Of a stretch of 51,766 nt of DNA, positions 1 through 51,766 are shown piece by piece. Under the pieces are notes generated by a model. That model searched no databases and was not told the DNA's origin. It saw nothing but the letters and a program-made list of their open reading frames with translations. The position numbers were made by a program, and so were the translations under genes. The stretch is from contig CAWURN010000004.1 of the NCBI GenBank assembly GCA_963924835.1, positions 1-51,766 of the forward strand, written 5' to 3'. This DNA is from Candidatus Nanopelagicaceae bacterium. GTDB taxonomy: Bacteria; Actinomycetota; Actinomycetes; Nanopelagicales; Nanopelagicaceae. Within the stretch, counting starts at the first letter, position 1. Every line of letters begins with the position of its first letter.

Positions 1-2444
1 GAACTCTTCTCGACTCGATAAGTTGCATCAGATAAATTGACATCAATTGGTGCAATTTGAATTCCCCACTGCCGCGCTTCATCTAAAATCACGCGCTTTG
101 GATACATGCCCGGGTCGTGCGTTAAAACTCCAGCAAGGAATGCAGCGGTGTGATGGGTCTTTAACCAAGATGATTGATAAGTCGGAAGTGCGAATGCAGC
201 GGCATGCGCCTTGCAGAAACCAAACGATGCGAAGGCACGCAAGATTTCCCAGACTTCCGTAACAACAGTGCTGGTGTAACCACGAGCAAGTGCGGCTGGA
301 TAGAGCCAATCACAGACCGTTTGTTGGTTAGCGATATCGCCTAATTGGCGCCGCTTTTCATCGGCTTCGGCCAGAGATACCCCTGTCATTACCGAGATGA
401 TCCGAATTACCTGCTCGTGAAAAACAACTACGCCTTCGGTCTCAGACAAAATATCTTCGAGGTCGTCGTGAATTATTGGCCGAACCCGCAGGCCATGTCT
501 GGTTGCAAGAAATGGTGTGATCATGTCGCTCTTTACTGGGCCCGGTCTAAAGAGTGAGATATCAATAATTAAATCGTTAAAAGTTTCTGGTGCGAATTTT
601 CCGACAAGCTCGCGCTGTCCCGGACTTTCAATTTGAAATATACCTAAGGTGCGAGTGGATTTAATTAAATCAAAGGTGGCGTGATCATCTAAAACAATTG
701 CGTCGATATCAATTGGAGCGCCTTCAATCCGCTCAATCTCAGAGAGCGTATAAGAAATTGCTGATTGCATTCGAACACCAAGAACATCTAATTTCAATAA
801 GCCAATAGCTTCAACATCATCTTTATCGAACTGCACCATCGGGTATCCACTTGCATTCATCTGTTGTGGTGCGTAATTCCCCAGCCCTAAATCCGATAAC
901 ACAATTGCGCATGGATGCATCGATAAATGTCGGGGCAGCGAATCTAGGCGGCCAGCAAGTTCGATGGCCATCTTCAAAATTGGGGTGTTTAGATTTAAAT
1001 CTTTTAGCTCTGGCAAATTAGCCAGCGCTTTTGGAATATTGCTAGATCTAATGTGCGGCATTGATTTTGCAATTAAATCAATCTCCATCGGTGATATCCC
1101 AAGTGCGGCGCCGACATCGCGAATCGCATGGCGGGATCTATAAGTTTCAACCATCGAAACTGTCGCGCAACGTTGGCCATACTTTTCAAAGATTGCATCG
1201 TAGATTTCTAGCCGTCTTGCAGATTCAACATCGATATCGATGTCTGGCAGCTCGCCCCGAAGCGGCGAACAGAAACGTTCCATTAACAACCCGTGAGTTA
1301 TTGGCTCGACGCCAGATATCCCAAGCACATGGCAAATTAGTGAACCCGCGCCACTTCCCCGCGCTGCTACTCGAATCCCCTTGCTGCGTGCAAGATCGGT
1401 GATATCTGCAACTGTTAGAAAATAAGATTCATAACCAAGAGTTCTAATTGCACTTAACTCTTCCTCTAATCGACTTGCTGCAACAACTGATTTTGATCCG
1501 ATATATCTGCGAGATAAACCAACTTCACATCTAGAGCGCAATTGTGTTGCAAGCTCGCTGTGGTTCTTCGCTCCAAGCGCCGCGGCATCAGGTAAATGGA
1601 TAGCTCCAATACCAATATCTTTTCGTGGCGAAAGCACTGCTCGCTCTGCCCAGTCCTCGGTTGTATTTAACAACAATCGCCCATCGCGTTCGCCAGCAAG
1701 CCGTGAAATTTCATCAGCTAAATAGTGCATCTGTGAACTATCTTTAAAGTAAGCCTCACTATTCTGGCGACTTACGCTCTTGTTGCTTAGCGGAACTAAT
1801 TTACGTGCCGCATCCAACACATCAGCAATCGGCCCATCATCACGATCTAACATTCGTACCGCATTACTTAAAATTGCGGGTACCTGGTTATCTCTTGCAA
1901 AGCCCAGCATCCGAGCTGCATATGAGGTCGAAAATTGCCCATCGCCACGAGTCAAATGTGAAACACATTCCAGCCCTTGATCAGCAAACAATTCCTGCGT
2001 TGAGTTAAATATCGAAAGTGCTTCAGCACCTTTGCGAACAGCGATTGCTGATGCTAACTGTGACTCTGGCCCATGAAGTAGAAGTAAGTTTCTTGAATGT
2101 TGGCTAAAGCGTTCCAGCAGAGAATGGGTTAATAAGTTCTCGCTATTATCGCGATTTACCGCTGTTACTAATCTATAAAGTGAATCTAGATGTCCGCCTT
2201 GAGCAAGAAGTGTTATCCGATATTTCTTCTGCACAAAACTTAAATTGATACCAAGAATTGGCGCAATGCCATTGGCTTCACAGCTTTTAGTAAACCGAAT
2301 TACCCCAGCCATAGTGTTCATGTCAGTAAGTGCGAGCGCCGGCATTTCGAATTCAGCTGCGCGTTCTACTAATTGATTGGCATGGGCAGTTCCGTATTTA
2401 AATGAGTAACCACTAGCAACGCGTAGATGAGTAAAACGCTTCAT
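1..2444 (-). CDS. dnaE2: Error-prone DNA polymerase III alpha subunit (DnaE2-type), 3' end runs off the left window edge
   Basis: Manual translation from ATG at 2444 gives MKRFTHLRVASGYSFKYGTAH...PALALTD (PHP domain), ARGSGAGS, LPDIDIDVESARR (catalytic Asp motif, ~1250) and LLKLDVLG. Frame spot-checked as consistent at 2444, ~1250 and ~20. Absent from the ORF track because no stop lies in the window. SOS box upstream of the operon. Confidence 0.9.
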   Translation of the reverse strand, partial: MKRFTHLRVASGYSFKYGTAHANQLVERAAEFEMPALALTDMNTMAGVIRFTKSCEANGIAPILGINLSFVQKKYRITLLAQGGHLDSLYRLVTAVNRDNSENLLTHSLLERFSQHSRNLLLLHGPESQLASAIAVRKGAEALSIFNSTQELFADQGLECVSHLTRGDGQFSTSYAARMLGFARDNQVPAILSNAVRMLDRDDGPIADVLDAARKLVPLSNKSVSRQNSEAYFKDSSQMHYLADEISRLAGERDGRLLLNTTEDWAERAVLSPRKDIGIGAIHLPDAAALGAKNHSELATQLRSRCEVGLSRRYIGSKSVVAASRLEEELSAIRTLGYESYFLTVADITDLARSKGIRVAARGSGAGSLICHVLGISGVEPITHGLLMERFCSPLRGELPDIDIDVESARRLEIYDAIFEKYGQRCATVSMVETYRSRHAIRDVGAALGISPMEIDLIAKSMPHIRSSNIPKALANLPELKDLNLNTPILKMAIELAGRLDSLPRHLSMHPCAIVLSDLGLGNYAPQQMNASGYPMVQFDKDDVEAIGLLKLDVLGVRMQSAISYTLSEIERIEGAPIDIDAIVLDDHATFDLIKSTRTLGIFQIESPGQRELVGKFAPETFNDLIIDISLFRPGPVKSDMITPFLATRHGLRVRPIIHDDLEDILSETEGVVVFHEQVIRIISVMTGVSLAEADEKRRQLGDIANQQTVCDWLYPAALARGYTSTVVTEVWEILRAFASFGFCKAHAAAFALPTYQSSWLKTHHTAAFLAGVLTHDPGMYPKRVILDEARQWGIQIAPIDVNLSDATYRVEKS

Positions 2445-2457
2445 TTTCAAAAATGTT

Positions 2458-2787
2458 TTACAGCGGCCGAGATGTTGGGCGGATCAACCAAGTTTTTGTT
2501 ACTTCATCTAGTTCAATTTCAAAGGTTGTTAGTGCGCCTTCAGGTGCCGCTTCCACTCGCCAAATTGCACGAGCGCCATCATCGAAAATAGTTGACTCAG
2601 TTACGCGATTCTTGCCATCACTTATGCGATTCCACCAACCACCAGATTCGCGCCATCTGGAAACGATGGCATGAATATGAAACTTGCGGCCGTTATAGAT
2701 GAACTCAATAGGTTCACCTTCCGGGGCAAGCACTCGAGCACCGCTTGGTGAACTAGCGGGGACTGGGGTTATGGCTTCTTCGAACAT
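2458..2787 (-). CDS. DUF6504-like small protein (WRESGGWW...WRVEA) preceding dnaE2
   Basis: 109-aa ORF with a Trp-rich motif typical of proteins found next to actinobacterial mutasome genes; 13 bp from the dnaE2 start. Confidence 0.7.
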   Translation of the reverse strand: MFEEAITPVPASSPSGARVLAPEGEPIEFIYNGRKFHIHAIVSRWRESGGWWNRISDGKNRVTESTIFDDGARAIWRVEAAPEGALTTFEIELDEVTKTWLIRPTSRPL

Positions 2788-2796
2788 ATGTTCGAA
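2779..2796. promoter_or_regulatory. LexA (SOS) box
   Basis: Perfect 18-bp palindrome TTCGAACATATGTTCGAA matching the actinobacterial TCGAAC-N4-GTTCGA consensus; overlaps the ATG of the 2787 ORF. Confidence 0.92.
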
Positions 2797-2817
2797 AGAT
2801 AACCGCCTCCTCTGACA
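2796..2817 (-). promoter_or_regulatory. RecA-NDp/PafBC-type DNA-damage promoter
   Basis: Minus strand reads TGTCAG-aggaggcggt-TATCTT, i.e. TGTCRG-N10-TANNNT, ending 8 nt upstream of the ATG. Confidence 0.7.
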
Positions 2818-2874
2818 GGCGCAAGTAAGGTCTAGATTCGGAAATTCGGGCGTGGTTTATCTCGACACGCTACC

Positions 2875-2900
2875 TAATTAGTTGAAAGTTCAACCAATTA
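2875..2900. promoter_or_regulatory. Inverted-repeat operator upstream of doxX (MarR/RosR-like)
   Basis: TAATTAGTTGAA-AG-TTCAACCAATTA, 12-bp arms with one mismatch; core GTTGA-N4-TCAAC. Confidence 0.55.
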
Positions 2901-2958
2901 CCCATACCTTAGGCCCACAGAAAGAAAAAACTAGCAACACAACTAACAAAGGAAAACA

Positions 2959-3387
2959 ATGGATCTAATTCTCGTAATCGGCCGAATCCTATTTGGCGGC
3001 TTCTTCCTAATGTCAGGCATCAACCACTTCACAAAACTTGAAGCGATGACAGGTTATGCAAAATACAAGAAGCTTCCAGCAGCAAAGCTTGGTGTTCTTA
3101 TCTCAGGCCTAATGCTTGTAATCGGTGGTCTTTCAGTAATTCTCGGTTACTACGTAGATCTAGGTGCGCTACTTCTAGCAATCTTCCTAGTTCTAGCAGC
3201 GGTTATCTTTCACAATTTTTGGAAAGAAAGCGATGCGACTGCAAAGCAGAACGAGATGTTGGCTTTCATGAAGGACATCGCGCTTGCTGGTGCAGCTCTT
3301 ATCCTTTTTGCACTAGTTGTAAAGCACGGAACTGATCTTGATTTTGGATGGGCGCTTTCAGCGGAGAACATCTCGCTCTGGAAGTAA
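2959..3387 (+). CDS. DoxX family membrane protein
   Basis: GRILFGGFFLMSGINHF and FHNFW...FMKDIALAG motifs, four hydrophobic segments, SD AAAGGA. Confidence 0.88.
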   Translation: MDLILVIGRILFGGFFLMSGINHFTKLEAMTGYAKYKKLPAAKLGVLISGLMLVIGGLSVILGYYVDLGALLLAIFLVLAAVIFHNFWKESDATAKQNEMLAFMKDIALAGAALILFALVVKHGTDLDFGWALSAENISLWK

Positions 3388-3405
3388 TTAATAAGTAATT
3401 AAGTT

Positions 3406-3438
3406 AAAAGCCCTCGGCATAACAGTTGGGGGCTTTTT
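3406..3438 (+). terminator. Intrinsic terminator after doxX
   Basis: AAAAGCCCTCGGC-ATAACA-GTTGGGGGCTTTTT hairpin with U tract. Confidence 0.8.
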
Positions 3439-3466
3439 CGTTCCCATAAGTGGCACCATTAGCCGT

Positions 3467-4216
3467 ATGGAAATCGCGCTCGCCCTCATCGTAGGTGTGT
3501 TTATTGGCGCAGTACTTGGCTTTATCGGAGCTGGTGGCGCAATGCTCACAGTCCCAATCCTTATCTATCTATTTAATTTTACGCCGGTTCACGCAACCAC
3601 TGCCGCGCTCTTGGTTGTATTTCTTGCCGCCGCATTTGGCTTAGTCCCTAAAATAAAAGCCGGCGATGTACAAATTAAAATCGCCCTTTCAATCTGGTCG
3701 CTCGGTTTAATCACAAACCTTGGTGGCGCGATTGTTGCGAGGCACCTATCGGATGCCTTCATCATCACTGGATTTTCAATCATTTTAATTTTAGCTGGGC
3801 TTTCAATGCTTCGTGCGCCTATATCAGAACGTAGCGAAAAGAAGATCCCAATGATTGCCCTAGTTCCACTCTCTTTAATTATTGGTTCGATGACCGGAAT
3901 TTTCGGAATCGGAGGCGGCTTTCTTGCAATTCCGATCCTCGTAATTTTCTTTCACACTCCACAAATCAAAGCAGCGGGGACTTCGCTCTTTATTATTGCG
4001 ATTAACTGCCTAACAGCTCTCCTTGGGCGTCAATATTTATGGCACGAAATTGATTGGAAGATTCCGGTCATAATTTCAATTTCCGCAATAATTATTTCAA
4101 TCTTTGGCTCACACCACAGTTCGAAAGTTCCAACAGCGATACTTCGTAAATCCTTTGCTTACCTACTCTTTGCTATTGCAATGTTTTCGGTTGTAGAAAC
4201 CTGGTTTATTTCCTAA
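3467..4216 (+). CDS. Sulfite exporter TauE/SafE family protein
   Basis: Duplicated G(F/I)xGxGG motifs (GFIGAGG, GIFGIGGG), AAGTSL, highly hydrophobic. Confidence 0.88.
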   Translation: MEIALALIVGVFIGAVLGFIGAGGAMLTVPILIYLFNFTPVHATTAALLVVFLAAAFGLVPKIKAGDVQIKIALSIWSLGLITNLGGAIVARHLSDAFIITGFSIILILAGLSMLRAPISERSEKKIPMIALVPLSLIIGSMTGIFGIGGGFLAIPILVIFFHTPQIKAAGTSLFIIAINCLTALLGRQYLWHEIDWKIPVIISISAIIISIFGSHHSSKVPTAILRKSFAYLLFAIAMFSVVETWFIS

Positions 4217-4239
4217 CAGTCTGGCAATAGGATAACGGT

Positions 4240-4629
4240 ATGCCTTCAGTCTTATTTGTTTGTGTTCACAATGCCGGTCGATCCCAGATGGCCGCTGGTT
4301 TTATGACTGCGCTTTCTGGTGGAAAAGTAGAAGTTCTCTCAGCAGGTTCTGCGCCAAAGGATTCAATTAACCCAATAGCCGTCGAAGCCATGAATGAAGT
4401 TGGAATTGATATTGCGAATAACGTGCCAAAAGTGTTAACAACACAAGCGGTCCAGCAATCTGACGTAGTAATAACCATGGGATGTGGCGACACCTGCCCC
4501 TTCTTCCCAGGCAAACGATATGAAGACTGGGTTCTAGATGATCCAGCAGGTCAAGGAATTGAATCTGTCCGCGTAATCCGCGATGAAATTAAGAATCGAG
4601 TGGAAGCTTTACTCAAAGAAATAATCTAA
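4240..4629 (+). CDS. arsC: Arsenate reductase (LMW-PTPase fold)
   Basis: CVHNAGRSQMA active-site loop, MGCGDTCP resolving cysteines, DDP motif. Confidence 0.88.
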   Translation: MPSVLFVCVHNAGRSQMAAGFMTALSGGKVEVLSAGSAPKDSINPIAVEAMNEVGIDIANNVPKVLTTQAVQQSDVVITMGCGDTCPFFPGKRYEDWVLDDPAGQGIESVRVIRDEIKNRVEALLKEII

Positions 4630-4648
4630 CTTCATCTAAAGTAGCGCC

Positions 4649-5134
4649 ATGGAAAATGTTCTTCAAAACCCGTCCGTTCAACGCGTTTCCACAAAGTTAA
4701 AAGAACTCGGTATTGAAGGCGAAGTGCACGTTCTATCCGAAAGTGCCCGTACCGCCCAAGAGGCGGCAGATGCACTAGGAATTTTGGTTGGCCAAGTCGC
4801 ATCATCAATAGTTTTCAAGTTAGATGACGAATCACCTTTATTAGTAATAACAAGTGGTCGCCATCGTGTCGATACTAAATTAGTCGCTGAAAAACTTGGT
4901 GTTGCTAAGTTGCACCGCGTAGATGCCGATTATGTTAAAGAAAAATCAGGTTTCTCAATTGGTGGCGTATCCCCTGTTGGTTGGATTAATCCTGCAACAA
5001 TCTTGATCGATGAAGCGCTAAATGACTATGAAGTTGTGTGGGCCGCTGCTGGGCATCCACATTCGGTATACCCAACTACTTTTGATGAACTAATTGAAGC
5101 CACTGGTGCTAAACCAATGGTTGTTGGTGATTAA
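4649..5134 (+). CDS. YbaK/EbsC family aminoacyl-tRNA deacylase-like protein
   Basis: RTAQEAA, GFSIGGVSPVG and WAAAG motifs. Confidence 0.88.
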   Translation: MENVLQNPSVQRVSTKLKELGIEGEVHVLSESARTAQEAADALGILVGQVASSIVFKLDDESPLLVITSGRHRVDTKLVAEKLGVAKLHRVDADYVKEKSGFSIGGVSPVGWINPATILIDEALNDYEVVWAAAGHPHSVYPTTFDELIEATGAKPMVVGD

Positions 5135-5796
5135 TGATTGTCTTAGTTTATTTCTGGAAGATTAATCTGCGCTCACTCCCTATTGCAATTCTTCATATGG
5201 CTCTAGATCGGATAACTCTTAGTCGGAGTAAGAAAGTAACTTTCTTTAAATCTTTAGGATCTGGCAAAGGTGAAACTTTTACACCAAAAGATGCTGATGC
5301 AAAACGTTGGGGCTTGCTGGTTGTAATTGATTCGGCTGAAGTAGAAACCTTTGATGCATCCCCTTTGATATCGAATTGGCGAAAAATTTCTACTGCTGAA
5401 TATCGGGCTGTACTGCAACCAATTTCTTCTCACGGCATGTGGTCAAAGCGCAAACCATTTGATGAGAATCAAATTTCCAATTGGCAAGGTCCAATCGCTG
5501 CAATCACCCGTGCTCGAATTAAATGGGCCATGAATCAGAAGTTTTGGCGTGCGGTTCCGCCAGTAACTGTAAGTTTGAAATCATCGCCAGGATTACTAAG
5601 TGCGATTGGAATCGGTGAAGCACCTATTGGACTTCAGGGCACCTTCTCCAGGTGGGAATCTGGAGCGGCGCTCCGAACTTTCGCCTATCAAGGACAGGCG
5701 CATATTGCAGCGATTCAAGCAACCAAAGATCTAGATTGGTATGCCGAAGAACTCTTCGCTCGCTTTGCGATTATTGAAGAGCATGGTGGGTTCTAG
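5134..5796 (+). CDS. crtA: CrtA-like (spheroidene monooxygenase-like) carotenoid oxygenase
   Basis: FFKSLGSGKG, ITRARI, IGIGEAPIGLQGTFS, FAY..AH and WYAEELFARF motifs; carotenoid gene context. Confidence 0.75.
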   Translation: MIVLVYFWKINLRSLPIAILHMALDRITLSRSKKVTFFKSLGSGKGETFTPKDADAKRWGLLVVIDSAEVETFDASPLISNWRKISTAEYRAVLQPISSHGMWSKRKPFDENQISNWQGPIAAITRARIKWAMNQKFWRAVPPVTVSLKSSPGLLSAIGIGEAPIGLQGTFSRWESGAALRTFAYQGQAHIAAIQATKDLDWYAEELFARFAIIEEHGGF

Positions 5797-5820
5797 CTAT
5801 AAATAAGGCAGAATTGACCC

Positions 5821-6636
5821 ATGTCGATTCGCCAATATCGCCCAAGAAGTAATCGCCGTCAGGGTATTTCTGCGAATCAAAGTCTGGGACTTTATCTACT
5901 TCTGGCTTTTGCTATCGCATTGCAAATGAGTTATCCGCTAGTCAATGGTGACGCATTGCGCTATGTAACTATCTTTACTGTTATTACCGGTGCAATTCTC
6001 ATGCTGGCTCATTCATTTCTATCCTACGGTTTTCGCTACTTCGCCACATTTGGCACAGTCACTTTCGGTTTTGCTTTGATTGTCGAAATAATTGGAAGTA
6101 AAACAGGTTGGCCATTTGGAAGTTATATTTACGATGATTCACTGGGTTTAAAAATTGCGGGTGTTCCAGTAATCGTTCCCTTCGCTTGGATAATGATGTC
6201 GCACCCAGTTTTGATTGCCGCTCGTAAAACAATTCCTAGTTGGGCATTTATATATGGTGGCGCTGGACTTATGGTCTGGGATTTATTTCTTGATCCTCAA
6301 ATGGTCGCAGCCAATCGCTGGACTTGGGACGTAGTTGGACCACATGTTCCATTCCAACCAGAGATTCCACTTTCGAATACCGCAGGTTGGTTATTTGCAG
6401 GCATGGGGTTGATTGCGCTATTGAATTTAATTCTTCCTAAAGAGCGACGTAAATCTGGCGTCAACTCAACAATCCCCGATGTTTTCTTGGGTTGGACCTT
6501 GTTTTCCGGTGTGGTTGGCAATCTATTCTTCTTCGATCGCCCCGGGGTTGCATTGATCGGTGGAGTTGCCTTTGCGATTTGGATTGCGCCATATCTCTTT
6601 GTAATTTCATTTGGCAAGCCAGATTTATTAAAGTAA
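5821..6636 (+). CDS. cruF: CruF-like carotenoid 1',2'-hydratase (DUF422)
   Basis: E..G..TGWPFGSYxY, GVP..VPFAW, WDLFLDP and IPLSNxxGW motifs. Confidence 0.8.
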   Translation: MSIRQYRPRSNRRQGISANQSLGLYLLLAFAIALQMSYPLVNGDALRYVTIFTVITGAILMLAHSFLSYGFRYFATFGTVTFGFALIVEIIGSKTGWPFGSYIYDDSLGLKIAGVPVIVPFAWIMMSHPVLIAARKTIPSWAFIYGGAGLMVWDLFLDPQMVAANRWTWDVVGPHVPFQPEIPLSNTAGWLFAGMGLIALLNLILPKERRKSGVNSTIPDVFLGWTLFSGVVGNLFFFDRPGVALIGGVAFAIWIAPYLFVISFGKPDLLK

Positions 6637-7683
6637 ATGATTGAATTCTGGCTCTGTGCAATTGCGCTAATTATTACGGTCACGAATGTAATTAATATGC
6701 GGGTTGTAGGATTGAAAGGCGCGCAAAATGTCAGCGAAACTATTGATGTTCTAATTCCTATGCGCAACGAAGAAGAAAATGTCGAAGGTTGTCTTAAATC
6801 TGTAATGAACAGTGAATTACTAGAGGCAAGCCGTATTTTTGTTCTAGATGATGGATCAAGTGATTCAACTTCCCAACTCATTAGTCAATTTAAAGTTGAA
6901 AAGTTAAGTGGAACGCAGCCACCTACTGGCTGGCTCGGCAAAGTTTGGGCTTGTCACAATCTTGCTCAAGTAGGTTCTGGAAAATATTTAGTATTTTTAG
7001 ATGCTGATGTCCGCCTTCATCCTCATGCAATTGCATCTGCAATAACTAAAATGAATCAATTTGGTTGGGATTTCATCTCGCCTTATCCAAGACAGATTGC
7101 TGGTTCATTTCTTGAAAAGTTAATCCAACCACTACTGCAATGGTCCTGGCTTGCAAGTGTGCCGCTACGGATTGCGGAAAAGTTTCCGAACCGCTCTATG
7201 ACTATTGCAAATGGCCAATTCTTTGTTGTAAAACGTAGCGCATATGAAAAAACTGGTGGCCATGCCAAAATTGCTGGCGAAGTATTGGATGATCTGGAAC
7301 TCGCCAGACTATTAATTAGTCAAGGTTTGAAAGGCGGAGTCGCAGATGGAAGTTCAGTTGCAAGTTGTCGGATGTATAAAAACAATTCGCAATTAATCGA
7401 TGGCTACACCAAATCACTCTGGAAAGCTTTTGGCGGCCAATTCGGAACTCTCCTAGCCTTCATTCTGCTGTATTTCACAGGGATATCACCATATTTAGGA
7501 ATTGGTGCACCGGCTTTATTTATATTTCTCTCACGCGTTCTAGCCTCAATAAAGACGAAATCTAATCCGGCATTTGCCTTCCTGCATCCGATATCTATTC
7601 TGGTTCTGCTTTATTTGATTGTTTTGTCCTCAATACGAAAATCTCGTGGAACCTTGCAATGGCGGGGTCGGGCGATTTCCTAA
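6637..7683 (+). CDS. GT2 carotenoid glycosyltransferase (CruG/CrtQ-like)
   Basis: IPMRNEE, DDGSSD, GWLGKxWAC, FLDAD, ANGQF and VLDD motifs; directly follows cruF. Confidence 0.8.
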   Translation: MIEFWLCAIALIITVTNVINMRVVGLKGAQNVSETIDVLIPMRNEEENVEGCLKSVMNSELLEASRIFVLDDGSSDSTSQLISQFKVEKLSGTQPPTGWLGKVWACHNLAQVGSGKYLVFLDADVRLHPHAIASAITKMNQFGWDFISPYPRQIAGSFLEKLIQPLLQWSWLASVPLRIAEKFPNRSMTIANGQFFVVKRSAYEKTGGHAKIAGEVLDDLELARLLISQGLKGGVADGSSVASCRMYKNNSQLIDGYTKSLWKAFGGQFGTLLAFILLYFTGISPYLGIGAPALFIFLSRVLASIKTKSNPAFAFLHPISILVLLYLIVLSSIRKSRGTLQWRGRAIS

Positions 7684-9186
7684 ATGTCTAAGGTAATTGT
7701 TATTGGCGCCGGAATTGGTGGCATGTCTGCTGCTGCAAGATTGGCAAAAACTGGACACGAAGTCACTATCTTTGAAGGCAGCGATCGCACTGGCGGAAAA
7801 TGTCGAACTAAATGGATTGGTAAATACGCTTTTGATACTGGGCCATCACTGTTAACTCTGCCTGCAGTTTATCGTGATCTTTTCTTGAAGACTGGAAAAC
7901 GGATTGAACATATACTAAAAATTGATCCAGTCGATCCAGCTTTTGAATATAACTTTGCTGACAAAACCAGAATAACTTTTCCAAATCTTTCGCTAAAGGG
8001 CACCTGTGATTCGATCGAATCAGTATTAGGTAAAGAAGCGGGAAATCAATGGCATAACTTGATGCAGCGTGCTGAACATATGTGGGATGTTTCCAGAGGG
8101 CCATTTGTGGAATCTGAGTTGAAGTCAATTTCCAGATTGATTGCCAAAAAGGGGTTCCTCGGCAACTTAAAGGTAATTGCACCTTTAACATCACTTCGAA
8201 AGCTAACTGGCAAATATACGAGCAACCCATATCTCTCAAAGATCATCGATCGCTACGCAACATACTCTGGTTCAGACCCACGTAAAGTTCCGGCAGTCTT
8301 ACTTACAATCGCTTTTGTTGAATCTTCATTTGGTGCTTGGCACATCAAAGGTGGAATCGGCCAACTCTCGAATGCAATTGAGAACCGTTGCCTAGAACTA
8401 GGTGTTAAGTTTGAATTGAATACAACCGTCACCAAAATTACCACAAAGAATTCTGCTGCTTCTGGTGTTGAAGTTGATGGAAAGTTTTATCCCGCAGATT
8501 TCGTTGTTGCTAATGCCGATGCCGAACTTGTTTATAATAAATTATTAGATGGCAACGTGAAAGAAGCGTCACCAGAGCGAAAGAAATTAGCTAAAGCCAC
8601 TAAATCATTAGCCGGATTCTCGCTTCTATTAGGACTAGATAACAGCAAAATATCTGGACCTGCTCCAGTGATGCCACATCATTCGATCTACTTTCCAAAC
8701 GATTACGACGCCGAATTCGATGACATTTTCGTAAAGAAGATTCCAGTCACAGATCCAACAATTTATATTTGTGCACCAAATGATCCAGAAATGGTTAAAG
8801 GAAATAATCTTGAGGCTTGGTCAGTTCTAATCAACGCGCCAAGACATGAACCAGGTTCTGGCTGGGATTGGAATAACGGTTCAGAGTTGTATGCCGCAAG
8901 GATAATTGCAAAGTTAGATGAGTTGGGGCTAAGAGTTAGTGAACGGCTGGAAGTAATGGAGTTTCAAACTCCAGCAGATTTGGAAGAAGAAGTTAGTGCT
9001 CCTGGTGGCTCGATTTATGGAACTTCAAGTAATGGCGCACGTTCTGCATTTCTTCGTGCAAGTAATACCTCTCCTCTAAAGAATTTGTATTGTGTTGGTG
9101 GTTCGGCTCATCCCGGTGGCGGACTCCCCTTGGTTGGAATTAGCGCAGAAATTGTCGCTGAAGCAATTGGGAAAGCTAGCTTGTAA
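7684..9186 (+). CDS. CrtI-family carotenoid desaturase/oxidase (CrtD/CrtP-like)
   Basis: GAGIGG Rossmann motif, FDTGPS, C-terminal GGSAHPGGGLP; second CrtI paralog in the window. Confidence 0.8.
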   Translation: MSKVIVIGAGIGGMSAAARLAKTGHEVTIFEGSDRTGGKCRTKWIGKYAFDTGPSLLTLPAVYRDLFLKTGKRIEHILKIDPVDPAFEYNFADKTRITFPNLSLKGTCDSIESVLGKEAGNQWHNLMQRAEHMWDVSRGPFVESELKSISRLIAKKGFLGNLKVIAPLTSLRKLTGKYTSNPYLSKIIDRYATYSGSDPRKVPAVLLTIAFVESSFGAWHIKGGIGQLSNAIENRCLELGVKFELNTTVTKITTKNSAASGVEVDGKFYPADFVVANADAELVYNKLLDGNVKEASPERKKLAKATKSLAGFSLLLGLDNSKISGPAPVMPHHSIYFPNDYDAEFDDIFVKKIPVTDPTIYICAPNDPEMVKGNNLEAWSVLINAPRHEPGSGWDWNNGSELYAARIIAKLDELGLRVSERLEVMEFQTPADLEEEVSAPGGSIYGTSSNGARSAFLRASNTSPLKNLYCVGGSAHPGGGLPLVGISAEIVAEAIGKASL

Positions 9187-9796
9187 GTCGCTTGTACAGA
9201 CTTCCTGTTAATTGGGAAAGCGCAATAAATTGCATTGCCACCCAGATAATTGAGATTGCAGTATCGAGCTCAAAATTAAGAACATTTGCAACTATTGCAA
9301 TAAAGATAAGGCTCGCTCGAACTGGACGTTCGCAAATTGTTACGATTCCTACTTCTTCATAGCCAAGCCCGCCCGCTCTTGCCCGCAAATATTCTTGAAT
9401 GTACGTTGCAAGTAGCGCAAGGAAAACGAAGATGGCTGGGGCACCTAATCTATAGAGTGCGAGTGCCCAGAAAATTTCGGATAGCCGATCTACGAATGAA
9501 TCAGTAAAGGCACCAAACTTTGAGGTAACTCTTGAAACTATCGCGAGTGAACCATCAATCCCATCGAAAAATAATGAGAGGACTAGAAAAATTGCGGCTG
9601 CCCAACTATTTGCAAATTGCCAAAGGGCAACTGCTGTTGCTAACCCAGCAAGCGTTAGGAAATTTGGTGTGACTTTCAATTTGGCTAGTGGTTTTACAAC
9701 TGCGAATGAAATTTGCAGCCAAGCCTTAACGATTCCCTCGATCTTCGCATCCCCATGCAATTTTGACCAGGTCGCGAAAAACTCTTCTTTACTCAC
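9176..9796 (-). CDS. CDP-alcohol phosphatidyltransferase family protein
   Basis: TPN and DGIDGSLA...FGAFTDSFVDR signature. Confidence 0.85.
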   Translation of the reverse strand: MSKEEFFATWSKLHGDAKIEGIVKAWLQISFAVVKPLAKLKVTPNFLTLAGLATAVALWQFANSWAAAIFLVLSLFFDGIDGSLAIVSRVTSKFGAFTDSFVDRLSEIFWALALYRLGAPAIFVFLALLATYIQEYLRARAGGLGYEEVGIVTICERPVRASLIFIAIVANVLNFELDTAISIIWVAMQFIALSQLTGSLYKRLTS

Positions 9797-10646
9797 GGCT
9801 AGTTAATCCAAGGTTTGTGCAAATTTCCAAAGTTGCCGAAGCGGTATTCATTGTGTAGAAATGTAAACCAGGAACCTTCAGCGCAATTAACTCAGCACAG
9901 AGTTTTGTTGCAAGTTCGGCACCGACTTTTCGCACCACATCTGGGTCTTCGGAAATTTCATTAAACAACTTAGAAATATCGCCCGGAATTGGCGTGCCAC
10001 CAAGTTCGGCCATGCGATTTAATTGTTTAACATTTGTAATCGGCAAAATTCCAGCAATGATTGGGAGATTAGATCCCCGCGCCGATAACTTTGAGACCAA
10101 AGTTTCCCACTTAGAGCTTTCGAAAAAGAACTGTGTTGTTGCAAATGTTGCACCTAATTGCTCTTTGCGAATCAGAACATCAATATCTTTCTCTGAATTA
10201 CCACTACTTGCCGGATGTCCATCGGGAAATGCCGCTACTCCAACATCAAATCCACCTTGGCTAATTGCAAGTTCAACTAATTGATCAGCATGATCAAAGC
10301 CACCGTCAGTTGTAACCCAATTTGCGGCTGGTCCCCCAACTGGATCGCCGCGAAGTGCCAGAATGCTCTTTATTCCTGCACCTTTGTATTGACTAAGAAT
10401 TTCAAGCAATTCATCTTTTGTAGAACCCACGCAGGTTAAATGTGCAACAGTGCCGCGCCCAGTTCGCTTGGTAATCTCTTTTGTAATCTGGATTGTGCGA
10501 TCGCGAGTGCTTCCACCCGCGCCATATGTCACTGAAATAAAATCAGGCGCAATGGTTTCCAGCGCAGAGCTAGCCTCCCAGAGTCGCGCTTCTCCAGCGT
10601 CGTCCTTTGGTGGAAAAAACTCCACCGAGACTGTCATATCTTTCAT
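9789..10646 (-). CDS. metF: 5,10-methylenetetrahydrofolate reductase
   Basis: SVEFFPPK, SVTYGAGG, AHLTCVG, LALRGDP, TQFFF and LHFYTMN motifs. Confidence 0.95.
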   Translation of the reverse strand: MKDMTVSVEFFPPKDDAGEARLWEASSALETIAPDFISVTYGAGGSTRDRTIQITKEITKRTGRGTVAHLTCVGSTKDELLEILSQYKGAGIKSILALRGDPVGGPAANWVTTDGGFDHADQLVELAISQGGFDVGVAAFPDGHPASSGNSEKDIDVLIRKEQLGATFATTQFFFESSKWETLVSKLSARGSNLPIIAGILPITNVKQLNRMAELGGTPIPGDISKLFNEISEDPDVVRKVGAELATKLCAELIALKVPGLHFYTMNTASATLEICTNLGLTSRE

Positions 10647-10654
10647 AGCGGGTC

Positions 10655-10664
10655 AGGTTACCCT
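10655..10664. promoter_or_regulatory. Overlapping back-to-back -10 elements for metF and crtE (leaderless)
   Basis: AGGTTACCCT: minus-strand TAACCT 8 nt before the metF ATG and plus-strand TACCCT 6 nt before the crtE GTG; no SD in the 24-bp gap. Confidence 0.6.
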
Positions 10665-10670
10665 TACGCC

Positions 10671-11744
10671 GTGAGTTTTTCTGCTACCAATGACCTTAAA
10701 GAGATTCGTAATTTAGTAAATCAAGAATTACTTAACTTCGTGGCAGTTGAGAACAAATACCTCAATGAGATTGCCTCTGAATTGGCTCCAGTTGCTACCG
10801 CTATGGAGCGCTTCCTGTTAGACAGCGGAAAACGGCTTCGCCCACTCTTTGCATATATTGGATTTCTTGGAACTGGTTCCAAGCCCAGTGTAGAAATTCT
10901 TCGCGCTTGCGCTGCTCTTGAATTGGTTCATGTTTGTGCGCTTATGCACGATGATGTAATGGATGCATCCGATACTCGACGTGGTGCGCCCTCAATTCAT
11001 AGAGCATTTGAAGCGTTGCATGCTGAAAAAAAATTAAGTGGATCCAGCGAGCAATTTGGAATTTCGGCAGCCATTTTACTTGGAGATTTAGCACTTGTTT
11101 GGTCTGCAAAGATGTTGCACCAATCCGGCATCGATAATGAATCGATGATTCGCTCGTTCCCAATGTATGACGAGATGCGAGTTGAATTAATGGCTGGGCA
11201 ATTTCTCGATATTTACGAGCAAGCATTTGCCTCTGAGTCTGTTGAAAGATCTTTAAAAGTTGCTCGATATAAATCTGGTAAATACACAATTGAACGGCCT
11301 CTTCACTTCGGTGCAGCACTTGGCGGTGCAAACGAAAATCTTCTCAAAACTTACTCTGATTACGGTTTGCCACTTGGTGAAGCGTTCCAACTTCGAGATG
11401 ATGTACTAGGGATTTTCGGTAATCCTGATGAAACAGGAAAGCCGGCAGGTGATGATTTACGTGAAGGAAAACGCACGGTTCTTCTTGCCAAAACCATGGA
11501 ACTTGCGGATGAAAAGTCCAAGGCAGTTATCAAAAGCGCATTGGGCAATCCAAGATTGACCCTGGAAGATGTAACTGCAATTCGTGAAATTATCATTGGC
11601 TGCGGCGCACTTGTTGAGGTTGAAAAACTTATTTCTTCGATGACTTCCAGCGCGCAATCGGCCCTCGAACATGGTGAAATTGACCCAGTGGGAAGGGTTG
11701 CATTGACGCAGCTTTTAACCATAGTCACCCAACGAACTCTTTAA
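10671..11744 (+). CDS. crtE: Polyprenyl (geranylgeranyl) diphosphate synthase
   Basis: GKRLRP, HDDVMD, RRG, FQLRDD and GDDLREGK motifs. Confidence 0.9.
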   Translation: MSFSATNDLKEIRNLVNQELLNFVAVENKYLNEIASELAPVATAMERFLLDSGKRLRPLFAYIGFLGTGSKPSVEILRACAALELVHVCALMHDDVMDASDTRRGAPSIHRAFEALHAEKKLSGSSEQFGISAAILLGDLALVWSAKMLHQSGIDNESMIRSFPMYDEMRVELMAGQFLDIYEQAFASESVERSLKVARYKSGKYTIERPLHFGAALGGANENLLKTYSDYGLPLGEAFQLRDDVLGIFGNPDETGKPAGDDLREGKRTVLLAKTMELADEKSKAVIKSALGNPRLTLEDVTAIREIIIGCGALVEVEKLISSMTSSAQSALEHGEIDPVGRVALTQLLTIVTQRTL

Positions 11745-11758
11745 GTATTGGATATTAA

Positions 11759-13243
11759 ATGCCGGCTCGCGTAAAAGGACCTACTGATCATGTTGTAATT
11801 GTTGGCGCTGGACTTGGCGGCTTAAGTGCTGCGCTCCGACTTGCAGGCGCTGGTCGAAAAGTTACTGTCATCGAACGCGAAAGTGTTCCGGGTGGCCGCA
11901 ATGGCTTAATGAATAAAGATGGATATTCCTTCGATACTGGACCATCAGTTCTGACAATGCCTGACTTAATCCAAGATGCTCTTTCCTGTGTTGGCGAGAA
12001 ACTTGAAGACTGGTTGGAATTACTCCCATTGAAGCCGTTGTATCGCGCTTTTTATCATGATGGTTCCACTCTTGACGTGCACGCCGAAACTGGTCGCATG
12101 CAAGAAGAGATTAGAAATGTAATTGGCCCAGATGAAGCCGCAGGTTACGGTAGATATGTTGAATTCGTAACAAAGCTTTATAAATATGAGATGAAAGATT
12201 TTATCGACCGTAATATTGATTCACCTTTTAACCTTTTAACTCCAAATTTAGCAAGACTTGTTGCACTAGGTGGTTTCCGCAGACTGGCTCCGAAGGTAAA
12301 TGACTTTCTCAAGGATCCTCGTACTCAAAAGGTTTATTCATTTCAAGCAATGTATGCCGGTGTAAGCCCGCAACAGGCCCTAGCAATTTATGCAGTTATT
12401 GCATATATGGATTCAGTAAATGGTGTCTTCTTCCCGAAGGGCGGAATGCATGCGGTTCCCCGCGCACTTGCCGGAGCTGCTGCGAAGCATGGAGTTGAAT
12501 TTAAATACAACCAGACCGTTACATCTATTGAACATTCTGGTGGGCGTGCGCGCGCAGTTATAACTGCAAATGGCGATCGCATCCCATGTGATGCCGTGAT
12601 TCTAAATCCAGATCTTCCGGTTGCTTGGCGCGAACTACTTGGCCGAACTCCGCCATCTGTTAAGCGTCTAACTTATTCGCCTTCATGCGTGACTATGTTA
12701 ATTGGCTCTAATAAGAGTTATGACCGCTTGGCTCATCACAATATTCACTTTGGAAAATCATGGGATGGCGTTTTCGATGAACTCATCAAGAAGAAGACCC
12801 TAATGACTGATCCAAGTTTGCTAGTCACAGTGCCAACTCACGATGATAAAGATTTAGCTCCCGCCGGAAAGAACTCATATTATGTTCTCTTCCCCACCCC
12901 AAATCTTTCAGCAGACATTGATTGGAAAGTTACCGGGCCTAAATATCGGGACCAGATGTTGCGCACGATGGAAGAACGAGGCTACGAAGGATTTGCTGAC
13001 TCCATTGAAGTCGAACACATGACAACGCCACTTGATTGGCAGAATCAGGGCATGGAACAAGGCGCCCCATTTGCAAGTGCACATACCTTCTTCCAAACCG
13101 GGCCATTTCGTCCAAGAAATATTGCAAAGGGCTTTGAGAATGTTGTTTTCGCTGGCTCTGGAACTCAACCTGGTGTTGGTGTGCCAATGGTTTTAATTTC
13201 TGGTCGACTTGCAGCAGAAAGAATAGTGGGACCTGTTAAATAA
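11759..13243 (+). CDS. crtI: Phytoene desaturase
   Basis: GAGLGG, FDTGPSVLT, HTFFQTGPFRP and GTQPGVGVPMV motifs; between crtE and crtB. Confidence 0.92.
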   Translation: MPARVKGPTDHVVIVGAGLGGLSAALRLAGAGRKVTVIERESVPGGRNGLMNKDGYSFDTGPSVLTMPDLIQDALSCVGEKLEDWLELLPLKPLYRAFYHDGSTLDVHAETGRMQEEIRNVIGPDEAAGYGRYVEFVTKLYKYEMKDFIDRNIDSPFNLLTPNLARLVALGGFRRLAPKVNDFLKDPRTQKVYSFQAMYAGVSPQQALAIYAVIAYMDSVNGVFFPKGGMHAVPRALAGAAAKHGVEFKYNQTVTSIEHSGGRARAVITANGDRIPCDAVILNPDLPVAWRELLGRTPPSVKRLTYSPSCVTMLIGSNKSYDRLAHHNIHFGKSWDGVFDELIKKKTLMTDPSLLVTVPTHDDKDLAPAGKNSYYVLFPTPNLSADIDWKVTGPKYRDQMLRTMEERGYEGFADSIEVEHMTTPLDWQNQGMEQGAPFASAHTFFQTGPFRPRNIAKGFENVVFAGSGTQPGVGVPMVLISGRLAAERIVGPVK

Positions 13244-14143
13244 ATGGATGAGTTAACGGTTGCCGGAATAACTGATCCCCAACTTAGGGCTTCGTATACC
13301 GAATGCAAACGTTTAAATTCGCTTCATGGAAAAACTTATTACCTAGCAACGCTTCTTCTTCCACCTGCTAAACGTCCCTTCGTGCATGCGCTATACGGCT
13401 TTGCTAGATATGCCGATGAAATTGTTGATGATCTAAATTCGACGCTTACTGATGAAGAGAAAGCAGTAGAACTATCAACTTGGGGAAACCAGGTATTAAA
13501 AGATATTAAAAGCGGAACAAGTTCAGACCACATTGGCCGAGCGCTCGTCGATACCGTTACAAGATTTGATATCCCAATTTCCTATTTCGAAGCATTTTTA
13601 CATTCGATGACCATGGATTTAACGGTGAGCGAATACCAAAGTTTTGAAGACCTCATGGAATATGTTTACGGATCTGCATCAGTAATTGGTTTACAAATGC
13701 TTCCTATCTTGGGCTCGACTTCACCCCAAGCACTGATTGCGGCCGAGAAACTTGGAACTGCATTTCAGCTGGCAAATTTCATCCGAGATGTTGATGAAGA
13801 TTTAGACCGCGGGCGAATTTATCTACCTATTCAAGAGTTAGCAGCGCATGGCGTTACCCATGAAATGTTGGTAGAAAGAGTTTTAACTCCACAAATTAAA
13901 GCCGCACTTCAAGAACAGATCGCCCGGGTCCGACGTTTGCAAGAAGAGGCTGCTCCTGGAATCAAATTGTTAGCACCGCAATCTCAAGCCTGTATTGAAG
14001 CCGCATCAGAGCTCTACTGTGGGATTGTTGATGAAGTAGAGAAAATTGACTACGAAATTTTTACTAAGCGTGCGAAGACTTCAACTTGGCGCCGAATTAA
14101 GGTTGCTTTTCCAGCACTACTTAGGGCGCGCGCAGCACGATAA
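13244..14143 (+). CDS. crtB: Phytoene synthase
   Basis: LYGFARYADEIVD, FQLANFIRDVDED and GRIYLP motifs. Confidence 0.93.
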   Translation: MDELTVAGITDPQLRASYTECKRLNSLHGKTYYLATLLLPPAKRPFVHALYGFARYADEIVDDLNSTLTDEEKAVELSTWGNQVLKDIKSGTSSDHIGRALVDTVTRFDIPISYFEAFLHSMTMDLTVSEYQSFEDLMEYVYGSASVIGLQMLPILGSTSPQALIAAEKLGTAFQLANFIRDVDEDLDRGRIYLPIQELAAHGVTHEMLVERVLTPQIKAALQEQIARVRRLQEEAAPGIKLLAPQSQACIEAASELYCGIVDEVEKIDYEIFTKRAKTSTWRRIKVAFPALLRARAAR

Positions 14144-14160
14144 TTTGCTAACGTTTGCCG

Positions 14161-14244
14161 GGACGGGAGCCGAGAGATTGGCTGAGAGGGTCTGAAATTC
14201 AGATCGACCGTAGAACCAGTTCGGTAATGCGAATTGGAAAGGGG
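14161..14244 (+). ncRNA. TPP-family riboswitch, variant lacking the J4/5-J5/4 pyrophosphate-binding loop
   Basis: CGGGAG, P3 GCCGA-GAGA-TTGGC, CTGAGAG, extra hairpin GGTCTGA-AAT-TCAGATC, GACCG, TAGAACC and L5 GTAATG; P4/P5 is a continuous CCAGTTCG/CGAATTGG helix; lies directly before the SD of a PnuC gene. Confidence 0.85.
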
Positions 14245-14251
14245 TTAGTCG

Positions 14252-14842
14252 ATGAATTTAATGATTACAGTTTTTACTGCTTGGGGATATGAACTTTCCC
14301 TTTTAGAACTTCTTGCATTCATAACTTCAATTATCGGGGTGTCACTTGGGGTTTTTGGCCCACGAATTACTTGGCCATTTTGGAGTATAAGTTCTCTGCT
14401 TTATGCCGCACTGTTCTTTCAGTGGAATTACTATGCAAGTGGTTTTCTGCAATTCATCTTTATCGCGGGTGCAATCGCTGGTTGGTTTGGCTGGGGACCA
14501 AAGGGAGCAAAACCAAAGCGACTTACTAAACGTGATGCTGCAATCTGGGGTGCTGCATATTTAGTCGCCTGGTTTTCACTTTATCCAATTCTTAAGAAGA
14601 TCGGTGCCGCAGCATCTTTAACTGATGCTTTTGGTTTTGTAGGAAGTTGCATTGCACAATTACTCATGGTGCTTCAACGCTATGAAAGTTGGATAATTTG
14701 GGTGGTAGTTGATCTGGTTTATACCTACCAATATTGGAATGGCAAAAATTATTTAACAGCAATTCTTTACTTTATCTTTGTATTAATCGCTGTTGCTGGT
14801 TGGAAGCGGTGGTTACGTGAATCCGCAACTTCCAGAGCTTAA
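14252..14842 (+). CDS. pnuC: PnuC-family vitamin transporter (PnuT/thiamine-type by regulation)
   Basis: LELLA, LQF, GWFGW, DAF...AQLLM.LQRYESWIIWVVVD and GWKRW motifs; preceded by a TPP-like riboswitch. Confidence 0.85.
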   Translation: MNLMITVFTAWGYELSLLELLAFITSIIGVSLGVFGPRITWPFWSISSLLYAALFFQWNYYASGFLQFIFIAGAIAGWFGWGPKGAKPKRLTKRDAAIWGAAYLVAWFSLYPILKKIGAAASLTDAFGFVGSCIAQLLMVLQRYESWIIWVVVDLVYTYQYWNGKNYLTAILYFIFVLIAVAGWKRWLRESATSRA

Positions 14843-15374
14843 GCAGTTACTACCTAAACTCGTCGCGAAGTGTGGCGCGTGCATCGTCATAACTATTGAT
14901 GGCCCAGCCGGTTCGGGCAAAACAACTTTGGCGAAAAATCTAGAATTAGAATTAGATTCGGTTCATACAATTCATATGGATGATTTATATGAAGGTTGGA
15001 GCTCTACCCTTACACCGAAGCTGACTGTAAAATTGTCAAAAATTTTAGAGTGTGTAAAGACCTCAGGTGAAGTAATTTATTCGCCATTTGATTGGGGGGC
15101 CAACAAACTAAAAGCTGAAATGCACATTGCGGCACCAAAATATTTAATTATTGAAGGTGTTGGGTCTGGTCAATTAGCCGTCAAGAATTCAGTATCCCTG
15201 GCGCTCTGGATTGAAGTCCCAGACCATATGGGTTTAGCCCGGGTCATTGAACGTGATGGCCCGGCGGTAGCTGATTACATGCCCGCATTTCTTGTGGCGC
15301 AAAACATTCATTTTGAAAAAGAAGGCACTAAGAAGAGGTCGGATTACCACTTAAGTGGGCTGGGCATTGTCTAA
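14817..15374 (+). CDS. P-loop nucleoside kinase (uridine kinase/NRK-like)
   Basis: IDGPAGSGKTT Walker A, HMDDLY, IIEGVG and RVIERDG; probable GTG start at 14817 overlapping the pnuC end (the track starts at 14793). Confidence 0.75.
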   Translation: MNPQLPELKQLLPKLVAKCGACIVITIDGPAGSGKTTLAKNLELELDSVHTIHMDDLYEGWSSTLTPKLTVKLSKILECVKTSGEVIYSPFDWGANKLKAEMHIAAPKYLIIEGVGSGQLAVKNSVSLALWIEVPDHMGLARVIERDGPAVADYMPAFLVAQNIHFEKEGTKKRSDYHLSGLGIV

Positions 15375-15383
15375 GATTTAAGC

Positions 15384-17303
15384 GTGTCTGACTTAACCGG
15401 CGAAATTATCGATAATCGCTATCAACTAAAACACGTTATAGCGGCGGGTGGCATGGCCACTATTTATTACGCACTTGATCTTCGACTAGACCGGCCGGTT
15501 GCAGTAAAAATAATGCATCCACATTTAGCAAACGATGAAGACTTTGTCGGTAGATTTATTCGCGAAGCTAAAGCGGCCGCAGCACTCGCTCATCCAAATA
15601 TTGTTGCAATTCAAGATCAAGGTTGGAACGAAGGTGGCGTTCCCGCAGTATTCATAGTTATGGAATACATCGATGGCTTTACCTTGCGTGACGTAATTAA
15701 TGACCAGGGCGCGCTTGGTGTTACCGAAAGTTTGAGATATTTCGCGCCAGTAATTGCAGCTATATCTGCCGCGCATAACGCTGGAATCCTGCATCGAGAT
15801 ATAAAGCCAGAAAATATTTTAATATCCAAGGAAGGCCGAGTTAAAGTTGCCGATTTTGGTCTTGCCAAAGGTCCTCAACTTGGTGTGACCTTAACAGTTG
15901 AATCGAGCATAATTCTAGGAAGTGTCTCGTATCTATCGCCGGAACAAGTTCAACGTGGCCTTTCGGATATGCGAAGCGACATCTATTCTTTAGGAATAGT
16001 TCTATTCGAGATGCTGACTGGTAAAAAGCCGTTTGATGGTGAAAGCCCAATCCAAATTGCATATAAGCATGTAAATGAAAATGTAGCGGCTCCATCAACT
16101 CTAAATTCAAGCATTCCCCCAGAACTTGATGAAATAGTCTTGAAGGCCACGGCCAATAATCCAGATAAGAGATTTAAAGATGCTAGAGACTTGCATGAAA
16201 AGATTCTGGCGTTAATGACTAAGTTAGACCCGAGCAAAAGACAGATGAGTCTTGAACTAGATATCCCGATACCTAAAGGTCCTAAAGGTAAGGCGCCTAA
16301 AATGAAGCGTGATAAACGCGGCAAATTAGATATCATAAAAAATATAACAACTCAGATAGATCTAAAGAGGGGCAATGTTATGCGCGAGAAATCCGAAACT
16401 GTTAAACGGAAACGTGAGGTTTCTGCTCGGGTAAAACGAAATCGAGCCATAGCGCTCCTGATTATTCTAATCATCGTTGCGGCAAGCTGGTACATAATTT
16501 CCGGGCCAGGTAACAAGATTGCCATTCCATCGTTGGCTGGTATGACTCAAAGCCAAGCAGCAAAAACTGTTGCTGAACTTGGTTTGACTGTAGATGTTAT
16601 CGATAAAGTTTTTAGTGAAGATGTCCCAATTGGGAAAGTAATTACTTCAGATCCTGCGGGAGGTGGCCGAGTCGCAATTGCTGGCACGGTAAATTTAATT
16701 GTTTCTAAAGGTAAAGATCGAGTTGAAGTTCCTGATTTAGTTGGACTTACGGTTGAATTAGCAACCGCTGCCCTTAAAAGTAAAAATCTCAAGATTGGGC
16801 GCGTGACTGAACAATATAACTACACCCTAGAAGTGGGTCTGATAATTGACGGCAACCCTTCAAGTGGATCGCCAGTAAGAAGAGGCAGCAGTGTGGATTT
16901 GATAATTAGTAAAGGGCTGGAACAAGTTGAATTAGTAAATTTCCAGGGTAAGACAAGTGATCAAGCGCAAAGTGAGTTAACTGCCGCAGGATTAATTGCT
17001 AGCAGCAAATATGAATACAGCGACACAATTCCAATCGGCACGGTTATATCGCAAACCCCGAGTGACGTATCGACGGTAGGGAAAGGCGAAAAAATAACTC
17101 TTATCATTTCCAAGGGTCCTTCTAAGATATTTGTTCCCAATGTTTATTCCCTGTCGAAATTGGCGGCAACCAAGATTCTGGAAGACCTTGGTTTCAATGT
17201 TGAATTTAAATATATTGCTAAGAAGAAATCGGTCACCGATATTTCGCCAAAATCAGGGACTGCAGTCGCCCCTGGTTCGACCGTGACGATTACTTTAGGC
17301 TAA
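15384..17303 (+). CDS. pknL: Ser/Thr protein kinase with TM helix and PASTA repeats (PknL-like)
   Basis: VAVK, HRDIKPEN, DFG, one TM helix and C-terminal PASTA repeats; synteny with the polyprenyl synthase and class II DAHP synthase genes. Confidence 0.85.
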   Translation: MSDLTGEIIDNRYQLKHVIAAGGMATIYYALDLRLDRPVAVKIMHPHLANDEDFVGRFIREAKAAAALAHPNIVAIQDQGWNEGGVPAVFIVMEYIDGFTLRDVINDQGALGVTESLRYFAPVIAAISAAHNAGILHRDIKPENILISKEGRVKVADFGLAKGPQLGVTLTVESSIILGSVSYLSPEQVQRGLSDMRSDIYSLGIVLFEMLTGKKPFDGESPIQIAYKHVNENVAAPSTLNSSIPPELDEIVLKATANNPDKRFKDARDLHEKILALMTKLDPSKRQMSLELDIPIPKGPKGKAPKMKRDKRGKLDIIKNITTQIDLKRGNVMREKSETVKRKREVSARVKRNRAIALLIILIIVAASWYIISGPGNKIAIPSLAGMTQSQAAKTVAELGLTVDVIDKVFSEDVPIGKVITSDPAGGGRVAIAGTVNLIVSKGKDRVEVPDLVGLTVELATAALKSKNLKIGRVTEQYNYTLEVGLIIDGNPSSGSPVRRGSSVDLIISKGLEQVELVNFQGKTSDQAQSELTAAGLIASSKYEYSDTIPIGTVISQTPSDVSTVGKGEKITLIISKGPSKIFVPNVYSLSKLAATKILEDLGFNVEFKYIAKKKSVTDISPKSGTAVAPGSTVTITLG

Positions 17304-17334
17304 CTATTTGCTCAGCATGAGTTAGGGTTTCCCA

Positions 17335-18207
17335 ATGACTAGCCCAAGAAAATTCCCGAGGTTGGGCGCACATACTCCAACTTCTGGCGGAATGGCAAAG
17401 CGTTCTATTGCATATGCCCAAGAGGTTAAGGCCGAAGCAATTCAAGTTTTCGCTTCTAATCCGCGGGGTTGGGCAATGCCGGATGCGAATGTGGAGGCAG
17501 ATAAATTATTTCGCGATAAGGCTTTGGAATTAGATATTGAAACTTATGTGCATGCCCCATTCTTAATTAATCTCGGATCGCCAACTGTTGCTACTTATGA
17601 GAATTCGGTGGCATCTACTGCTTACTCACTTCGAAGAGCTAGTGAGATCGGTTCCAAGGGCGTAGTTGTCCATACTGGTTCAGCAGTCGATTCAGATTAT
17701 GTTGATAAAGCTTGGAAGCAGATAAAAAAAGGCATGATGCCAGTTTTAAATAAATTGAAGGATGAAGATCCCTGGTTGTTGCTTGAACCAACTGCTGGTC
17801 AAGGCCAATCATTGGTTAAGAAATTGGACGACCTACTTCACTACTTTGAAGCGCTTGAATGGCATCCGAAAGTAGGAGTTTGTCTGGATACCTGCCATGT
17901 TTTCGCAGCGGGGCATGACATTGCAAAGAAAGGTGGGATGACTGAGACTCTTGATTTACTGGTCAAATTAGTTGGAATTGAACGCATCAAACTAATTCAC
18001 ACAAATGATTCTATGGATGTTTGTGGCGCCCTAAAAGATCGCCATCAAAACCTTGGTGATGGCGAAATTGGGCTAAAAGCATTTGAAGAATTATTAGCTC
18101 ATCCAGTTGCCCAGAGCGCTCCCCTAATTCTCGAAACCCCAGGTATGGAAGCGAAACATGGTGAAGAGATAGCACTTCTATCAAAGATGCGGGCGAAGCT
18201 TAAATGA
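17335..18207 (+). CDS. nfo: Endonuclease IV
   Basis: HAPFLINL, VVHTGS, LLEPTAG, CLDTCH, DRH and ILETP motifs. Confidence 0.92.
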   Translation: MTSPRKFPRLGAHTPTSGGMAKRSIAYAQEVKAEAIQVFASNPRGWAMPDANVEADKLFRDKALELDIETYVHAPFLINLGSPTVATYENSVASTAYSLRRASEIGSKGVVVHTGSAVDSDYVDKAWKQIKKGMMPVLNKLKDEDPWLLLEPTAGQGQSLVKKLDDLLHYFEALEWHPKVGVCLDTCHVFAAGHDIAKKGGMTETLDLLVKLVGIERIKLIHTNDSMDVCGALKDRHQNLGDGEIGLKAFEELLAHPVAQSAPLILETPGMEAKHGEEIALLSKMRAKLK

Positions 18208-19073
18208 AAGATAACAAAGTTTTCTCCGCAGTAATTTTAACGGTGGTCGCTGCTATTTGGGGAAGCGCTTTTCTTTCGATGAAGGGAACTTTAGAGCGCC
18301 TGGATGTAAATTCATTCCTAGCCTGGCGATTTACTATTGCCACGCTTTTTCTAATTTTAATCCGCCCTTCGGTTCTCAAGAAAATTGATCTGCCTTTCCT
18401 GAAGAAAGGCGCAATTCTTGGATCCTTCTTGAGCAGTGGCTACATCTTTCAATCATTTGGCTTAACACTCACAACCGTTTCAAATACCGGTTTCATTACA
18501 GGCTTATATGTAGTGCTAACTCCTGTTGTTGCCGCAGTTATTCTGCGCAAGAACATTACCTTGGTTGAGTGGTTTGCTGTTCTAGTAGCTACTGTTGGGC
18601 TCGCTCTACTCTCATTCAATGGTTTCAAATTTGGAATTGGTGAATTCTTAGTTCTTGTAAGCGCACTTCTCTTTGCCTTTCACATTGTTGGTCTTGGTGA
18701 ATGGTCAAAGGGTTTAGATACTTATGCGCTAACTGTTTTACAACTTGGAACCTGCGCATTAATTACCTTTATCGCCAGCCTTAAAAACGGTTTTTCCGCC
18801 CCCCCAGATTCTGGCGTTTGGTGGTCAATCATTTACACTGCACTCTTTGCAACCGCCCTTGCTTTCATTGTTCAAACTTGGGCGCAATCCTTTATCGCAC
18901 CATCGAGTGTTGCCGTTATCTTGGCAATGGAAGTTGTATTCGCCGCCGGTTTTGGAATTTGGCTGCTAAATGAGCCTGTAACTCTGCGAATTGCTCTGGG
19001 TGGCATACTTGTTATCGCCGCTATGTATCTAATTATTTTGCTGGATCAACGAAAAGAAAGTGCGAAATCATGA
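18204..19073 (+). CDS. EamA/DMT transporter
   Basis: IWGS, RF, ~10 TM segments, duplicated EamA halves. Confidence 0.88.
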   Translation: MKDNKVFSAVILTVVAAIWGSAFLSMKGTLERLDVNSFLAWRFTIATLFLILIRPSVLKKIDLPFLKKGAILGSFLSSGYIFQSFGLTLTTVSNTGFITGLYVVLTPVVAAVILRKNITLVEWFAVLVATVGLALLSFNGFKFGIGEFLVLVSALLFAFHIVGLGEWSKGLDTYALTVLQLGTCALITFIASLKNGFSAPPDSGVWWSIIYTALFATALAFIVQTWAQSFIAPSSVAVILAMEVVFAAGFGIWLLNEPVTLRIALGGILVIAAMYLIILLDQRKESAKS

Positions 19074-20122
19074 GCAAGTTAGCCGACTTTAGATCTGACA
19101 CAGTAACAAAACCATCACAAGCGATGATCGAAGCGATGGCAGCCGCCCAAGTTGGCGATGATGTTTATAGTGATGATCCAACTGTAAATGCCCTTGAAGA
19201 ACGAGTGGCTCAAATGTTCGGTAAGGAAGCAGCCCTCTTTGCGCCTTCAGGTTCTCTCACTAATCAACTTGCAATTAGATCCTTAGTTAAACCAGGAGAA
19301 GAACTTTTAACTGAACTAACTTCACATATTGTGCGAGCCGAACTTGGTGCAGGTGCAACATTTAGTGGAATTACAACTCGTACTTGGGAAGGCCATCGCG
19401 GATCTTTCAAAGCTAGTGAAGTAATGCGAATTGCATCACCAGATGCTGGGCCCTATTTGGTTTCAACAAAAGCTATCGCTATTGAAAACACCCATAACTT
19501 TGGTGGTGGCTTCGTTCAATCATTTTCCGAGATCCAAGAACTTCGCAAAGCAAGTTCTGAAGTAGGAATCAATATGCACCTTGATGGTGCCCGAATATGG
19601 AATGCTCATATTGCTAGTGGAATCGCACTTAAAGACTTTGGTTCGCAATTCGACACCATTAGCGTCTGCTTCTCCAAAGGCCTAGGAGCTCCAGTTGGTT
19701 CAGCAATTCTTTCAACTAAAGATCGTATTGCTGATTCGCGAATCTGGCGAAAGCGATATGGCGGCGGAATGCGTCAAGTTGGATTTCTGGCAGCGGCGGC
19801 AAATTATGCCTTAGACAATAATATTTCCCGCTTAAAAGACGATCATGTTAATGCCAAAAAGATTGCTATTGCGTGTGCAGAAATTTCACCAGATTTAATT
19901 GATGCGGCAGGTGTTGAAACTAATATCGTTGCCCTAGATTTATCTGGATTAAATATCACAGCAAATGATTTGAATAATCAATTGAAGGAAGCTGGAATTC
20001 TGGCTAGTGCACTTGGACCAAAGTTCTTAAGAGTTGTTACACATCTAGACATAACAGATTCAGATATGGAAAAAATTCTTGATGTCCTACCGAAGTTACT
20101 TAAGCGCGCCCTCGTGGCGTAA
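19070..20122 (+). CDS. ltaE: Low-specificity L-threonine aldolase
   Basis: DFRSDTVT, VGDDVY, ENTHN, HLDGARIWNA and FSKGLGAPVG (PLP lysine). Confidence 0.92.
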   Translation: MSKLADFRSDTVTKPSQAMIEAMAAAQVGDDVYSDDPTVNALEERVAQMFGKEAALFAPSGSLTNQLAIRSLVKPGEELLTELTSHIVRAELGAGATFSGITTRTWEGHRGSFKASEVMRIASPDAGPYLVSTKAIAIENTHNFGGGFVQSFSEIQELRKASSEVGINMHLDGARIWNAHIASGIALKDFGSQFDTISVCFSKGLGAPVGSAILSTKDRIADSRIWRKRYGGGMRQVGFLAAAANYALDNNISRLKDDHVNAKKIAIACAEISPDLIDAAGVETNIVALDLSGLNITANDLNNQLKEAGILASALGPKFLRVVTHLDITDSDMEKILDVLPKLLKRALVA

Positions 20123-20590
20123 GAGCCAATCTTTTACATCTAATCCATAACCATAATTACCTAAGGCGCCACCTGTCTTTACAACTCTGTGGCAAGGAAC
20201 AATTGGCGCAATTAAATTTCTAGCGCATGCAGTTCCAGCAGCACGGACCGCATTTGGTGAACCCGCTCTTCCTGCTAAATCTGAATAAGACCAAGTTTTA
20301 CCGGCAGGAATCTTTCGCATTGCCTTCCAAACTTCTTGCGAAAATTCGGCCCCAGGTTGTCTTACTTTTATGCCACCTAACGCGGGCAGATCACCCTCGA
20401 AATAATCTTTAATTAATTCACTAATTATTGGAATACTTTTAAGGCTTTTGACCTCGCGTTTTTGATCCGCAATATCCATTCTTGTAAAGAGATCTTTGAA
20501 ATTCCTAAATCCAGCACCAAGTAAAATATGTTCATCACTCACAAGAAAAAGTTCGCCAATCGGAGTCTTATGAGTTGCTTGAAAGAGCAT
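20096..20590 (-). CDS. ogt: Methylated-DNA-protein-cysteine methyltransferase
   Basis: VRAAGTAC..N, PCHRV active site, LLRHE. Confidence 0.93.
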   Translation of the reverse strand: MLFQATHKTPIGELFLVSDEHILLGAGFRNFKDLFTRMDIADQKREVKSLKSIPIISELIKDYFEGDLPALGGIKVRQPGAEFSQEVWKAMRKIPAGKTWSYSDLAGRAGSPNAVRAAGTACARNLIAPIVPCHRVVKTGGALGNYGYGLDVKDWLLRHEGALK

Positions 20591-20621
20591 TCGATAAGGC
20601 TAATACGAATTCAAATAAAAA

Positions 20622-21965
20622 CTAGTGGTCGCGTAACATTTCTGCTACGAGGAACGCTAGTTCAAGTGATTGTGTGTGATTCAAGCGTGGATCACAGGCG
20701 CTCTCATATCGAGTTGCTAAGTCTGATTCCAAAATTTGTTCGCCGCCCCCAACGCACTCTGTAACGTCATCTCCAGTCAGCTCAATGTGAATTCCACCGG
20801 GATGTGTTCCAAGCGCCTTATGTACTTCAAAGAAACCACGGACTTCATCCAAAACATCATCAAACTTGCGGGTTTTATAGCCACTTGGGGCTTCATAGGT
20901 ATTTCCATGCATTGGATCGCAAACCCAGAGAACCTTCGCTCCAGATTCTGTCACTGCCTGAACTAAAGCAGGCAACTTCTCGCGAATTAGCGGAGCTCCC
21001 ATACGAGTAATAAATGTTAAGCGACCTGGTTCGTTGTCAGGATTTAATTTCTTGATTATTGCAAGTGCATCTTCAACAGTGCTCTTTGGCCCAAGTTTAA
21101 TTCCAATTGGGTTTTGAATTTTAGAAGCAAAGTCCATATGTGCGCCATCTAGCTGCCTGGTTCGCTCGCCAATCCAGACGAAGTGTGCAGAAACGTCGTA
21201 AGGCAGATCTGTTCGTGAATCGATACGAGTAAGTGCTTTCTCGTATTCAAGAATCAAAGCTTCGTGTGAAGAATAGAAATCAACAGTTTTGAATGCATCT
21301 GGATCGACACCAGCTGAAGCCATGAAATCTAATGAGCGACCAATTTCACTTGCCATTTGTTCGTAGCGTGCGCCGAAGCGTGGGTCTTTTGCAAAACCTT
21401 TATTCCATTCATGGACCCTGCGAATATCGGCAAATCCACCTTGGGTAAATGCTCGAACTAGATTGAGTGTCGAAGAAGATGTGTTGTAAACCTGAACTAA
21501 TCGTTGTGGATCTGGTGTGCGTGCTTCAAGGGTGAAAGCTAAATCATTTACCGCATCGCCGCGATAAGCAGGAAGTGTTACATCGCCACGAGTTTCGGTG
21601 TCGCTACTGCGGGGCTTAGCAAATTGACCAGCCATGCGCCCAACTTTAATTACCGGAAGACTTGCGAAATATTGTAGAACCGCTGCCATCTGCAAAATGG
21701 TTTTCATACGATTTCGAATTGAATCTGCAGTTGCTGCTTCAAAAGTTTCCGCGCAATCGCCACCTTGTAACCAGAACGCTTTACCTTCTTGCGCAATTGC
21801 TATGCGTTCCTTGAGACTGTCACATTCGCCAGCGAAAACTAATGGTGGCAACTTACGAAGTGTCTCAACTGCCTTTGTAACTTCAGGACCATTAACTCCA
21901 CCAGGCCACTGTGGTTGTTGCGCAGCCACTAGGCCCGGCGTAAAGAGCGAATCGATGTTCATCAT
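20622..21965 (-). CDS. aroG: Class II DAHP synthase
   Basis: LQGGDCAE, GRMAGQFAKPRS, WIGERTRQ, CDPMHGNT and CDPRLN motifs. Confidence 0.95.
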   Translation of the reverse strand: MMNIDSLFTPGLVAAQQPQWPGGVNGPEVTKAVETLRKLPPLVFAGECDSLKERIAIAQEGKAFWLQGGDCAETFEAATADSIRNRMKTILQMAAVLQYFASLPVIKVGRMAGQFAKPRSSDTETRGDVTLPAYRGDAVNDLAFTLEARTPDPQRLVQVYNTSSSTLNLVRAFTQGGFADIRRVHEWNKGFAKDPRFGARYEQMASEIGRSLDFMASAGVDPDAFKTVDFYSSHEALILEYEKALTRIDSRTDLPYDVSAHFVWIGERTRQLDGAHMDFASKIQNPIGIKLGPKSTVEDALAIIKKLNPDNEPGRLTFITRMGAPLIREKLPALVQAVTESGAKVLWVCDPMHGNTYEAPSGYKTRKFDDVLDEVRGFFEVHKALGTHPGGIHIELTGDDVTECVGGGEQILESDLATRYESACDPRLNHTQSLELAFLVAEMLRDH

Positions 21966-22016
21966 GTCCTTAATTTTAGTTAGTTGGGGGAAGTTGGTGC
22001 GACCTAATTAATCAAT

Positions 22017-23042
22017 TTATCCGAAGAAGACCTGAGCTTCAGCGTATAAATCAGGCGTTACTAACTTAAGTTGAGTAGTTGCAGAGGCCAACGGAACGCG
22101 CTCGATCTTGGTTCCGTGAAGTGCAACCATCTTGCCGAAGTCGCCTTCGTAAATTGCGGTGATTGCATGAAGTCCGAAGCGAGTAGCAAGCACCCGATCG
22201 AATGCAGTTGGTGAACCGCCACGTTGAATATGTCCGAGAACTGAAGTGCGTGCCTCTTTGCCAGTCTTCTCTTCAATCTGACCAGCAAGCCATTCGCCAA
22301 TTCCAGATAACTTCACATGCCCGAATGAATCCAGAGTCTGATCTTTAACAATCATGTCGCCATCTTGTGGAATGGCACCTTCAGCAATCACGATAATTGG
22401 AGCGTAAGAAGATTCGAAACGAGAGTTAACCCATTCGCAGACCTTGTCTACTGAGAACTTAACTTCTGGAATCAGAATGCAAGATGCGCCGCCAGCAATT
22501 CCGGCATGAAGTGCAATCCAACCAGCATGACGTCCCATAACTTCAACAATCAATGCGCGGTGATGTGACTCTGCAGTTGTGTGAAGACGATCAATTGCTT
22601 CAACCGCAATATTTACTGAGGTATCGAAACCAAATGTGTAATCAGTATTATTTAAATCGTTATCAATAGTCTTTGGCACGCCAACAACTTTTACGCCCAG
22701 TGAATCAAGTTTTGTAGCAACTCCTAGAGTGTCTTCGCCACCAATCGCAACGAGTGCATCCACATTCATCTTTGCAAGATTCTCTTTAATTCGTTCGACG
22801 CCATTTTCAATCTTGAATGGGTTAGTTCGGGATGAACCAAGAATTGTTCCGCCGCGAGGCAAAATGCCACGTGTCGTTTTTAGATCCAAAGGCATTGTTA
22901 AACCTTCCAGTGGACCCTTCCAACCATCGCGAAATCCAACAAACTCATAGCCATACTCTTTTACGCCCTTGCGAACTACTGCACGAATAACAGCATTTAA
23001 TCCTGGGCAATCTCCGCCACCTGTTAGGACACCAATACGCAT
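22017..23042 (-). CDS. pfkA: 6-phosphofructokinase, probably PPi-dependent (group III)
   Basis: Start MRIGVLTGGGDCPG at 23042 with SD GGAG; GGEDT, PKTIDND and EVMGRHAGW motifs. Confidence 0.9.
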   Translation of the reverse strand: MRIGVLTGGGDCPGLNAVIRAVVRKGVKEYGYEFVGFRDGWKGPLEGLTMPLDLKTTRGILPRGGTILGSSRTNPFKIENGVERIKENLAKMNVDALVAIGGEDTLGVATKLDSLGVKVVGVPKTIDNDLNNTDYTFGFDTSVNIAVEAIDRLHTTAESHHRALIVEVMGRHAGWIALHAGIAGGASCILIPEVKFSVDKVCEWVNSRFESSYAPIIVIAEGAIPQDGDMIVKDQTLDSFGHVKLSGIGEWLAGQIEEKTGKEARTSVLGHIQRGGSPTAFDRVLATRFGLHAITAIYEGDFGKMVALHGTKIERVPLASATTQLKLVTPDLYAEAQVFFG

Positions 23043-23176
23043 CTTTACTCCCGATTTAATAATTAATAGCACTAGAAAACTATTTGGGCTGGTCAACTTT
23101 GACTGTCGAAGTCTACCCTCCGCAAAGTGATGGTTAAATCATCCCCTAGAGTCTTGAGCGAAAGTCTGGAGCGAAA

Positions 23177-24577
23177 ATGCAATTAGTGGCTGGTATCGAC
23201 ACCTCAACACAATCGGTCAAGGTTGTAATTCGCGACGCTCAAAGTGGTCAAGTTATTCGCGAAGGCCGTGCCCCGCACCCTGACGGCAGTGAAGTTGATC
23301 CTGCAAAGTGGTGGAGTGCCACAGAAGATGCAATCAAGATGGCTGGTGGCTTGGATGATGTTTCTGCAATTGCAGTTGCGGGTCAGCAACACGGAATGGT
23401 TGCGTTAGATAAAAATGGCAAAGTCATTCGTGCTGCTCTGCTTTGGAATGACACCAGATCTGCTACTGAAGCAACTGAATTGAATAATGAAATGGGTGGT
23501 GGCGCAGGAATTGCTAACGCAGTTGGTTCGGCTCTCGTCGCTTCATTCACCGCAAGTAAAGTTCGTTGGTTAGCGAAGAATGAGAAAGCCAATGCCGACA
23601 GAGTTGCTGCAATAGCTCTCCCTCATGATTGGATTTCTTGGAAAATTTCTGGAAGTCAATCAATTTCTGATTTGTTTACCGATCGCGGTGATGCAAGTGG
23701 TACCGGCTATTTTGACAGTGTAAAAAATGAATACCGAAAAGATATCTTTGCAAAAGCTATTGGCTCAGACCGCGAAATTACCTTTCCACGAATTGTTGAA
23801 CCAAAAACTTTTGCAACAAAGACTAAAACTGGAATTCCAATTGCAGCAGGGACTGGAGATAACGCAGCTGCAGCAATCGGTGTTGGTGCACAACCAGGTG
23901 ATGTCGTCGTATCGCTCGGAACAAGTGGCACAGCATTCGCAGTATCGAAAACTCCAACACATGATGCAAGTGGTGAGGTTGCTGGTTTTGCCGATGGCAC
24001 TGGATATTTCTTGCCGCTAGTTTGCACGCTAAATGCTGCAAGAATTTTGGATGCAGCAACTCGAATTCTTGGCGTTACTCATGAAGAACTTGGCGAGCTT
24101 GCACTCAAAGCCGAAGCCGGTGCAAATGGCCTAACACTTCTCCCCTATTTTGAAGGCGAACGCACACCTAATCGCCCTGATGCAACAGGTGTTTTTTCTG
24201 GAATGAATTTAGGAAATTCAAACCGTGAAGATTTTGCTCGAGCAATGATCGAAGGCATGTTGTGTGGAATGGCAGATGCTGTAGCTTCTCTAGAAAAATT
24301 AGGAGTTGAAGTTAAGCGAATTCTTATTGTTGGTGGTGCTGCAAAGAATCCTGCGGTTGGAAAAATTGCATCTGCAATCTTTGGTCGTGAAGTAATAATT
24401 CCACCACCTGGTGAATATGTTGCAATAGGTGCTGCAAAACTTGCAGCTTGGGCGCTACTTGGAACCGAACGTCCACCGGAATGGAATTTAGGTGACGTTA
24501 CAAGTATTAAAGAAGTTGCGACACCAGAAGTTTTAATTAAGTATCGCAAACTGCGCGATCAAACCCAAGGTTGGTAA
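23177..24577 (+). CDS. xylB: Xylulokinase (FGGY family)
   Basis: GIDTSTQSVK, GQQHG, LWNDTRS, DASGTG, GDNAA, SLGTSG and GERTP motifs. Confidence 0.88.
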   Translation: MQLVAGIDTSTQSVKVVIRDAQSGQVIREGRAPHPDGSEVDPAKWWSATEDAIKMAGGLDDVSAIAVAGQQHGMVALDKNGKVIRAALLWNDTRSATEATELNNEMGGGAGIANAVGSALVASFTASKVRWLAKNEKANADRVAAIALPHDWISWKISGSQSISDLFTDRGDASGTGYFDSVKNEYRKDIFAKAIGSDREITFPRIVEPKTFATKTKTGIPIAAGTGDNAAAAIGVGAQPGDVVVSLGTSGTAFAVSKTPTHDASGEVAGFADGTGYFLPLVCTLNAARILDAATRILGVTHEELGELALKAEAGANGLTLLPYFEGERTPNRPDATGVFSGMNLGNSNREDFARAMIEGMLCGMADAVASLEKLGVEVKRILIVGGAAKNPAVGKIASAIFGREVIIPPPGEYVAIGAAKLAAWALLGTERPPEWNLGDVTSIKEVATPEVLIKYRKLRDQTQGW

Positions 24578-24580
24578 AAA

Positions 24581-25513
24581 ATGGGACTTAGGCCAGAACT
24601 AGTTGATTTTCTGCAGGCGCGTAGTGAAAGTGGTTTGCCCGAAGTTTGGCAGGCCCCAGTTGCAACGATTCGTAAAAACTTAGAGAACCGAGCAATTGCT
24701 TCGGGGAAACCAGAGAAAATATTTGAAGTAATACATCGCTATATTCCTGGACCAACCTCCGATTTACCAATTCGAATCTATCGTCCGATTAAAGGCGCAG
24801 TTCTACCCGCCCTTGTCTTCTTTCACGGCGGCGGTTGGGTACTAAATAATCTAGATAGTTACGAACAAGCAATGCGATCACTTGCAAATAAAGGTCAATT
24901 TGTTGTCATCGCTGTTAATTATCAGAAGGCACCTGAACTACCTTTTCCAATTCCATTCGATGATTGTTATTCAACTCTGCTTTGGGCTGCTGAAAATGCC
25001 GCGATGCTAGGAATCGAACCTTCGCAAATCGGTGTCGGAGGAGATAGTGCCGGTGGAAACTTGGCGGCAGGTGTTGCAATTAAGGCGCGAGACACTGGCG
25101 ATGTAAACCTGGCATTCCAATTACTTATTTATCCTTGCAATGACAATGAGATGAATTATGAATCTGCCTACAAAAATGGTGACGGATATGGTTTAAGCAC
25201 CAGGGCAATGAAATGGTTTTGGGAGCAGTATTTAGCAAAGAAGTCAGATGCAAAAAATCCATATGCGGTTCCAGTAGCTGCGAAAGATTTTAAGAATCTT
25301 GCACCAGCAATAGTTACAACTGCAGAATTTGATCCATTGTTAGATGATGGTTACATCTATGCCGAACTCTTACGTAAATCTGGCGTCCCAACTATTTATC
25401 GCGAATACGAGGGCGTAATTCATGGATATTTCACTTTGGCAGGCATAACGCCAGAGGCAGAAGTGCTGCATCGGCATGTAACTGATGAAATTAATGCACT
25501 TCTTGCTCGATAA
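24581..25513 (+). CDS. HSL-family alpha/beta hydrolase (esterase)
   Basis: HGGG oxyanion hole, GDSAG nucleophile, DPLLD and HGY. Confidence 0.9.
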   Translation: MGLRPELVDFLQARSESGLPEVWQAPVATIRKNLENRAIASGKPEKIFEVIHRYIPGPTSDLPIRIYRPIKGAVLPALVFFHGGGWVLNNLDSYEQAMRSLANKGQFVVIAVNYQKAPELPFPIPFDDCYSTLLWAAENAAMLGIEPSQIGVGGDSAGGNLAAGVAIKARDTGDVNLAFQLLIYPCNDNEMNYESAYKNGDGYGLSTRAMKWFWEQYLAKKSDAKNPYAVPVAAKDFKNLAPAIVTTAEFDPLLDDGYIYAELLRKSGVPTIYREYEGVIHGYFTLAGITPEAEVLHRHVTDEINALLAR

Positions 25514-25549
25514 TTATGTAATAAGAGAGTTTTAGGTGAAACTAACCCA

Positions 25550-26422
25550 ATGTCCAGACGTAATTGGTTTCTCTTCTTCTTTGTAGGTTTTATCTGGGGA
25601 ATTCCATATTTACTAATTAAAGTCGCAGTCGAAGATTTATCGCCACCCGTTATTGTCTTCGCAAGAGTTGTAATCGGCGCGGCAATCTTGATCCCAATCG
25701 CAATGAAACACGGATCCTTGATGCCGGCAATCAAAGCTTGGAAGTATGTAATTCCTTATGCAATCGGCGAAATGGTTGGACCTTGGTTCTTAATTACAGC
25801 AGCAGAGCAGAATATGACATCTGGGTTAACGGGTTTATTAGTTGCTACCGTCCCCATTTGGACAACGATTCTTGCCTCACTACATGGTGATAAAACCGTC
25901 TGGCAAGCCAAGAGATTGTTAGGAATTTTGGTGGGTTTTGTCGGAATCATTCTTGTTGTTGGAATCGAAAGTTTCTCCGGCCGACAATCAATCGTTGCAA
26001 TCGCAATGGTTCTAATCGCCTCAATTGGTTACTCCTGGGCGGTCACGATGATCACGACAAAAGTTCCACATATCGAACCCATTTCGATTAATGGTGTGGC
26101 AATGGTCTTTACTGCAATTGTTTACCTACCATTTGCTCTTATTTATGCACCGGATAAAGCACCTTCAGTAGAAGCGCTGGGCTCTGTTCTCGTTCTAGGT
26201 CTATTCCCTACTGCAATGGCATTTATTCTCTTCTTCCAATTGATAAAAGACATTGGAACTGCGCGAGGTTCACTAGTTACATATTTGAATACCGCATTCG
26301 CAGTAATTCTTGGAGTAATTATCCTAAGAGAGCCATTTACATTAGGTATCGCTCTTGGCTTGCCACTCGTTTTAATCGGCTCTTACTTTGCAAGCCGCAA
26401 GACTGCTACTTCCGATCAATAA
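25550..26422 (+). CDS. EamA/DMT transporter
   Basis: IWGIPY, FARV, VTYLN, ILREP; ~10 TM segments. Confidence 0.88.
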   Translation: MSRRNWFLFFFVGFIWGIPYLLIKVAVEDLSPPVIVFARVVIGAAILIPIAMKHGSLMPAIKAWKYVIPYAIGEMVGPWFLITAAEQNMTSGLTGLLVATVPIWTTILASLHGDKTVWQAKRLLGILVGFVGIILVVGIESFSGRQSIVAIAMVLIASIGYSWAVTMITTKVPHIEPISINGVAMVFTAIVYLPFALIYAPDKAPSVEALGSVLVLGLFPTAMAFILFFQLIKDIGTARGSLVTYLNTAFAVILGVIILREPFTLGIALGLPLVLIGSYFASRKTATSDQ

Positions 26423-27329
26423 ATCCTAGCTTTGTAAGTGCTTTGGCATCTCGCTGCCATTCCTTATTTACTTTTACATGCAGCCCTAGGAATATCTTGG
26501 CATCTAAGAAAGTTTCAACCGAACCTCTTGCTCGAATTCCAATGTCTTTTAACCGCAAACCTTGGGGTCCAATAACAATCGATTTCTGACTATCTCGCTC
26601 GACGTGAAGTGTTGCGTGGATATCGAAGAAGTCTTTTCCTTCACGTTTTGTCATCTCATCAATGGTCACAACAATCGAATGCGGAACTTCCTCATACAGA
26701 TTTTCAATAGCTGCTTCACGGATTAATTCAGTGATAGTCATTTCGGATGCTTGGTCGGTCGTAATATCTTCAGGATAAAGAGATGGTGAAATTGGAAGTT
26801 TTTCTGCCAATAAACTTAAAAGTAAATCTGTTTGATCTTCATTTTTTGCTGATATTGGAACTATCTCTGCAACGCTTAGACCCACTCTTGCAGCGAACTC
26901 CCCAACTTCAATCAACTTTGCAAGAAGAGTTTCTTGCTTGACGCTATCGGTTTTTGTAACCGCGATTAGAACCCGACGTTGATTCAAAACCTGTTTTGCA
27001 ATGTATTCATCACCAAAACCAATTTCTTCATCAGCTGGAAGACAGATTAGAACTGCGTCAACTGACGCTAAATTCTCGGAGACCATTAAATTCAGCCTTG
27101 ATCCAAGAAGTGTCTTTGGCTTATGAATGCCGGGAGTATCCACAACAATCATCTGGAAATCAGGTTTAGAGATAATTCCACGAATCGGATTTCGAGTTGT
27201 ATTCGGATGCTTTGATGTAATAACAATCTTGCGACCAACTAAAGCATTTACAAGAGTGGATTTGCCAACGTTTGGTCGCCCAATAATGGCGACGAAACCA
27301 GCTTTATGTTCAACACTCTCAACTGTCAT
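26406..27329 (-). CDS. era: GTPase Era
   Basis: GRPNVGKST, DTPG, TKTD, EEVPH and KH domain (IVIGPQG). Confidence 0.95.
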   Translation of the reverse strand: MTVESVEHKAGFVAIIGRPNVGKSTLVNALVGRKIVITSKHPNTTRNPIRGIISKPDFQMIVVDTPGIHKPKTLLGSRLNLMVSENLASVDAVLICLPADEEIGFGDEYIAKQVLNQRRVLIAVTKTDSVKQETLLAKLIEVGEFAARVGLSVAEIVPISAKNEDQTDLLLSLLAEKLPISPSLYPEDITTDQASEMTITELIREAAIENLYEEVPHSIVVTIDEMTKREGKDFFDIHATLHVERDSQKSIVIGPQGLRLKDIGIRARGSVETFLDAKIFLGLHVKVNKEWQRDAKALTKLGFIDRK

Positions 27330-27341
27330 GCCTTAATTCTC

Positions 27342-28208
27342 TCACTTAATGCTTATGGGCTTCACCAATTCCATAACTTCAGATACCGAAGAAACTAATT
27401 CTGCAACCCGTTCAATGATTAATCGATGGCAACCCTCGCTTGTTGGTGAATTAATCGGCCCAGGCACTGCCATCACGGGTCGGAAGATTTCTGCTGCATC
27501 ACGCGCAGTTCGAAGTGAACCACTTCTAAATGCAGCTTCAACAACGACTGTTGCCTTAGATAGCGCCGCTATTAATCGATTTCTAGTCAAGAAGCGATGT
27601 GGAATAGCGGGAACATCTGGCATTACTTCGGAGATTAATAATCCACTCTCACTTATTTCCGCAAACAACCTTTCGTGCGTAGCGGGATAATTTTTATTGA
27701 AGCCACCACCAAGAACTGCAACAGTGACACCCTCACCAACCAGACAACCTTTATGCGCCGCTGCATCAATTCCAATAGCGCCGCCACTTATAACTGCCCA
27801 TTCATGATCGGCAACACCCACTCCGAAATCACCAGCAATGCGTGCCCCGTATTGCGTTGGATTTCTAGTTCCAACAATCGAAATGGAATTAACTAAATTT
27901 GGTAAATATTCTCGTTGCCCTTTTACAAGAAGCGCAATGGGTGGCGCCGCTAAGTCGTTTAGCGAAACTGGCCAATCGGCATCTTCTGGGGTGAGAATAA
28001 AGGCACCGGCTTTTGTAATCTCCGAAATAACCTCTTCACCAGAACTTAGTTTTAGGCGTTCTGTAATTTTTCCTGCAACACTGTAATCGTTTGCAAGCAA
28101 GCGATCTCGAACTTCGACTGGCCCCAATTTCATTATCTCTTCACTCCATGATTCGGAGCCCCCCTCAATGGCTGCAAATAATTGGGCCCTTGCAATTAAA
28201 ACGCTCAT
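27342..28208 (-). CDS. dprA: DNA processing protein DprA/Smf
   Basis: IVGTR, ISGGAIGID, FLTRNRLIAALS, VVEAA.RSGSL and VPGPI motifs. Confidence 0.92.
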   Translation of the reverse strand: MSVLIARAQLFAAIEGGSESWSEEIMKLGPVEVRDRLLANDYSVAGKITERLKLSSGEEVISEITKAGAFILTPEDADWPVSLNDLAAPPIALLVKGQREYLPNLVNSISIVGTRNPTQYGARIAGDFGVGVADHEWAVISGGAIGIDAAAHKGCLVGEGVTVAVLGGGFNKNYPATHERLFAEISESGLLISEVMPDVPAIPHRFLTRNRLIAALSKATVVVEAAFRSGSLRTARDAAEIFRPVMAVPGPINSPTSEGCHRLIIERVAELVSSVSEVMELVKPISIK

Positions 28209-29728
28209 GCCAACATCTCCATCCCTTCGCGCAGGCGAAATGCGGATTCCACATCTTCGCGGCTTGGAGTTGAATGGCCATTTGCGTCAGCAATACTCCA
28301 AGAAATACGGAGGACCTTATGGAATCCTCGTGCGCTTAAGCGTTCATTATCCAATTCAGTATGTAAGAAATTCATTCCCAATTTTTCGGCGCGATATCTC
28401 TTACGTAATTCACTTGGTGGAATCTGCGAATTTAACTTCCATGGGCTACCGATAAATCTCTCATCTGCTATTGCTCGTGCCGCAATCACGCGTTCGCGCA
28501 CAACAGCACTTGATTCGCCAAGTTCGTCGCTCGCCATTTCAATACGACTAGGTGAATCCACAAATACTCGAATATCAATTCGATCAAGTAATGGGCCGGA
28601 TAAACGTTGCAGGTATCTGCGAATTGCTACTTGCGTGCACGTGCAACTTCGCCCACGTCCGCTGAAACGACCGCAAGGACATGGATTCGCAGCAAGAACT
28701 AACATGAATCTTGCGGGATATGTCACGGATCCGACTGCTCTGGAGATAGTTACATTTCCGGATTCAAGAGGTTGACGAAGTGAATCAAGAACACCTCGTG
28801 CACATTCAGGTGCTTCATCGATGAATAGAACGCCTTGATGTGCAAGTGATGTTGCACCTGGTCGGATTGCATGAGCACCGCCGCCAATCATTGCAGGCGC
28901 AGTTGTTGTGTGATGTGGTGCGACAAATGGTGGCAACTTAGAAAGGAGTTCGCGATCTAATAGTGTCCCTGCTATGGAATGAATTGCAGTAACTTCCAAA
29001 ATTGATTCTTCATTTAGTGGCGGGAGGATTGATGGAATTCGTTCGGCCAACATAGTCTTTCCAGTTCCGGGTGGCCCAATAAATAAAAGATGGTGTCCGC
29101 CAATTGCCGCAACCTCGAGAGCTCTGCGCGCACCTATTTGCCCAGCAACATCACATAAATCCAGGAAATAGTCGGAACCAGATTCGGTGATAGCTTCTGG
29201 GGAATCTGGAACTTCCCCACTTCGTAAATAATTTAGAGCATCACGAAGTGAAGTTATTGCGATGACATCGATTCCAGAAACGCATTTGGCTTCCGCATAA
29301 TTTTTAAATGGCACTAGCGCTTTTGTGAAACCGTATTTCTTTGCTGCGAGAACTGCAGGTAACACACCTCGGACACTGCGCACTTGCCCATCTAAAGCCA
29401 GTTCACCTAAGTAAATGGTGGTGCCAGGTTCATCTTTAGGAATTAATCCCTGTGCCATTAACAAAGTTAAAGCAATTGGAAGATCGAATGCAGATCCGCT
29501 CTTTGGTAACCAGGCCGGCGATAGCGAAACCGTGACTTTTTTATTTGGCCACACTTCCCCACTATTGACTAGCGCTGCTCGAACCCGATCCTTAGATTCA
29601 TTTAGTGCGGCATCAGGTAGACCGAGCAAAATGTAACCTGGAAGGCCATCAGAGATATCTACTTCGACATCAATCAGATTCCCGATTAATCCTGTCAGCG
29701 ATACTGTGGAAGTTAGTGCCAGTGCCAT
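28205..29728 (-). CDS. comM: YifB/ComM Mg-chelatase-like AAA+ ATPase
   Basis: GLPD, GPPGTGKT, PHHT, LAHQGVLFIDE, ANPCPCG and SGPLLDRID motifs. Confidence 0.92.
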   Translation of the reverse strand: MALALTSTVSLTGLIGNLIDVEVDISDGLPGYILLGLPDAALNESKDRVRAALVNSGEVWPNKKVTVSLSPAWLPKSGSAFDLPIALTLLMAQGLIPKDEPGTTIYLGELALDGQVRSVRGVLPAVLAAKKYGFTKALVPFKNYAEAKCVSGIDVIAITSLRDALNYLRSGEVPDSPEAITESGSDYFLDLCDVAGQIGARRALEVAAIGGHHLLFIGPPGTGKTMLAERIPSILPPLNEESILEVTAIHSIAGTLLDRELLSKLPPFVAPHHTTTAPAMIGGGAHAIRPGATSLAHQGVLFIDEAPECARGVLDSLRQPLESGNVTISRAVGSVTYPARFMLVLAANPCPCGRFSGRGRSCTCTQVAIRRYLQRLSGPLLDRIDIRVFVDSPSRIEMASDELGESSAVVRERVIAARAIADERFIGSPWKLNSQIPPSELRKRYRAEKLGMNFLHTELDNERLSARGFHKVLRISWSIADANGHSTPSREDVESAFRLREGMEMLA

Positions 29729-30087
29729 TAAAGAACTGCTATTCGATAGTCAATTTCAAACTTCTCGCCTTTAGAAATTAAAACTGCTGCGGCATCTATT
29801 CGATATTCAAAGCCCCATCTGTGGTGAACTGTTAACCAAGCCAATGCCAGTTTTTGTAAGCGATATGCCTTATCCCGAGTAATCGCTTCGAGTGGATGTC
29901 CGAAAGCAATACTGGTGCGAGTCTTAACTTCAATAAATACAACGATCCCATGCTCTGACATTGCTACCAGATCGATTTCACCTTCTCGAATTCGCCAATT
30001 GCGGTCCAGAATTTCATAATTCTTTCCAACTAAATATTTAGCTACAAAATCTTCACCAAGTGCACCAATTAATTGTTTTGTTCCCAT
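29728..30087 (-). CDS. yraN: YraN family endonuclease
   Basis: GALGE, RNWR, GEIDLVA, FIEVKTR and RID motifs. Confidence 0.92.
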   Translation of the reverse strand: MGTKQLIGALGEDFVAKYLVGKNYEILDRNWRIREGEIDLVAMSEHGIVVFIEVKTRTSIAFGHPLEAITRDKAYRLQKLALAWLTVHHRWGFEYRIDAAAVLISKGEKFEIDYRIAVL

Positions 30088-30150
30088 AGTTGGGTGAGGC
30101 TAAAGCAATAGCAAACAACAGTTAAAACATTCTGGCTTACTTGTGGGGAA

Positions 30151-30771
30151 CTAAGACCTGTTCATAAGCGCTGCAATATTCGCAAATGACTTGCGGTGGA
30201 TTTCACTAACTCCTAATTCGCCCAAGGCTTTGGTGTGGGCGGCGGTTATGTAGCCCTTGTGTTTGGCAAAGCCATACCCAGGATACTTCGCATCCAACTT
30301 AATCATCACGCGATCGCGATAAACCTTAGCCAGGATCGATGCTGCGCTAATTGATATCGCAACTTGATCGCCTTTCCAAACCGCAAGGTTTGGTATTGCT
30401 AAACCCTCGATTGGATATCCATCGGTTAAGACATAATCTGGGGCTATATCCAGCGAGTTAATCGCCCGGCGCATTCCTTCAAGATTTGATTTATGAAGTC
30501 CAAATTTATCAATCTCTTCAACTGAAATATCAATGATTGAATAACTAAGGGCTTGTTCGATTACGACGTCAAAGAGTTCTTCTCGCACTTTTTCTGAAAG
30601 TTCCTTGGAATCTCGAACCTTTGAAAGTTCTTTTGCAAATGGATCTTTAAGTACTACCGCTGCTATAACTAGCGGTCCGGCACAAGGTCCACGACCCGCC
30701 TCATCAACGCCAGCAATCTGCTTTATTCCAGATGCAATTAGCGTCGATTCAATCTTTCCAATATGTTCCAT
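30151..30771 (-). CDS. rnhB: Ribonuclease HII
   Basis: GVDEAGRG, DSK, KGD, AASILAKV.RD and HKGY motifs. Confidence 0.95.
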   Translation of the reverse strand: MEHIGKIESTLIASGIKQIAGVDEAGRGPCAGPLVIAAVVLKDPFAKELSKVRDSKELSEKVREELFDVVIEQALSYSIIDISVEEIDKFGLHKSNLEGMRRAINSLDIAPDYVLTDGYPIEGLAIPNLAVWKGDQVAISISAASILAKVYRDRVMIKLDAKYPGYGFAKHKGYITAAHTKALGELGVSEIHRKSFANIAALMNRS

Positions 30772-31454
30772 TACTTTGAATTGTTAATTACAACCTTAGA
30801 TAAATCGCTTCCAACACTTAAGAACTTAACATGGTTGAATGGCCAAACAACAAAAGTAGCGCGACCAACTACCGAAGAAATTGGAACCATACCTTTATGG
30901 ACGTCATCGGTGTGAAATCTTGAATCCGCACTTGCGCCACGGTGATCGCCCATTACCCAGATGAAACCCTTTGGAATGGTAACTTTGAAATCGGTATCAC
31001 TCGGCTTATCTCCGGTGTAAATATAAGGTTCGGAAACTGAAATGCCGTTGACAGTTAGGAAGCCCTTTTTGTCACAACAAGTAACAGTGTCCCCGCCCAC
31101 GCCAATTACGCGCTTAATCAAATATTGTTTTGCTGGATCCGGCAGCACTCCAACAGTTACTAATCCACTCTTAATTGTTTGAATAACTTTTGGATCTGAA
31201 CTTGGAGAAGGTGAACCCAACCATCCAGCAGGATCTCTAAACACGACAACTTCACCACGCTTGATTTCGCTGAAATAGCTTGCGAGTTTATTAACGGCAA
31301 TGCGATCCCCAACTTGAAGGGTGTTCTCCATCGAACCGGATGGAATGAAAAAGAAGTGAATAAAGAATGTTTTTACGATAATTGAGACGACGAGAGCAGA
31401 GACAATAATTATTGGAAGTTCACGAAGTAGTGAACCCTTCTTAGGCGCGCGCAT
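30771..31454 (-). CDS. lepB: Signal peptidase I
   Basis: IPSGSMENTL, LIKRVIG and MGDHR..SADSR motifs. Confidence 0.94.
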   Translation of the reverse strand: MRAPKKGSLLRELPIIIVSALVVSIIVKTFFIHFFFIPSGSMENTLQVGDRIAVNKLASYFSEIKRGEVVVFRDPAGWLGSPSPSSDPKVIQTIKSGLVTVGVLPDPAKQYLIKRVIGVGGDTVTCCDKKGFLTVNGISVSEPYIYTGDKPSDTDFKVTIPKGFIWVMGDHRGASADSRFHTDDVHKGMVPISSVVGRATFVVWPFNHVKFLSVGSDLSKVVINNSK

Positions 31455-31480
31455 TTAAATTAAACGCACTTAGAAAGTAA

Positions 31481-32032
31481 TTACGCTTCTGGAGTAGTTT
31501 CAACATCAGCTGCAGGAGTTTCGACAACTTCTGCTACTGGTGCTTCTACAACTTCAACAGTTTCTACAACCTCTACTGCCGGCGCTTCAAGTACTTCTGC
31601 AGTTTCTACAACTGCTGCCGCCGCTACGGCTGCGACTGCTGCAACTGGGGCTGCTGCCATTACCTCTTCAACAATAAACTCGCCGCCAACTCCACGACGC
31701 TCTTTAATCTTTGAAGCCTTACCGCGAAGTTCGCGTAGGTAATAAAGCTTGGCGCGACGAACATCTCCGCGACGAACCATTTCGTATTTTTCAATTACAG
31801 GTGTGTGAACTGGGAATGTTCGCTCAACACCGACGCCGTAAGAAAGCTTGCGGATTGTGAAAGTTTCACGAACTCCTGCGCCTTGACGACGAATAACTAA
31901 TCCTTGGAAAACCTGGATACGGCTCTTGCTACCTTCGATAACACGAACGTGAATCTTGATCTCGTCTCCGGAACGGAAGGTTGGGACATCGGAGCGAAGT
32001 GATGCGGCATCTACCGCGTCTAACACGTTCAT
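31481..32032 (-). CDS. rplS: 50S ribosomal protein L19 with an acidic C-terminal extension
   Basis: [16 protein letters not shown] and [12 protein letters not shown] motifs; SD AAAGGA. Confidence 0.96.
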
Positions 32033-32104
32033 GGCATTTCCTTTTCTTTAGGACAGAAGTCGTATCTTGCCACAGTCACCCTTATCCGACCAATTCGTGC
32101 CTGA

Positions 32105-32878
32105 TCACCCAATCTCAGAGACGAGCCTTGCGTGAAGATATGGCCCTGCTGCGATGACCATCTCCTTGCCCGCTGGCCCACCATTTCGACCAGTAACCAG
32201 GGCCCCGGCTTCAGTTGCAATTAATCCCCCAGCAGCCAGATCCCATTCATTCAAACCCTTTTCGTAAAAGGCATCTAGTCGACCAGTTGCTACTAAACAT
32301 AAATCTGCAGCGCCAGCGCCAATACGACGTAGGTCGCGAATCTCTAGTAAAAGTTTTGAAACTAAATTTGCTTGTGCTTCGCGATCTGCAACATCATATG
32401 AAAATCCAGTTCCAATCAAGGCTCGATTAAATTCAACCGGGTCATTGCATTTTATTTTCTTGCCATTGCATGTTGCTCCACCACCATTTGTTGCAGCCCA
32501 AAGTGAATTTATTGAAGGCGCATAAACAACACCAACTTGAACGCCCTCACTATCTTTAGCTGCAATGCTGACGTTCCATCCAGCAATTCCGTAGAAATAA
32601 TTAACGGTGCCATCAAGTGGATCAATTACCCAGGTAATTCCAGATTTTGATGGGATGGATGAACCTTCTTCACCAATGATTCCATCATCTGGGCGGGCTT
32701 CTAGAATTTTGGAAACAATCAGCTTTTCACTCGCGGTATCCATCTGGGTTGCGAAATCAATTGCAGTTGACTTAGTTTCGAGATCGAATACATCTGGCCT
32801 GGCCATTAATAACTCGCCTGCTGATTTAGCAATCCCGATTGCTAGTTCTAGGATTTCGCCTTTGATTTCGCTCTTCAT
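32105..32878 (-). CDS. suhB: Inositol monophosphatase family protein
   Basis: GEE, WVIDPLDGTVNY, RRIGA and WDLAAG motifs; likely start MKSEIK at 32878. Confidence 0.88.
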   Translation of the reverse strand: MKSEIKGEILELAIGIAKSAGELLMARPDVFDLETKSTAIDFATQMDTASEKLIVSKILEARPDDGIIGEEGSSIPSKSGITWVIDPLDGTVNYFYGIAGWNVSIAAKDSEGVQVGVVYAPSINSLWAATNGGGATCNGKKIKCNDPVEFNRALIGTGFSYDVADREAQANLVSKLLLEIRDLRRIGAGAADLCLVATGRLDAFYEKGLNEWDLAAGGLIATEAGALVTGRNGGPAGKEMVIAAGPYLHARLVSEIG

Positions 32879-32940
32879 TGGAGAATTTAACCACTCGTCG
32901 CTACCCACTTTTTCTCACCCCCTGTGGCAGAGTTACACCC

Positions 32941-33807
32941 GTGAGCGATGACATAACAGATAAGCCAGCCAAGCTTAAACTCGTAGGCAGGGCCGCAGAC
33001 GGCTCAGCAATCGAGATGACTGACAGCTCTGGTGCAAAATTTTCACTACCAATAACTGAAACTCTCAAAACTACTCTGACACAACCAAGGTTAGTTTCGG
33101 TTGCGCCAATTGATGAACGCCCAACTTTTAGTGTTAAAGAAGTTCAATCTCGACTTCGTGCTGGCGAGAGCATGGGATCAATTTCTAGAACGACTGATTG
33201 GTCAATTGAGAAGATTGAAAAATTTGCTGGGCCAATTTTGCAAGAGCGGGCATATGTAATTGAAACTGCCCTTAAATCTTTTCTGCGACGCGAATCTTCT
33301 TCACCAACCTTGGATGAAGCAACGTTCGTTCAACTCTCAAATCATGGTGTTGACATGGATGCTGTCGAGTGGAATACCCATCGCAACATTGATGGAAGTT
33401 GGAACGTAGTTGTCCAGTATCCAAATATTGATGGAACAGCCGAAGCTAACTGGAACTTTGAATTAGGTAATCGAATTCTGACCGCCCAAGATGATTCCGC
33501 AAGATGGATTGCTGGCGATGCTAAAGAATCTCGACCAAAAACTGCGACTCATGGCTTTATTAATTCGCAGGACCCAACTCCTTTTGCTCCAACAACTCCA
33601 CCACCACCAGCACCAAGGTTGGTTGCGGTTCGCGAAGAAGTTTCAGTTACCGAAATTATTACAGAGGATGAAGAGTATTTCGCCGAAGAATTAGATATTG
33701 ACGTTGTTGACGAATCAGATCCAGTTAAAGATGGTGTCTCATCTCGTCCAAAGCTTCCTTCTTGGGATGACATTATGTTCGGTGGCTCAAAGACCGAGGA
33801 TGAATAA
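32941..33807 (+). CDS. sepH: Septation regulator SepH (DUF3071)
   Basis: VKEVQSRLRAGES...IEKFAGPILQER HTH region, acidic linker and C-terminal LPSWDDIMFG; likely GTG start at 32941. Confidence 0.85.
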   Translation: MSDDITDKPAKLKLVGRAADGSAIEMTDSSGAKFSLPITETLKTTLTQPRLVSVAPIDERPTFSVKEVQSRLRAGESMGSISRTTDWSIEKIEKFAGPILQERAYVIETALKSFLRRESSSPTLDEATFVQLSNHGVDMDAVEWNTHRNIDGSWNVVVQYPNIDGTAEANWNFELGNRILTAQDDSARWIAGDAKESRPKTATHGFINSQDPTPFAPTTPPPPAPRLVAVREEVSVTEIITEDEEYFAEELDIDVVDESDPVKDGVSSRPKLPSWDDIMFGGSKTEDE

Positions 33808-33810
33808 CAC

Positions 33811-34914
33811 TTAATTTTGATGTGTAAGTAACGGAATCGCTACTTCTATCGCTTCAAGTCCGCCGTGGTGGCCAACCATCTTGCTCTCTTCTTTAATGCG
33901 GGTTGGGTCAATCAAAATCATTTCACCCTTCGCAATTGCTATTAGATCGCCCATGCGTTCGCTGCTATCAATTGAAATATCTGGTCCGAAGAGTTCTGCA
34001 GCAATTACTTCATCGCGGCTAAACACATCGGCCTTATTCCCTAGAAATTCCCGCCAGCTGGCTACGGTTTCTGCTATTGCGCCTTCGCGAACATAAATAT
34101 GTCGGGCTCTCGGTTCACCACCAAGCAGAGTTACATTTGCCATTAAATTATTTTCTTGCCCAAGTATTAATTTCTCGCCCACATTAATCATTCCGTGATC
34201 TGCAGTAACCCAGAGCCTGGTTCCCTTTGGCAATCGATCGCGCAATCCAGTTATCAATTCAGAAACAGTTGAAAGTGCAAGTAGCCATTTCTCTGAACCA
34301 ACCCCATCATCGTGTCCTGTAGAATCTAAATGATTTATATAAACGTAAGAAAATGACGGCGAAGGTTTCATTGCTTCAACCGTATTCACAATAATGTCTT
34401 CGATTTGATTGGCGCCCAAGTACTGCGCGCCCCGAAGCGCTGCTTGAGTAAAGCCAGATCCTTCATATCGCTTTGCAGCAATATGTGAAACCGAAATACC
34501 TTGGGCGGCAGCGCGTTCAAAGAGTGTTGGAACGTTCTGCCAAATAACTGGGTCAACTCGTTCATCCCATTTAAGAGAATTTAACAAGCGGCCAGGTTCA
34601 CCACTTCTTGGAACTCGAACGGTGTAACCCAACATTCCATGGACTCCAGGAAGTGTTCCGGTTCCGAGTGATGAGAGATTTGTTGCTGTTGTTGATGGAA
34701 AGTGCGAATCTAGGTTATCGAATGAAATTAATTCTTTGAATATTGGGAACTGGCTTCCGTATTTACTAATTAATTCAGCGCCCATTCCATCAATTAGAAG
34801 CAGACATTCACGGGCTCCTGAATTCTCTGGAATCCCAAGTTCGTTTACTGCTCCTGAAACCTGAAGGGAAGAGAATATGGAATTCGATAGCGCCGCTAAA
34901 TTCCGAGGATTCAT
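33811..34914 (-). CDS. Alkaline phosphatase superfamily / nucleotide pyrophosphatase-phosphodiesterase
   Basis: LLIDGMG, FPSTT, LDSTGH, TADHG and GHHGG motifs; likely start MNPRN at 34914. Confidence 0.85.
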   Translation of the reverse strand: MNPRNLAALSNSIFSSLQVSGAVNELGIPENSGARECLLLIDGMGAELISKYGSQFPIFKELISFDNLDSHFPSTTATNLSSLGTGTLPGVHGMLGYTVRVPRSGEPGRLLNSLKWDERVDPVIWQNVPTLFERAAAQGISVSHIAAKRYEGSGFTQAALRGAQYLGANQIEDIIVNTVEAMKPSPSFSYVYINHLDSTGHDDGVGSEKWLLALSTVSELITGLRDRLPKGTRLWVTADHGMINVGEKLILGQENNLMANVTLLGGEPRARHIYVREGAIAETVASWREFLGNKADVFSRDEVIAAELFGPDISIDSSERMGDLIAIAKGEMILIDPTRIKEESKMVGHHGGLEAIEVAIPLLTHQN

Positions 34915-34974
34915 AGTCGTATCTTGCCCTAACTTATTTAGCCACAACACAATTGCCTGATGTAATGTGCGCAC

Positions 34975-35859
34975 GTGATTAGGTATTCGAAGGAAGTTTC
35001 CGCCGCCAAGAGTCAAGGCCGCCCAATCGTTGCGCTCGAATCCACAATTATTTCGCATGGTCTGCCCCGTCCAATAAATCTAGATGTTGCAAGAGAAGTC
35101 GAAGAAATCGTTCGTAGTGAAGGTGCGGTTCCTGCAACAATTGCAATTATTGATGGTGAGATTTTTGTTGGCCTAGAAGAAGATCAGTTAATCCGAATTG
35201 CGAATGATGACAATATTGTTAAAGCTTCGACCCGCGACCTCGCAATTATTTGTGCTGATGGGAAGAGTGCGGCTACAACGGTTGCAGCTACATCACATAT
35301 TGCAAACCTTGCGGATATCGATGTCTTTGCTACAGGTGGATTAGGTGGAGTTCACCGCGGTCATGTTTACGACGAATCTGCTGATCTAACTGAGTTAGCC
35401 CAGACCAATTTAATTATTGTTTGCGCAGGCGTTAAATCAATCTTGGATGTGGCAGGAACTTTAGAAAGACTGGAAACTTTGGCCATCCCGGTGCTTGGCT
35501 TTAAAACAAATAAATTCCCTGGCTTTTATTTAACTGATTCTGGATTCAAGATCGAACATCGAGTTGAAAGTGTGCAAGAAATTGCAAAAATTTGGGGGCT
35601 TCGCCACGGCTTGAATACCGATGACACCGCAATAATTGTTGCAAACCCAGTTATAAATCAGATGGATAAGGCATTCCATGATGAAATTTTAGAGGCTGGA
35701 TTTTCTGCGGCGACCGCCAAGGCGATATCTGGAAAAGGCGTGACGCCATTCCTTCTTGAACATTTTCATAAGACAAGTAAAGGCGAATCCTTACGAGTTA
35801 ACATTGAAATCATTAAGTCGAATTCAAAGTTGGCGGCCCAAATCGCCTGCGCACTTTAG
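34975..35859 (+). CDS. psuG: Pseudouridine-5'-phosphate glycosidase
   Basis: VALESTIISHGLP, PATIA, ATGGLGGVHRG, SADL, GVKSILD and TPFLL motifs. Confidence 0.93.
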   Translation: MIRYSKEVSAAKSQGRPIVALESTIISHGLPRPINLDVAREVEEIVRSEGAVPATIAIIDGEIFVGLEEDQLIRIANDDNIVKASTRDLAIICADGKSAATTVAATSHIANLADIDVFATGGLGGVHRGHVYDESADLTELAQTNLIIVCAGVKSILDVAGTLERLETLAIPVLGFKTNKFPGFYLTDSGFKIEHRVESVQEIAKIWGLRHGLNTDDTAIIVANPVINQMDKAFHDEILEAGFSAATAKAISGKGVTPFLLEHFHKTSKGESLRVNIEIIKSNSKLAAQIACAL

Positions 35860-35873
35860 AAAAGTGATATCTC

Positions 35874-36761
35874 ATGGCTGATCTGAAAATTTTATGTATC
35901 GGCGACATTATGTTGGATGTAACCGTTCTTCTTAATCGACCAATAGTTGAGGGCCTAGAAACCCGAGCAAAGATTTCAACGCAAGGTGGCGGCGCAGCGG
36001 CGAACGTGGCTTCTTGGCTCTCCCACATTAAAACTCCGGCATATCTGGTCACTCGAGTCGGAGCGGATTCAGCGGGACAGACGCTGCTTGCAGAGTTAAA
36101 TTCTTATGGCGTTGAACATTCAAATACCGTAATTCCAAATATGAATACGGGCATAGTTATCGTAATTGTCGGCGCTGATGGCGAACGAACAATGTTTCCA
36201 GATTCCGGGGCAAACGCAGGTCTTGGGTTAAGCGATCTTCCAGATCTTGCACAATTTAGTGCAGTTTATCTCTCAGCGTATTCGCTAATTAACCAGCATT
36301 CTCGTGCCGGAATCCTAGAAATAATCTCGAAAGTAAAGAGCGCAAATCTGCCAATTATTTTAGATCCAGCAACTGTCGGTGTATTGATGGAAGTTGGAGT
36401 TGCCACCGCGAATAGTTGGCTTGAATTCGTTGATTGCATTATTTTAAATGAAGAAGAATCTCATTTCTTAACTGGGAAAAAGAATCCAGTTGATGCTGCT
36501 AGTGAATTACTTACAAGCGTAAACACTGTTGTAATTAAACGTGGATCAAATGGTGCACTCGGACAAACCCGAGGTGGTCAATTAATTCAAGTTGAAGCAA
36601 TGAAGACGACTGTAGTGAATACGACAGGAGCTGGAGATGCCTTCGCTGCCGGATTTATTTCGATCTGGGTCAAGAACGGTGAGCTCATTGAAGCCTTGGA
36701 ATCTGGAATCGATCTTGCAGCCAAATGTGTTGCACTAGTTGGCGCTAGACCTCTAATTTAA
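35874..36761 (+). CDS. PfkB-family kinase, probable pseudouridine kinase
   Basis: GGAAAN, NEEE and NTTGAGDAFAAG motifs; co-oriented directly after psuG. Confidence 0.8.
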   Translation: MADLKILCIGDIMLDVTVLLNRPIVEGLETRAKISTQGGGAAANVASWLSHIKTPAYLVTRVGADSAGQTLLAELNSYGVEHSNTVIPNMNTGIVIVIVGADGERTMFPDSGANAGLGLSDLPDLAQFSAVYLSAYSLINQHSRAGILEIISKVKSANLPIILDPATVGVLMEVGVATANSWLEFVDCIILNEEESHFLTGKKNPVDAASELLTSVNTVVIKRGSNGALGQTRGGQLIQVEAMKTTVVNTTGAGDAFAAGFISIWVKNGELIEALESGIDLAAKCVALVGARPLI

Positions 36762-36829
36762 ATTTATTTAAATTTGCTGAACCGAGTCGCTACCGAGTAA
36801 TTAGATAGTTCATTGGCAAGATACGCCCC

Positions 36830-38326
36830 ATGGCAAAAACACCAAAAGCCGTTCTCCCAAAACCAGGTGAGAACCCAGGCCGAATAATTGATATTGATGT
36901 CTCGCAAGAGATGTCAGAATCATTTCTCGAATATGCATATTCTGTAATTTATTCGCGCGCACTTCCAGATGCACGCGATGGTTTGAAACCAGTGCAACGT
37001 CGCATCCTGCACCAGATGTCAGATATGGGACTTCGCCCAGATAAGGGTCACGTTAAATGCGCACGCGCTGTTGGTGAAGTAATGGGTAAGTTGCATCCGC
37101 ACGGAGATGGTGCAATTTATGATGCCATGGTTCGTATGGCGCAAAGTTTCTCAATGCGACTTCCACTAATCGATGGCCATGGAAACTTTGGTTCGCTAGA
37201 TTCTGGCCCAGCTGCAATGCGTTATACCGAATCACGTCTCGCACCGGCCGCAATGGCAATGGTTAATGAATCAGATGAAAACACTGTTGATTTTGGATCG
37301 AACTACGATGGTCAATTACTAGAACCACAAGTTCTCCCCGCTGCATTTCCCAACCTTCTGGTAAATGGCGCTACAGGTATTGCAGTTGGTATGGCGACAA
37401 ATATGGCGCCCCACAACTTAGGCGAAGTTATCGCTGCTACTAAGCATTTGATTGAAAACCCAAAGGCGACTCTTAAAGCGCTTATGAAGTTTGTCCCTGC
37501 TCCTGACTTTCCAACTGGTGGCGAGATTGTTGGCAAAGAAGGTATCGCTGAAGCCTACGAATCTGGCCGCGGATCTTTCAAGGTTCGCGCGACTGTTGCG
37601 GTCGAGAAAGTAACAGCCAGAAAACAAGGCCTCGTTATAACCGAACTGCCTTACAACATTGGTCCAGAGAAAATTGTTGAGAAGATTGCTGACTTGGTTA
37701 AGGCCAAGAAGATTCAAGGCATTTCGGACATCGTTGATTTATCTGATGGCCAACAAGGAACCAAGGTTGTTGTTGAACTTAAGAATGGTTTTGAGCCAGA
37801 AGATGTCCTTGCAAACCTCTTTAAATTAACTCCGATGGAAGATCAATTCTCCGTAAACGCTGTTGCACTAGTTGGCGGAAAGCCACTAACCCTAGGTCTG
37901 AAAGAGCTTCTGCAAGTATTTATTGATCACCGCATCGAAGTAATTCGCCGCAGATCTGAATTCCGCAAAGCAAAAGCCGAGAGCCGTTTGAACTTAGTTG
38001 ATGGACTTCTAAAAGCAATCATCGATATCGACAAGGTAATCAAATTGATTCGTGCTGCCGAAGATGCGCCAGAGGCAAAGGCTGCACTTATCAAGGCCTA
38101 CAAACTCTCTGACGAACAAGCCACTTACATCTTGGATATGCCACTTCGTCGCCTAACCAAGTTGAGCAAGTTAGAACTTGAAACAGAGCAGAAGGACCTT
38201 AAAGCGATAGTCACGAAATTGAAGGCGCTACTTGCTTCGGAAGATGCGATTAAAGCCCAAGTCTCAGTTGAACTTGATGAGGTCTCAAAGAACTTTGCAA
38301 CACCACGCCGCACACGCATCGCTTAA
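36830..38326 (+). CDS. parC: Type IIA topoisomerase subunit A (topo IV ParC-like), lacking the CTD
   Basis: [29 protein letters not shown] (catalytic Tyr), GIAVGMAT and PDFPTGG; ends at PRRTRIA. Confidence 0.85.
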
Positions 38327-38335
38327 ACTTCAGTA

Positions 38336-38893
38336 ATGGCAACACCTAAAGATCCCAGCAGAGAAGCGCATTTTCCTGCCATTGAAAAGAAGTATGGCGA
38401 GAAGATGTCATATTGGTTCAAAGTTATGGCCAAGTTAGAAGGCCAAAAATATCCAGAACAGGTTGCGCACCTTCGAGAAAATTATGGCTTCTCGCAAGCC
38501 CATGCAAATGCTCTGGTTATGTATTCCCGTGGTTCTTTATCTGCCAAACGCTTTGAGACACCAGCCCAATATTTCAAAACTTTGGAACCAAAACAGGCGA
38601 CAAAAGTTCGCGCAATCTTGAAGGCTATAACTTCAAAATACCCAGATTTAGAACTTGTAATCGCTTGGAATCAACCGATGCTAAAACTTGGTGACCACTA
38701 TGTTTTTGGAGTTTCAACGGCAAAAAACCACATTCTCTTCGCCCCATGGAGCCAGGATGTTCTAGAGAAATTCAGGCCAAAGATGGCAGACCTTGATGTT
38801 AAGAAAAAGACTATTGGCGTGCCAAATGATTGGAAAGTCGATGAGAAGTTATTGCAAGCAATGGTTAAAGCCAGAATTGCTGAAACTAAATAA
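38336..38893 (+). CDS. DUF4287 + DUF1801(YdhG)-like two-domain protein
   Basis: N-terminal HFPAIEKKYG...YGFSQAHANAL and C-terminal ELVIAWNQP...MVKARIAE. Confidence 0.65.
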   Translation: MATPKDPSREAHFPAIEKKYGEKMSYWFKVMAKLEGQKYPEQVAHLRENYGFSQAHANALVMYSRGSLSAKRFETPAQYFKTLEPKQATKVRAILKAITSKYPDLELVIAWNQPMLKLGDHYVFGVSTAKNHILFAPWSQDVLEKFRPKMADLDVKKKTIGVPNDWKVDEKLLQAMVKARIAETK

Positions 38894-38897
38894 CTAC

Positions 38898-40970
38898 TTA
38901 AGCGTCGATTCGATCACGAGCAATATCTGCAGTTGAAATAAATTCTTTACGAGGCGCCACTTCGTTGCCCATAAGCAGTTCGAACATCGCTCCTGCGGCG
39001 TTTGCATCCTTCATTGTGATTCGACGTAAGGTGCGATGTGCTGGGTCCATTGTGGTCTCGCGAAGTTGATCTGCATCCATCTCGCCCAAACCCTTGTAGC
39101 GTTGAATTGGTTCTTTCCAACGTTTTCCAGCCTTGGTTAAATCTGCAGTCATCTTCTTCATCTCATCATCAGAATATGTGTAATGAACTTCCCCACGTTT
39201 TCCACCAATAACTTCAATTCTGTGAAGTGGTGGCATTGCGGCAAATACCCGGCCATCTTCGATTAGCGGACGCATATAACGTGAAAGCAGAGTTAGAAGT
39301 AGACAGCGAATATGTGCACCGTCGACATCAGCATCTGACATCAAAATAATCCGGCCGTATCTAGTGTCATCCAGAGTAAATGAACGTCCTGAACCCGCAC
39401 CGATTACTTGGATGATTGAGGCACATTCGTTGTTCTCCAGCATCTGAGAAAGCGATGCTTTCTGAACGTTCAAAATCTTTCCTCGGATCGGCAAGATTGC
39501 CTGGAATTCTGAGTTTCGCGCTGCCTTCGCTGTTCCAAGTGCGGAGTCGCCCTCGACGATATAAAGCTCGGTGCGATCAGTGTCATCTGAGCGGCAATCT
39601 GAGAGCTTTGTTGGAAGCGATGAACTTTCTAAGGCATTTTTACGACGTTGAATATCTTTATGGGCGCGTGCTGAAATTCTGGTTCTCGATGCGCCAGCAA
39701 CTTTCTCAAGAGCCATCTTGCCAGTGGCTTTATCAATTCGCTTAGTTGTTGCAAAAAACTTCTTCATCTCTTCGCCAACTACTGCAGTAACAATCTTTGT
39801 TGCAGCGGCAGTTCCCAAAACTTCCTTGGTCTGACCTTCAAATTGTGGCTCTGACATTCGCACAGTTACGACCGAGGTAAGGCCTTCTAGAACGTCATCT
39901 TTAATTACATCGCCTTCATTATTCTTCAAGGTCTTTGTGGCGCGAAGAGCGTCGTTAAATGCTTTGGTGATTGCTCGTTCGAAGCCTTGAACGTGAGTTC
40001 CACCCTTTGGTGTTGAAATAATATTTACGAAACTAGATAGCGTGTTTTCATAACCGTTACCCCACTGCAGTGCAATGTCCACGTCCATCTCACGATTAAC
40101 CTCGGTTGGCATCATGTGTCCTTTTTCATCAAGGACTGGAACTGTTTCGGTGTATTCACCGGATCCGGTTAATCGAATTACTTCACCAATTGGGTCATCA
40201 GGGCGAAGGAAAGAACAGAATTCAGAAATTCCACCTTTGTGAAAGAACTTCTCAGTTGTCTTTGTCTTTGTGCGATTGTCATTAACGATAAGCGTTAGGC
40301 CAGGAACTAAGTAAGAAGTTTGACGTGCGCGAGCGTAAATTTCTTCGATTGCGAGTTCGGCCTCTTTTAGAAAAATTTGACGATCGGCCCACCATTTAAT
40401 TCGTGTACCAGTAACTTTGGCATTTACTTTTCCAATAATGCGAAGTCCAGAACTTTCAGTAAATGGCGCCTTTGGTCCATCGCCATCAAAGATTCCTGCG
40501 TTACCGCGTTGGAAAGACATCCAATAGATTTTCCCATTACGGTCAACTTCTACATCAAGACGTGATGCAAGTGCGTTAACAACAGATGCACCAACACCAT
40601 GCAGACCACCAGAAGCAGCGTAAGAACCGCCACCGAATTTTCCACCGGCATGCAACTTAGTCATAACAACTTCAACACCAGTTAGTCCAGTCTTCGGCTC
40701 TTTATCTACCGGAATTCCGCGACCATCATCATGAACTTCTACTGAGCCATCTGATTCCAAATTAATCTCAATGTTCTTGCAATGTCCGGCAAGTGATTCG
40801 TCTACCGAGTTATCAATAATTTCCCAGAGACAGTGCATGAGTCCACGAGAATCGGTTGTTCCGATATACATTCCGGGACGTTTACGAACTGCATCCAGGC
40901 CCTCTAATACGGCGAGATCTTTGGCGTTATAGCCATTATCAGTTGTTGATGCGAGATCATCGGTAGCCAC
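38898..40970 (-). CDS. parE: Type IIA topoisomerase subunit B (topo IV ParE-like)
   Basis: LEGLDAVRKRPGMYIG, EIIDNSVDE, GGLHGVG, VEGDSA, PIRGK, DADVDG and QRYKGLGEM motifs; likely GTG start at 40970; located near sigA. Confidence 0.88.
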   Translation of the reverse strand: MATDDLASTTDNGYNAKDLAVLEGLDAVRKRPGMYIGTTDSRGLMHCLWEIIDNSVDESLAGHCKNIEINLESDGSVEVHDDGRGIPVDKEPKTGLTGVEVVMTKLHAGGKFGGGSYAASGGLHGVGASVVNALASRLDVEVDRNGKIYWMSFQRGNAGIFDGDGPKAPFTESSGLRIIGKVNAKVTGTRIKWWADRQIFLKEAELAIEEIYARARQTSYLVPGLTLIVNDNRTKTKTTEKFFHKGGISEFCSFLRPDDPIGEVIRLTGSGEYTETVPVLDEKGHMMPTEVNREMDVDIALQWGNGYENTLSSFVNIISTPKGGTHVQGFERAITKAFNDALRATKTLKNNEGDVIKDDVLEGLTSVVTVRMSEPQFEGQTKEVLGTAAATKIVTAVVGEEMKKFFATTKRIDKATGKMALEKVAGASRTRISARAHKDIQRRKNALESSSLPTKLSDCRSDDTDRTELYIVEGDSALGTAKAARNSEFQAILPIRGKILNVQKASLSQMLENNECASIIQVIGAGSGRSFTLDDTRYGRIILMSDADVDGAHIRCLLLTLLSRYMRPLIEDGRVFAAMPPLHRIEVIGGKRGEVHYTYSDDEMKKMTADLTKAGKRWKEPIQRYKGLGEMDADQLRETTMDPAHRTLRRITMKDANAAGAMFELLMGNEVAPRKEFISTADIARDRIDA

Positions 40971-41189
40971 GGAGATGAAGGTTATCTTGTGCCGGGTGAT
41001 TTTCTTGGTTGATTGCAACTACTTTTCAAGAATTTGCAGAAAAATATTAATTCAGGGCATTTACAGGAAATTATCTGCGATTTATGACACGCCCGAGCGT
41101 GAATTTTGATATTTTAACGAGCGGGGAATAAACCTTTCGTGGTTTGATGTTCCCCTAGGGAAGAACAACCAACAAGTAAGAGGAGCGAA

Positions 41190-41411
41190 ATGACCGAGCA
41201 GATAATTCTCGAAACCACACCGCTCAATGCTGTCGATCGTTGCGACCGCTGCGGAGCCCAAGCATATGTACGTGCCGTAATGCTAAATGGTGGCGAGCTC
41301 TTGTTCTGTGGACATCACGCTAAGGAATATGCTGAAAAATTAAAACCAGTAGTTAAAGCAATCCAAGATGAAACTGCCAAATTAACTGCAGTCTCATCTG
41401 ATAATAACTAA
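41190..41411 (+). CDS. Small conserved actinobacterial Cys/His protein (probable Zn-binding)
   Basis: DRCDRCGAQAY...LLFCGHH, strong SD AGGAG; lies between parE and sigA. Confidence 0.8.
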   Translation: MTEQIILETTPLNAVDRCDRCGAQAYVRAVMLNGGELLFCGHHAKEYAEKLKPVVKAIQDETAKLTAVSSDNN

Positions 41412-41426
41412 CTAAATAACTAGCTC

Positions 41427-42902
41427 TTAATCTAAATAATCGCGCAGAACTTGTGAACGCGATGGGTGACGTAGTTTTGACATCGTCTTAGATTCAATTT
41501 GGCGGATCCGCTCACGTGTAACGCTGTAAACCTTGCCGATTTCATCCAAAGTCTTCGGTTGGCCATCAGTTAAACCAAAGCGCATCTTCACTACGCCGGC
41601 TTCACGTTCGGACAACGTTCCAAGAACTGAATGCAATTGTTCTTGAAGCAATGTGAATGAAACTGCGTCAGCAGGAACAATCGCTTCCGAGTCTTCAATC
41701 AAATCTCCGAATTCAGAGTCGCCCTCTTCACCTAGTGGAGTGTGAAGTGAAATTGGCTCACGGCCATACTTCTGAACTTCAACAACTTTTTCAGGTGTCA
41801 TGTCAAGTTCTTTTGCTAACTCTTCTGGTGTCGGTTCGCGACCAAGATCTTGAAGCATCTGTCGTTGAACACGTGCAAGTTTGTTAATAACTTCAACCAT
41901 ATGAACCGGAATACGAATTGTGCGGGCCTGGTCTGCCATCGCGCGAGTAATTGCTTGGCGAATCCACCAGGTTGCATATGTCGAGAACTTGTAACCCTTT
42001 GTGTAGTCGAACTTCTCAACTGCGCGGATAAGGCCAAGGTTTCCTTCTTGAATTAGATCCAAGAACAACATGCCACGACCGGTGTAACGCTTTGCAAGTG
42101 AGACTACAAGACGAAGGTTCGCTTCAAGCAAGTGATTCTTTGCGCGCTTTCCATCAAGAACTAATTGCTCAAGTTCACGCTTATATTTCTTATCAATCTT
42201 CTTCTCGTGCTTAATGATTTCTTCCGCAAATAGGCCAGCTTCAACACGAAGTGAAAGGTCTACTTCCATCTCAGCATTTAGAAGTGGCACGCGACCAATC
42301 AGCTTTAGATAATCCTTAACTGGGTCGGCTGTTGCGCCTGCAGTTAATACGGTTTGGACTGGTGCGTCATCTTCTTCAGAATCCTTGATAGTGAAAGCAT
42401 TCTCTTCGTTCTGAGATTCTTCCGCGACATTTACAACGCGAATTTCGCTCTCTTTTTCCTCTTCAATGATCTCTTTAACTTCTTCAACCAAAGTTTCGAG
42501 ATCTTCTAATTCAACTTCTTCTAATTCAACTTCTTCGCCATCAATCTTTGTGATGATTGGCTTGCCAGGTTTTCCTTCAACTACTGGCTTTACACCAAGT
42601 GCGGCAAGGCGCTTTGCTTCAAGTTCAGCTTTTGTTGGAAATAGTTTCTTTCCAGTTGTTGCTGGCGCAACTTTCTTTAAACCTTTATTTGCTTCTGCTA
42701 ATTTCCTGGCCTCTAACTCGGCTTTGGTTGGAAAGCGGTTCGGGCCTGATGACTTCTTTACAATTTTCTTTGGCTTCTTTGTTGCAGCTTTCTTTGCAGT
42801 CTTCTTAACAGCAGATTTTTTCGCAACAACTTTTTTAGTTGCAGCTTTTTTCACTGTCTTCTTACTGCTAGCGCCATTTTTTTGCGCACGAATTCCAGCC
42901 AC
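41427..42902 (-). CDS. sigA: Principal sigma factor SigA/HrdB
   Basis: [40 protein letters not shown] and [10 protein letters not shown] motifs. Confidence 0.96.
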
Positions 42903-43025
42903 AATTCATCCTTTGGTTTGCCTGGCCTCTGATCGGACCAGCGAAACTTGCTTGGCTATATTATAAATTGTCCACAGGCATTTATGCACATCGCAAAACG
43001 CTTGGCCTGCGCAACTATTTTCGAA

Positions 43026-44135
43026 TTAATTGCTGGAATTGCCCTTTAGCCCAATTGCGAGCGCATCTTTGAGCACACTCCCCACAGTTTCGACCTCAAT
43101 TAGAAAGCCGTCATGGCCAAATGGTGAGGAAATCGTCACAAGCGGCAGGGCCGTCGGGGTCAATTCAATGATTTCTTCCTGAAGTCTGGGCCAGAAGAGG
43201 CGATCTGAATCAATAGATATAACCACAACCGGAATCTTGATTGTTGCCAAGGCCTCTGCCACGCCCCCACGATCGCGACCAACATCGTGCGAATTCATGG
43301 CATCGGTCAAAGCAATATAAGTATTGGCATCAAATCTCTTAGCCAACTTTGTGGCTTGATGATCTAAATATGATTCGACGGCATATCGACCGGTGTCATC
43401 GCCTTGCAGTTCTCGACCAAAGCGCACATCCATCTCGGTCTCGGTTCGGTAAGTCAGGTGAGCGATACGACGGGCAATTCCCATGCCTTCTGTCGGACCC
43501 TGCTCTTGCTCGTAATAATCTCCGCTATTGAAATGTGGGTCAGATTTAATTGCGCGAATTTGAATCGATGCGGCGCCAATTTGATCGCCGGTAGCAACTG
43601 CTGATGAGCCAATTGTGCAGATTGCATTCACACGGGTTGGGTGTTGAATCGCCCATTCAAGTGCGCGCATTCCGCCAAGTGATGGACCAACTGCCAATAT
43701 GTAATGTGAAATTCCGAGAGCATCCGTCAAAGCTAATTCGGCTGCAACCATGTCGCGAATAGTCACTGTTGGAAATCTAGAGCCCCAACGTTTTCCATCT
43801 GGTGCAAGTGAAGATGGACCAGTGCTTCCCTGGCATCCGCCAATTACATTTGGGCAGATAACAAAATATTTATCGGTATCAAGTGGAAGTCCCGGGCCGA
43901 CCATCGAAGGCCACCAACCAGGAACATCCGACCAGCCAGTTAAAGCATGATTTACCAGAATTGCATTATCGCCCGCTGAATTTAACTTGCCCCAACTTTG
44001 ATACGCAATTGTTGTATCTAAAAGTTTTTCACCAGACTCTAATTCGAGGTCTCCGATTTTTAGGAATTGCCGATCACCGGGGTCATGGGTTTCAAGCCAA
44101 GCCCCAGTGATATGACAATTACAGTCAGATGCCAT
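43026..44135 (-). CDS. metX: Homoserine O-acetyltransferase
   Basis: HALTG, GSTGP, GPSLGG, FDAN and GHDGFL motifs. Confidence 0.93.
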   Translation of the reverse strand: MASDCNCHITGAWLETHDPGDRQFLKIGDLELESGEKLLDTTIAYQSWGKLNSAGDNAILVNHALTGWSDVPGWWPSMVGPGLPLDTDKYFVICPNVIGGCQGSTGPSSLAPDGKRWGSRFPTVTIRDMVAAELALTDALGISHYILAVGPSLGGMRALEWAIQHPTRVNAICTIGSSAVATGDQIGAASIQIRAIKSDPHFNSGDYYEQEQGPTEGMGIARRIAHLTYRTETEMDVRFGRELQGDDTGRYAVESYLDHQATKLAKRFDANTYIALTDAMNSHDVGRDRGGVAEALATIKIPVVVISIDSDRLFWPRLQEEIIELTPTALPLVTISSPFGHDGFLIEVETVGSVLKDALAIGLKGNSSN

Positions 44136-44156
44136 GAATTAAGTTTCGCAGATTAA

Positions 44157-45476
44157 TTATTTTGTGGCGGCAAAACCATCGGTGATATCAGCTTTAATAT
44201 CTTCGATGTTTTCGATGCCAACAGATAAGCGAATTAATCCCGGTGTTACACCTGCAGTTAATTGTTCTGCTGGTGATAATTGTGAGTGAGTAGTTGAAGC
44301 TGGGTGGATGACGAGTGAGCGAACATCACCAATGTTTGCAACATGTGAGTGCAACTTAAGTGCTTCTACAAACTTCTTTCCGGCTTCGATTCCACCCTTT
44401 ATTTCAAAGGAGAGAACTGAGCCAGAGCCAGTTGGTGCATATTTAGTGGCCAACTTGTGCCAAGGTGAAGATGGAAGAGATGCGTAGTTAACTTTTTCAA
44501 CGCTTGGTTGCTTCTCAAGCCAAGTGGCAAGTGTCTTTGCATTTGAAACATGGCGTTCCATGCGCAGTGAAAGTGTTTCAAGTCCTTGCGCCAATAACCA
44601 AGCGTTAAATGGGCTAACAGCAGCACCCATATCGCGAAGTAGAGTCAGGCGAATCTTGAAGATGTAAGAGAGGTTTGCGCCAAATGCAGAACCCACACCA
44701 AGTGCTTGGGAATAAACAATTCCGTTATAACTTGGATCTGGTTGGTTGAATCCTGGGAAGCGATCTTTATGTTGGGCATAATCGAACTTGCCTGAATCAA
44801 CAATCGCGCCGACAACTGAGTTTCCGTGGCCAGCAAGGAACTTGGTCGCTGAGTGAACTACAACATCCGCACCAAACTCAATCGGACGAATCAAATATGG
44901 TGTCGCAACAGTGTTATCAACTATTAGCGGCACGCCATTTTTGTGCGCAATATTTGCAACGGTTTCGATATCCAGAACATCATTCTTTGGATTCGCAATT
45001 GTCTCGCCGAAGAAAGCCTTGGTATTTGGCTTAACTGCGGCTTGCCATGAAGCAGGATCATCTGGGTTTTCTACGAAGGTTACTTCGATACCAAACTTTG
45101 GAAGTGTGTAGTGGAACAAGTTGTAGGTTCCGCCATAAAGACTTGGTGAAGAAACAATGTGATCACCAGCTTCAGCAACGTTTAGCACTGCATAAGTTGT
45201 AGCGGCTGAACCTGATGCAACTAAAAGCGCGGCGACGCCACCTTCGAGTGATGCGATGCGTTGTTCAACAGCATCTTGAGTTGGGTTCATGATGCGGGTG
45301 TAAATATTTCCAAGTTCGGCTAGACCAAAAAGATCTGCGGCATGCTTGGTGTCGCGGAATTGATATGCAGTTGTTTGATAAATCGGAAGTGCATGCGCAC
45401 CCGTTGTTGGATCAGGAACTTGACCGGCATGAACCTGACGAGTTTCAAATGAAGCTTCACCTAATGAAAATGACAT
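44157..45476 (-). CDS. metY: O-acetylhomoserine sulfhydrylase
   Basis: PIYQT, YTRIMNPT, HSATKF, ANIGD and HPASTTHSQL motifs. Confidence 0.94.
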   Translation of the reverse strand: MSFSLGEASFETRQVHAGQVPDPTTGAHALPIYQTTAYQFRDTKHAADLFGLAELGNIYTRIMNPTQDAVEQRIASLEGGVAALLVASGSAATTYAVLNVAEAGDHIVSSPSLYGGTYNLFHYTLPKFGIEVTFVENPDDPASWQAAVKPNTKAFFGETIANPKNDVLDIETVANIAHKNGVPLIVDNTVATPYLIRPIEFGADVVVHSATKFLAGHGNSVVGAIVDSGKFDYAQHKDRFPGFNQPDPSYNGIVYSQALGVGSAFGANLSYIFKIRLTLLRDMGAAVSPFNAWLLAQGLETLSLRMERHVSNAKTLATWLEKQPSVEKVNYASLPSSPWHKLATKYAPTGSGSVLSFEIKGGIEAGKKFVEALKLHSHVANIGDVRSLVIHPASTTHSQLSPAEQLTAGVTPGLIRLSVGIENIEDIKADITDGFAATK

Positions 45477-45521
45477 TACAGACCTCCCAGAAATTAAGGG
45501 GGTAGCGTTTTTTATTCGTTA

Positions 45522-45633
45522 CCCACGCTTGCCAATTGCAATTTGCAACTGACCTGGTCTTCACCCGGAGCACCCCACCGTGGTGGAGGGTTGCCGTCCA
45601 GTAAGCCGGGGCTAAAACCTGGAACTCATGACC
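45522..45633 (-). ncRNA. SAM-IV riboswitch
   Basis: Minus strand GGTCATGAG...AGCCCCGGCTTACTGGACGGCAACCCTCC...GGTGGGGTGCTCCGGGTGAAGACCAGG...GCAAGCGTGGG upstream of metY; TACAAT -10 element at 45642-45647. Confidence 0.9.
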
Positions 45634-45674
45634 TTGGAGAAATTGTAAATAACTAGTTGGGCGATGTCTAATTG

Positions 45675-46463
45675 CTAATAATTTGCAGCAAGGGTTATGA
45701 ACTCAGCAAGCGCCTTGGAATAGCTGTCGAACATAGGACCGGGATTCAAATCTTGATCTACTAGTAAGTCGGCTCGATTTTCCAACATGATTGAAGAGAC
45801 CCGGGCATCTAGCTGATAGAAATCCAGCGGAACGTAGGTTCCGGCATAGGGCTGGTTTAGAACGCTCTCCCCAAATATGGCAAATTGCGATTGAGCAAGT
45901 TCTACCAATGGGGCTGGAGTATGAAATGAATCGGTGCCAATACAAACTGGCGGCCGGGCCTGTCCGTGGTTTACCGCATTACGGTGCTGCTCATTTCGGT
46001 AGGAATGAAAATCAATAATCAAGGCCTTGCCACATTCTTGTAATTTGGTATCAACCAAATCGGTAAGCGCTTTGGCATATGGATCGAAGTATTGTGAGAT
46101 TAGCTTTATGCCATCGAATTTAGGATCGCGAAGTTGTGCGCCTGTAGAACTCTTTAAATATACGGCGCCCATTCCAACTTGATTCATAATCTCGCGTTCA
46201 TCTGGAAAGCGTTCTGGATCAATAACTAAGCGCGAGAATTTATTTATAAATAGCGTTGGCGGCGTAGATAAGTTTGCGGTTGCGTGTAGCACCATTTCAG
46301 CGGTTAAAGAATCAGTTAGCTCATTTAATTCGGCTTCCAGTTCGCTATCGCCCAACAGAATTTCTGCTCTTATTTCATTTGGGATATATCTGGCCGAATG
46401 TGGAACGTGAACGATTAGGTGTGAAGTTGGATCTCCATCAATAATCTCAAAATTTACTGCCAC
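45675..46463 (-). CDS. N-formylglutamate amidohydrolase family protein
   Basis: HVPHS, TD, SRLVIDPER, IIDFHSY, NQPYAG and IMLENR motifs. Confidence 0.82.
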   Translation of the reverse strand: MAVNFEIIDGDPTSHLIVHVPHSARYIPNEIRAEILLGDSELEAELNELTDSLTAEMVLHATANLSTPPTLFINKFSRLVIDPERFPDEREIMNQVGMGAVYLKSSTGAQLRDPKFDGIKLISQYFDPYAKALTDLVDTKLQECGKALIIDFHSYRNEQHRNAVNHGQARPPVCIGTDSFHTPAPLVELAQSQFAIFGESVLNQPYAGTYVPLDFYQLDARVSSIMLENRADLLVDQDLNPGPMFDSYSKALAEFITLAANY

Positions 46464-47212
46464 TAAAGGCGACCAGCCTCGTGAACTCGCTTTAAGAACT
46501 CCTTGGTTTCAGGCTGCTTTGGAGTTTCCAGAATCTGGGCCGGAGATCCCCACTCAAGAATTTTTCCGTGGTGCAGGAAGCAAACTTCATCGGCAACTTG
46601 CTTTGCGAATCCCATTTCGTGAGTTGCCAAAACCATGGTCATGCCCTCAATTTTTAAATCTCGAACCGTCGAAAGAACTTCATTAACTAAAACCGGATCC
46701 AGCGCAGATGTAATTTCATCTAATAATAAAAGCCTCGGAGCCACTGCAATTGATCTGATTATGGCTACCCGTTGCTGCTGGCCACCGCTAAGGCGATCTG
46801 GATAATTCTCCGCTTTATCGTGCAATCCAAAACGATCCAACAACTTATAAGCGTTCTCTCTTGCAACTTCTTTCGAAATTCCCTGGACTTTCATGGGCGC
46901 CAAAGTGATGTTGTCGATTACCTTCATGTGGGGAAAGAGATTGAAGGATTGAAATACGATGCCCAATTTTCGGCGGACCTTATCGACATCAGCATCTACC
47001 GCCGTTATATCTTCACCATCCAAGACAATCGAGCCATCATCAATTTGATCCAGCAGATTTATACAGCGAAGCAAGGTCGATTTACCTGAGCCAGATGAAC
47101 CGATAAATACGGTCGCGGTATGCACGGGCACCGTAAAAGAAATATCTTCAAGGACGACTTCAGAGCCATATGACTTGCGCAATTGTTTAACTTCTAGAAC
47201 TGGTTGACTCAT
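46463..47212 (-). CDS. Polar amino acid ABC transporter ATPase
   Basis: GSSGSGKS, LSGGQQQRV, LDEITSALDP and THEM motifs. Confidence 0.93.
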   Translation of the reverse strand: MSQPVLEVKQLRKSYGSEVVLEDISFTVPVHTATVFIGSSGSGKSTLLRCINLLDQIDDGSIVLDGEDITAVDADVDKVRRKLGIVFQSFNLFPHMKVIDNITLAPMKVQGISKEVARENAYKLLDRFGLHDKAENYPDRLSGGQQQRVAIIRSIAVAPRLLLLDEITSALDPVLVNEVLSTVRDLKIEGMTMVLATHEMGFAKQVADEVCFLHHGKILEWGSPAQILETPKQPETKEFLKRVHEAGRL

Positions 47213-48120
47213 GCAACACCTGTCGCATTCTGTCGCTCGATTGAACGCCTTAGCGTGCGATCGGTGAATCTAGTAAGCGGAATTGTTATAAGTAGGAAAA
47301 TGATTGCAGCCATCACATAAGGCGTGTAATTAAAGCTTCGGCTACTTGCAATCTGAGCTGCACGCACTGCATCTGTGACACCAAGAATCGAGACAAGTCC
47401 GGTGTCCTTGATTAGGGCGACCAAGTCATTTAAAAGTGGAGGTGTAACTCTTCGAAATGCCTGTGGCAGAACCACATAACGCAAACTTTGAAAATGGCTT
47501 AAACCTAAGGATCTTGCCGCCGCACGTTGGCTGGGATGAATTGTCAGAATTCCACTTCGAATTACTTCCGCCACGTAAGCGGTGTAAGTAATAACTACTG
47601 CAATTGTTCCGAGGATTAAAACATTATTTGTAAGTCCTTGGATTCTAAGTGCTGGAATTCCAAAACCGACTAGGAGAATTACTAAAAGCATCGGGATGCC
47701 GCGAAATACATCGACATAAAGAGTTGCCAGAATTCTAAATGGCGCAAGAGCGGGAGATCTTGAAGTTCTAATTAAGGCGATGCTCAATCCGAATATTGCA
47801 ACACAGGTTGATGCAATCAAAGTTAGCATCACATTTGTTCCGAAACCTAGAATTATTTTCGGTAATACCTCGACGCCATATGCCCAGGCAAAGAAAGTAT
47901 CGGATAAAGATTTCCAGCCAGGAGAGGTAATAGCGATTAAAGCCAGACCACCGATAACAACAATGCTGGACAGGACGGCAATTATTGAATTGCGAACGTT
48001 GCGGGCTTTGCGGGCTGCTCTTCTAGCAATTTCGAGTTCGCTTGGAACCCAGTCCCCGCCAAAGTTATAGGGCGCCGCACCTGAATTCGATTCAGATGGA
48101 CGCCCCATATCTTTACTCAT
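47209..48120 (-). CDS. Polar amino acid ABC transporter permease
   Basis: FRGIP, AYVAEVIRSG, AARSLG, VVLPQA and IKDT motifs. Confidence 0.92.
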   Translation of the reverse strand: MSKDMGRPSESNSGAAPYNFGGDWVPSELEIARRAARKARNVRNSIIAVLSSIVVIGGLALIAITSPGWKSLSDTFFAWAYGVEVLPKIILGFGTNVMLTLIASTCVAIFGLSIALIRTSRSPALAPFRILATLYVDVFRGIPMLLVILLVGFGIPALRIQGLTNNVLILGTIAVVITYTAYVAEVIRSGILTIHPSQRAAARSLGLSHFQSLRYVVLPQAFRRVTPPLLNDLVALIKDTGLVSILGVTDAVRAAQIASSRSFNYTPYVMAAIIFLLITIPLTRFTDRTLRRSIERQNATGVA

Positions 48121-48133
48121 ATTAGGTTGGAGA

Positions 48134-48985
48134 TTACTTTAAGAACGGCGCTCCTGCAGCAGAAGTTAGCCACTTATTAGTGATCTTTTCCAATTCCCCA
48201 CTTTTGCGAACTGCCTCTAGCGCGTTAGTCACGCAAACGGTGATTGGGTTGTCCTTTGCAAGAAGCAGACCGGCGCCTTCATCAGCTGAACTTGAGTTCT
48301 CAAGTTGGCCAACAATAATTCCGTTCTCTACTTCAACTGCTGAAAGGTAGAAAGCTGTTGGTAGATCAACAACGAAGCCATCAATTTGACCATTCTTGAG
48401 AGCCGCAACTCCAGCCGCATTGTCATTGAAAACTTGAGGCTTTAGGCCAAGAACATTTTCTACAGCATCTAGCGAAGTTGTTCCGACAGCAGCACCAATC
48501 TTTGCATTAGCTGCCTTGATGTCTGCAATTGACTTTGCTCCGGCAATCTTGCTTCCCTTGAAGGAAACGATTGATTGGTTTGACTTGTAATAAGAAGTTG
48601 AGAAATCAACAACCTTGGCACGTTCTGCAGTAATTGAGTATTGCTGAATGTTGAAGTCAAAGTTCTTTGGTCCTGGCGCAATTGCACCGTCGAATGTAGT
48701 GCGAACCCACTTCACATTCTCATTCTTGTAACCAAGTTCCTTTGCAACTGCGTAGGCAACTGCTGCTTCAAAACCTTCGCCCGATTCTGGCTTGTCATTT
48801 AGAACCCATGGAGAATATGCAGGTTCGCCAGTTGCAATAGTTAGAACTTCTGGTGTCACTGTTGAAAGAGCGCCAGCCTTGCATTCTGTTGAAGCAGTTG
48901 CCGACTTGGAATCGTCTGAAGATCCACAGCTTGTCAGCAATAGTGCCGCAATCGCCAACGGTGCAAATAACTTAAGTTTTTTCAT
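48134..48985 (-). CDS. Amino acid ABC transporter substrate-binding lipoprotein (family 3)
   Basis: Start MKKLK at 48985 with SD GGAAGG, lipobox LTSC, SITAERAKVVDFS. Confidence 0.88.
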   Translation of the reverse strand: MKKLKLFAPLAIAALLLTSCGSSDDSKSATASTECKAGALSTVTPEVLTIATGEPAYSPWVLNDKPESGEGFEAAVAYAVAKELGYKNENVKWVRTTFDGAIAPGPKNFDFNIQQYSITAERAKVVDFSTSYYKSNQSIVSFKGSKIAGAKSIADIKAANAKIGAAVGTTSLDAVENVLGLKPQVFNDNAAGVAALKNGQIDGFVVDLPTAFYLSAVEVENGIIVGQLENSSSADEGAGLLLAKDNPITVCVTNALEAVRKSGELEKITNKWLTSAAGAPFLK

Positions 48986-49092
48986 GATGTGCCTTCCACT
49001 TCCACGTTTAACAAACATTGGGATTCCCCGAATTCGGGAATTCTAAGGAGGGCAGCTGTTTAATGTCTAGTTGCTAATTAATTGCAGAAGAA

Positions 49093-50805
49093 TTAATTGT
49101 GTTCGCGCCAGGCTGAGGTAATTGGCAATCTGCGATCTTTACCGAAGGCCCGCTTAGAAATCTTGGTCCCTGGTGGATATTGGCGCCGCTTATATTCGGC
49201 GGCATCAACCATTCGAATAATTTTAGTCGCCAGCTCTAAGTCAAAGCCCGCAGCCAATATGCCAGCCAGCCCCAAATCTTGGTCAATATAAATTTGAAGA
49301 ATCTGATCAAGAATCAAATAATCTGGAAGTGAGTCGGTGTCCTTCTGCCCGGGGCGAAGTTCAGCACTTGGTTCTTTGGAAATTGAATTCGCCGGAATTG
49401 GTGGAGTCTCACCGTTCTTAGCTGCTTGCTCATTTCGCCATTTGGCCAAGGCCCAAACATCTGATTTAAACAAATCTTTGATTGGCGCATATCCCCCAAC
49501 GGCGTCGCCATACATTGTTGAATATCCAACGGCCAGTTCTGATTTATTTCCAGTTGCAAGAACTAGATGTCCTTCTTGATTTGAAAGCCCCATCAAAGTT
49601 GTCCCACGAACTCGGGCTTGAACATTCTCTTCAGCCAGACCAGTTAGCCCAAGTTGGCTAAGGAAAGTTGAAACCATTGGCTCTATTTCGATTACTCGAT
49701 AATTCAAAGCAAGATTATTTGCCAGTTCTGCCGCATCAGTGAGTGAGTGATCGGATGAATATCTACTTGGCAGGCCAACTCCAAATACTCGGTCGGCACC
49801 GATTGCATCAACTGCAATTGTTGCGACTATCGCGGAATCGATGCCACCAGATAAGCCAAGAATGATGCTCTTGAAATTGTTTTTCTCGACGTAGTCCCGA
49901 AGTCCGATAACTAAAGCCTGCCAGGTCTGAGAGAAGTTGCTCATTGGATGGGCAATTCCGTGAGTTATTTTTTCATAAGCCGGAAGTGGGTCTTGTGAAA
50001 TAACTACATCTGGCGTTGAACTTCCAAGGCGCAGATCTAAATCAACAACCATCAGACCATCAAAGAATTGTGGGGCTCTTGCAATGATGTCGCCATTGGC
50101 AGTTGCGACAATGCTGTCACCGTCAAAAACTAAATCGTCTTGGGCGCCAGTCATATTTACATATGCCAATGGGGCGCCAATATCTTTTGCGCGCTTTCGA
50201 ACTAGCGATTGGCGAATATCTTCTTTCGCTCGTTCATAAGGACTTCCATTTGGGACTAGGACCAAACCAGGAGTTCGGGCTTTTAATTCTGCAACTGGTC
50301 CATCATCGACCCAGATATCTTCACAAATTGCGATGCCAATATCGACGCCATGAAACCTGACAACTAATGAGCGATCACCGGCGACGAAATTCCTAAACTC
50401 ATCGAAGACGCCATAGTTAGGGAGATGATGCTTGATATATGTAGCAACAACTTCGCCGCGATGAACTAAGGCAACTGCATTCTGTGGTTTCTGTTCCGCG
50501 CTGCCATCTAAATAACCAATGACTGCGAGCATTTCACCGAAACCTAAATCTGCTAAGCGATCAGCAATATCTAAAACTGCGGCCTTGCTGGCTATTCTGA
50601 AAGTTTGTCGGAGTGCTAAATCTTCAACTGGATATCCAGTCATAACCATTTCCGGAAAGAGCAAAACATGAGCCCCAGCAGTTTTTGCCTTCTCGGCATA
50701 TTCCAAAATCAAAGCGCTATTGCCAGTTAAATCACCGAGTGTTGGGTTGATTTGGGCAAGGGCAATTCGCAGCTGGCCAATAGCTAGAGCGCTGTTATTT
50801 CCCAT
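49093..50805 (-). CDS. nadE: Glutamine-dependent NAD+ synthetase
   Basis: Nitrilase domain (FPE, LPNYGVFDE, ICED) plus SGGIDS, TGNKSE and PSAEL. Confidence 0.95.
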   Translation of the reverse strand: MGNNSALAIGQLRIALAQINPTLGDLTGNSALILEYAEKAKTAGAHVLLFPEMVMTGYPVEDLALRQTFRIASKAAVLDIADRLADLGFGEMLAVIGYLDGSAEQKPQNAVALVHRGEVVATYIKHHLPNYGVFDEFRNFVAGDRSLVVRFHGVDIGIAICEDIWVDDGPVAELKARTPGLVLVPNGSPYERAKEDIRQSLVRKRAKDIGAPLAYVNMTGAQDDLVFDGDSIVATANGDIIARAPQFFDGLMVVDLDLRLGSSTPDVVISQDPLPAYEKITHGIAHPMSNFSQTWQALVIGLRDYVEKNNFKSIILGLSGGIDSAIVATIAVDAIGADRVFGVGLPSRYSSDHSLTDAAELANNLALNYRVIEIEPMVSTFLSQLGLTGLAEENVQARVRGTTLMGLSNQEGHLVLATGNKSELAVGYSTMYGDAVGGYAPIKDLFKSDVWALAKWRNEQAAKNGETPPIPANSISKEPSAELRPGQKDTDSLPDYLILDQILQIYIDQDLGLAGILAAGFDLELATKIIRMVDAAEYKRRQYPPGTKISKRAFGKDRRLPITSAWREHN

Positions 50806-50926
50806 GTGACTAGCCTACCTGCATCGTAATTGGTTCCACTTTTCGTTATAGTTAGCGTTAGTTCAAGCACCAACCAGGGACCGAAATTCGGCTTTGAGTT
50901 CGTGACATTGGATCTAGGAGCCTTAC

Positions 50927-51730
50927 ATGTCTCAAAATAATCGAATCTCGATTTCAGATTTAGCTGCCTTAAAAAAACGCGGCGAAAAATGGGCGATGCT
51001 CACTTCTTACGAACAGATGACTGCCGAGATTTTTGATGAGGCCCAGATTCCAGTTCTATTGGTTGGCGATTCTGCAGGCAATAATTTTCTTGGTGAAGAG
51101 AACACAATCCCCGTAACGGTTGATGAATTAATTCCACTAGCCCGCGCAGTTGTTAGATCCACTTCTCGTGCAATGGTTGTAGCCGACTTTCCATTTGGGT
51201 CTTATGAATCAGGGCCGGATGCCGCACTTGCAACTGGAATTAGATTCTTTAAAGAGGCGAAGGCCCACGCCGTTAAATTAGAAGGTGGCGCAAAAGTTGT
51301 TCCCCAAATAAAGCGATTGGTAGAAGCAGGCATTCCAGTAATGGGACACCTTGGCCTGACCCCACAATCTGTTCATGCCCTTGGTGGTTTTAAAGTTCAG
51401 GGTCGCGGCGAAGATGGCGCCCGAATCCTTGCTGATGCCAAAGCCCTGGAGGTCGCTGGAGTATTTGCACTTGTCTTGGAATTAGTACCAGAAGAATTAG
51501 CAACTCAAATTTCAAAAGAACTTTCCATTCCAGTAATTGGAATTGGCGCAGGAGTTGGCTGCGATGCCCAAGTCTTGGTCTGGACTGATTTGATGGGAAT
51601 CACCAAGAGCGCTCCAAAATTGGCTAAGGCCTACCGGAACTTGCGGCTTGAGATGCTAGAAGCCGCTAAAGAATTTGCAGTGGATGTTTCTTGTGGGCAA
51701 TTCCCTGGCCCAGAACAAACTTTTCACTAA
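50927..51730 (+). CDS. panB: 3-methyl-2-oxobutanoate hydroxymethyltransferase
   Basis: LLVGDS, VKLEGG, GHLGLTPQS and IGIGAG motifs; SD AGGAG. Confidence 0.95.
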   Translation: MSQNNRISISDLAALKKRGEKWAMLTSYEQMTAEIFDEAQIPVLLVGDSAGNNFLGEENTIPVTVDELIPLARAVVRSTSRAMVVADFPFGSYESGPDAALATGIRFFKEAKAHAVKLEGGAKVVPQIKRLVEAGIPVMGHLGLTPQSVHALGGFKVQGRGEDGARILADAKALEVAGVFALVLELVPEELATQISKELSIPVIGIGAGVGCDAQVLVWTDLMGITKSAPKLAKAYRNLRLEMLEAAKEFAVDVSCGQFPGPEQTFH

Positions 51731-51766
51731 TTAATTAAATAGATTATCCCCGTGCTCAAAAAGCTT

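Follow-up and report, generated by a model that had tools for sequence, protein, structure and literature searches.

In the complex of the canonical TPP riboswitch, as set out in passages of PMC7824784 and PMC2018614, the aminopyrimidine of the ligand lies between G42 and A43 and is bonded to G40 and G19, the pyrophosphate is bonded to C77, G78 and two Mg2+ ions, and the thiazole contacts G72. Departures from this scheme are already in print, as a search for reported TPP variants led to statements on P4-P5 variants in two papers. A passage in McCown et al. 2017 (PMC5473149), which gives Roth et al. (in preparation) as its source, describes P4-P5 mutants that sense thiamin, TMP and TPP about equally well, and a passage in Sherlock et al. 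2022 (PMC9481103), which refers to 'unpublished findings' (ref. 82), states that some such variants favour thiamin or TMP. No description of the sequences of these Breaker-laboratory variants was found in the open literature, the search being restricted to sources outside subscription journals and theses; passages of PMC12632268, PMC11751092 and PMC10573300 contain nothing on them. With regard to the genomic setting, the relevant part of Kang et al. 2017 (PMC5301498) finds pnuC preceded by a THI element in four acI genomes and reads the transporter as PnuT on this basis. According to passages of Jaehme et al. 2018 (PMC5749112), PnuT carries thiamine and not TMP or TPP, and Pnu genes often adjoin trapping kinases.

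The window, i.e., the whole stretch of 51,766 nucleotides that was analysed, carries between crtB, which ends at 14143, and a PnuC-family gene, which starts at 14252, a putative riboswitch that is probably functional, judging from its sequence and that of its relatives (Table 1). The RF00059 covariance model matches positions 14153-14256 with 35.4 bits (E 7.5e-5), below the gathering cut-off of 54.3, and a scan of the whole window at the Rfam gathering thresholds did not detect the element at 14161..14244. It is the sole RF00059 match in the 79%-complete host genome, and none of the other Rfam riboswitch families matched this RNA. The predicted transcript fold has a z-score of -3.98, with 0 of 200 shuffles equally stable. 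The P2, P3 and UGAGA features with which the canonical riboswitch senses the pyrimidine are present, while the RF00059 alignment places 2-nt gaps in both strands of the P4/P5 internal loop and leaves P1 poorly paired. Several statements of the first-pass annotation are borne out here: the intact pyrimidine-sensing half (P2, P3, UGAGA and L5, seen both in the sequence and in the alignment), the uninterrupted 8-bp P4/P5 helix and the Shine-Dalgarno (SD) tract AAAGGGG adjoining P4. Its inclusion of J2/4 (UAGAA) in the intact core must be dropped, as this strand takes about 40 forms among relatives. A SAM-IV riboswitch (108 bits) lies elsewhere in the window, at 45520-45633 on the reverse strand, and a carotenoid cluster lies upstream at 7684-14143, comprising two desaturase-like ORFs, a polyprenyl synthase-like ORF and the phytoene synthase gene crtB.

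Table 1. Features of the pnuC leader and of the two genes downstream, in window coordinates.
Feature	Position	Strand	Basis or remark
Extended -10 box TGnTAnnnT, predicted	14146..14154 (hexamer 14149-14154)	+	conservation
Pyrimidine-sensing arm (P2, P3, J3/2, P3a)	14164..14210	+	sequence, RF00059 alignment
P2 5' strand CGGGAG	14164-14169	+	sequence
P3	14170-14182	+	sequence; variable in sequence and length among 120 pnuC leaders
J3/2 UGAGA	14183-14187	+	sequence
P3a	about 14189-14205	+	sequence; varies among 120 pnuC leaders
P2 3' strand GACCG	14206-14210	+	sequence
J2/4 junction strand	14211-14215	+	variable among relatives
P4/P5 arm without J4/5-J5/4 loop, 8 continuous bp	14216-14237	+	sequence, RF00059 alignment, leader comparison
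L5 loop GUAAUG, A69 and G72 equivalents retained	14224-14229	+	sequence
SD-like AAAGGGG directly 3' of P4	14238-14244	+	sequence; 16S 3' end of four relatives
pnuC start codon ATG	14252	+	sequence
PnuC-family transporter, likely thiamine importer (PnuT-like)	14252..14842	+	TIGR01528 E 4.6e-21, PF04973; distribution
P-loop small-molecule kinase, PRK06547-like, uridine-kinase/NRK1 fold	14817..15374	+	profile and fold searches

The altered arm is conserved among relatives of the locus. Among 85 distinct leaders found via PnuC, the kinase or RF00059 rather than via the arm pattern (four loci having been dropped, one a distant paralogue and three without a PnuC match), none has the canonical 5' strand of the arm and none has the J4/5-J5/4 internal loop with C77 and G78. 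A 6-nt 5' strand is found in 84 of these leaders and is fully paired in 80; L5 reads GUAAUG in 79 and AUAAUG in 6, and the G72 equivalent is kept in all 85. The distance between P4 and L5 is 8/8 nt in 17 and 7/8 nt in 4 of the 21 canonical members of the host family and 6/6 nt here, in agreement with the first-pass description of an arm 2 nt shorter on each side and devoid of the pocket nucleotides. In a set of 30 distinct 6/6 arms drawn from several lineages, pairing is seen in 95% of cells, compared with 19-46% in slid-alignment controls, and two-sided changes occur at 5 of the 8 arm pairs; the set was partly picked by a pattern fixing arm length and closing pairs, and its related members are not independent. 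The collection pattern gave 120 loci, with 13 lacking arm pairing; most of the 13 are chance matches, and two are TPP-like Intestinibacter leaders with 4 of 6 pairs. Most pattern loci fall in acI/Nanopelagicales, and the viral sequence collection searched for the arm pattern gave no match. The variant is thus real, conserved and covarying; it is neither the decay of one strain nor an assembly error, for which a canonical loop in close homologues would have spoken.

The exact form of the new helix is less constant than its pairing. The flush helix of the window occurs in 57 of the 85 leaders; the other 28 have a 3' bulge of 1-3 nt or an altered P4 at the junction, including a compensatory CU/AG form in one genus. 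What is shared is the loss of the loop nucleotides with retention of pairing, not one exact new helix. As the flush helix is dispensable, the pocket has more probably been lost than replaced by a new one. The earlier proposal of a change in specificity instead of decay therefore holds in part: the arm is conserved and covarying, but the clean, fully paired helix on which the proposal leaned is not required. The nucleotides after P4 also differ between groups. At the first position, 112 of 120 pnuC leaders have A, 18 of the 23 short-arm leaders from other lineages have C, and all 21 canonical host-family members have G; the dinucleotide is AA in 111 of the 120 and GA in all 21.

With the C77 and G78 equivalents gone and the pyrimidine arm, the L5 loop and the G72 equivalent kept, the most likely consequence of the missing loop is a loss of pyrophosphate discrimination. 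G60 and A61 of the canonical internal loop are presumably also ligands of Mg2+-pyrophosphate. The RNA is likely to read thiamine, TMP and TPP alike. Our main reading, to which we give a probability of roughly 0.63, is that a conserved derivative of the TPP riboswitch binds these three vitamers about equally and lowers translation of the importer when vitamin B1 is high.

It is conceivable, if unlikely, that TPP (or TMP) is still preferred, with the phosphates held by a remodelled metal site in the major groove, for example at a G-U wobble. The arm is identical in sequence in 87 of the 120 pnuC leaders, with G-U usually the second pair, and such uniformity could hide a new sequence-specific contact; the same arm precedes the biosynthesis genes thiC and thiE, and TPP is normally the dominant thiamine vitamer in cells. 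Among the 30 distinct arms, however, the second pair is G-U in just 10, with five other pair types in the remainder, and the junction is bulged or altered in the 28 leaders mentioned above. A retained preference would also be at odds with the loss of discrimination that McCown et al. 2017 (PMC5473149) report, in the passage concerned, for P4-P5 mutants.

The short paired arm is also found in Coriobacteriia, Clostridia, Dormiibacterota and others, and has probably arisen more than once. Of 23 short-arm leaders unlinked to pnuC, 20 could be scanned for the gene that follows: 10 precede ThiT, five ThiE, three ThiC, one a DAO/ThiO-like gene and one a sodium:solute symporter. Loci of this kind (L071, L073, L083, L112, L118, L125, L126, L238 and L241-L250) mostly have a P1. 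Two aptamers preceding thiB, L336 (G114:C24:833-941) and L337 (G126:C62:42304-42412), have the 5' UGA but lack the 3' CG equivalent to C77/G78, apparently a second, independent erosion of the pocket.

With regard to P1, the position of the putative promoter is informative. In 118 of 119 pnuC leaders, with 99 different spacers, P2 is preceded at a distance of 7-10 nt by the end of a TAnnnT box (mean 12 and maximum 20 in shuffles), and the extended TGn form is found in 88 of the 119 (shuffles: maximum 4). The transcription start usually lies 6-8 nt from a -10 box. We infer a start at about 14160-14163, i.e., 1-4 nt before P2; a box so close to P2 leaves the RNA likely without P1. A sigma-70 scan with two hexamers found no site; as such a scan needs a -35 box, the -10 assignment rests on conservation. 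The pairing between the 5' and 3' flanks of the 119 leaders is no better than that of shuffles (-1.89 vs -1.69 kcal/mol). The P1 previously put forward, CUAAC/GUUAG, was rejected: it is not conserved and gives no pairing above shuffles, its 3' side mostly reading GUUAAUC in close relatives, and its 5' half is part of the conserved -10 box, with which an overlap had correctly been suspected. With 2 nt between the end of crtB and the predicted -10 box, transcripts may also read through from upstream.

The missing P1 is not confined to leaders with the altered arm. Canonical aptamers of the host family and of the actinomycete CGGGAG/ACCG subtype (L174-L194, L285-L324) give no P1 signal either, and 19 of 21 canonical host-family members share the 7-10 nt spacing between the -10 box and P2. 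In a comparison across the class, in which 11 of 70 loci were unparsed and a bias towards P1 exists among the top-scoring loci, the signal was absent from 29 actinomycete aptamers of this subtype and present in 30 others. In the 23 short-arm leaders from other lineages, by contrast, P1 is apparent (-5.65 vs -3.87 for shuffles). As canonical relatives are equally without a P1 signal, its absence is not a mark of decay. A passage of PMC3890552 places the starts of three C. glutamicum TPP leaders 3-5 nt inside the Rfam model. The chief tension is with E. coli thiM, of which a construct without P1 barely responded to TPP in the experiments described in part of Lang 2007 (PMC2018614), while the RNA studied here appears to be P1-less and without the G that follows P4.

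A rival reading is that the RNA binds no ligand usefully and is a streamlined relic kept as a stabilising 5' structure or a fixed translational damper. The flanks pair no better than chance, P1 is required in thiM (PMC2018614, in the passage just referred to), the arm is predicted to be folded in advance, and diatom TPP aptamers, which are conserved and show no response to thiamine, offer a precedent. We nevertheless consider this quite unlikely, since UGAGA, the P2 strands and L5 are retained (the first two being required by the parser) against free variation in P3, P3a, J2/4 and the spacers, and since the canonical host-family aptamers and the 29 aptamers of the CGGGAG/ACCG subtype are equally without a P1 signal. 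By eye, the variable P3 and P3a of the 120 pnuC leaders appear self-complementary.

In pnuC leaders P4 is followed directly by the SD-like tract and after about 9-16 nt by the start codon, so that neither a terminator nor a separate expression platform fits in between. Judging from four relatives, the 16S 3' end could pair with the SD-like tract and the last G of P4; the duplex includes a P4 G in 119 of 119 leaders, a weak result of an uncontrolled comparison that allows G-U pairs. In the ligand-free ensemble of these leaders, the closing pair of P5 has a probability of 0.93 and P2 of 0.18, and the SD is half unpaired (0.51). An arm that is already folded before ligand binds, as predicted here, may leave little range for switching. 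The CC of the P2 3' strand pairs with the SD region with a mean probability of 0.35 (median 0.18, top decile 0.92), so that in a minority of leaders the logic could be ON instead of OFF. In two RNA runs, 5-10% of the words were present, in contigs from mixed organisms, and the depth peak at the aptamer is not evidence of expression.

Under the main reading, transcription would start 1-4 nt before P2 and yield an RNA without P1. In the absence of ligand the P4/P5 hairpin would be largely pre-formed and P2 mostly open. The aminopyrimidine of thiamine would enter the UGAGA/P2 pocket, the thiazole would meet the G72 equivalent and L5 would dock on P3, giving a compact fold beside, and partly overlapping, the SD that could hinder 30S loading. 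Control would then be OFF, by direct translation attenuation, which is frequent in Actinobacteria. PnuC would import free thiamine, phosphorylation, possibly by the adjacent kinase, would trap it, and ThiL would make TPP.

The distribution of pnuC connects the locus with thiamine. PnuC matches were found in 42 of 48 host-family genomes in a first search and in 267 of 300 genomes in a larger one, where a few are fragments or weak paralogues. Genomes marked as unpublished (G071, G079 and G212) entered some genome tallies only; they supplied no locus, and none of the conclusions depends on them. A close orthologue of this pnuC is missing from all 21 host-family genomes that carry a canonical TPP riboswitch; their canonical aptamers stand before permease genes or before thiB-like, thiC or thiO-like genes. 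ThiB exceeds the cut-off in 13 genomes, and only one of these, some genomes in the comparison being incomplete, has this pnuC, as a contig-end fragment in an assembled bin. This pnuC and the thiB or canonical-riboswitch loci are thus nearly mutually exclusive, and one replaces the other. From this complementary distribution, PnuC is likely a thiamine importer. A distant pnuC paralogue (25-31% identical; L045, L050, L051) is preceded by an RNA that resembles, by eye, an FMN riboswitch, and Kang et al. 2017 (PMC5301498) described the like for a riboflavin transporter. A single in-frame TAA interrupts the pnuC match in two genomes of one genus, G048 (L038) and G096.

Five variant-bearing genomes, four of them at least 98% complete, have no match to TPK, ThiB, TenA or ThiC and no full-length match to ThiD or ThiE, while thiL is present. 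Without ThiC, TenA and full-length ThiD and ThiE, these cells could not use HMP and need intact thiamine. This bears on the suggestion, made in the first-pass annotation, that the RNA may sense HMP or amino-HMP, to which HMP-PP may be added, with PnuC importing that precursor. The pyrimidine pocket is indeed the only one visibly intact, but a precursor sensor is very improbable given the five genomes, the G72 equivalent that is invariant in 85 of 85 leaders, and the presence of the same arm before ThiT, ThiE, ThiC and a ThiO-like gene.

The transporter itself scores as PnuC, and the closest solved structure to the neighbouring kinase in a single-sequence search is human NRK1 (E 6e-4). The operon might accordingly be read as a nicotinamide riboside importer with its kinase, the RNA having switched to an NAD-related ligand; one distant homologue (31%, L043) follows a gene that, from its sequence, looks nicotinamidase-like. 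Such a switch is hardly credible, however. Pnu-family labels do not give the substrate, as noted in a passage of PMC5749112, the pnuC distribution is complementary to that of thiB and the canonical TPP loci, and the five auxotrophic genomes lack ThiB, the other thiamine importer looked for. Moreover, uridine kinases rank above NRK1 in both profile and fold searches.

The kinase gene overlaps the end of pnuC (its start at 14817 is inferred from the sequence, the ORF list having 14793), and the protein has the fold of uridine kinases, NRK1 and phosphoribulokinase. The alignment-based model (95.5) confirms only the fold family, the single-sequence model having a pLDDT of 33. The gene lies 3' of pnuC in every one of the 106 loci that leave 300 nt or more for it, yet in 4 of the 5 canonical-riboswitch genomes tested it keeps its place in the chromosome although pnuC is missing, which makes the linkage weaker than it seemed at first. 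In another family, L211 combines riboswitch, pnuC and kinase in a different setting. Kinase homologues are found in many actinomycetes, and among the matches listed for distant ones only L211 has a riboswitch nearby. A class-wide search for TPK (PF04263), intended as a test of anti-correlation with the kinase, gave nothing beyond short partial matches inside long ORFs. The five genomes with ThiL but without TPK need a thiamine kinase. The adjacent kinase is a candidate for this role, which we assign tentatively, at somewhat less than even odds. A bolder combination, in which the P1-less, pocket-less RNA would actually prefer free thiamine and a thiamine kinase of the uridine-kinase fold would fill the thiamine-to-TMP step, seems to us rather unlikely.

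If it were true, however, the most abundant freshwater bacteria would possess a minimal two-arm B1 sensor together with an importer and a new thiamine kinase. More generally, the vitamer that a TPP-type switch reads in abundant freshwater actinobacteria tells how a scarce vitamin is budgeted. The reported strict requirement for P1 in the E. coli aptamer makes this RNA a clean structural question, and the leader set supplies ready constructs for a variant class announced in 2017. Routine annotation misses most members, which lie below the Rfam cut-off: RF00059 matches exceed it in 16 of 151 host-family genomes and reach E <= 0.01 in 114 of 151. The surprise is limited in that both the concept and the locus were already in print in outline.

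The orthologous locus is very likely the acI pnuC THI element of Kang et al. 2017 (PMC5301498), which the passage concerned treats as an ordinary TPP riboswitch, with no mention there of the altered arm, the missing P1 or the kinase. The trapping operons with PnuT described in part of Jaehme et al. 2018 (PMC5749112) likewise place a Pnu transporter beside a kinase gene; their kinase is ThiN, whereas the one found here has the uridine-kinase/NRK1 fold and also occurs at a locus without pnuC. The HMP-PP riboswitch (thiS motif; Atilho et al. 2019) is another sensor of the vitamin B1 pathway but is, by its title, a terminator-embedded aptamer, while the present element matches RF00059. With RF00059 and E. 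coli thiM the element shares P2, P3, UGAGA, the optional P3a, the P4 closing pairs, L5 with the A69 and G72 equivalents, and, if PnuC is a thiamine importer, a position upstream of thiamine genes; it differs in lacking the J4/5-J5/4 loop, and hence C77/G78 equivalents, in having A for G after P4 and in having no detectable P1. It would thus work like a TPP riboswitch while failing two defining features of one, the pyrophosphate loop and P1. The Breaker-laboratory P4-P5 variants are the closest relatives in kind: the published passages on them do not mention an absence of P1 or acI, but an altered P4-P5 is shared as far as their wording goes, and the element is probably one of these announced, undescribed variants.
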